Part shown: one piece after another, positions 1 to 51,006 of the stretch
Numbering within the stretch: the stretch's first letter is position 1
Layout: every line of letters begins with the position of its first letter
Source: Vezdaea acicularis
Lineage: Eukaryota
DNA: 51,006 bases
Assembly (NCBI GenBank): GCA_026025075.1
Contig: JAPEUI010000112.1
Span: forward strand, 1-51,006
Direction: 5' to 3'
Made by a program: the position numbers and the translations under genes
The notes under the pieces: generated by a model
Seen by the model: the letters and a program-made list of their open reading frames with translations, nothing else
Told to the model about the DNA's origin: nothing
Database searches by the model: none

Positions 1-2450
1 AACTAAGATGATGCAAGAGAAGGCGGCGGAGAGCGATGAAACTGAAACAAGTGACAAAGGCCGATGACTGAGGCCAGCGCAGCGGCCGCCTCCAACGCCA
101 TCCATTCGCCCTCGCCCTTGCGGTTGCAGTTCCGTTCGCATCTGATCGACTAATACCGAAGAGCATCGCATCCACAGCGGGACGGAATGTGGTCCTCTCA
201 GCGACACGAGCAGAACAAGCCGTGCGAAGGGTTGAGGGTCGCAAGGTCCGTGCAATCCCGTTGTGGCCCCCCCTCCATCGTCAAACGAACACGGCCCCCT
301 CCGGCGTGACGGGCTGCGAGTACAACGATATACCGTACTTTGCTAACTCGGTGTTTATTCTGAATGGACAGGACGAACACGAGGGAGCGAGACAGTCGGA
401 CAGACGCAACCCGCGTTTGCAAGGCAGCGCTCGCTGCTGTCAGACGTGCATCGCCAGTTGCCCCATTATCCCGTCCCGACCGAACTTCGATCGCATAACG
501 GCGAGATAGATACTTTCCTAACCGCTGCGGCGCTTAACGAGATCGAATCACATCGCCGACCAACCACCACACGCCCTCAGGAGGAGCCATGATACGCCGC
601 GAATCATCGTCTCGAAGCGCCCTCTCCACGGGCCCCCTTCATCGACGATGCTCGAGGATGGCGCGCTCGCTCGCTCGGGCTGCCCTGACGTGGCACCGGT
701 GAACCCTCTTACCGTCGGCGGCAGTGTGATCAAATCAACTCGCCCAGTTGCGCCGCTCGACTAGACCAAGGGACCGGATGGCAAAAAGTAACTTTCCCTT
801 AAGCCAGAGATAGAGAACAATAAGCCGCATCGATGCCGAATGCCCGTTTCCGGCGTCGTGCATCATCTTGACGGGTTTGACCGCCTTGGCTAGCCCGTCA
901 CCTGGCGTGCGGGATGAGGAATGAAAAAAGCGACGGTCGATGGCAATGATATGATACACGATGCGCGACGAGAATGCACCAAGTACCTTTGGGATGTATT
1001 GTACCTGAGAGCAAGCGAGAGAGTCGAAAGAACGGCTGGGATGATCCACGTTTCCCCGTGCCCGCCCGAAGATGTCTTCCATCCCATCCGGCGCGCATGG
1101 CGTCGCTGTGCGGCAGAATATCTGACGGCTTGCATCTCTCTGCTCTTTCTGGGGCGCGCACATCCACGCACATGCGCGATAGACACCGATCTGTGAGAGG
1201 AGGAAGAAGACGAGACGGATATGGTAATTGCAAATGCGCCCGAGCCCGGACGTTGAAATATCTCGTCTCCTCTATTTCGATCGAGGGCTAGCACACCTCG
1301 GGTCGCGCGGATGGAGCAGCACACCCGCAGATACGGCCATCATAACTCTTCCACGACATCTGACGTGAACCCCCTGGCACGCTGCAGCGAGCGAGCATGT
1401 GGATGTGGACGCGGATGTGAATGTCGATGAAATGTGGACGCCAAGCTCAAACAAGGAATTTTCCACACGAGAATGCCCTAACCGAAAAGAAGGGGGGAAA
1501 GGGAAGACCATGGGAAAAGACCGCGGCTCCGCTCGACCCTATCACATCAACTCCACCTCGATAGACACCTATCAGCATCAGCCACCCCCTCCCCGACTTA
1601 TCAGAACGAGCTAGTCAACGACTCGAGTAGTCAATCGCGTCTCAGAGCTTTTCTTGCATTCTGCAGCCACCTCATCCCCTGCCAAGACCATATCACCAGA
1701 CCCCGCCCCTCTCTTAGCTCGAGCTTTTTCGATAAAGCCCACCCCGCTTGCCCAATCAGATTGCAGCAGCCATCAATCATGCTCAGTTAATATCCTAATG
1801 TCTGAATCCCTACTGGCTTTTAGAATGGGAGAGGAGGGGGGTGGGGGGGGACAGGATAGGCATATGACATGTGCGTACGAGGAGTACATCATCATCATCA
1901 TCACCATGATATCAGCACCCTTCCTCCCTCCCTCCGTCCTGTTATTGGCGTGGGGGTTTGTTTTTATTGTCGTCGGGGTTGACTGCTATGTGACCTTCAG
2001 GCTACGAAGGTGTCACGTTGGCGGGCAGACGGATGGATTTCGTTATAACGGGAAGAGCATTTCACGCAACGGTCAGATTATCAGAGTCGTGTTTGAAGAA
2101 AGCTGGCTCTTGATTTGATTAGTTATGACTAGGGTGTGCTTATATGTATAGGGCTAGGCACAGAAACCGTGAACGCCTTGCTGGCTGCTGCCATGGCCGG
2201 TCCTTGGTCAGTAGAACTTCCCTCCAATTATCACTCGCCATCTCCTTCGCTTCATGACTCAATCAAAAGTTCAAAGGCTCACACGTGAATATGCGGCTAG
2301 AAATCGCAAGGCTGAACCACTCTATCTGGCAAAGATCAGAAGGCTACCACTCATGACCTCCAAGAATCTAGATCGCACAGAACGAGAGCTGCCAATCTCG
2401 TCCGTTAGGGACTCAAGCTATTCTATCGCTCAAGTCTTAAATTAGATCAC

Positions 2451-5400
2451 ATGGATCAGGTGGAAACAGGGATCGACCGTGAGGAGCATGGCCTGTGTTT
2501 ACTCTCTCTTGGTGAATACTGCTCCTTCGTATGTTACTCAGGCCTTACACTAACGTTTCCTGGGACTTGTAGATGGTGGTGGTGTGCGTGGGCTGTCGAC
2601 GCTCTACATTCTTCAAGGGCTGATGAAAAGGATCAATCTGGAGCGCACAAAAGCTGGGCTCTCGAAAGTAAAGCCATGCGAGGTATTCGACCTTATTGGA
2701 GGTACATCCACTGGCGGGTGAGTCTTCTCTAAAGTAAAGTCTCAAGCAGACAGAAGCTATTTCTGGAAACCCAAACAGATTAGGACCCTTACTGACCTGC
2801 GGTCCTCCAGCCTTATTGCCATAATGCTTGGTCGTCTTGAGATGGATGTCGAGTCGTGTATTGACGCTTACACGCGTCTGATGGGGGATGTGTTCAGCAA
2901 GCGTAAGAAGCCAATCGACTGGCGACTCAACGTCAAGGGACAGTTCAGCTCCAAAGATCTCGAAACAGCAATCAAAAGCCTGATACCCCCACGCGAAGAT
3001 GCAGAAAAGGCTCTACTCAATGATAGCTTGTCGGAGAGGCGAGCATGTCGAGTGTGAGCGACTGCTCAACAAGATAGATTCTATTCGCCATAGCACTGAC
3101 CTAGTCTAGATTCGTATGCGCCGTCCGGAAGAGCAACAAGTCGCTAGCAAGATTTCGCAGCTACTCTTGCGATGCTTACTTGACCGAAGAAGGCGTTACC
3201 ATCTGGCAGGCTGCACGAGCGACTTCTGCAGCCACGTCTTTTTTCGATCCTATCACAATCGGAGAAGGAGCTCAAGGCCGAGAATACGTTGATGGTGCTC
3301 TCGGATTCAACAATCCACTGGATGAAGTTTGGCTCGAAGCACAAGATATCTGGACGCCGGAGGATGGTAAACTTGAGTCGATGCTGAAATGTATCGTCTC
3401 CATAGGGACCGGGAATCCGGGAACTTCTACGATCGGAGATAAGCCATGGACGATTCTTGAAACTCTCAAAGACATTGCCACATCGACTGAGAACACCGAA
3501 CGAGTGTTCGCTATGAAGCACAAGGACCTTCTCATCAACAATGAGCGGCGGTATTTTAGATTCAATGTCGAGCAAGGATTACAGAATGTGGGCCTAGAAG
3601 AACACGAGCGCCAAGGCGAGATTGTTGATGCGACAATGGCATATCTGAATGATCATCAAGTCGTTAGAAATCAATTTCGGGATTGCGCTCTTAATCTATG
3701 CCGTAAGGAATGTATGTTAATTGAAGACTTTTCATGAGTATCATATAGCTCAATAACATGTACTGATGCTTTATCAGTCTGGTATGGAAAGAAAACTGAT
3801 TACCACAAATTGGCCTTCGCATTTCCAGAATCCTCGATTGATCCATTCAAAGTAACCTTCTATCTGTCTGATGCGCCAGAGATTGATTACTTCACGGGCA
3901 GGGAATCAATTATGACATCAATGGAGCGGATTCTCCTACCTTTCGATGAGCCACAACGCAAAGTGGTCGTACTACATGGCTTGGGAGGAATAGGAAAGAC
4001 TCAATCAGCCATTCATTTTGCAAAGCAACATAAACAAAACTACACTGCTGTCTTATGGTTCAACGCCAAAGATGAAGACACATTAGGGCAGAGTTTCCGC
4101 CAACATACTAGCAGAATTCAAGATCAAACTACTCACCAGCTTTTATTAGACGACTCAAAAGATCTGTCTTCACCCAAAAAGCTGGTGCATGCAGTAAAGC
4201 GTTGGCTAGCGTTACCACGGAATGACCAATGGCTGCTGATATTCGACAACGTTGACAATCCAAAGATCCCTCAGAACCGTGACCAGTCAGCGTATGACAT
4301 TCGATCCTACTTTCCAGAAGCTCATCATGGCTCAATCATTGTCACGACGCGCTGGGCAAGTCTTAGAATCGGAAAGCTTGTGGAGGTATCCAAATTGCTG
4401 GACCACAAGCAAAGTCTTCAAATTCTAGCGCAGACTTCTGGCCGAGTCGACATAGAAGAAGGTAAGCTTAGGTGTTCGCTCCCAATTGTAACATTATACT
4501 GACACGAGATAGAGCCTAAGGTGAGGGAGTTGGTAGAAACGCTCGACGGGCTTCCTCTTGCATTGGCTACTGCCGGAACATATCTCAGTCTTGAATCAAT
4601 TGCGGTCTCGGAATATCTTCACGAATATCACCAATCATGGTTAGAGCTGCAGCAGACAACTCCGGAGCTATTATCTTACGATCGAACGCTCTACTCTACA
4701 TGGAATATTTCGTACAATCTTATCGCAAAGCAACAAGATGAAGTTGCCATAAATCTCTTGCGACTATGGGCATACTTTGATAATCAAGATCTTTGGTTCG
4801 ATCTTCTAGCCGCTGGAGTGAAGGACACTCCCGTTTGGCTGAAACACGCTGTTCGATCTAAATTGACTTTCACTGCAGCGATGCGCAAATTGTGTGATCA
4901 CAATCTCGTTTACGGTCTAAGAGACTCCGGTGGATATGGCATGCATCCTTGTGTTCATGCCTGGATAGTAAATGTTTTGAACAACAAGTTTGAAGATTGT
5001 AACATTAGTCTGGCTCTCAACTGTGTAGGATCTTTGGTACCAACAGCACCAGCTGTAGGCGATTCGGCCATAAAACGAAGACTTCTGCCTCATGCTAATC
5101 GGTGTATGCGCTTACTATCTGCCAATAATCAGACCGGAGCTGTCCTTGAGATTGCAAACCCAGTTGACATCGATGCCTTTCACAATCTTGGCCTTCTGTA
5201 TAGCGATCTAGGCAAGCTGCAAGAGGCCGAGGCGATGTATCAGCGAGCATTGAAGGGGAAGGAGAAGGCCTGGGGTCCAGATCACACGTCCACGCTCGTG
5301 ACAGTTAACAACCTAGGCAGCCTGTACAGCGACCAAGGCAAGCTGCAAGAGGCCGAGGCGATGTATCAGCGAGCATTGAAGGGGAAGGAGAAGGCCAGGG

Positions 5401-6857
5401 GTCCGAATCACCCGTCCACGCTCGTGACAGTCAACAACCTTGGCCTTCTGTACAGCGACCAAGGCAAGCTGCAAGAGGCCGAGGCGATGTATCAGCGAGC
5501 ATTGAAGGGGAAGGAGAAGGCCTGGGGTCCGGATCACACGTCCACGCTCGTGACAGTCAACAACCTTGGCCATCTGTACAACGACCAAGGCAAGCTGCAG
5601 GAGGCCGAGGCGATGTATCAGCGAGCATTGAAAGGGTACGAGAAGGCCTGGGGTCCAGACCACACGTCCACGCTCGTGACAGTCAACAACCTTGGCCTTC
5701 TGTACAGCGACCAAGGCAAGCTGCAAGAGGCTGAGACGATGTATCAGCGAGCATTGAAGGGGTACGAGAAGGCCTGGGGTCCGAATCACCCGTCCACACT
5801 CGAGACAGTCAATGACCTAGGCTTTCTGTACGGCGCCCAAGGCAAGCTACAGGAGGCCGAGGCAATGTATCAGCGAGCATTGAAGGGGAAGGAGAAGGCC
5901 TTGGGTCCAGATCACACATCCACGCTCAGCACAGTCAACGACCTAGGCAGCCTGTACAGCGCCCAAGACAAGCTGCAGGAGGCTGAGGCGATGTATCAGC
6001 GAGCATTGAAGGGGTACGAGAAGGCCAGGGGTCCGGATCACACGTCCACGCTCAACATAATCAACAACCTAGGCCTTCTGTACAAAGACCAAGGCAAGCT
6101 GCAGGAGGCTGAGGCAATGTATCAGCGAGCATTGAAGGGTTTAGAGAAGGCCTACGGTTCGGTTCACACGTCCACGCTCAACACAGTCAACAACCTAGGC
6201 CTTCTGTACAGCGCCCAAGACAAGCTGCAGGAGGCTGAGACGATGTATCAGCGAGCATTGAAGGGATTGGAGAGGGCCTACGGTCCGGATCACACATCCA
6301 CGCTCAGCACAGTCAATAACCTAGGCATCCTCTACCGCGGCCAAGGCAAGCTACAGGAGGCCGAGGCGATGTATCAGCGAGCATTGAAGGGGTACGAGAA
6401 GGCCAGGGGTCCGGATCACACGTCCACGCTCAACATAATCAACAACCTAGGCTTTCTGTACGGCGCCCAAGGCAAGCTGCAAGAGGCCGAGGCGATGTAT
6501 CAGCGAGCATTGAAGGGGTACGAGAAGGCCAGGGGTCCAGATCACACGTCCACGCTCGGCATAGTCAACAACCTAGGCATCCTGTATAAAGACCAAGGCA
6601 AGCTGCAGGAGGCCGAGGCAATGTATCAGCGAGCACTGAAGGGGTTAGAGAAGGCTTACGGTTCGAATCACACGTCCACGCTCAACACAGTCAACAACCT
6701 AGGCTTTCTGTACGGCGCCCAAGGCAAGCTGCGGGAGGCCGAGGCTATGTATCAGCGAGCATTGAAGGGGTACAAGGAGAAAATGGGCTCAACACATCGA
6801 AATACATTGGTAATATCTGAAAGTCTGCAAAAAATCCACGAGAAAATGATTAGCTAA
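2451..6857 (+). CDS. Fungal NLR: patatin-like phospholipase - NB-ARC - TPR (PLP-1-like architecture), ~1359 aa, 6 exons
   Basis: Exons 2451-2511, 2573-2717, 2811-3053, 3110-3711, 3778-4461, 4513-6857 join in frame through GT-AG introns (4080 nt). Patatin motifs LSLDGGGVRG, GTSTG, DGA; NB-ARC Walker A GLGGIGKT, Walker B WLLIFDNVD, GLPLAL, MHP; C-terminal TPR array. Confidence 0.93.
5181..6818 (+). repeat. Coding tandem array of 13 x 126-bp (42-aa) high-identity TPR repeats
   Basis: Unit consensus NNLGxLYxxQGKLQEAEAMYQRALKGxEKAxGPDHTSTLxxV; DNA core atgtatcagcgagcattgaaggg recurs every 126 nt. Confidence 0.97.
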
Positions 6858-7095
6858 AAATGAAAGAATCCTCAATCGATATTCTAGGCTATGCTGGACT
6901 CGAAAAAGGAAATGTGATCTGGGGTTAATAAGTCTAATGAACGGAAAGGCTCGGATAATTTTCACAAGTCCTTTGGCCTGTGATGATTCGGACATGGAAA
7001 GTGCCGCGAGGTTATAGACTCTTCGGTCGATCTCAAATTGGACCGGAAAATTCGCCATCTACCCAAGGGGTTTTGACGTGACCAGAACATCCATA

Positions 7096-7190
7096 ATATA
7101 CCAAACAACGCCGGATATTCTAGACAACACCGAATATACCAGACAGTGCCGAGTATACCGGATAACGCCAAATACACCAGACAACGCCGA
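7096..7190. repeat. Minisatellite, 5 x 19 bp, degenerate (consensus atataccagacaacgccga)
   Basis: Units at 7096, 7115, 7134, 7153, 7172 read directly. Confidence 0.85.
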
Positions 7191-7261
7191 GAATCAACTC
7201 CAACAGTCAGCGAGATAACTTCACCTTTGGACGCGGTACTAACATCTGGTTTTTGCCCCAG

Positions 7262-7787
7262 ATGTCTTTCCAACAACCCATCATTGAACGGGGGACCTGG
7301 CAATACCTCATGAACGGCGAAACGCCTACGCACAGGCGAAAAAAAGGGGCCGAGGAATGGGGAGGCTATAGAAGTGGCGCCCACCGCCGAAAACGCGTAC
7401 CGGGTCTGCGTGGTACGAGAAAACCAGGGAGACGACGAACCGAAGCATTGGTCCCTCTTTGTCTACCAGGAAGGCGTCATCGGTGGCATGATCATGCAAG
7501 TCAGCGGCGACGCCCTGTTCATGCATCACCTACACGATCCGGACTTTGATATTTTTCATTCCCCTTCTTTCAAAGATCAATTTGACTTGGGAACGGTCAC
7601 GGAAACGCAGCGCGGCCAGATCTGGGCCGCTGCTCACCAAATTGCGCCTCCTCGAGCTGATTCCCAAGCTCAGGTAACCGAGAACTGTCAGGGTTGGACT
7701 ATTCGGTTGGTCCAATGGCTGGTAGAGCAGGGTATGGTTGAACCGCGCTAGATTGAATCGCTCAGGGGCATGACGGAGCCCGTCTGA
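7262..7787 (+). pseudogene. Probable pseudogene of a small fungal protein with permuted papain-like His/Cys motifs (DUF6540-like, tentative)
   Basis: ATG 7262 gives MSFQQPIIERGTWQYL...GAEEW. Removing one base in the A-run (7339-7345) or a G-run (7346-7349 or 7359-7362) links it to EAIEVAPTAENAYRVCVVRENQGDDEPKHWSLF...ENCQGWTIRLV. In-frame TAG at 7749-7751 is followed by IESLRGMTEPV-TGA. Confidence 0.65.
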
Positions 7788-7875
7788 TGGAAACTCTCAT
7801 GGGCGCAGGCGGCTTCGCGAAGAGTTCACGAGGCCGAGAGGGGCGCTGAGTTCAACGCCCAGGGAATGAAGATAT

Positions 7876-7970
7876 GGTTAAACCAGCTTGCCGTGGTTAA
7901 GTCAGCTTGCCGTGGTTAAATCAGCTTGCCGTGGTTAAATCAGCTTGCCGTGGTTAAATCAGCTTCCCGT
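7876..7970. repeat. Minisatellite, 5 x 19 bp, nearly perfect (ggttaaatcagcttgccgt)
   Basis: Units at 7876, 7895, 7914, 7933, 7952, each with at most one substitution from consensus. Confidence 0.95.
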
Positions 7971-8156
7971 CATTTCATCAGTCAAGCCAGTTATGCCAGC
8001 CAGCACAGCTACCGAGGCCATATTTCTACCAACCCCTTAGGTATACAAGTACATAATGAGATAAAGATCTAGAGCGCAATTATGCCACACATATATTTCC
8101 GACTCCTCAAGGACAATGCAATGAATCCGCTCCCAATCCGAGTCCTATCATTACAA

Positions 8157-10377
<2,221 letters not shown>

Positions 10378-10943
10378 ATCGTCCCCTGAATTCGGGCCTC
10401 AACAAAGCTGCTCTTCGCCGGAGCAAGAGAGGGAGGAAGGAGGGCGCTTTCACGCAGATTTAGGGGCTATACAAGCTCCACAACGCAGCGATCGGCGAAG
10501 CGCTGGAAAATTAAAACTTCTCAGGCTGACATGCTGCAGCTCTTACAGTTTCAGAGAAGTAGTGGAATTGTCGACCTATACTAGAAAGAGCGTGTAGAGT
10601 TGGTCAGGTGGCGGTATGAAATCTTGTAGAAAGATGCGATCTTCAAGTACTCTCTCAGGCACGCGATCTTCAATTTGGCGAAGTGGCTTGAATTATTGCC
10701 ATGACAGCTTCGTCACGCGCGGGCACATTAAGGCATTTACTGGCATTTTCATGTCTTATCATCATTTTCTACAAGAGCGCTGCTAATGCTGGAGTAGTAT
10801 TACAATGCTGTAGCGCGCTGTATATTTTAGGAGGTGCGCTAATGTCTCCCCGGGGGTTCTTCAATCTCGACTTCGTGATTGCGGCACAAGACTCTGAGGC
10901 TCTCCTCCGATCATCCATCACCTTGGAATCAGACATACTCATG

Positions 10944-12338
10944 TCACAATTTGGAATACTCAAGTTTCCCCTCCAATTTCTTGCTTTCAGAGACCTTCCT
11001 TACCGCCTTATTCAAGTCGTCTTGATTGATAGCGTCGCGGTAATCTTTAATGGCAAAGAGACCCCTACAAGAATTTTGTATCAGCTAAAGCTCGAGACGC
11101 TGAGGTAGATTACTCACGCTTCCGTAACTACGTTTCGAAGATCTGCTCCGTTAAGCTGATCGCTCATCTTGACCACACTCTCAAAATCAATCTCCCCCTC
11201 TTTCTGGACACCACTTGCGTGAATCTTCAAGATTTCCATCCGGCCGACTTCATTCGGCAGGGGAATCTCAATTTTTCGATCAAGCCGACCTGCTCGTAGC
11301 AGTGCAGGATCCAAGGTATCTGGCCGATTTGTAGCCATGATGATCTTTGTCTTGCCCAAGTAGTCAAAGCCATCCAGTTGATTCAACAGCTCCATCAATG
11401 TTCGCTGGATTTCTCTGTCTGCTGATGTTCCTTCTGAAAATCTTCGACCGCCGATAGCGTCTATTTCGTCCATGAATATAATGCAAGGTTCATGCTCCTT
11501 AGCGTAGCCAAACATTTCACGGATGAGCCTTGCAGATTCGCCGATGTATTTGTCCACAATTGCAGAGGAAACGACTGAAACAGTTGTTAGTCTTGACGCG
11601 ACTGAAGAGTATATTGACATGTACCTTTCAAGAAGTTCGTTTCTAAGCTGCTTGCGACAGCTCTGGCTAGCAGTGTCTTCCCTGTTCCCGGAGGTCCATA
11701 CAACAAGACACCCTTCGGCGGCTTGATTCCGACCCGAAGGAACAGCTCAGGGTTCTTCAATGGGAGCTCGATGACTTCTCGTAGCTCTCGAATCTGCTCA
11801 TTGAGACCGCCAATGCCACCAAAGCTTACCTGCCCCGGATCTTCTAACGACATGTTGTAGACAAGCGGATCAACCTCCCGAGGTAGCATGCGCATTATGG
11901 TTAAGGTGGTCATATCCAGAGCGACACGGGTGTTCTGTTTGAGTTTCGATTTGTCGACCTTTGATCTGCAGCCAACGACATATCTGGGTCCAGAAGAGGC
12001 TTTTACAATGACTAGAACATGCTGTTAGGAAGGTATTTCATCGCCGTTGATAGTACGAAGCAACGACCAGTTTAGTTGAAGCGACGATATGTCTATTCTC
12101 TTAAAGCCGTATGATTCAACTTACATCTCTCTTCATCAAGCTGCTTCAAAACCTCTCCTATTATCTGGCCCACACTTTGTAACGCCTTGATGTTGTCCTC
12201 TGTGACATCGAAAGCCTTCTGAAGGTCCTTGATTTCTAACCTCAAGGCCTTGAGCTTAGCCTCCCACTCCCTTGACTCGAGGAGCTTTGTCTTGAAACTT
12301 CCCAGAGCTTCCTCCCTTTGAGGATCGCTAGAACTCAT
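10944..12338 (-). CDS. RPT4: 26S proteasome AAA-ATPase regulatory subunit 10B
   Basis: [52 protein letters not shown]-terminus EGKLEYSKL*; several introns. Confidence 0.95.
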
Positions 12339-13166
12339 AATGGATGTTGGGGTAGAAGTGGAGCGTGTGATACGAGGTAAATGAGAGAAGTGACAAGCAG
12401 ATGCGACAAGAGCTGCAAGGCTCCTCCGAATTGCTTAATGCGGACCCTAGTGGTCAAAGTATATTCGCACAGACTTGGGAGAGAAGGTCCGGGGAACCCT
12501 GTCCTGGGTCTCAATTCTATAGTCGATTTATTAGTAGAGCAGCCTTGGGTACAGCGAATCCTATTATTCACTATGGTTGTAAGAAAGATGCTCGAATATA
12601 TGATCTCGCCGCGAAAAGTTTCATGTAACAAGGTTGCTAGAGCTCACCCGCTTAGTCAGTTCTGCATATAAGGTGTCTGTCGTTAGCCGCCGATCAAAGC
12701 CGGCCATTAGAACCGCCTTGGCAAAAAGCCCCGCGCATGCTGCCCCTCCAATTGTTGAAGCGGAAGGCTCGAGGGGGAAGGAAGAGAGAGACTACCCCGC
12801 GGAAGCTACGTAGGGCCAACAAGAAAATTTTGGGAGGAACTTTTTAAAGTTCTACATCTGCAGAACATCTGCGCCTTCGTCCCATTTCTGTCACAGGAAT
12901 AGTTCGCGATTCAGTTCATTCAATTAATACAGCTCGTAAGTAATATGACCCCTGAGGGATTTATTTTCTTCATTAGGCCTATGACTATCCGGGAAAGCTT
13001 TTGAGCTTCACCTCACCTTGAGCTAGCCTTATCGGTCGTCTTGGAGCTCTGCTTTTTCGAGATCCGACAAAAATTTGCAAATCACTTGACGTTATAGTGG
13101 ATCGGGCATCTATTTTACTAGATCTCGCGTCCACTCGATCAAATATTATTAGACTACTGTTTCTGA

Positions 13167-14691
<1,525 letters not shown>

Positions 14692-15020
14692 GAAGTAGGA
14701 CGGACTGCAGGCGAACTGCTCCAAGCATGTTGTAAATGCGAGTTGCAAGATACTGCAGACTCCCTCTAGATAGCTCGAAATGAATGTATCAAGAAAACCG
14801 AAGTTGGTCCATAGTAGTATTGCTAAGATTGATAAGGTAGCTCGTTGATGGTTTGCCTCATTTCAAGGGTGACTTCATACTTTGACGGACTATCATTTTC
14901 CCGGAGAATCTAAAAGTTCATCCGCGCTCTACTGTAACATTTTTACCAACGGTTTTCCACCAGTCTAATCCCATGTCTTTCGCCAGCTTTTGATCATGCG
15001 GAATTCTTGTAATATTTGCC

Positions 15021-15373
15021 ATGAGGTACTCAGGATTGCAAAAAGATGTTCTTTCACTATACCGGCAATGCCTCCGCGAGTGTCGGATCAAACCGTCTGT
15101 AAGTTCCAATCTTTCGATTTCAGCTCGTCATTTGCACATGTTAACAGCGCATAGGAGACCCGCCATAACTTCATAGAATACTCAAGGTAAGGCAAATTGA
15201 TATACATGGTCATGGCAGAACCTTCTACTGACTTGCAGCTGAACAGGTCCGAGTTTCGTAAGAACATAACGCTGGATAAGAAGGACTTTGCAGCGATAGA
15301 GTACCTGCTCCGTAAGGGTCGACGGCAACTCGAGATCTACTCTGCGCCAGGGGTTCGGAATATTATGAAATAA
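15021..15373 (+). CDS. SDH6: Succinate dehydrogenase assembly factor 1 (LYR-motif protein), 78 aa, 3 exons
   Basis: Not in the ORF track. Exons 15021-15098, 15155-15186, 15247-15373 give MRYSGLQKDVLSLYRQCLRECRIKPSETRHNFIEYSRSEFRKNITLDKKDFAAIEYLLRKGRRQLEIYSAPGVRNIMK. Confidence 0.9.
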
Positions 15374-15644
15374 AGATGAATGGGGTTTAAAGTATTATTC
15401 GAGGTACGACAAGACATACCGCGTTACGCTTAGTTGCATGAGGCGGGAATACCGATGTCTGAGTACTCAGGACAACCTCGGCCACTCCCTCAACGATAGA
15501 TCTAGAACCAGACGAACAAAATGCGCCGAGCGTAGAAAATTTTAATTCCTTGCGACGGCTAGGGGATATAGAATGATCGCTTCTAGACATGGACTGGGTA
15601 CTTGTCCTTGCTCGGCTGGAGGTGAGTACCTCGGCAATGAAAAG

Positions 15645-15664
15645 CTTCTAGAAGGTCCTAGAAG
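15645..15664. promoter_or_regulatory. Heat shock element upstream of the small HSP gene
   Basis: cTTCtaGAAggTCCtaGAAg: alternating nGAAn units, 3 of 4 perfect; TATATAAA at 15791-15798. Confidence 0.7.
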
Positions 15665-15848
15665 CTGCGAGCGGCCGGAGGAACTTCAACGCCGCCTGAC
15701 GAATCCAAATCGCATTATCAATTCAATACGACGCCAACAAATATGCTGACGATGGCAATGGTGCCTTCGCGAAGTGTACTTCGCTTCGAATATATAAAGC
15801 CACCTTAGCCGTGCCAGGGTTCGACTTTCTTTTCATCAGAATCATTCT

Positions 15849-16556
15849 ATGCTATCTCGAGCAATCTCAAGACTACCTACACAAGTAATCAAAGTCATTA
15901 AAACTCCTATCATCATCCAACCCAGACGCGAAATGGCATTCTTCACACGCTTCCCCGCGAACGACTTTGCACCCTTCTTCCAACTCCTTGAGGAAGTCGA
16001 CAAGCCTCGCCATCATAAGGCTAGATGCGTACCTCGAACATTCCAACCACGGTTCGACGTCCGAGAAGTCGAGAACACCTATGAGCTTCAGGGTGAGCTC
16101 CCAGGTATCGAGCAGTCCAATCTTTCGATTGAGTTCAGCGATGAGCATACCTTAGTCGTTAAGGGTCACTCCGAGCGTGGATCATCAAAAGCCGCCGGCA
16201 AGGCATCTGAGAAGGCGGCCGAGAGCAACGACGAGTTCGAGAGTATTACCGTGGAGGATGCTACACCAACGGAGAAGTCCCACCAGCCTACCGTCGAGGA
16301 TGAGGCCGCCGCTTCTGAGGCCGAGTCATCCACAGTCGCCGCTGCTACACCAGCCACCGAGTCACCAAGGGAGCCAACAAAGCCCAAGGTCAAGTACTGG
16401 GTTTCAGAGCGATCAGTCGGTCAATTTAGCCGCTCCTTCCGCTTCCCGGAGCGGGTAGACCAAGAAGCCGTGAAGGCTAGCTTGAAGAATGGCATCCTGA
16501 ACGTCATTGTCCCGAAGGCTGCTATCCCAGCCCCGAAGACGATCCAGATCGAGTAA
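15849..16556 (+). CDS. hsp30: Small heat shock protein (Hsp20/alpha-crystallin, Hsp30-like)
   Basis: FQPRFDVRE, ELPGI, VSERSVGQFSRSFRFP, ASLKNGILNVIVPK, terminal IQIE (IxI); intronless; second ATG at 15933. Confidence 0.92.
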   Translation: MLSRAISRLPTQVIKVIKTPIIIQPRREMAFFTRFPANDFAPFFQLLEEVDKPRHHKARCVPRTFQPRFDVREVENTYELQGELPGIEQSNLSIEFSDEHTLVVKGHSERGSSKAAGKASEKAAESNDEFESITVEDATPTEKSHQPTVEDEAAASEAESSTVAAATPATESPREPTKPKVKYWVSERSVGQFSRSFRFPERVDQEAVKASLKNGILNVIVPKAAIPAPKTIQIE

Positions 16557-16850
16557 AATCATTCGTTTCTCGACCGCTCCTACGCTCCTTAAACACCACC
16601 ATACCGACTTGCATCACTCTCTAGTAGGCATAGACGACGGATAGTTGCATTTGCATACATTGCATGGGCGGCGCATATCATACTGTACTATCTAGAATAA
16701 CTGTCTCATAAGACTTAATACGAGTTTGTCTGAACCCATCTAAATCGCACTTCTATGCAGTGATCGCTTGTTCAACGAATTTCCCAGTGCTTCCCGTGCA
16801 TTCGCCTGTACTCTCGTCGATGGACCCTTCATATTCGGCTGGCGGTCAGA

Positions 16851-17428
16851 TCATCGCACAGGCCGCCGTCCTCTAGTTGCAACCTCAATCGCCACTGCTC
16901 CCCACTCTTCCCCATGATTATGCACTTCTCTCCCTTCCCTTCTAGAACCGTCTGTGTGTACTCCTGCCCTCTCCCAAGCCTGCTCCTCCGTCAACACCGT
17001 CAACACCCCTAAAACAACCGGCACGCCCGTATCCAGCTGGACCCGCATAAGCCCTTGCGTCGTCGCCTCGGAGATGTATTCGAAATGCATGGTTTCGCCC
17101 TTGATCAGGACTCCGATGGCAATGATCGCATCGTAACTCTCATTCATGCCTTGTATGTGTTCCTGCTGCACCGCAAGGGGAAGCTCCCATGCGCCTGGGA
17201 CTGATATGACGGCGATATCCTTCTTTAACACATCATGTGCCCGCAATGATTTGAGACAACCTTCAACAAGAGTCTTTATGATAGGACTGTTCCACCGGGA
17301 GTGCACTATTAGGATTTTGTAGCCAAAACCTGGGAGAGTGGGTCAGGAGGCGGGGTTTCAATGCTGCGAAGGTGGGGGGTTATACCATCTAGCTTTGGAG
17401 CGTCCCCAGGACCCTTGACAGAATCCAT
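16851..17428 (-). CDS. RIB4: 6,7-dimethyl-8-ribityllumazine synthase
   Basis: Exons 17428-17386 and 17329-16851; IVHSRWN, VPGAWELP, IGVLIKGETMHFEYI, HNHGEEWG. Confidence 0.92.
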
Positions 17429-17695
17429 GGTAAAGAAGTTTGTCCCGGGCAGATGAGAGGAACTCGCGATCCCAGCTCAGATTTTGACAGGTCCTTTCAG
17501 AGCATATAGCCGTACCGACGTAGTCCGCAACAGAGGAGCAACTTTTTGATGGTGGGGTTCTTGCAATTCTAACTTACCGAGGAGCCAAAGCTGTTCTACC
17601 ACAACCCACCACTACGCACCAAGCTCCCCAAACAACCAACCCCCACCTCACCTCCAACCCGACAAGATCGCAGCTCCCCGCCATACCCTCACATA

Positions 17696-18075
17696 ATGGA
17701 AAACGGCACCGAAAGCTCCACACACGACCCATCCGGGTTCCTGAGCGAGATCATCGGCGCGACCGTCACCATCAAGCTCAATTCCGGAGTCGTCTACAAA
17801 GGTGCCCTTCCCTTTCCCGCTCCGTCCCACTAAGAAGCAGAAGACTGATGTGAGCGGGGATGCGCGTAGGCGAGTTGCAGTCAGTCGATGGGTATATGAA
17901 TATTGCGCTGGAGAATACGGAGGAGTTTGTGGATGGGAAGCTGAGGAGGAAGTATGGAGATGCGTTTGTGAGGGGGAATAATGGTAGGTGGCTGGTGATT
18001 TTTTTCTGGTGGGAGGTGTGGCTGATCCAGGCGTTGCGAGCAGTCATGTACATCTCGGCATATAAGGGACGCTAG
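17696..18075 (+). CDS. LSM6: U6 snRNA-associated Sm-like protein LSm6
   Basis: Exons 17696-17801, 17870-17983, 18044-18075: DPSGFLSEIIGATVTIKLNSGVVYKGELQSVDGYMNIALE...YGDAFVRGNNVMYIS. Confidence 0.92.
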
Positions 18076-18478
18076 GGCATTAGGGGGAGAGGGTTGGGAT
18101 GGGAAGAGAAGCTCCCATACACAGTCAAAGCATCACAGGAGTCAAGGCAACGTCATCGCGAAATGCCTTTTATTTAGTGTCTAGTAACATGCAGCAAAAG
18201 AGCGACCTGCACCAGCTTGCTAGTCAAGCGTGAAAGTAGGCCTATGTACACCACCGCTAGACCATGAGAACGTTTCGTAGAGTCGAGCTATAGCAAGCTA
18301 CGCAGCAGACCAATGAGCCAAGACGTTCAACGTCGGACGAGGAGCAGAAGCGCATCTGAACAAGAAAATCAAGGAAACGTTGATATATACATTGTCTCCG
18401 CGCTGGTTCAATGATCGTGGGTATAGTCGCTAGTAGTTCAGAGCCACCCATGAAAGTCCTCGCATCCATTAGGTTTTG

Positions 18479-21400
18479 TTAACCACGGAAGAGAAACATC
18501 ATATCCTCTGGGGTGAGGTTGGCCATGGCGCCTTCATCGGCATTGATCGTGAAGTTGATCATGTTTGCCTTCTTCTCCTGCAAAGCAACTATACGGGATT
18601 CGACCGAGTCTTCGATAATAAGCCGGGTGATAATGCAGGGTCGACGCTGACCGATGCGGTGACAGCGATCGGCAGACTGCCACTCAGCAGCTGGGTTCCA
18701 CCATCTAGATATATATTAGCATGAACCCCTTGACACGGGGCAGAAGGGTGCTTACGGGTCAACAAGAAAGACCCGTGACGCTTCAGTCAGATTGAGCGCC
18801 ACACCGCCTGCTTTGAGAGATACGAGGAAAACTTCGACGTCGACGTTCTCCATGAAGTACTTGATACTGGACTGACGCTGTGCCGGACTCATCGTACCAT
18901 CTAGCATGACCGTCTTAAAGCCAACGCGGCGCAAGCGCCACTCAACAAGTTGCAGCATAGATGTAAATTGGGAGAAGACGATGCTTTTTTCGGTCCTCTT
19001 GCTGCTCCGTAGGTTATACAACTCTGAGACCAGAAGCTCAATCTTGGTTGAAGAGGTCCAGTTGTCCATTTTGATGCGGTTAATAATACTAGACTTCTTG
19101 ACGGCAACCTCATCTTGCTCGCGCTCTGGTTGTGTGAGGTCAATTGCCAAAGGAATGTGGCAACGTGGGCAGTCTGCATCATCCCCAGAGCCTTCAAAGG
19201 ATTGCATGAAGTTTTTAGCGCAGTTCCGACAGAAGTCATGTCTGCAGTCCGATCGAATTGCGTCTTCTGCAGGCTCGTCACAGACAACACAAATAAGGAT
19301 GTTCTGGCCCCCTTCGGCGTTTTTCTTCAGGATCAAATCTGGATGGTCCGCAACTTGCCGCATCTGCATGATTAAACCGAAGATATTGGCGTAATTGTTC
19401 AGAACAACCCTCTGAGAGACGTAAGTGTCAAATTGACGGTTGGTGTTAGTCATGATACTGTTCGCGAAATCGTGCTCAATCTCTCCAAAGAACTGCTGGC
19501 TCAAAATGATGTCCTTTGGAGGCAATTCCATAGAAGCCGTGTGGTCACGCTTGTTTCTTCGCAGCATGAGGCGATCGGTCAGTAGACGAAGCTTGTCGAA
19601 AGCAATCTTCCCTCGACCACTGTTTCCGTACTTCTGGACGTCATCCAAAATCTCCTGGTTGAATACAGAGACGTGATTGAAGCTGCTATGGTTACACTCT
19701 TGACACATCCGACTCTCCCCCGTGACAGACCAGTGCAGTTGAGTACACGAACATGACTTACACATGTAGCATGCGAATGGAGTAACATCGAGGAACCTTA
19801 GTAGTGAAAAGAATTCTGCAATTCTGTTTTGTAGCGGAGTTCCTGAGAGACACCATTTATGATCTGCATTAAGAGCAAAACATGCTTTTGCAACTCCAGA
19901 CGTACGACTCTGCCGAAAGTTAGAATATATGTAGACTGAGACATACCATGCCATACCTTAATATTGTGGGCCTCGTCAAGGATAACTCGATGCCACTGGA
20001 GACAGTGAAGCAGGCTGTCTTCTTTGATGAGTACATCTTCGCCGTCGATATCTTTGCGAGACCATCCCTTGCGCTCCTTTCGATGCATCGATTCTAAGCT
20101 GGAATCTATGAGTAATCATCAGTATTTTTGTTATATCATACTTCCGGGAAAGACCTACAAGATATCATGATGACATCAAATTTTCGGACGTCTTTCACAG
20201 TCAATCCTTTGGACTTTGGGTTCGTTCCGTGGTGCACCAGTACCTTGAGCTTGCCATCTGTGTAAGCATTGATTTCGCTTTGCCATTGCATGAGTGCAAC
20301 AGGGGGTACTATAACGAGTGTAGGGTTCTTCGCTGGCCAATCCGACATGATCAGGGAAACAGCTTGGATTGTCTTGCCCATGCCCATTTCGTCTCCAAGG
20401 AGTCCGCCCTTCCAATGCGTCTTTTCTTGTCTAATCATCCAGTTCAAGCCCTCGAGCTGGAATGGCTTGAGTTGACGACTAATAGCCTCAGGTTGTTTTG
20501 CCTTTTGTGGCTCGATGACCGGCTCATCTGCCAATTCTTTCCACATTGTCAAAATTTCAGGGTGCTGCCATTCTAGTTTGTTACGTTCTTTCTGCTCCCG
20601 ATCCATCTTAGAATGACGGATGGCTTCAGCTTTTGACATGGGCCCCCTAGCTGTAGGTTTCGGGGCTTTCTCAGGAACAGGCTTCTTTGTACGTTTGTCA
20701 ATCACCTTGACTTTAGACTTCTTCTCCCTTTCATCAGATTCAGATGCTCCATCCGAATAATTGTCTCCATTTTCCGCGCCACCTCTAGATATCCACCTTA
20801 GACGTGCGGCTTCAGCGTGCGTCATTGGAGCCCGTGAGCGACCTTTCGACCGCGGCTTGAAGCTGACCTCGGAGCCTGCATCTGAATCTTCGATGGCCTC
20901 TTCATAAACCTCACTTCTCGCATCAGAATCACGGTACTCATCCTCATCGTCGTCGGCAGAGTCGTCTTCTAAACAAAACCCCCGATACTTGACATTCTTT
21001 TGACGTGTAACTCTTGTTCGCTTCACCGATGTCTTCACGCCAGTGCCGCCATCTTCGACTTGGATTCGGGACTTCGCGCTGCTCTTAAGTGCAGAATAAT
21101 CGTTCTCTAGTGTTAACTCTTGCTTGTCAACCGTTGAACGTGTAAGCCTGGCACGCTTTGATACGCGAGGTCTACTATTAATGTATTGTTTAACATCATC
21201 CGAACCCTCATTATACTCCTCCTGCTGAAGCTGACGAGCGAGGCTAAGATCGTCGGACTCGCCACCAGACTCATTATTTGACGCTCCTGCCTTACGCTTC
21301 TTACTCCGCCTCGAGCCGGCCCCAAGCGACCACTGGCTATTGCGAAGCTCCAACGCGCGCAAGGTAGGGTTCACTCTCGAAGTGAGGTCGTTTGACTGAG

Positions 21401-21827
21401 ACTTCGCCGTAACCTGACGTGAACGAATGGGCTCGGCCGGAGTTACAGCGGCACTAGTCTCCGGAGTATCGTAGGTAGTTGTATTTTCTCCAGCCCTGGT
21501 AGAGAGCGAGGAGATCGAGCTAGAGGAAGAATCATCATCAACCATAGTTGAGATGATTTGACCTTCTCCACTAAAACCCTCCCGTTTGTTTTTTACACGA
21601 CCTCCTGATCGGATACTTGCTGATTGGCGTCAGTAAGGAAAACGGTGAGTGGGTAAGGCTGGCCAAAAGTGATGAAAGAACATAAGAGGCGGTAACTGAG
21701 CATGTTTGTAACAGTCGACTTATTGAAATATGTCTTGCTTACATCGAGTTGATGAGTTTTTTGAAGACCTAGAAATTTGAGCGGAGTCGTCCCCCTTATA
21801 GACCTTTCTAGCACCTGTTCCGGCCAT
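18479..21827 (-). CDS. RAD16: SNF2-family RING-finger DNA repair ATPase Rad16
   Basis: [17 protein letters not shown] insertion, [17 protein letters not shown]-terminus FLFRG*. The 5' exon (ATG 21827) is inferred and less certain. Confidence 0.92.
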
Positions 21828-22382
21828 TTGTGAATCCTTCGCTCGTTCCCCGGATTTGTACAGGATAAGTGCAGGAAATTCGGTCTATTGCGAAGAACCT
21901 CAGGATGAGCTCAAGAAGGGTTATTTGCCCAGCACTCTCGCAAAGGGAGCAATAAAAGTCTCTACCTAGTAATGTAGACTGTGATACGGTAACGACGGGG
22001 TGGCTACAGAAATTGAGATCCCTCGGGACGATACGCGAGGATTTCTGATTGTCTGAAAGTTCCGCCACGCGAACAAGGGGGGGGCGAAAACACGCCAACA
22101 CTGCAAGCACTTTAGGAGCGCGTCAACACGGGTCGCGTCCAACCACCGTTCCTATTGGTCGAGATACCGAGGCAGCCAGAAAATATCCATAGACAAATGC
22201 GCCTTCCCCGCGAAAAGAGTCTTCATACTTGTCATAGTGTCGACTGAGAGCATTACCATTGACCTTCCATAGTTCTGTTCTCACACTTGCTGCTGAGAAA
22301 TATCTGCACCTGAAGAATAAGGCTTTGCGGTTGAGATCAAAGAGGCCCCAGTGAACGGCGACTGTCAGCTAGCCCAGCCATC
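21828..22382. promoter_or_regulatory. Putative bidirectional RAD16/RAD7 promoter with CGCG (MCB/SCB-like) cores
   Basis: ~555-bp divergent intergenic region; ACGCGA at 22033 and 22067, CGCGT at 22119 and 22134, CGCGAAA at 22209. Confidence 0.5.
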
Positions 22383-24577
22383 ATGTAAGTTCAAACGCTC
22401 ACTAGTTTCCTTATCCGTCCAACTGATCATAGACCTAGGTCAGCTCGGCGCAATGCCGGTAACAATCGTATTCGAGGACCGTGAGTATTTAGCTTACCCT
22501 GAGCCTCTCCCTCAAGCAAGAGCGTTGCTAACTTCATATTTTGCAAAACAGACAGTCTGCATTGACCGACTTCTTGGCTGTAAATACCTCTGAGACCCTT
22601 CTGCAGTTATCAAGCGATGCTAACGGCAATCAAACGTAGGCTAATAACATATCTGCAAATCAAATTGCCTCAGACTATCAAGCTCGCCAACGGAGTACTG
22701 CCGATGCTGAGCGTCAAGTCGAGACTGCGGAAGCTGAAGGAAAGTCGCTCAGTGATCAGGAAGCCGAGTTAAACAGCATAAATCCACGACCCGGCAACTT
22801 CAGAGATGTAGAATCAGCCATTCACCGAGCTAGAGAGCGCCGAGATGAGATCGCTGCCCGCGGTATAGCGGCGGAAGAAGATGGCGCTTCAGCAGGTGCA
22901 AAACGAAGGGGGGAAGTTGAAGAAGCTCTTAGCAAACAGAAGAGACTAAGAAAACACCAGGAAGATGCCAAGAAGAAAAAGAAGCTCAAAAACAAGAAGG
23001 GTGGTAATGACGACGATGACGACGAGGATGAAGATGACCTTCACTTAGCAGCAAACGATTGGGAAAGATACCGGAAAACGAAGGTACCAGGACAGCTTGA
23101 GAATTGCGAAGCCTGCAGTAAAAGGTTTACGGTCACGACTTACAGCAAAGGCGGACGTCGTGGAGGTCTTCTTTGCAAGCAGTGCTCTCAGGTTGTTGAA
23201 GTTGAAGAGAAAAAGGCCAAACCGAAGAAGAGGGCGGCTGTTCGACGCGACAAAAGACTTCAAGCTGCCAGCAAGCATTTGGACGGAATTGCTGTCCAAA
23301 AGGGCGCTAGGAGTCTGGTAGATATGTGTATCGAGAAGGTCGCGAAGCACATTGATGAGGTGGACGATTTCGGAGACCTTCCTAAGCAGCTTCTTGATCA
23401 AATCACGCGAATTCTATCAAAAAGACGAGCTATCACATCCCACACTCAATTTCTCTTTCTACGACCAGACTATGAAGAGGTCATTCTTCACGATTGTGCG
23501 AAGCTTGAAACCGATGACTTCATCCGTATTTTTGCGGTGTGCAAGGATCTCAAAAAGCTGAAGCTTGGGTGGGCAAACCAGTTCAAGAACGAGGTCATCG
23601 ATTACATGATCGATAAGAAGCACCAGCTTGAGTACATACACCTAAACGGTGCCAATCTCATCGACGATGAGCATTGGATAAGGCTCTTCAAGTCACAGGC
23701 TCGTGGACCTCTGAAGACTGTCAAGATTGATTGGTGCGATGCGCACTTGAACGATAAAGCCATCAAGGAGATGGCGAAGCACTTGCCAAATCTCGAGACT
23801 GTTAGCTTCAAGACTTGCTCGAGACTTACCAGCACAACTGCAGCTACACTCTCTGGACTGAAGAAGCTGAAGCATCTCTCACTCGCTCCATCTTCTAACG
23901 CTCCGCTCTGGAAATGCCAAGATCTTTGTAATCTTTTCAAACATACTGGCAAGACTTTGGAGACTCTCACCCTAAGCAACTTCAGCGAAGCCGATGACTC
24001 GCTACTCAAGTGCATTCACGACAACTGCTCTAGCCTCTCAAAACTCGTGCTCACAGAAAACGATCTCTACACCGATGAAGGCTTCACCTCCCTCTTCACC
24101 GACTGGGCCAACCCACCTCTACGCAAATTCAACGCCAGTGGTATAAGATTCATGGTGAACATCAACCCAAACGACAACAAGGACAAAGTCGGCCTCTGTG
24201 GCGACGGCTTCAAAGCCCTGATGGAGCACTCCGGCAGTGCACTCACCTATCTAAACATCAAAGGCTGCCGACACATCCCTCTTGCCGCTCTTCTCGATGT
24301 TTTCGACGGCGTCAAGAAGTACGGCCGTCTCGAAACCATCGAGCTGTCCTTTGTATCTGGCGTTGACGACGCTGTTCTGGCTGGTTTGTATCGTAGCTGC
24401 CCGGCTGTTAAGCGCGTGCTTGTTTTCGGCTGCTTCAATGTCATGCAGTCGGTTCCGCCCAAGGGAGCTGTCTTGCTAGGCGTGCCGAAGGCGCAGGATA
24501 GTCTGGAGATCTGGGGCGAGGACACTGTGGGTGCTGCGGAGGAAAATGAGCTGGATATGATGGAGCTTTCTCACTGA
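22383..24577 (+). CDS. RAD7: Leucine-rich-repeat nucleotide excision repair protein Rad7
   Basis: Spliced N-terminus MSARRNAGNNRIRGPQSALTDFLAANNISANQI (3 introns), CxxC...CxxC motif (CEACSKRFTVT...LLCKQC), then LRRs. Confidence 0.88.
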
Positions 24578-25016
24578 ACTCAGGTGTGCGAGCAATTTTC
24601 GTTATGATTGTGGACCTATATGAGGATATTGGTTGCATCCTATGCCCAGCTTCATACGAGTTCTCTTTACTCACTCAACGCTAAGTAACGTCATCACACA
24701 GCCCTGACAAAAGGTCACGATCAGGATCAGGGCCAGTCTGTACAGTAGCTAGCTTTGCGCCTTACTTTATTGAAAGCTGCCAAGATAAGCTTGGCCTGCT
24801 GATTAGAGCCGCAGTCTCGAAATCAATGAAAGTTGAAAAATCGCTCGTCTATGATGTCGCTATGCACGCTTTAAACCAACCCCTCGGCTCTCAAAAACCG
24901 TGGTATAAGTCTTCCGTACCCAATGCTCCTGGTATGCTAAAGACCGTCAAGGAAAGACATGAAAGAGAGGTATATACGTGAGGACGACAGACATTATGCA
25001 TGCCCGTTCAGCAGGT

Positions 25017-27441
25017 TCATACTTTACTACAATACGCAGGACCTTTCTTCGCCATGCCCGAAGCCCAGCTCCAGAGTGTAAGAGCAGTGGTATATACCAT
25101 GGCAATAAGACCAAAGGTAATCAGAGCTATATCGCTGTACCGATGGAAGCGAGATTTCGCAACAGCCTTGAGATGTAGCAAGGGCTAGAGGGCAGTTATA
25201 TTAGCTCTATTGAATTGTATTGCTAAAGAAGTGATATAGACTTACCGGATAGACGTAGACTAGCGGCACGCAGGCAAAGCTGCCCACGAGTGCTACGAAT
25301 TTGTCCAAGTCCTGGGCCCCAAACCAAGCAACAGCGGTGCAAAACGCAACGAGGAAGAATCGATAAAGATTCTTCTGCCACTTGATGTTGCGATTGTATT
25401 TTCCGCTTTTGGTAAAGAATGCGTTCTCTGTGATTCGAATTGCTGGGAAGAGCTGTAGCGGCGTTGACAGAAGAATTGCGAGCGAGTAAAGGAGTTGTAC
25501 GGTATTGACCATTTTGTCATCTTGCGGCATATTGAGAATCACAACCGTCTTAGTTTTTGACCCATAAGCTGCATACGAGAGAGCCCCTATGCTCGTAAAC
25601 AGTATAGTAATGATAACCATGACCGCAGCAAGGACAGGTGGAAATTGCGATGGCTTTTTCATCGCTTCCTGAATTGGAATAATGAGACCAACACCTTCGA
25701 AGGTGAAAATGGCCACTCCAGTGAACAAGGTCCAGTTCCGAGGATTGAAAGGAATGACATCAGCGACGCCGCCCTGACGAACGATTGTAAAAATGTCGTA
25801 GTAATACAAATAGGTTAGCCCCAGCAAGATGAATGCATCCGCAATTAGAGCCGTAACACCAAGTTTGGATATGTTGCGGATGAAAGAAAGGGGGGTGAAT
25901 ACAACAAGCTGTCCCAGAATGAACCACTTGGCCTCAATATTCCAGCGACATTGCGAGACAGCAGAGACGAACGCATGTAAGCTCTCCGATACAAAGACGA
26001 TATACGCTGAAGCAAAGCCGATCTGTGACAGGACGATGGAGAAAAGGATGATATCCCGCATGCCTTTCCCATAAAGCTTTCCACCAATATCGCCGAAAGA
26101 GCCCTCGATTTTCAAGCGGGTGTTGACCAGAAGAATGAAGCAGTAGTAGCTGAGGGATGCTATGAACAGAAGCACGACACTGCTGAAGATCATACCGCCA
26201 TTTAGGAAGGCTTTTGGAAGGAAGAGTACGCCAGTACCAACGAAAGATTTGAGAAGCAGAAGCATCGCACCGCCTGCTCCACTCTTGCCGGTAGCACTCC
26301 TTTCTTTTCGCTTACGCATCCTCAATCCTGGTGTTCCGGGCGCCAACAAAGCACTGCCTTCGTCAGGCTCTCGAATGTCTTCTTCATCTTCTGTAACGCT
26401 TCTTGGTCTGCCGAGTCCTTCTGGTCCAAAGTACTCATCGGGACCCAAAACTTCGTCATCTTCTTCGAGTTCCTCGCCAGCGAAATGACCGTAAAGGCTT
26501 AAGAACTCGATAAAATTTCTCGTAAACAATACAGGCTGACCATTTGCAGAGTTCTCATGGCTTCCGTTGGTGTAATTTGGTCCCCTCCGTGAGAAGTTAT
26601 CCGCAGTTCGCTGTATGAAATTTCTTCGAATACCTCCAGGGACCTTTATCGATTGAATATCGAGTACCTCACTTTCAGGTTCTGGGCGCGAAATGTGGAA
26701 ACTTTTACTTCGCTGTGTGCGCCCTGTGCCTGATGCTTGCGCTTCTGCATCTTCTGCCCACTTGTAAATCTCTCGCGTTACGTCGCCGCCTTGCAGTTGC
26801 AAGCTAGAGAATTCGTCTTCGTCGACACCAGTCCCAACGTTAGAATTGGATGGTTCTCCGCGAAGGTGAAACGGATGGCGACTTCCGCCCGCGGCATCGT
26901 CGAACCTGTCATGGTCGGTGGGCGGGTTATTTGCTTGGACCAGATGTCGCCTCACGATTTCAGGATCCTCCAAAGGTGCGGGCCCTGACCAACCCGGCGT
27001 GCCCTGTATAGACCGTGCACTGATTGAACCATAATGACTTTGGGGCCCGCTTCCCCTTAATGCTTCAGAAGCGTGCTGTGGTGATAATGGACGTATTGGA
27101 GGGGTCCCATGACGAGGTGGGCTCGCCCCAAGATAGCCCTGAAGCGCGGCCGCCAGCGCAGAAGAGCCTGGTCCTGGCAGGCCATAGTCCCCTTCTGCGC
27201 CAGGAAGCGGATCTTCCGGGAGAGGCGAACTTTGCCGTATTTGTGAAGAGGTTGGTACTTGCCGAACTGTCGGAGAGCTTCCGAGCCCGCTTGTTGGTAT
27301 TGGAGACGCCAGCCGGGCTGTTGATGTTGCTCTACTTGAAGCTTCGTCGAGTTCAAGCCTGCCACGAGGCGCTCCTGGAGAGCCCGAGACAGGCACTGGT
27401 CGTGCACTGGGTGATGAAGAATGCTCATCGCGTTCAGCCAT
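25017..27441 (-). CDS. AVT3: Vacuolar amino acid transporter (Avt3/Avt4-like, AAAP family)
   Basis: LQGGDVTREIY, FTRNFIEFLSLYGHFAGEEL, LLLKSFVGTGVLFLP; last exon 25184-25017 (PLLHLKAV...). Confidence 0.88.
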
Positions 27442-28213
27442 GGCTCATGCGTTTGTGGAGTCTTTAGCTACCAAGTGGAAATGATGAGATGATGGAGTTA
27501 GATTTTAGGGTAATCAGCATAGCGGATGATGTGTGAGGGTCAAAAAGATTGAAAAATAGCTAAAGAGCCTCAAATAGTAAGGGATTCGCCTGAGAACCTT
27601 TATTGTAAGCCCATTGAAGTTGTAGCATTTCAAGTTCTTGCGTCGGCTGAAGGTCATAGCGGTGTCGTTTAAAGTTGAAGGTTATGGAGAAAGTGCGGAC
27701 GGGCATCAGGTGATGCAACTAACAAATTATTAAATAGTCACTTGATCAGCCTATTTCAAAAGCCTAGATACTTCCTACAAGGCTCAGAGTGAGCCTAGAT
27801 CAATTCGACTAACCAGGTTTAAACTCTTATTTCCTCGTCATCGGCAAAGGGTGCAGAGCGGTATACAGCAGTCAAATCGCATGTTTCCATCACTATTAAT
27901 GTTAATAGGTCCGCCCAATCGTGTGACATCAGAACTTTGAGCACAAGGCGCGTTCATGGGCTTGTCCTGAGCTGCAGCACTGAACACGAACTGGTATAAG
28001 TCACACTACGATTACGCTGACTAGGTTACCATCAGCATTCCTAGGTAGCATCTGGCACGCATGATATTCGCCCTAGGACTCTTGAAAGGCCCATGAAACG
28101 CTTCTAAAGATTCTCTTGAAATCCGACAGACCAAACCTGGTCCTCGCCTAAGAGTCTACCAAATGATCCTTTTATGATAGTAGATGCCCAGAGGGCCTCG
28201 TTGAAATTTCAAC

Positions 28214-31200
28214 ATGTCGAACTCCGAGACCAGGCCATTGTTGGGCCCCAAGAGGACGAATACATATCGCGGCATACCTAACTTCCTCACCAGAACCGCC
28301 ACAGATGATGCCGCACAACTTAGCCGTCGCACTTCTGGGATGTTTCCATACGGAGGGGATTCTTCGCAGCTCACACCGCCACCGTCAAAGTCTACCCAGC
28401 CTGATAATTTCTATGAGCCCCTCGACAACGACTCCCAGCCCGCACCGCGTCGCCATGAATTCACAAGGAAGGTCTTCGGGAAGGCTAGCGAGAAATTTGG
28501 TTGGAGCTCCTCGAAAAGCAATCGTCGAAAGTCTGAACAAGCACAGCTGTCTGAAGACTCCCCGCTGGTGGGGCACATGCGCGACAATGGCAAGGGTCCG
28601 GCCGGAGCTCCCCTTACACCGAGGACTGGGGCGATGCCTCGTCCTATAGGCGGTTCGGAGAAGTTAGGCACGTATTCGGGTGTATTTGTACCTACGAGCT
28701 TGAACGTGCTCAGTATCTTGATGTTCCTTCGGTTTGGATTCATATTAGGGCAGAGTGGACTCCTTGGAATGATGGCGATGCTGATCGCGTCATACCTTAT
28801 CAACCTAGTCACGACCCTCTCAATCTCTGCAATTGCTACAAATGGCACCGTCCGTGGTGGAGGAGCGTACTACTTGATATCTCGTTCTCTCGGGCCCGAG
28901 TTTGGTGGATCCATCGGCATAGTTTTCTACCTTGGCTTTGTGCTCAATACTGGAATGAACGCTGTCGGTTTGATTGATTGCCTGCGTCAGAACTTTGGGG
29001 AAACGTCCGGGAATTGGTACAATTGGCTACCGGAAAGCTTCTGGTGGAGCTATCTTTGGTCCACAGTCGTCCTTCTACTCTGTACTGGCATTTGTCTAGC
29101 CGGCAGCTCTATCTTCGCAAGGGCCAGCAATGGGCTCCTTATGATTCTTTTGATTGCTACCTTCAGCATTCCTGCGTCCGCTATCTTCATGAGGCCGTGG
29201 GAAAGTAGAAAGATAGGGGTTGAATACACTGGTCTTAGCCTAGCGACTTTTAAGGGTAATCTGATGCCAGGATTCACCAGGGGTGCTGCAGGCAGTCAGC
29301 TCAGAGGAAGAGAAAACTTCCAAGACCTCTTCGGGATCCTTTTCCCTGCGACAGGTGGCATTTTTGCGTAAGTCCTGGATGTTCGGATGGTTGACGAGAA
29401 CTAACCAACGTTCGGCAGTGGTGCAAGTATGTCTGGCGATCTCAAAACCCCAAGCAAGTCTATACCTAGAGGCACTCTCTATGGATTACTCTTGACTTTT
29501 GTATCTTATACGCTTGTGATCTTTGCCATGGCAGCTACCATTACGAGGGCGTCATTTTACAGGAATGTGAATGTGATTCAAGATGTAAGCATATTCTACT
29601 ACGGAGGCTTGCCATGAACTGACAAATCTTGCACAGACTAACGCATCTGCTGTTCTCGTTCTTCTTGGTGAATTCGCAACCACTTTCTTCTCATCCCTAA
29701 TGGGTGTTATCGGCTCAGCAAAGCTCCTTCAAGCCCTGGCCCGAGACAATCTGCTCCCTGGCTTTAAGCTTTTTGGTCAAGGCACTTCCAAAGGCGACGA
29801 ACCGACCTATGCAATTATCTTCACATATATAATTGCGCAATTCACAATGTTATGCGATATCAATCAAATCGCATCGTTTGTGACGATGACATACTTAATG
29901 ACATTCCTCGTCACCAACTTAGCTTGCTTTCTACTCAAGATAGGATCTGCGCCTAACTTTAGACCTTCATTCCATTACTTCAATTCATGGACCGCTGCTA
30001 TTGGAGCCATCGTCAGCGGAGCCACAATGTTCTTTGTGGACGGACTCTACGCTACAGGGTGCGTGGGTATCCTCGTCGTCATTTTTCTCCTCATACATTA
30101 CACTACGCCACCCAAATCATGGGGCGATGTTAGTCAAAGCCTTATATATCACCAGGTTCGAAAATACCTCCTTCGACTACGACAGGAGCACGTCAAATTT
30201 TGGCGTCCACAAATACTACTATTTGTCAACGACCCTCGGCGCTCCTATAAACTCATTCAATTTTGTAATGCGATGAAGAAAGGAGGCCTATATGTTTTGG
30301 GACATGTCATAGTAGCGTCAGACTTTGGCGGTAGTGTACCAGAGGCACGAAGGCAACAAGCAGCATGGAGCAGATACATCGACTTTTCGAAAGTCAAGGC
30401 TTTTGTCAATATAGCAATCTCGCCGGCTCCTGAATGGGGTGCGAGAAATGTAGTGCTCAGTGCTGGGCTGGGCGGGATGCGACCAAATATAGCCGTACTT
30501 GGCTTCTACAATATTGAAGAATACAGGAAAACCAGGCCAGAAATGGACGTTCCTGAATGCCAAAGTGCATCAGTGTCGGAACTTGATAGAGCCGACACGC
30601 AGAGCGAGGGGAGGAATAAGAAAGGCAAACCTGTCCGCCAAAATAGCGCGGATAAAAAATTAGAAGGGCAATTACCCACAGACGTCTGCCGTTCGGAGAC
30701 AGCGATGAGTATCATAAGCTACGTCACAATTCTTGAGGATCTGCTACTGAGATTGCAAATAAACGTTGCTTTGGCAAAGGGATTCAATGATCTCGAATTC
30801 CCCGTCACTAAAGGTAAGAACGAAAAGAAATATATTGATCTCTGGCCCATTCAGATGTCCGCGGAAATTGCGGGCGAAAGTCTTAACGGGGCGAACGTAT
30901 TAACAACGAACTTCGACACCTACACTCTTATCCTTCAGCTCGGCTGCATTCTGGATACCGTGCCTGCATGGAAGAAGGCCTATACTCTTCGTGTAGCTGT
31001 ATTCGTGGAATACGAAATCGACGTGGAAGAAGAGAGAGGACGAGTAACTGGCCTTCTTGAAGATCTTAGAATTGAAGCTCAAGTGCTGGTGTTCTGGCTT
31101 GCCTCCGGGGAATTGCAGACTTACGAGATCATTGTCAATGGTAAAGACTCGTCCGAAGTCTCAGAGGCCCGACAAGAGGTTGATAAAATTTTGGAAGACG

Positions 31201-32420
31201 AAGAATGGTGGGAAGAGATCCAAGATATTCGTAACAAGCCTAGAAATACGCCTGTGATCGATCACGGTTCCGTTTCGGAGGGACTTTCAGTGGCGGGGCC
31301 TTCGTGGCCAACCTCTTCCTTCACGCAAGGTCAGGCTGAAAGAAAGTTAGAGCGATTCCAAGGTCTACGTAAACTCCTTCGGAAATCGAAGAGGAGACAT
31401 ACTATGGATGGTTTGAACAAGCTCGGAGTCAGTCTCGGAATGACCACACATAGATTGCACCCGTCTATTGTCAGCCAGCACGCTTCGCACGGTAGTGCTA
31501 GTGAGGACTCGGGGACAAGTTCAGAGAGTGACACAGATACGGTCAACGAAGGCGGTGATGAAGCAAGCAGCTTGGATGTAGCAAGTGAGAACGACGTAAC
31601 AGATCTTGAGGTTCGAAAAGATGAGAGTAGGGAGACCCAATCCACAGAGGCTCGAGCAAGAAGACGAAGCGCTGGAGAAAGCATGCAGGGTTCTGTACTC
31701 ATCAAAAAGCCTACTCGCAAGCCTACCAGCAAACCATCTAGCACGCATAAATCGATTGGCTCAGACAAGCAACTAGACGATGGCCATCATTCCGACCCTG
31801 ATGCTGCCGTCGCTAGTTCTTCAACTCCATCTCCAAGCGCAGAAGATCCTCCGGAAGCCCCTGTGGAGCCCTCTACTGCCCAATCTGGCACCTCGTCTGA
31901 CCATTCAAAACCATATCCTGGCTCAGGACGACCTCGTCCCAAACGACAATCCTCAATGGCAAAGTTCTCCTCCAAACCTGTGCCAAAAACAACGGTCGCC
32001 ACTGAAGAGGGCGTAGGCCCCTCGATCATGTTCACCGATACGCCGACCCCACCAGGCCGCAAGAATAGGACCCGCCCGTCCATCTACAGAGATGACCGCT
32101 TCCACTTCGCGAGCGAGGTCTCATCAGACGTTGGATCCTTCTTCTCGCAGACTTCGGGTTATCCGTCCAGCCAGTCCATGCCGCTCTCTTTCAACGACCT
32201 GCCCAGCCGAGCACAGCACCTGATTTTGAACGAACTCATCCAGAGGCACTCAGATGATACGGCTGTTGTCTTTACGACTCTCCCGAGTCCGCTGGAGGGT
32301 ACTAGCAAGACTGAGGAGACTTGTATAAGTTATTTAAGCGACTTGGAGGTTTTGTGTCAGTCGCTGCCGCCAACATTACTGGTGCATAGTAACTCGATGA
32401 CTGTGACGATGAATTTATGA
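28214..32420 (+). CDS. VHC1: SLC12 cation-chloride cotransporter (Vhc1-like)
   Basis: KLGTYSGVFVPTSLNVLSILMFLRFG, GGGAYYLISRSLGPEFGGSIG, FPATGGIFAGASMSGDL, HVKFWRPQIL; introns ~29368-29418 and ~29585-29636. Confidence 0.92.
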
Positions 32421-32662
32421 GGCATAAGCAGGACAGTTCATGTAAAGGAATTTATATAAACAGAGAGGGCATATGGGAAGGGCATGATAGAATTATACGA
32501 AAATTGTACTTTATGTAAGGATTATATTGAACGAGCGACGGAGCAGTCCTGCTAGGCTAAATCTTTGCAAAATACTCAACCCTATAGCTAAACAGAACGT
32601 CGGAATATAGCTATACCCTTAAGGAAATTGCTATGTTCGAGCATAGAGATATGGATCATCGT

Positions 32663-35600
32663 TCACTGCATCATGATATCTTCCTCAACGGTTATGCTCT
32701 CATCAGTACTCTCATCTGAGCTCTCACCCGATGAGATTATCATCGGATCATTCCAGATCATAGAGCTCTCCGCATTCTCTTGCGGTGGTCCATGCTGCGA
32801 TTGCTCATGAACAGACTCGGCTTCCATTGCATCCTTACCGGCCTCTTCGATCTGTTTATCAATAGCACTCATCCTGTGGACGAACTCCGCTTGCAGCTTG
32901 CGTAACCAAGCAGCCAACACTTCTCCCTCCATTTTTCCATCACGTGCTTGGACCAGTGTCTCTCGCAACGTCAATATGAGTTTTCGACGCTGGGCCAATG
33001 CGACAGCTTTGGATCGCTCCCTGCGCTTTGAGATCTGCTCGTTAAGCTTAGCAGAAACCGCGTTCGCGACTTCAAGGACAGCCGGAGGAAGATCAACGAC
33101 TCGAGCCAGTGCGAGTCCATATTGCTTATCCTGCACACAGCCGTCAGAAATCTTATATAGCATGGTCATCCTGTCCGCATCAGTAACAATGACAGCTAGA
33201 TGGAGGTTGACTACGCCGTTGCGTTCCGCTAGGATGTTGGCAAGGTCTCGAAAGTGTGTGGCGAACCAGATCAGCGCCTTACTGCCAATGAGAGCTTCGG
33301 CGACACTAATAGCGATTGCAAGACCATCTCGTGTGCTGGTTCCTCTGCCAAGCTCGTCAATTATTACCATACTCTTTGGGTTTACGTTTCTCAAAATGAA
33401 AGCTGTCTCACGCATCTCGGATGCGAACGTTGAAATGTTAGCTCCAGCACTATCATCAAGTGAGACCCGGGCAAACAGCTGATGTGTGACTGGGAAAGAC
33501 GCATATTGGGCCGGAACACTGCTTGGGCATCAAATCCGGTCTGCAGGCGGCTCGCCCTATGACACGCAGACTTACAAACATCCAATCTGAGCCATCACAG
33601 TGAGAAGTGCGATCATTCTGATGTACGTGCTTTTACCTAGGTCAAGTCAACAACGCCCTTGAGAAACGGGAGGTCGGGCATACCGCTCATGTTACATCCT
33701 AAGCAAAGAATTGAAGTCAGCCGTAGGTGAAAGACATACTAATGATTTCCAGACACTACGGACCTGTGATTATCTGCAGACGAGACTGCTGAGTAGCATA
33801 TACGTCATTCGGGACAAATTTATCGGCGTGGATCTTCTCTCGAATTGGATGACGTCCTCCCTTGATGGCTAGAGTGTCCGTAAATTCGGGTCGTACTACG
33901 TTAATTAGTATCTCGAAATATATGAAGTCAAAGGGCAGTACCATATCCCTGACTAGTGACGAGTTGACCAAACGAGGCGATCTGAACGAATAAGATAAGG
34001 CTCCAAAGGATCCGAAACAAGATCTCACCATGTCCAAAGTCGCCAGACTGTCAGAGAGTCTAAAGAGCACATGCATCTCATCACGAACGTCTTCTGTCAG
34101 CCTTACGATTGTCTTATCACCTGCAATTCATATTATTCACTGTTCAATAATTATACTGGCTGCCCTACTCATTAGAATGACTTCTGTATGCGAGTCACCA
34201 ATCTATAAATCATCAGTGGCTTTCAACAAACGGTGACGTATCACTACCTTCTGATTTCGCTGGACAAGGCCCAGAGTTTGACATTCGATCCATCCCTTCT
34301 TGCGATATACGTTTACAAAAACTGGAGGAAGCTCGCGATCTTCAAGCTGAGAGGCTTGTATTCGAATGTAGAACCTACGTGCAGAGTCGTATTTAGTCTC
34401 TAACACGATGTCGTATTGTGCTATAGAGCTTGAGTATATTTTCATGCAGATTGACTGGGGAACGTCTACCTCCTAATGCAGAGACGTCTTGGTACACATC
34501 AGCGATTGCCTCGTGGAAGGTCTGGCGGGCAACATCAAGAAGGCCATTTACCCCTGACTTTGAACAGAATGTCAGGTATGGATAGAAAATAGGGGGACGT
34601 TGCAAACCTCGACTGCGTGCGTTCTTTGATTCAACAAATCAAGAGGCTGATTAGAAAACGCAACGTCTCGGTTGATGACTTTATGTATCATCTCTTGGAT
34701 CGGTTCTATCTTTGCAGGGACACAGCACTAAGAAGCCTTAGATCCAATTTGCAAATATGACAGAACGGAAATTTACGTTTCTTATCGAGACAAGGAGATG
34801 AGACTTCGCCCCGGCTAGAGCTTCATAGACAGGTTTTACAGAATTCACCAGGTGTTTTAGTAATATGATGTTGTTGATAGCTTGCTCAGATCTCTCGAGA
34901 GTGGTCTTAGTAGGGATCGTGATCAGCTGGCAAAGGTTAACACTACTTTAACACCAGAGCATTGGCACGTACGGCTGTCAAAAGCTTGTCGACATCCTGG
35001 AATGGTTTCAACGCTATTCCGAGTCAGTCTATAGTCGTTATTGGGAGGGATCTCCGCCTTCGGGCTCTTTGACGAGCCTTGTCTTATCGCCATGAACATT
35101 TCCTCTTTATGCACCAACTCCTCCAGCATATCTAGCCTATCTTGCAGGACACTAAGGTCTAGGCTCGGCTGTAAGATGCTGCTTCTGAGCATTCTTGACC
35201 CCATCGGGGTCAGGGTCTCGTTCAGCAAGCCGAAAAGGCAATCCCTAGATTTTGTGTTCTGCAAGTTTTGGATAAGCTCTAGGGACCGAATAGTTGGTAG
35301 ATCAATCATCATGGTCCCCTCTGGTGGCTCGTGTTTGATCCGAAGGGAGTGGTAAGAGAAGGTAGCAGATAAAGCCAGGTCAATATATTTGATAGCCTGG
35401 TTGTAAAGAGAGTCAGGTGCTGTAGAGTGCAGGTGAAGCTCTTACACCTACAGCAGCAAAGCAGCAGGTGGCGAAGTAATTCCCGCCAATCGCTATCTTT
35501 ATAGCTTCAACATCTTGAGCAAACGCAAGCTGCTGGATATAGTCCAAACCAGCTATCTCTGCCCAGTATCTTCTCTTAAGTGGCACGATAGGGCAATTGT

Positions 35601-36006
35601 TCACATTTTCCTCGATAATAGAACACATCGTTGAGCGAGGGTTAACAGCTGTAGAAACCATGAGTATGCATGAAGGTTCAAATATCTGTAGCTTCAATAT
35701 GGTCCTGACGTAAGACTTGCTATCATTGATCTGACTGAGGACAACCTCACTCGTAGAGAGATTGACGAAGGCAATCCCTACAGTAGGAGAAACACCACGG
35801 GACTCGCTCATAGCGCATATGATATTTTGAGATGCCACACCTCCGATCGTAGAGGTGCCAGTCCTTGGTCTTCCACTGGTCCTTGGGCGCGAGGTGCTAA
35901 GCCTACCGCTATGTGGCCAAGACGTGGTTATGGTTGCTCCATAATGAGAAGGATTAGCTGTAGAAGCTGAGCTGTATGTGCTCGTTACCCTTCTACTTGG
36001 TGCCAT
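32663..36006 (-). CDS. MSH4: Meiotic MutS homolog 4, multi-intron
   Basis: ICAMSESRGVSPTVG, SLELIQNLQN, VKSGVNGLLDVARQT-like segment, Walker A GCNMSGKST, IIDELGRGTST, FATHF. Confidence 0.9.
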
Positions 36007-36331
36007 TTTGTTCAAGGTCCGCGTAGAACAGATATTAAGCGCAACAGAAAACCTTTGAAGTGTAAGGCCAGCCTTGGTACCGACTGGTATTGTTTCTTCT
36101 GGCCACTTGCCAGTTGTAAAGGTAGAATTTCTTGATGTCCCGGGGTCGCCAATAAGGGAGAGCTGTACAAAATTTCGGGCTTGGCGCTTTGTTGTCGGCA
36201 GTCGGAGCTTGCATTTCCCGATGGGACTGAAAGGTAAATCCGAAAAAATTCATGATCGCGATATCAAAACTATGATGTAGAAAAGCCGTTCAGAACCGCA
36301 CCTATATACGAACAGGTTACAAGCCAAAATA

Positions 36332-37947
36332 ATGGCCACAGTAATCCCTCCACCTAGTAAAAGAATCAAAACTGCGGCTGCAGCCAGGGCGCGTGAGCAG
36401 CAGGATGTGGCTGAAGTGGCTCTACCATCTGGAAGTATTCGAATCCAATTCCATGACTACTCGACAAGAAAGACCGTCGGCGCACCAGTCCTTGTCCCTC
36501 TAGCATATTCCAAACCATCAGACCTACAACAAATATATAGGTCATTACAAGGAGATGTTAGTCTACTTGCATAGCTAGTCGGAATCTAAACGCTGACGGG
36601 TACTAGGATGCGTCCAAAGACCATTCCTTTCAGTTCGTGTTGATGCCAAAGAAAAGTGGCAGTGAAGATGTGGCCACTTCATCAGAACTCTTAGTAAAGC
36701 GGAATTTGTTTGATGATGTGATCGAGGCTGGGTACAAGACTACAGAGGAGGATGCCGCCATATTTGTGAGGCCACAAGCAGTATTTAAGGTCAGAGCTGT
36801 TACAAGATGCTCGTCAAGTATCTCTGGACACGGAGAGGCTATACTTGCAACACAATTCTCTCCTAGGAACTCTTCAAGGATGGCTAGCGGCAGCGGCGAT
36901 TCTACGGCACGTATATGGGATTGCGACACAGGTACACCATTGCATACCCTCAAAGGCCATACGAGTTGGGTGCTTGCGGTAGCCTGGTCGCCCGATGATA
37001 CAACAATTGCGACCGGAAGCATGGACAACACCGTCCGTCTTTGGACAGCTATGACAGGCAAGCAGATGGGAAGCCCTATGAAAGGTCACACCAAGTGGGT
37101 TCGAAATCTGGCATGGGAGCCCTATCATGTTCAGAGACCGGGAAACCCTAGATTAGCATCGGCGTCGAAAGATGCGACGGTGAGGATATGGAATACCACT
37201 ATTCAGCGAGTCGAGATCGTGTTAAGTGGACATAAAGGCTCTGTTTCCTCTGTCAAATGGGGAGGCCTTGGATACATTTACACGGCGTCAAACGATAAGA
37301 CAATCAAAGTTTGGAAGGTAGAGAATGGAATACTGGCATATACGCTCAACGCACACGCCCACTGGGTCAATCATCTTGCGCTCTCCACTGATTTCGTCTT
37401 ACGCACTGGCTACTACGATCACACAGGAAAAGTTCCAGAAAATGAAGCTGGAAAAATAGCAAAGGCAAAGTCGAGATTCGAGAAATCAGCCATGCGGGGT
37501 GGTGAGATCATCGAGCGACTAGTTTCAGCAAGTGATGATTTTACAATGTATTTATGGGAGCCTTTCAAGTCAACAAAGCCAATCCAAAGGCTCCTGGGCC
37601 ATCAAAAGCAAGTCAATCATGTAACTTTCTCCCCAGACGGCTTTTATATTGCCTCGACTTCCTTTGACAATCATATCAAGCTCTGGAGTGCTCAAGAGGG
37701 CAAATTCATTTTCACTCTTCGCGGTCATGTCGCTCCAGTTTATCAATGCGCATTCTCACCCGACTCGCGTCTATTGGTAAGCGCATCAAAAGACACTACC
37801 CTCAAGGTATGGGATGTTCAGACAGGAAAACTCTCGACAGATCTTCCTGGTCACAAGGATGAGGTATATGCTGTGGACTGGAGTCCTGATGGGCTGATGG
37901 TTGGTAGCGGAGGAAAGGATAAAGCAGTTCGGATCTGGAAAAACTGA
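36332..37947 (+). CDS. RSA4: WD40 ribosome assembly protein Rsa4 / Notchless
   Basis: MATVIPPPSKR, PQAVFKVRAVTRCSSSISGHGEAIL, HAHWVNHLALSTD, SASDDFTMYLW; one intron (~36557-36607). Confidence 0.93.
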
Positions 37948-38465
37948 ACACTCATCGATTCATTCAGAGCGATCTCCCATACAGATTCCTTGACTGCTTC
38001 AGTCATATTTGCCAGGGGTGCGACTTTCCGATCGCACTTTGAAACGCGAAACAATGGTGTAAAGTTGGCATGTCCCCTGTTAAGCGCGAGCCACAGACGT
38101 CAGAGCAAGCGCGCCTCTCCTCCGTTCCTGCATCACCCTCCAACCGACACATTGCATGCGCCATTCCCAGAAACCTGCGGAATCTTCTGTTTTTGGGCCT
38201 CAATAAAGAGGATCTTCTGTCCATTTTCGAGGCTTAGACATGGCGCTAGTCGTGGTGTCACTTGCACGCTCTTTTCCTGCTTCCGATTCCGCTTTATCGC
38301 GATGGCCGTATATCGTATATATACATTCTCATTGTTTCCTCAATTTCCCTTATCCACTTGAGACTAGTTAATCAGGACTGATCACCCACCCATGATTCGC
38401 TCTCTTCATGGTTTATGCTCTAGTTCCTAGCATCCTCCCTTTGCTTTAAGAGCATCAGTTTACAT

Positions 38466-39122
38466 ATGCTCCTCCTACCATCTGCTCTACTGGTCGTGCT
38501 CCTCACGGCGACAGCTCAAGCTGCCACAATAACCGTCACTGCCTCTGCTTCTATTCCTACCCCCTCGGACTACACCTCCGACTCTGACTTCAAAGCCGAC
38601 GCGCTCGCGTCCCATAACTTCTACCGCGCCCAACACAACGCCTCTGCCCTAACCTACAACGATACCCTCGCAGGCACTGGCTCTGATTGGACCAAGGGCT
38701 GCAAATGGGCGCACTCAGGTGGTCCCGATGGAGAGAACCTCGCAGCCGGCTATAATAGCACGAATGCATCGATCACGGCGTGGGTGATGGAGCGGGAACA
38801 GTACAACTTCGCGAAGCAGGGCTTCAGTGAGCAGACGGGACATTTCACCCAGGTCGTGTGGAAGAGCACGACGAGTGTTGGCTGCGGGAGGAAGCTATGT
38901 AATACAAAAACCGTTCCGGGGTGGTATGTCGTTTGCGAATACTGGCCTCCGGGGAATGTAGGCGGTCAGTACGATTCGAACGTGCAGCAGATCATTAGTG
39001 GAGGTGGGAATCAAGGCGGTGGTCTAAATATCCAGGGTGGAAAGAGCAATGCCGCCCCACTGGAGATGAACTGGTCACACTGGCTGCTTCCAGCTGGGGC
39101 GATCTTGCTACACATGCGGTGA
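38466..39122 (+). CDS. Secreted CAP/SCP/PR-1 (Pry-like) protein
   Basis: Signal peptide, HNFYRAQH, GENLA, GHFTQVVW, VVCEYWPPGN, hydrophobic C-terminal tail. Confidence 0.9.
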   Translation: MLLLPSALLVVLLTATAQAATITVTASASIPTPSDYTSDSDFKADALASHNFYRAQHNASALTYNDTLAGTGSDWTKGCKWAHSGGPDGENLAAGYNSTNASITAWVMEREQYNFAKQGFSEQTGHFTQVVWKSTTSVGCGRKLCNTKTVPGWYVVCEYWPPGNVGGQYDSNVQQIISGGGNQGGGLNIQGGKSNAAPLEMNWSHWLLPAGAILLHMR

Positions 39123-39427
39123 CATTTTCTGATCGGGCATTTTTTGATGATATATTGGTGTGCTGGTGTAGTCTTAACTTTATTTGAGCGATGATACTCC
39201 TCTATAGCGATATTATATCATGGCAAAATTTGTACTCAACCTATCCAATGCCAATAAAGTGACGTGCTGAGCCTCCACTGCCCTTTGGCCGGATATACTC
39301 GAATGCTATAACCCTGACAGGGATGAACCGCCAAGAAGTATCACAGAACCTTCTCCTATGTTCAATCCTCGTCTTCTTTGGGACTCATGTTACTCAGAAG
39401 GATAGCGCTCTGCGCTGATGCTGGCTG

Positions 39428-40740
39428 CTAGCTTCTAACCCACTCCGTCTCGATCCTGAAGAATATCCACAACCAACGCCTCCCAACTTCGAGTAACTCC
39501 ATAACAAAGATTCCTCCCTCTAGGTCGTTGAAGTGGTCCAAATGAGGCGAGAGCTTGAAGCTCCACGTACATCGAAGAAGCAAATCGATGACAATAGCCG
39601 TGTAGTACACCTCTTTCGCCTCAAAATGCAGTTTACGACGAAGCCCAAGCGGGTAATGAGGTGATACCCGGGCGGCCGAGAAAAGTGTGAGATCCCAATC
39701 TTTAGCGACGTCCCAATAGAACGAGTAGAACGAATTTAGAAACACGAAGAATAGCCAGAGTCGGAATAGTCCCGTTTCGCTCATGCCGATCTTTGAAGAA
39801 TCGTAGCCACGTTGCAACGCACTGAGAATTATAACTGGGAGCGCAGTGGAATACTTCAGGGCGTTGGCCAAATGCTGGCCCCCCCATCCAGCAGCTCCGA
39901 TACCGCCTTGCTTTGCATTATCCTGCCTCACACGTAGGTATTCTATCAAGCACTGACGCAGCCGGATCATGCTCGGTATACTGATGATGATGGGAACTAT
40001 ATAAGCCCCTCCACAGCTCCGGTCTGGCTTTGCGGTTGATGTTGCGCCTGGTGAAACGAACATGCATAGGGAGACGAATAGGTCACCCATGACCTTCGCA
40101 TATGATGTAAGCACATCAGCCATGAGGACGTCTCCGAATCTACCATCATTCGGACGGGCGATACCACCTAAGCAGACTCGTTTGAGGGTTGAGAGGAAGC
40201 GGTATCGACCACTCTGCGATAATGTTGAGATGGGGAGTAAGAAGAGGATGATAAGAAGAAAGAAGTAAGATTGCGGCAGCAACTCATAGCTAAGGACTAA
40301 GGAAGCTTTGCCGTGGGTAATGAGCCAAAAAAGCGAAAGCGAAATTGCTAATGGGATCGTGAGGAAGGTTGCCAGGCGGTACGTGGACAGATGGTGGGAA
40401 GGATGCGTCGGTGAGGACCGCGAGGGGTATCGTATAAGAGCGGGAACATCCTGCATACATTTTGAGCGTGAACATCCAGCATGAGGCATGAGAGCGCATA
40501 CGATTTTGAGAATAGACAGGTAATGCAAATTTGCGCCCCAAGCCCAAACGCCTGGGATATGAGTCAGCCCTAAGTTCAGAATGTGATTTCTTCTTTCAAT
40601 ATTCAAAAGCCCACAACAAAGTTGTCCGCGCCGGAGAGAATATGCGTACCAAGAACGATGATGATTGCGACTCTGTACGGAAGGGGTAAGACTAAGCTGA
40701 AAGGGTCCAATTCTGGCTCCACAGCCGCATCACCGTCCAT
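39428..40740 (-). CDS. ERD1: EXS-family protein Erd1 (possible readthrough extension to 39362)
   Basis: Exons 40740-40650 and 40551-39428; FGDVLMADVLTSYAK, RLRQCL, HLANALKY, SFYWDVAKDWDL, LEVGRRWLWIFFRIETEW. Confidence 0.88.
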
Positions 40741-41002
40741 GGCCGCAACTTTCGCCAGGCCACGCTAAAATCATACCCTTAGGAGAGTGACAAAGTCAAA
40801 CTTGTCTTAAGGAATGACTTGGGTGAGGATTGCCCTGGGTATATGTGCAGATCTTGATTCGCGTGCCCTGTGTCCTCAACTTTTTCTCCGATGATACTAG
40901 CCGCTTTAAGAATTTCATGCAGCCACACTTTCCTCAAGCCACCACGTTTATATGCGACCCTTAGAGCGCTACCAGAAACCCACAAACGGCTTCTAGATAA
41001 AG

Positions 41003-41727
41003 ATGGCTCCAGCACAGAAGAAACGGAAGACCTCAGATATGAGCGTCGAGGAGATCAGCTTCGACTTCGACGCTAGGACAGATTATCTGACGGGCTTCCA
41101 TAAACGGAAAGTGCAGAGGATAAAGCGCGCACAAGAGGAATCAGCAAAGAAAGAAAAGGCTCTTAGAATTGAAGCCCGGCGGAAGGTGATGACATGAGCC
41201 TCCGTTCTCTAGGATCCTCTGGCTAATTACTACGAGTTCAGCTTCGGGAAGATCGTAAACTTGATCTAGAGAAACATGTTGAGTCCGTCAACGTCCTACT
41301 GAGAGAAGCGATCCGATCTCATAGTGAAACTGATGGAGAAGAAGAGGATGCTGAGGAGGTCGAGGAATGGGGCGGCTTTGCAGAAACGCCAGCCCAAGTC
41401 AGTATAGACCACGAAGCTGAATACATTGATGAAGGTCGATTCACGACCGTCAGCGTGGAGGATATCAATATCACAAGAAACGGCATAGAAAAGGCAATAG
41501 ACGGGGAAATTGATTCGCATCTGCATGACCATGCGGATGGTTCGGCTCAGAGAGTCGTACATAGGGATGGCGAAGGCACAGGGAAAAGAGTTTGGACAAA
41601 AGCCAAGCCAGATCAACCTAAGAAGAAGAAAAAGAAGTTCCGATATGAGAGCAAGGCAGACCGAAAGGTGACCCGGCATAAGGAACGAGCAGGGGGTAAG
41701 GCGAAGGCGAAAGCGCGCCGTGAATGA
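41003..41727 (+). CDS. RRP17: rRNA-processing protein Rrp17 / Nop25 family
   Basis: EEISFDFDARTDYLTGFHKRKVQR and KKKKKFRYESKADRK; one intron starting ~41187. Confidence 0.88.
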
Positions 41728-41980
41728 ACAAGCATAAATGGATAATGCAACCAAGTATCAAGCCAATGGCAGAGTGCCTGCACCATCTTTGTCACCAGCT
41801 GCACCGGCACAGACCAGTATCAAAATATTGTAGGCTTAAATATTATTCTGTGAAAGCAACGCTTGAATGCCCACTCCACGTATGAGTACCTAACCAGGCC
41901 TCTCTGCTCAAGCACACAAGCCCCACTACACGGGGCATGATCACTCCCTATAACAACAAATTTCATTGCATCTGGTCCGC

Positions 41981-42697
41981 TCATACGTCTTGAATCTGCC
42001 TGTGGAACTCGTCCAAGTCCTTCTGTACATCGTTGTACTTCTTCTGGGCCTCTTCAAACTTCTGCTCCCATTGGTCGGATGACGCTTGAAGAGCTTCGGT
42101 CTTTCGCTCGTAGTGCTCAGCCTTCACATCTAGCACGCGGACTCTGAGGGGATAGCTACGTTAGCACTAGCATGAAGCAGGTATGTTGACATATCTAAAG
42201 GGGCTGTCAAGGATGGCTTCACGGCTTACTTTTCATGGGCCTCCCTTAGTTTCTTGTCGTTCTCCTCTGCCTCCTCTTCTAGAAGTGAGATCTTCCTCTG
42301 CAAAGCCTCATTTTCGCTCCCATGTTGAGCTCCTTCACTTGCGGCCGCTTTATGGTCTTTAACGGCTGCCTCCAGTTTTTCCACTTCAGCCTCGAGTGTC
42401 TGATTCTTATACTGAAGCGAAGTGATCTCCTGCTCCTTTGAAAGATTATCCTGCTCCAGGGATTTCACTTTGGCGTTGAGATCTTCAACCTTAGCATGGG
42501 CTTCATCGGCTTCAGCACGAAGAGAATTGAGTTTCTAATGAGCGATAAGCCAAATCAGCTTCTACTTGACCCGCAATATTCATGCTGAAAAAATCCACCC
42601 CATCGGCTAAGATGAAACCCTTGGGTGTGTTCGGTCATAGGTGTGGGGTTGAGGAGCTCTAATCTAGTGGGGAGCTTACATCCTTGATCTTGTCCAT
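41981..42697 (-). CDS. TPM1: Tropomyosin
   Basis: MDKIKD|KLNSLRAEADEA...EQDNLSKEQEITSLQ...DVKAEHYERK; three exons; coiled coil. Confidence 0.92.
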
Positions 42698-43088
42698 GGT
42701 TAGTAGCGGAAGCTTGATATGGTACGCTGCTAGCTAAAAAGATTGACTCTAAAATCTCGTATGTCTTCTCTCAAAATTTCGAGGTTATGTGCTGCGGAAA
42801 TGTCCTTAGATGATTGCAAGGACGTGTGGAACGTTAAATGATTCGGCTTGCGTGAGCTTCGTTTCGCTGGTCAACCAACCAGGGTCGTCAGCTGTCCAAA
42901 TTCGGTGTTGGCGAATATCGTTACCGTGACAACTAGCGTAGTAAACAGAGCTCTCCTTTGTCGGAAAAACCACCTCAACGTTCTTTGAGAATTGGGCGGA
43001 AGACCACAAAAAGTACAACAATGAGCTTACCACCACTGTCAATCATGCTCAGAGACTAGAAAAGCTTCTCCTTCTCGATTACTACGAA

Positions 43089-44569
43089 ATGCTCGCCGCA
43101 CGGGACCAGGAGAATCTGGTGCATGGACAACAGACGGCGGCAGCAGCCAAACCACTCAATCAGGGCACCAAGCTCTTACCCCCAAAGACACCAGGTCATC
43201 AACAGCGGAAATCGCCACTGAAGCTACCACTCAATGATGAAAATGCTCCGATTGCTGGGATAGGAGGGAAATCCGTCCTGAAAACGCAAGGAAAGGTTAA
43301 TGGCGCGTTCATGACTGGAGGCCAGAAAGGCATAGGGCTTGACAAGAATGCTTTCATCACCCCTTCCGGTAATTTTCAAGCTACACACCCGATCTGCTAT
43401 ATTATCTGATGCATGAGTTCAAGGTCCTCGAAACCGCGCCCCCTTAGGCTTCAAGACCACGAATGCTAAAGCGAAGGGATTTCAAACTCCAGGAGCTCCA
43501 ACGGCCAAGAACGAATTTAGGAAGTCTCAAGCAAGTGAAAGATCGGCCGAAGCTTCAGCTCGGAAGCCCAAGCCTCGCATTGCAAATATTGAGCCGGCCA
43601 GTCTTAACGTCTTAGAACATGACCCTGATACCGAAGAGAGGGAGATCGAGTACATGCCTCCAAAACCCAAAGGTATAGCTAGTGACGTCCACCCTTCGTT
43701 TCCTTATACTAACCAGAATAGAACTTCCTGACTTGCCTGATGATCTACCCGAACTCAATCTCGACATGTTCAAGGGAGAAAACTTGACTCGGGGCATGTG
43801 GAGGCTACACCATAATCCCATGGGGGAGGATAGCATCACCCAAAGAGAACGAGAACGCTTGAAAGAGGATGAGATGCTGGAGCGAGAAGCCGATGAGATG
43901 ATTCAAAGAGCAATTGATGATATGACATTTGATATTTCTAGTGACTCTGGAGAAGAAATGATTCCTTTACGTCAAAGGGCAGGCTCAGGTGAAGTTCGAC
44001 CGGGGGGGAACCGGAAACCGAATGGACAATCCGGGGCACGGGCAAAAAAGACTCCGGTGTTCACCAGTGGGCCATCTACGGTCAATGCAAGAAAGGCGTC
44101 TGCTCTACTTTCCATTCAGCCGCCATCAGTCACCACAAAGAAAATTGCTCCCCCAGCCTCAAACACGAGGCTACCTTCACTACTCTTGCGTGGCAAGAAG
44201 GCGCCTGCGCCTGAACCTACGAATCCATCACCAATGCGCCACACAGCCGCGGTTGCTGCCTCTCGTACGACACTTGGATACTCAAAGGGCCGCCTAGCGT
44301 CTTCAGCACTTTCCAAGAAGTCGATAGCTCCCAGGAAGACCTCTATCCTTAGCTCCTCACGTACGAACTCCTCAGCCACTCTGTGCACCTCAGACGATTC
44401 CCAAAGGAACCAGACACCAGCAATTGGCAGCAGAGAGTGGATGTATATGAAGCAGGCAGGGAACTTCGATGATGATTTGGATGATTTGCCTGATGAGCTA
44501 AAGGGTCTCGGGGCAATTCCCCTGACCCTTGGTGCTGATGAAGATTTTGAGTTCCCTATGCCTACCTAA
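43089..44569 (+). CDS. Putative securin (Pds1/Cut2-like separase inhibitor)
   Basis: Low-complexity protein with DQEN/DEN, D-box-like RAPLGFKTTN and EIEYMPP; two introns. Confidence 0.6.
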
Positions 44570-45190
44570 GTCAAATTCTCGGAGGCGTGGACTCCTGTCG
44601 ATGTTTGGATTGTGAGCCTATTATATGATATTGTCCTATGAGCTTTTAGCTTCTAGCTTTATGTGTAGAAATAAATGGAAGTAACCCTTAACTAAAATGT
44701 CTTAAAATGAAGACACATCGCCGACGATCTATCCTAGCTTACTGGTGGTAGTGACAGGTACTTTCTTAAGCCCTGAAGGGCCACTTTATGTACAATTCTG
44801 AACGAGAAGCAGGGCAATACGCGAACTCTCATCAGCAGTGATAGACATACTTCAGTATATCTAGAGACTTCACTTTCAGAGATAGCCTTACGGATCATGG
44901 CAGGACTTCATACTTGGCTTTGGCATCCACAACATGCTAGCAGTGCCCTTAGGGTCCGCCATATTCGGTAATTTCTGCCATATTGCAACTTCCAGCTTTC
45001 CCGTAGAGCTTCAACACACAACAAACCCTTTCAAGATTAGCGAGTAGCCCTTGAACACACAATACACTCTTTTGAGGTTAGCGTGATAACACTCCAATGC
45101 GTGAGTATAAAATCCCGTCCCAAACACCTCGGATCTGTCCTGACCGCGAACGTTCATATTTTCTCAAGAAGGACAACGTCCCAACTCCAT

Positions 45191-46322
45191 ATGGAGCTGC
45201 CACCTAGCTCTGATATGGGGTCCCTGGCAACCTGGACGGGATTTCAATACCCAGATCGTCCTTTCAAAAAGGTTGAACCTGGCTACGAGTACGTAATCTT
45301 CCCGATTCAGCTTATGACCCATGCATCTTCTAAAACTCTCTGAATTAGATTGGTGGACCCATTAATCCTGTTCGCCACGCCATTCAATCCAACCGATGGT
45401 TACTCCTATCCACCAGGATATGTCCCTTGTGCGTTTTCACTGTCAAGTCGCCGGCGTCGAATTGAAACTGATGTCAGCAGATCATACGACCTACTTTCCG
45501 TTCATGTTCGTTGCTCCAGAAATACGAAACAAGATCTACCGGTTCATGGTCATTGAAGAGGATGGTGTGGTAGCGACTAATCTTCCTCGTCGAACTCATT
45601 TACAGCATGTCTCAAACCACAGATATGCAAGACGTAAGCTTCTCAATGAGGGTTGTTTGGAAAAGCCAGAACACTACCGGATACCCCCTTACGAGTTTGG
45701 TCCGGAAGCCCTTTTTGGTGTCTCGAAGCAGGTCCGACATGAGGCCGCTTCAATATACTATAGCGAGAATACCTTCAAGTTCAACGATTTGCGGACTCTA
45801 GAAAACTTCCTCTCTTGTGCGGAACGAAACAACCCTCTTTGCCATGCTCTTCTCCGCAAAGTGGATTTTCGTTGGACAACTGGACCTCGTGTAAGTATCT
45901 TCGAGGCTTTTCGGAGGTTTGAAGGATTACGGTTCTTGACTATTCGCGTCAACGAGACAACTATGACGGGATGCAAAAATATTCGTACTAGCGCGAATAC
46001 AGTTGGAAGACTGTATACCTCTGTCCCTGGATACAAAGAGCTCCTCAAACTTCGGAACTTGGAAAGATTGGAGGTCATATGGGGTATTAACATCGATCCA
46101 GAATCTAGAATGAATTTCGAACAGACCCTCGTCAAATACACCACCATGACCCCTGAGGATGCAGAGGCAGCACAAGAGGCAGAAAAGCTAGCGAAGAAAG
46201 AGGCAAAGAAGCAGGCAACCAAGGCTAAACGACTTGCAGCTGCGAATAACCCGGTAAGGAAAGCAGCATTGGCAGCGGCTAGGGCCGCCAGGAGACAAGC
46301 TAAGAATGCAAACAATGCTTAG
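45191..46322 (+). CDS. Hypothetical fungal protein with F-box/2EXR-like PEIRNKIY motif and basic Ala/Lys tail
   Basis: Three exons join in frame (donors gtacgt ~45289 and gtgcgt ~45429); FPFMFVAPEIRNKIYRFM, VSKQVRHEAASIYYSENTFKF. Confidence 0.65.
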
Positions 46323-47031
46323 ACAGCTGCCTTTGGATGATCAGATAGGGTCCGGTTTTTCTATGGTAGTCATCTCTGGTCCGCGAATAGGAAATACAAT
46401 ACTTGGAACTGAGCTCGTGGTCAAGTACTTCAGATAAAGGCTTAGCATTATACTCTCCTCTTTGTCTTGACGCCTTTAATTGGCCGAATACAATCATTCA
46501 CAAAACTCTAGAACTGTATGACCTTCCTTGTGTGCTTAGCTCGCCTATGCCTCATAAGCCCTCAGGCCTTGGCCATTGTGAAACCTCTCATTTGGCCATC
46601 CCCAACCAGGTACTTCAGTCCAATTTGGCCTTCATGATCCACGATATACTATAGCCCAACATGTCGGCCTGACCAGAGAGATTCTTATCAGCTATATTAC
46701 CATGCGGAAGCAGCCCTTTTGGCAGGATTCAGACTTTCTTTCAAGATCCGGGCCAAGCTCAACTTAAATCAAGACACCGTAGTGAGGGCTAGTCAGATTC
46801 GCCCGAATAGCCCAAATTGAACGATGGAGCAGGTTTTTCACGCATGCTCGAGACATATCGGCTTTCCTATTGTGTTATCAGATTAATCGAACGTCACCTC
46901 TTCGAGTCTGGCACTTACACGTATAACGCCTGACACAATCTTGGAGGGTTTACCGCGTGTACAGACGATGCTCTGCTCCCCAAAATTATGATTCATGGGT
47001 GATATGCGATTCTGGAACTGAAAACTCTCCC

Positions 47032-48165
47032 CTAGCAACGTAGTGGCAACACATGCTGCGGTAGACTAGTCTGTCGACAAAGCGGACACTCAGGCTTCTC
47101 TCTACACCAGTCCCCTATACAGGTCCAGCAAAAGACATGACCACATGTGGTAGCGCTTGGGTCCTTCATGGGTTCCAAACAGAGTGTACACTTCCTCTGC
47201 TGTTGGCTCTGAATCCACGGGAACAAGACAGGATCCTCTAGACTATATCGGGGCCCAGGCAAAACTGGAGTATTTGTCATGTTTGCGATCCGAGCTAGAG
47301 GAGTCTGTTTCATAGTCGTAATTATGTCTTCAGAAGGGTGTGAAGTGCTGTCGGGTTGCTCTGACATGACTTCAGCACCGTTGTCCAAAAGCGCTGTTCT
47401 ACCAATGGTAGAGTCAGGTTTTGCGACTGTAGGCTCTGTAGACGGTAAAGCCTGCTTCACGTGCAGCCAACCCTGTACGGCCATCTGGAGAACTAACAGA
47501 ACACCAAGTACTTCGTACCCAACGCGTTGCTCGGATGGTGGTATACGCTTGGTGAAAACATATCGGAGCCCTAACAGCCGCTTGCTGAAATGGTAGTAAG
47601 ATCCACTGAAATAGAAAGCGGTCAAACTGAGAAGGTAAAGTGGTGTTGGAGAGATAATTGATCCTATGTGCTCGTGGAGGTATTGTTGCGCGCGAAGGGA
47701 GGAACGGCTTAAGCTTGATGGCTGGCGAATGTTTGATTCCAGCTTGTGCAGCACCCGTTGGCGGAGCATGGGTAGAAAGCGTGACAGAGTGTAAGGTAGA
47801 AGTATCGAGGACAATATATAACCGCCGCGCCGTCTCACAGATGGTAGGCGCCCCGACTCTCCCTCAACCTGGACTATGTCGCAATATTCTTCCCCTAGCG
47901 TCCGGTTGCCGATGAAGGTTGTGAGTCCAAAGTACAGAAGCTCTGTTAATGTTTTCGTTTCAAACGCGAACTTATGGACAAAGCGTACGCCATAGAGCCG
48001 TCGCAATATACTTGAGAATTGCTCCAGAAGAACACCTTGAAAGTAGGCATCCTTCTCGTTAGAGCGGATGATGTCTGGTGCTGCTGCAAAATCATAGCTA
48101 TACGATGGCGGATCTCCGAGAGATTTGTTCGGGGCCTCGTAAGGTGCTTGATTTGGGCTTGTCAT
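47032..48165 (-). CDS. PEX10: Peroxin Pex10, RING E3 ligase
   Basis: AAAPDIIRSNEKD, GNRTLGEEYCDI, C3HC4 RING CTLCLE...CGHVFCWTCI...CPLCRQ. Confidence 0.95.
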   Translation of the reverse strand: MTSPNQAPYEAPNKSLGDPPSYSYDFAAAPDIIRSNEKDAYFQGVLLEQFSSILRRLYGVRFVHKFAFETKTLTELLYFGLTTFIGNRTLGEEYCDIVQVEGESGRLPSVRRRGGYILSSILLPYTLSRFLPMLRQRVLHKLESNIRQPSSLSRSSLRAQQYLHEHIGSIISPTPLYLLSLTAFYFSGSYYHFSKRLLGLRYVFTKRIPPSEQRVGYEVLGVLLVLQMAVQGWLHVKQALPSTEPTVAKPDSTIGRTALLDNGAEVMSEQPDSTSHPSEDIITTMKQTPLARIANMTNTPVLPGPRYSLEDPVLFPWIQSQQQRKCTLCLEPMKDPSATTCGHVFCWTCIGDWCREKPECPLCRQTSLPQHVLPLRC

Positions 48166-48354
48166 AACGTACAAAAGAAGTCATTGTCAAAGGGATAAAG
48201 GCTTCATAGCTCCGTAGTCCCGTTAAATTCACCTCGGCAATGTCAGCCACTTCTAGAATGCTGGGCAGATTTCACGTGATGAGCGCATCGCCCTTCGTCT
48301 ATCATTGCCTGGTTAGCTTCACAATTCATCTCGATAGAGATTCGTCACCACCAA

Positions 48355-49412
48355 ATGCATATTCTACGGATAGGGGCCTTCGCCCTAAGCTTTGCAGCTG
48401 CTCATGCCTCTCAAGAAACTTCACCATTCTATCTTTTCTCCACCTCATAGTAAGTGTCTTACCTCTCATGATCTCATCAATTGTCTAACGCTGTATTGTA
48501 GTCTACCCAACACTACCCCTCCGCAACAGTTCCCAGCCCATTCTCTTCTAAATTACATTCAAGATTTATTATCAAGCTGCTCGACAGATACCTATGTCAT
48601 CGTCTCGCAACCAAATGTCGATGCGACCAACTTCGAATCTCCTGTCCCTCCATCATCACTTAGGAAGATATTCAATGAAAATAGGAATATAAGAACAAGC
48701 ATAGGCGTTCCAGACGTAGAGGGCAGGTTCGATACAGAGGCACTGCAATACTGGCTAGAGGAAAAGTGTGCAGCCTACGTCTGGGACGTCCAAGCTTCAA
48801 GTATGTCACCCTGCAGAATAGCATGAGTACCCTGCTAACTATGGCAACCATAAGACTCTCATTCAAGCAGCTCGCTTGTGCACCCCAACTCCCAAGTTGT
48901 GCGAGTTGACTTCGAGCTTCTTCCGAGTTCGACGGCCGAGAGAGATGCAAAATTGGCTGAGAACGGTATGTTTGAGTATCAAGAAGCTCTTCGACAGGTG
49001 CTAATGCCGGCTAGATGCGGTCCTTGCCTCCGTCCTCGATCTTCTACCATCAGAAAAATTGACCGTTCTATATACAACGACATCAGTAGGGGACGCTTAT
49101 CTACATCCTCACCAGACGTATGGCAGGGGTGATCCGATGGACATCATCTCTCCCGAACCATTCTCTTCGCAAGAGCTTAAGCGGGACGTTCACATCGAAG
49201 ATCCTGATAAGCTCACCAACAGCACCGTCCGACGGAATGCGCCATTGTTCGAGAAATACCAGTTCTTTACGCCCGGAATCTTCATGGGACTCTTAGTCAG
49301 CTTCTTACTAATCTCTATTTTGAGTGTAGCTATCAGTGCGGTCTCAAGTCTCCAAGTAACCTATGCAGCGTTTGAGAAGGAGATGGGCCCGTCGGCTGGG
49401 AAAAAGCCCTAG
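48355..49412 (+). CDS. BIG1: BIG1 / V-ATPase S1 (Ac45/Voa1)-family type I membrane protein
   Basis: Signal peptide followed by TSPFYLFST, CSTDTYVIVSQPNV, C-terminal LFEKYQFFTPGIFMG plus TM helix; three introns. Confidence 0.7.
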
Positions 49413-49642
49413 GATAATTTATGTACCAATATGAGAACCCGACTTGCTCCACTTGATTGAAGCTGTCCGACAAACGGTCTATGCTTAAAACGTGATATAA
49501 AGACAGACTGGCAATGCTGTTCGTCCGAGCCGATGCAAAATATTCCTCTGCTGTCCCAAGACTTCACCATCGCTTAAAGTTCATGCTTACTCCCAAAGTT
49601 GTGTTTCTAACCAATATCAAGGGGTAATGTTGAGGACCTGAT

Positions 49643-51006
49643 TCACATAACAATACAACCAATCCCATACATCGCCCTCTCCACCTTAGACTTGACCTGA
49701 TACCAGTCTGCACGTCTCTGCGCGAATTCGTACACCTCTTCTGCGCGAAAAACACCGTAGAAGCGATCGCTGTCGGCGATCACAGTCGCCATGTCTTTCG
49801 CATCCTCGGGCGCAATAAGGTAGATCTGGGCAAGTTCAATCAGAGCTTTATAGTAGGTAAGGAGGTCTGCGTTGCGGAGAGAAGTTATGTAGCTTGTGTA
49901 ATGCGTCATGTCGCTAGAAGGCTGGGGGTTAGAATGAGGTATTGGAAGAAGCGGGACAAGACTTACGAGATAAGCTTCATAGAACCATCGACAGAAACTC
50001 GTTGCCTTTTCAGGTGCTTGCATAACGCGGCAAAGAGCCGAAGCCCTATTTCTTGATTGAAGACATCCAACATGTTCTTATCCGTGCTCCCCACTAGCAT
50101 CTTCGTATGCGAAGATACTAGCTCCACGATTCGCAAGGCAGTTACACTCGGGCCTACATCAAACGGTTCGCCTGGCGTGGGGTTGAAGTCCGTGGTGTCC
50201 TGTGTCGTCGCGCATAGGTACTCGACTTCGTCCATCAGGACGTCAATACCCTTGTTCAGACCTGCAGCAACCCTCTCATCAAGCATCTGCTCAAATCTCT
50301 TCTTCTCTTTGACAGCTGGATCCAGGAAATCATTAGCATCAACCAGCTTCTTGGCCACTAGCTCCTGCTGGTAGAAAACGTCGATCATCTGCTGAATCAA
50401 ATCGCCCACGCTTACCAGCTCCAGAAACATTACCAGTGGTGCTACGCCAGGCTGAGAATGCTCGCTAACTTCTCGCGGATTATACTTGGAGAGATGGTCG
50501 ACGGCCTTGTCGAAGCCAGCCTTGATATGCCGCGAGCCCATCATCTGGAGCAGCATGACGAAGATCGTCGCGCATTGTTCCTTTGCTTCCTGGCCCGTCT
50601 GACCGCTGAAGCGGACGAAAAGAGCAACGCGTTCCAGAGAAGACTTTGCGTATTTGACGAGGTTGAGAGCAACCTCAATACTAAAGAGAGATCGGATGCC
50701 CTCAAGGCGAGTGGCCATTATGGCCGCTTTGGCGGCGAGCTCAGTCGTTATCGCCTCCACTCCGGGTGTCGATGGTGGCACAGGCGATATAGAGCGCCCG
50801 TTAAGCAGAGTTGGTGTAGAAGATCTATTGGGCACAGAAAGTTGCTTTTGATCAGCAGAAAAACTTGTCGTGCCGTTCGGTGCGACGGGCTTGCTCGCGG
50901 TAAAAGGCATAGCTACGACGTTAACTGGCATCATGACTACCTTCTTGAATGAAGAGAGGAAGTCTCGCTTATCAGCAACTCTGTTGACATTGGCCATGAA
51001 GTATGA
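49643..51006 (-). CDS. RCY1: Recyclin-1 (Sec10-like domain F-box protein), 3' part only
   Basis: LEGIRSLFSIEVALNLV, KKRFEQMLDERVAAGLNKGIDVLM, RRADWYQVK, C-terminal CaaX (CIVM); runs off the window. Confidence 0.85.

Follow-up and report, generated by a model that had tools for sequence, protein, structure and literature searches.

Does the left end of the DNA examined here encode a single, still intact immune receptor, and, if so, what could such a receptor recognise? The window, that is, the whole analysed stretch of 51,006 nucleotides from Vezdaea acicularis (contig JAPEUI010000112.1), had been the subject of a preliminary description that placed a patatin/NB-ARC/TPR receptor gene at positions 2451-6857 and proposed it as a working surveillance receptor related to Neurospora PLP-1 and Podospora HET-Z. 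In our assessment, this locus is probably an intact filamentous-ascomycete gene for a NOD-like receptor (NLR; STAND ATPase) of 1359 aa with patatin, NB-ARC and TPR modules, which, by analogy, would cause cell death through its lipase.

Gene structure and conserved motifs

Read from stop to stop, the region falls into six pieces (2409-2732, 2554-2721, 2722-3057, 3105-3737, 3738-4502 and 4503-6857), rather than the five open reading frames originally counted. The expectation that splicing would yield one protein of ~1359 aa was nevertheless borne out: the six exons, joined on the plus strand, give 4080 nt, i.e. 1359 codons and a stop, in a frame that is open throughout, with no internal stops. 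All five introns (61, 93, 56, 66 and 51 nt) are bounded by GT and AG and contain a CTRAC-like branch motif close to the 3' end. The splice model is based on these sequence signals and on colinearity with homologues, in particular with P0001, a hypothetical protein of 1328 aa from the metagenome-assembled genome of Watsoniomyces obsoletus, which can be aligned with the predicted protein over its full length (64.6% identity in 1257 aligned columns). The homologue alignment is ungapped at each of the five junctions, and the identity to P0001 is 72.7% in the patatin part and 60% in both the NOD and the TPR parts.

Specifically, exon 1 (2451-2511, plus strand, as for all features below) provides the ATG and residues 1-20 and ends in phase 1, inside the codon of the Asp that precedes the GGGVRG motif; its N-terminus aligns with those of P0001, P0006, P0007, P0012 and P0014 (...GLCLLSLDGGGVRG). 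Intron 1 (2512-2572; 61 nt, GTGAAT...TAG, branch-like CTAAC) is followed by exon 2 (2573-2717), which carries the predicted oxyanion loop GGGVRG (nt 2575-2592; aa 22-27), matching G-G-G-x-[KR]-G and kept in all six aligned homologues that cover the site, and the nucleophile elbow GTSTG (aa 64-68), matching G-x-S-x-G, with the codon of Ser66 at 2707-2709. Intron 2 (2718-2810; 93 nt, GTGAGT...CAG, branch-like CTGAC) leads to exon 3 (2811-3053), the middle of the patatin domain, and intron 3 (3054-3109; 56 nt, GTGAGC...TAG, branch-like CTGAC) to exon 4 (3110-3711), with the C-terminal part of the patatin domain, including the putative catalytic Asp211 of DGA (aa 211-213, matching D-G-[AG]; codon 3291-3293), and a linker. 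Among the aligned homologues, P0003 alone has 17 extra residues at the site of intron 3, which are most simply explained as an unspliced intron in the annotation of P0003.

For intron 4 (3712-3777; 66 nt, GTATGT...CAG), an in-frame alternative donor at 3703 was ruled out by the homologue alignment; the donor at 3712 was chosen because P0001, P0002 and P0003 read KEFW over the junction. Exon 5 (3778-4461) encodes the NB-ARC core, with the Walker A motif GLGGIGKT (3978-4001, starting at aa 418), a Walker B-like LLIFDNVD (4233-4256) and, thereafter, IIVTTR. Intron 5 (4462-4512; 51 nt, GTAAGC...TAG, branch-like CTGAC) precedes exon 6 (4513-6857), which completes the NB-ARC/ARC region (with GLPLA at 4548-4562 and MHP at aa 722) and then encodes the TPR sensor up to the stop codon TAA. 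The junctions 3711/3778 and 4461/4513 predicted beforehand were thus recovered in this six-exon model, and the patatin and P-loop motifs earlier claimed to be intact were all located by motif search.

In a Pfam scan of single exons, which had been suggested as a check, exon 4 matched the C-terminal end of the Patatin profile (positions 146-191 of 191, E 3.4e-7), exon 5 matched NB-ARC (E 1e-7) and exon 6 matched TPR_10/TPR_12 (E about 1e-153). Exons 1-3, of 20, 48 and 80 aa, gave no Pfam match when searched singly; they align without gaps to homologues in which the full Patatin domain is scored, such as P0001, in which residues 21-227 match all 191 positions of the PF01734 profile (E 4.9e-23). 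P0001 carries the same motifs as the gene of V. acicularis. No PDB match at E<=0.01 was obtained for the exon 4 (patatin/linker) and exon 5 (NB-ARC) pieces; since these pieces have no sequence relative in the PDB, the active-site geometry is deduced from the motifs. As judged by the open spliced frame and the end-to-end colinearity with P0001, the patatin, NB-ARC and TPR modules would reside on one polypeptide. The analysis confirms, at the level of sequence, an unbroken six-exon gene, predicted to encode a protein of the fungal immune-receptor type that combines a lipase head with an ATP switch and a sensor made of repeats. We infer from the intact motifs that this receptor may be a working one.

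The TPR array

The sensor part consists of 13 units, each precisely 42 aa (126 nt) long, at 5166-6803, as delineated by TRF, unit alignment and an AlphaFold model. TRF reports a period of 126 with 12.6 copies and 87% matches at 5182-6773, Pfam recognises TPR_10 in 13 stretches (E 5.6e-153), and the AlphaFold model of the array (mean pLDDT 87.9) comprises 13 helix pairs. The units are much alike, with a mean identity between the 13 of 0.84 at the nucleotide and 0.78 at the amino acid level, 0.82 at the amino acid level for the inner 11, and up to 0.93 for single pairs. When the repeats of P0001 are cut in fixed 42-aa steps, the best match of all 13 units lies inside the same protein and not in P0001, whose own units are far more diverse (a mean of 0.49 for 12 units) and cannot be paired one to one with those of the array considered here.

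Variability within the unit is highest at positions 3, 4, 10, 13, 14, 32, 36 and 39, of which five (3, 10, 13, 14 and 32) are also among the eight most variable in P0001. In the structural model, positions 3, 4, 10, 13 and 14 are located in helix A of each unit, and most of the variation falls in this helix. The dN/dS ratio is 1.6-2.3 for the eight most variable codons as compared to 0.12-0.20 for the 34 non-hypervariable codons; as the former codons were selected for their variability, a ratio exceeding 1 is to some extent a consequence of that choice. The array bears the signature of homogenisation within the gene, with variation focused at a few positions.

The closest parallel to these properties is provided by the fungal NLR repeats surveyed in Dyrka 2014 (PMC4986451). 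There, patatin/NB-ARC/TPR figures among the standard designs of fungal NLRs, and the class resembles the present gene in the combination of NB-ARC with TPR, in the 42-aa units, in the greater likeness of repeats within than between genes and in the variation at few helix positions; on a kinesin-light-chain TPR template, the variable sites were mapped there to the concave face. For 'highly conserved repeats', that paper applies T-reks with a cut-off of 85% identity across a minimum of 100 aa; the units described here have a mean amino acid identity of 0.78-0.82, somewhat under 85%, with single pairs above it. The best solved-structure matches of the array by identity (31-38%, target TM-score up to 0.77) are likewise TPR domains of kinesin light chain (PDB 7ai4, 3nf1, 3edt and others), a cargo adaptor of a motor protein with 6 repeats; the resemblance is limited to the fold and the type of repeat.

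Relatives, neighbours and variants

Could this gene be the counterpart of PLP-1 of Neurospora crassa, HET-Z1 of Podospora anserina and the patatin NLR VIC2 of the Cryphonectria parasitica vic2 locus, guarding the SNARE SEC-9 and acting as a determinant of heterokaryon or germling incompatibility? The three proteins have the same patatin, NB-ARC and TPR architecture as the gene analysed here, so that the PLP-1-like design initially proposed is upheld by Pfam and motifs. According to the reviews of this system, death driven by PLP-1 needs both the patatin activity and the P-loop, and PLP-1 self-associates; the catalytic Ser and Asp and the Walker A lysine that these accounts name as required are present in the predicted protein. 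The design is, however, common to hundreds of fungal proteins: 463 proteins match the patatin exon alone at E<=0.001, and het genes are few among fungal NLRs. Moreover, the closest relatives in the protein search with this exon come from lichen-forming fungi, not from Sordariomycetes.

The surroundings of the gene, as far as the window reaches, weigh against such a counterpart as well. In N. crassa, sec-9 lies 'nearby' plp-1 according to PMC11138114, whereas no SNARE gene adjoins the present gene within the window: a SNARE/SEC9-like domain was found neither in the 93 ORFs of at least 100 aa outside the gene (2.45 kb upstream, 44 kb downstream) nor in the 44 shorter ORFs (40-99 aa) located within 1-2500 and 6800-8600. 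These domain searches agree with the earlier remark that sec-9 is absent from the window; given that the gene lies at the left edge, the leftward search spans 2.45 kb. Positions 1-2450 hold no gene-like ORF and gave no Pfam match above the cut-off, the weak matches (LST1, E 0.0026; others, E >=0.03) all being below the curated scores.

To the right, the gene is followed by a DUF6540 ORF, apparently without an in-frame start, and by a GH47 mannosidase, and it stands among housekeeping genes. A conserved pairing with the DUF6540 neighbour was considered and rejected, a DUF6540 relative being found by tblastn in none of the 46 related loci. The WD40 ORF at 36607-37944 was likewise dismissed as a second NLR, since it contains no tandem DNA repeat and a MutS gene directly upstream leaves no room for a NACHT module. 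The GH47 protein has a 97% match in the protein collection and no named relative above 66% identity; it is only 62% identical to the GH47 of the fungus that harbours P0001, as compared to 72.7% for the patatin domains. Relatives at the level of alleles were absent from the protein collection, where the best matches reached 73% for the patatin exon (in longer proteins) and 65-70% for the NB-ARC exon (in proteins of similar length). A metagenome scan with the patatin exon retrieved 46 loci, none of which exceeds 51% identity or comes from the same species.

Variants of the region itself were seen in DNA contigs from metagenomes of other samples (moss, soil and air), for which 27 of 58 records and 40 of 424 differences were listed. 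Among the records listed, the contigs of sample X2 differ from the window by 0.8% in the distal flank 1-1021 (8 of 965 letters) and by 5.7% across 2281-5100 (161 of 2804 letters); the latter stretch starts 170 nt upstream of the ATG and takes in all five introns. Within the same records, X1 and X5 differ in the NB-ARC part by 7-11%, and 12 of the 20 in-gene differences among those listed change the amino acid; X7, represented by just three short pieces, two of which are identical to the window, offers too little for use. One contig of X1, 12,033 nt long, lies on the window with 1,424 bases and continues for about 10.6 kb beyond the window's first base. The metagenome contigs give a hint that the gene has diverged further than its distal flank.

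The contrast between the X2 flank and the span 2281-5100 is the pattern expected of long-lived divergent alleles, and this, together with the proportion of differences that alter an amino acid, is in favour of a PLP-1 counterpart; yet paralogues or related species could yield the same pattern in metagenome contigs. On balance, we regard a SEC-9-guarding counterpart of PLP-1, HET-Z1 or VIC2 as improbable. Of the original interpretation, the gene model, the catalytic dyad, the P-loop and the PLP-1-like architecture stand; the identification with PLP-1/HET-Z or with an allorecognition gene is conjectural, as the design is shared by hundreds of proteins and no SNARE gene adjoins in the window. A broader variant of the allorecognition idea is unlikely too, if somewhat easier to entertain: the locus might be a polymorphic het-like recognition gene of an ascomycete lineage without a close sequenced relative, with divergent alleles kept in moss, soil and air populations, a partner other than an adjacent SEC-9, and a TPR domain remodelled by repeat exchange and by diversifying selection at the positions of ligand contact.

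The same data bear on whether the gene functions at all. An unexpressed or decaying copy, in which the frame stayed open by chance after loss of function, might be suspected given that a look-up of RNA runs for positions 2300-4700 yielded none and that the neighbouring DUF6540 ORF appears to lack a start. However, 4080 open nucleotides over five correctly phased introns would be unexpected in a decaying gene, the catalytic and nucleotide-binding motifs are all intact, the patatin domain is closer to that of P0001 than the GH47 proteins of the two fungi are to each other, and the repeat codons outside the hypervariable set show a low dN/dS. A RIP-like C-to-T bias is absent too, because the transitions in the variant contigs run both ways (in X1, A>G 59, T>C 60, C>T 51 and G>A 54). 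Decay is, accordingly, very unlikely.

Proposed working and significance

The mechanism suggested by the studied proteins of this design can be envisaged as follows. The TPR superhelix would keep the protein off until the hypervariable residues of its repeats bind a putative ligand, whereupon the NB-ARC module would exchange its nucleotide and oligomerise; oligomerisation would switch on the N-terminal patatin-like phospholipase with its predicted Ser66/Asp211 dyad, and the active enzyme would attack membrane lipids and thereby kill the cell. Its target could be non-self from the same species, a different organism or the condition of a host protein that it guards. By analogy, we infer that the gene is expressed and that its product binds a ligand, oligomerises, acts as a lipase and causes cell death.

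Patatin enzymes of other organisms have metabolic and signalling roles too. It is conceivable, therefore, that a lipase under a STAND switch serves a non-lethal purpose, such as lipid signalling or membrane remodelling, instead of executing death; nearly all fungal NLRs have no tested function, and the position of the gene among housekeeping genes would fit such a role. Among patatin enzymes, roles in plant defence are also mentioned in parts of the literature. Nonetheless, the only studied proteins of this architecture, as the reviews describe them, cause patatin-dependent cell death, and hypervariability focused on the repeat surface is typical of recognition receptors (compare Dyrka 2014, PMC4986451) and not of metabolic regulators, so that a non-lethal regulated lipase appears quite improbable.

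What, then, would a probable death-inducing NLR at this locus mean? The gene is a further member of a well-known and widespread receptor design, and by itself it alters nothing in the understanding of fungal NLRs. It adds one more well-preserved example, with catalytic and switch residues all intact, of a class in which almost all ligands are unknown, from a fungus in which even the neighbouring housekeeping GH47 is without a named relative above 66% identity. The gene would gain in value with a confirmation of divergent alleles by population data, or with a partner gene discovered left of the window; should the het-like reading prove true, NLR-based allorecognition would be extended to a fungal group where none is known.

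Gene model and domain architecture

On the forward strand, the stop-to-stop open reading frames of 2409-6857 fall into six pieces in differing frames, rather than the five counted in a preliminary description made from the DNA alone. Reading of the DNA and scripted joining yield six exons (2451-2511, 2573-2717, 2811-3053, 3110-3711, 3778-4461 and 4513-6857, +) that add up to 4080 nt, that is, 1359 codons and a TAA stop, with no internal stops. The spliced protein of about 1359 residues proposed earlier is reproduced in this way, and the junctions 3711/3778 and 4461/4513 are recovered. All five introns (61, 93, 56, 66 and 51 nt) are of the GT..AG type, and each contains, close 5' of the acceptor, a motif of the CTAAC/CTGAC/CTGAT type, as is typical of ascomycete introns. 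The one splice ambiguity is another in-frame donor at 3703; the donor at 3712 fits better because the three closest homologues, when aligned, read K-E-F-W across this junction. The six-exon gene is a model predicted from splice signals and homology.

When Pfam profiles were run one exon at a time, Patatin scored in exon 4 (E 3.4e-7, profile positions 146-191 of 191), NB-ARC in exon 5 (E 1e-7), and TPR_10 and TPR_12 in exon 6 (13 and 10 stretches, respectively, E about 1e-153). Exons 1-3, too short for scoring alone, align without gaps to homologues in which the whole Patatin domain was scored; in P0001, the closest full-length homologue (1328 aa, from a Watsoniomyces obsoletus metagenome-assembled genome), this domain spans residues 21-227 (E 4.9e-23). 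Motif search of the spliced protein confirmed the patatin motifs and the P-loop: the patatin head carries GGGVRG at residue 22, GTSTG at 64 (with Ser66) and DGA at 211 (Asp211), and the nucleotide switch carries GLGGIGKT at 418, LLIFDNV at 503, IIVTTR at 537, GLPLA at 591 and MHP at 722, which we take to be the Walker A, Walker B, sensor I, GLPL and MHD motifs, as named for STAND ATPases.

Relatives and the TPR repeat array

With the patatin exon as query, 463 proteins were found at E<=0.001 (1331 candidates), many of which combine PF01734, PF00931 and TPR families. The top relative, P0001, aligns from end to end with 64.6% identity across 1257 columns (72.7% in the patatin part and 60% each in the NOD and TPR parts); it is followed by proteins from lichen fungi (Cornicularia, 55%; Alectoria, 50%) and then by one from Penicillium canescens (44%). 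The NB-ARC exon alone retrieved 845 proteins at E<=1e-10 (966 candidates), all at or below 70% identity.

Tandem Repeats Finder reports a 126-nt unit in 12.6 copies with 87% matches; in the protein register, the array (nt 5166-6803, +) consists of 13 units, each of exactly 42 residues. Mean pairwise identity is 0.84 at the nucleotide and 0.78 at the amino acid level (0.87 and 0.82, respectively, for the inner 11 units), and 17 of the 42 positions hold an identical residue in all units. The variation is focused on positions 3, 4, 10, 13, 14, 32, 36 and 39, where codons frequently differ by two or three bases; the Nei-Gojobori dN/dS is 1.6-2.3 at these eight codons versus 0.12-0.20 at the remaining 34, a contrast that is descriptive and not a test, the codons having been picked for their variability. 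Focused variability is supported by two less circular observations. First, all 13 units are most similar to another unit of the same protein (0.74-0.93), compared with only 0.62-0.79 for the units of P0001, with no unit-by-unit correspondence between the two arrays. Second, five of the eight positions (3, 10, 13, 14 and 32) recur among the eight that vary most between the units of P0001, and positional variability is correlated between the proteins (Spearman rho 0.47, p 0.002).

A single-sequence AlphaFold model of the array (mean pLDDT 87.9, pTM 0.76) comprises 13 helix pairs. Within each modelled unit, the first helix carries positions 3, 4, 10, 13 and 14, the end of the second helix carries 32 and 36, and the loop contains 39. 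Among solved folds, kinesin-light-chain TPR domains come closest by identity (31-38%). For fungal NLRs, Dyrka et al. 2014 report 42-residue TPR motifs with internal conservation and repeat-number polymorphism, the variable sites lying on the concave face of a KLC2-based model (PMC4986451). The present array agrees with these reported repeats, its mean unit identity being slightly below the 85% cut-off used there.

Genomic neighbourhood and variation among contigs

The rest of the window is gene-dense and encodes ordinary proteins: a GH47 mannosidase, a proteasome ATPase, enolase, Hsp20, lumazine synthase, a SNF2/RING helicase, a Rhp7-like protein, transporters, a MutS homologue, a WD40 protein, Pex2/12, tropomyosin and Sec10. 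In line with the earlier statement that sec-9 is absent from the window, SNARE families scored in none of the 93 ORFs of at least 100 aa outside the NLR gene, nor in the 44 ORFs of 40-99 aa at 1-2500 and 6800-8600; with the gene at the window's left edge, the upstream search covers 2.45 kb, and a partner gene may lie further to the left. ORF and Pfam scans found no credible gene at 1-2450, a segment open in many frames, with 55-58% G+C across the first 2 kb. The Sec10 exocyst subunit gene (49634-51006, -; Sec10_HB E 2e-71) was rejected as a linked partner: it shares with SEC-9 a role in exocytosis, yet lies about 43 kb away. The WD40 gene (36607-37944, +), whose product in its N-terminus and at least seven WD repeats presumably resembles the ribosome-assembly factor Rsa4/Notchless, was rejected as a second NLR, both a DNA tandem repeat and NACHT being absent.

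Immediately downstream of the NLR gene is a DUF6540 ORF (7314-7748, +; E 7.7e-21). Relatives of it were found in none of the 46 metagenome loci encoding patatin relatives, and the pair therefore shows no sign of conservation. Upstream of the domain, its open frame (within 7262-7751, +) lacks an in-frame ATG; translation probably starts at ATG 7262, which directly follows an intron-like TACTAAC...CAG end but is in a different frame, and seven consecutive A at about 7340 separate the two. This points to either a one-base frameshift (a pseudogene) or a homopolymer assembly error. DUF6540 is reported, beside LRAT and NlpC/P60, as one of the papain-like folds that have a Cys-His-His triad (PMC10318531). 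The spacer that follows the NLR gene contains a 19-nt tandem unit in 5.1 copies (7095-7190) and a roughly 20-nt, cagcttgccgtggttaaat-like unit in about 4 copies (about 7880-7965).

The neighbouring GH47 gene (8497-10398, -) has named relatives at no more than 66% identity (66% in Sarea resinae and 62% in Watsoniomyces obsoletus), many classes being tied at 58-66%, while one unnamed protein, P0121, reaches 97%; judged on this protein alone, the lineage appears to lack a close sequenced relative. The patatin part (2451-3711) shares 72.7% identity with its counterpart in Watsoniomyces, versus 62% for GH47 in the same two fungi, possibly because the lipase head is strongly constrained, the marker gene is a poor one or a gene was transferred. 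Four metagenome loci (L032, L034, L036 and L045) carry an opposite-strand GH47 gene about 6.5-8 kb downstream of the patatin gene, at about 16.7-18.1 kb in each locus and with identical alignment figures; the arrangement resembles that of the window, but these proteins are only 26% identical to its GH47, and the resemblance may be a coincidence.

DNA contigs from other samples were compared with the window as the share of differing letters, 27 of 58 records being listed. Among these, contigs of run X2 differ by 0.8% at 1-1021 (8/965), by 3.9% at 1074-2278 (38/985) and by 5.7% at 2281-5100 (161/2804; from 170 nt before the ATG, introns included). Those of X1 differ by 5.5% at 1-1424 (78/1424), by 2.7% in the patatin part at 2635-3788 (31/1154) and by 7-12% in four NB-ARC records; those of X5 by 3.9-7.8% in four short flank pieces, 2.6-4.2% in two patatin pieces, and 7.2% and 10.7% in two NB-ARC pieces. 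Across 1-2450, X1 shows many small indels, clustered at 1274-1290 by an ATGTGG-type microsatellite. Twelve of the 20 in-gene differences listed alter an amino acid (424 differences overall, flank included), and RIP-like bias is absent, since transitions run in both directions. The X2 pattern fits divergent alleles at a recognition locus but is no more than a lead, since contigs of paralogues or of sister species in a metagenome would produce it as well.

Proposed working and class membership

By analogy with studied NLRs, the variable surface of the TPR domain would bind a ligand, whereupon the NB-ARC switch would oligomerise and activate the patatin head, leading to membrane damage; the residues are present, and we infer each further step. 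For PLP-1, the sources cited report cell death dependent on patatin activity and the P-loop, as well as self-association and binding of SEC-9 (PMC12881547; bioRxiv 10.1101/2022.04.03.486892; PMC10197012). In N. crassa, sec-9 is reported to lie close to plp-1 (PMC11138114).

The proposed match to PLP-1 holds in part: the patatin / NB-ARC / TPR architecture of the PLP-1 / HET-Z1 / VIC2 group is present here as well, whereas its linkage to sec-9 was not seen within the window, where SNARE families did not score. The features that define fungal NLRs of the patatin / NB-ARC / TPR type were found in this gene, with the identity between repeat units slightly under the published cut-off; as judged from its predicted protein, the gene is a further case of that already known class.
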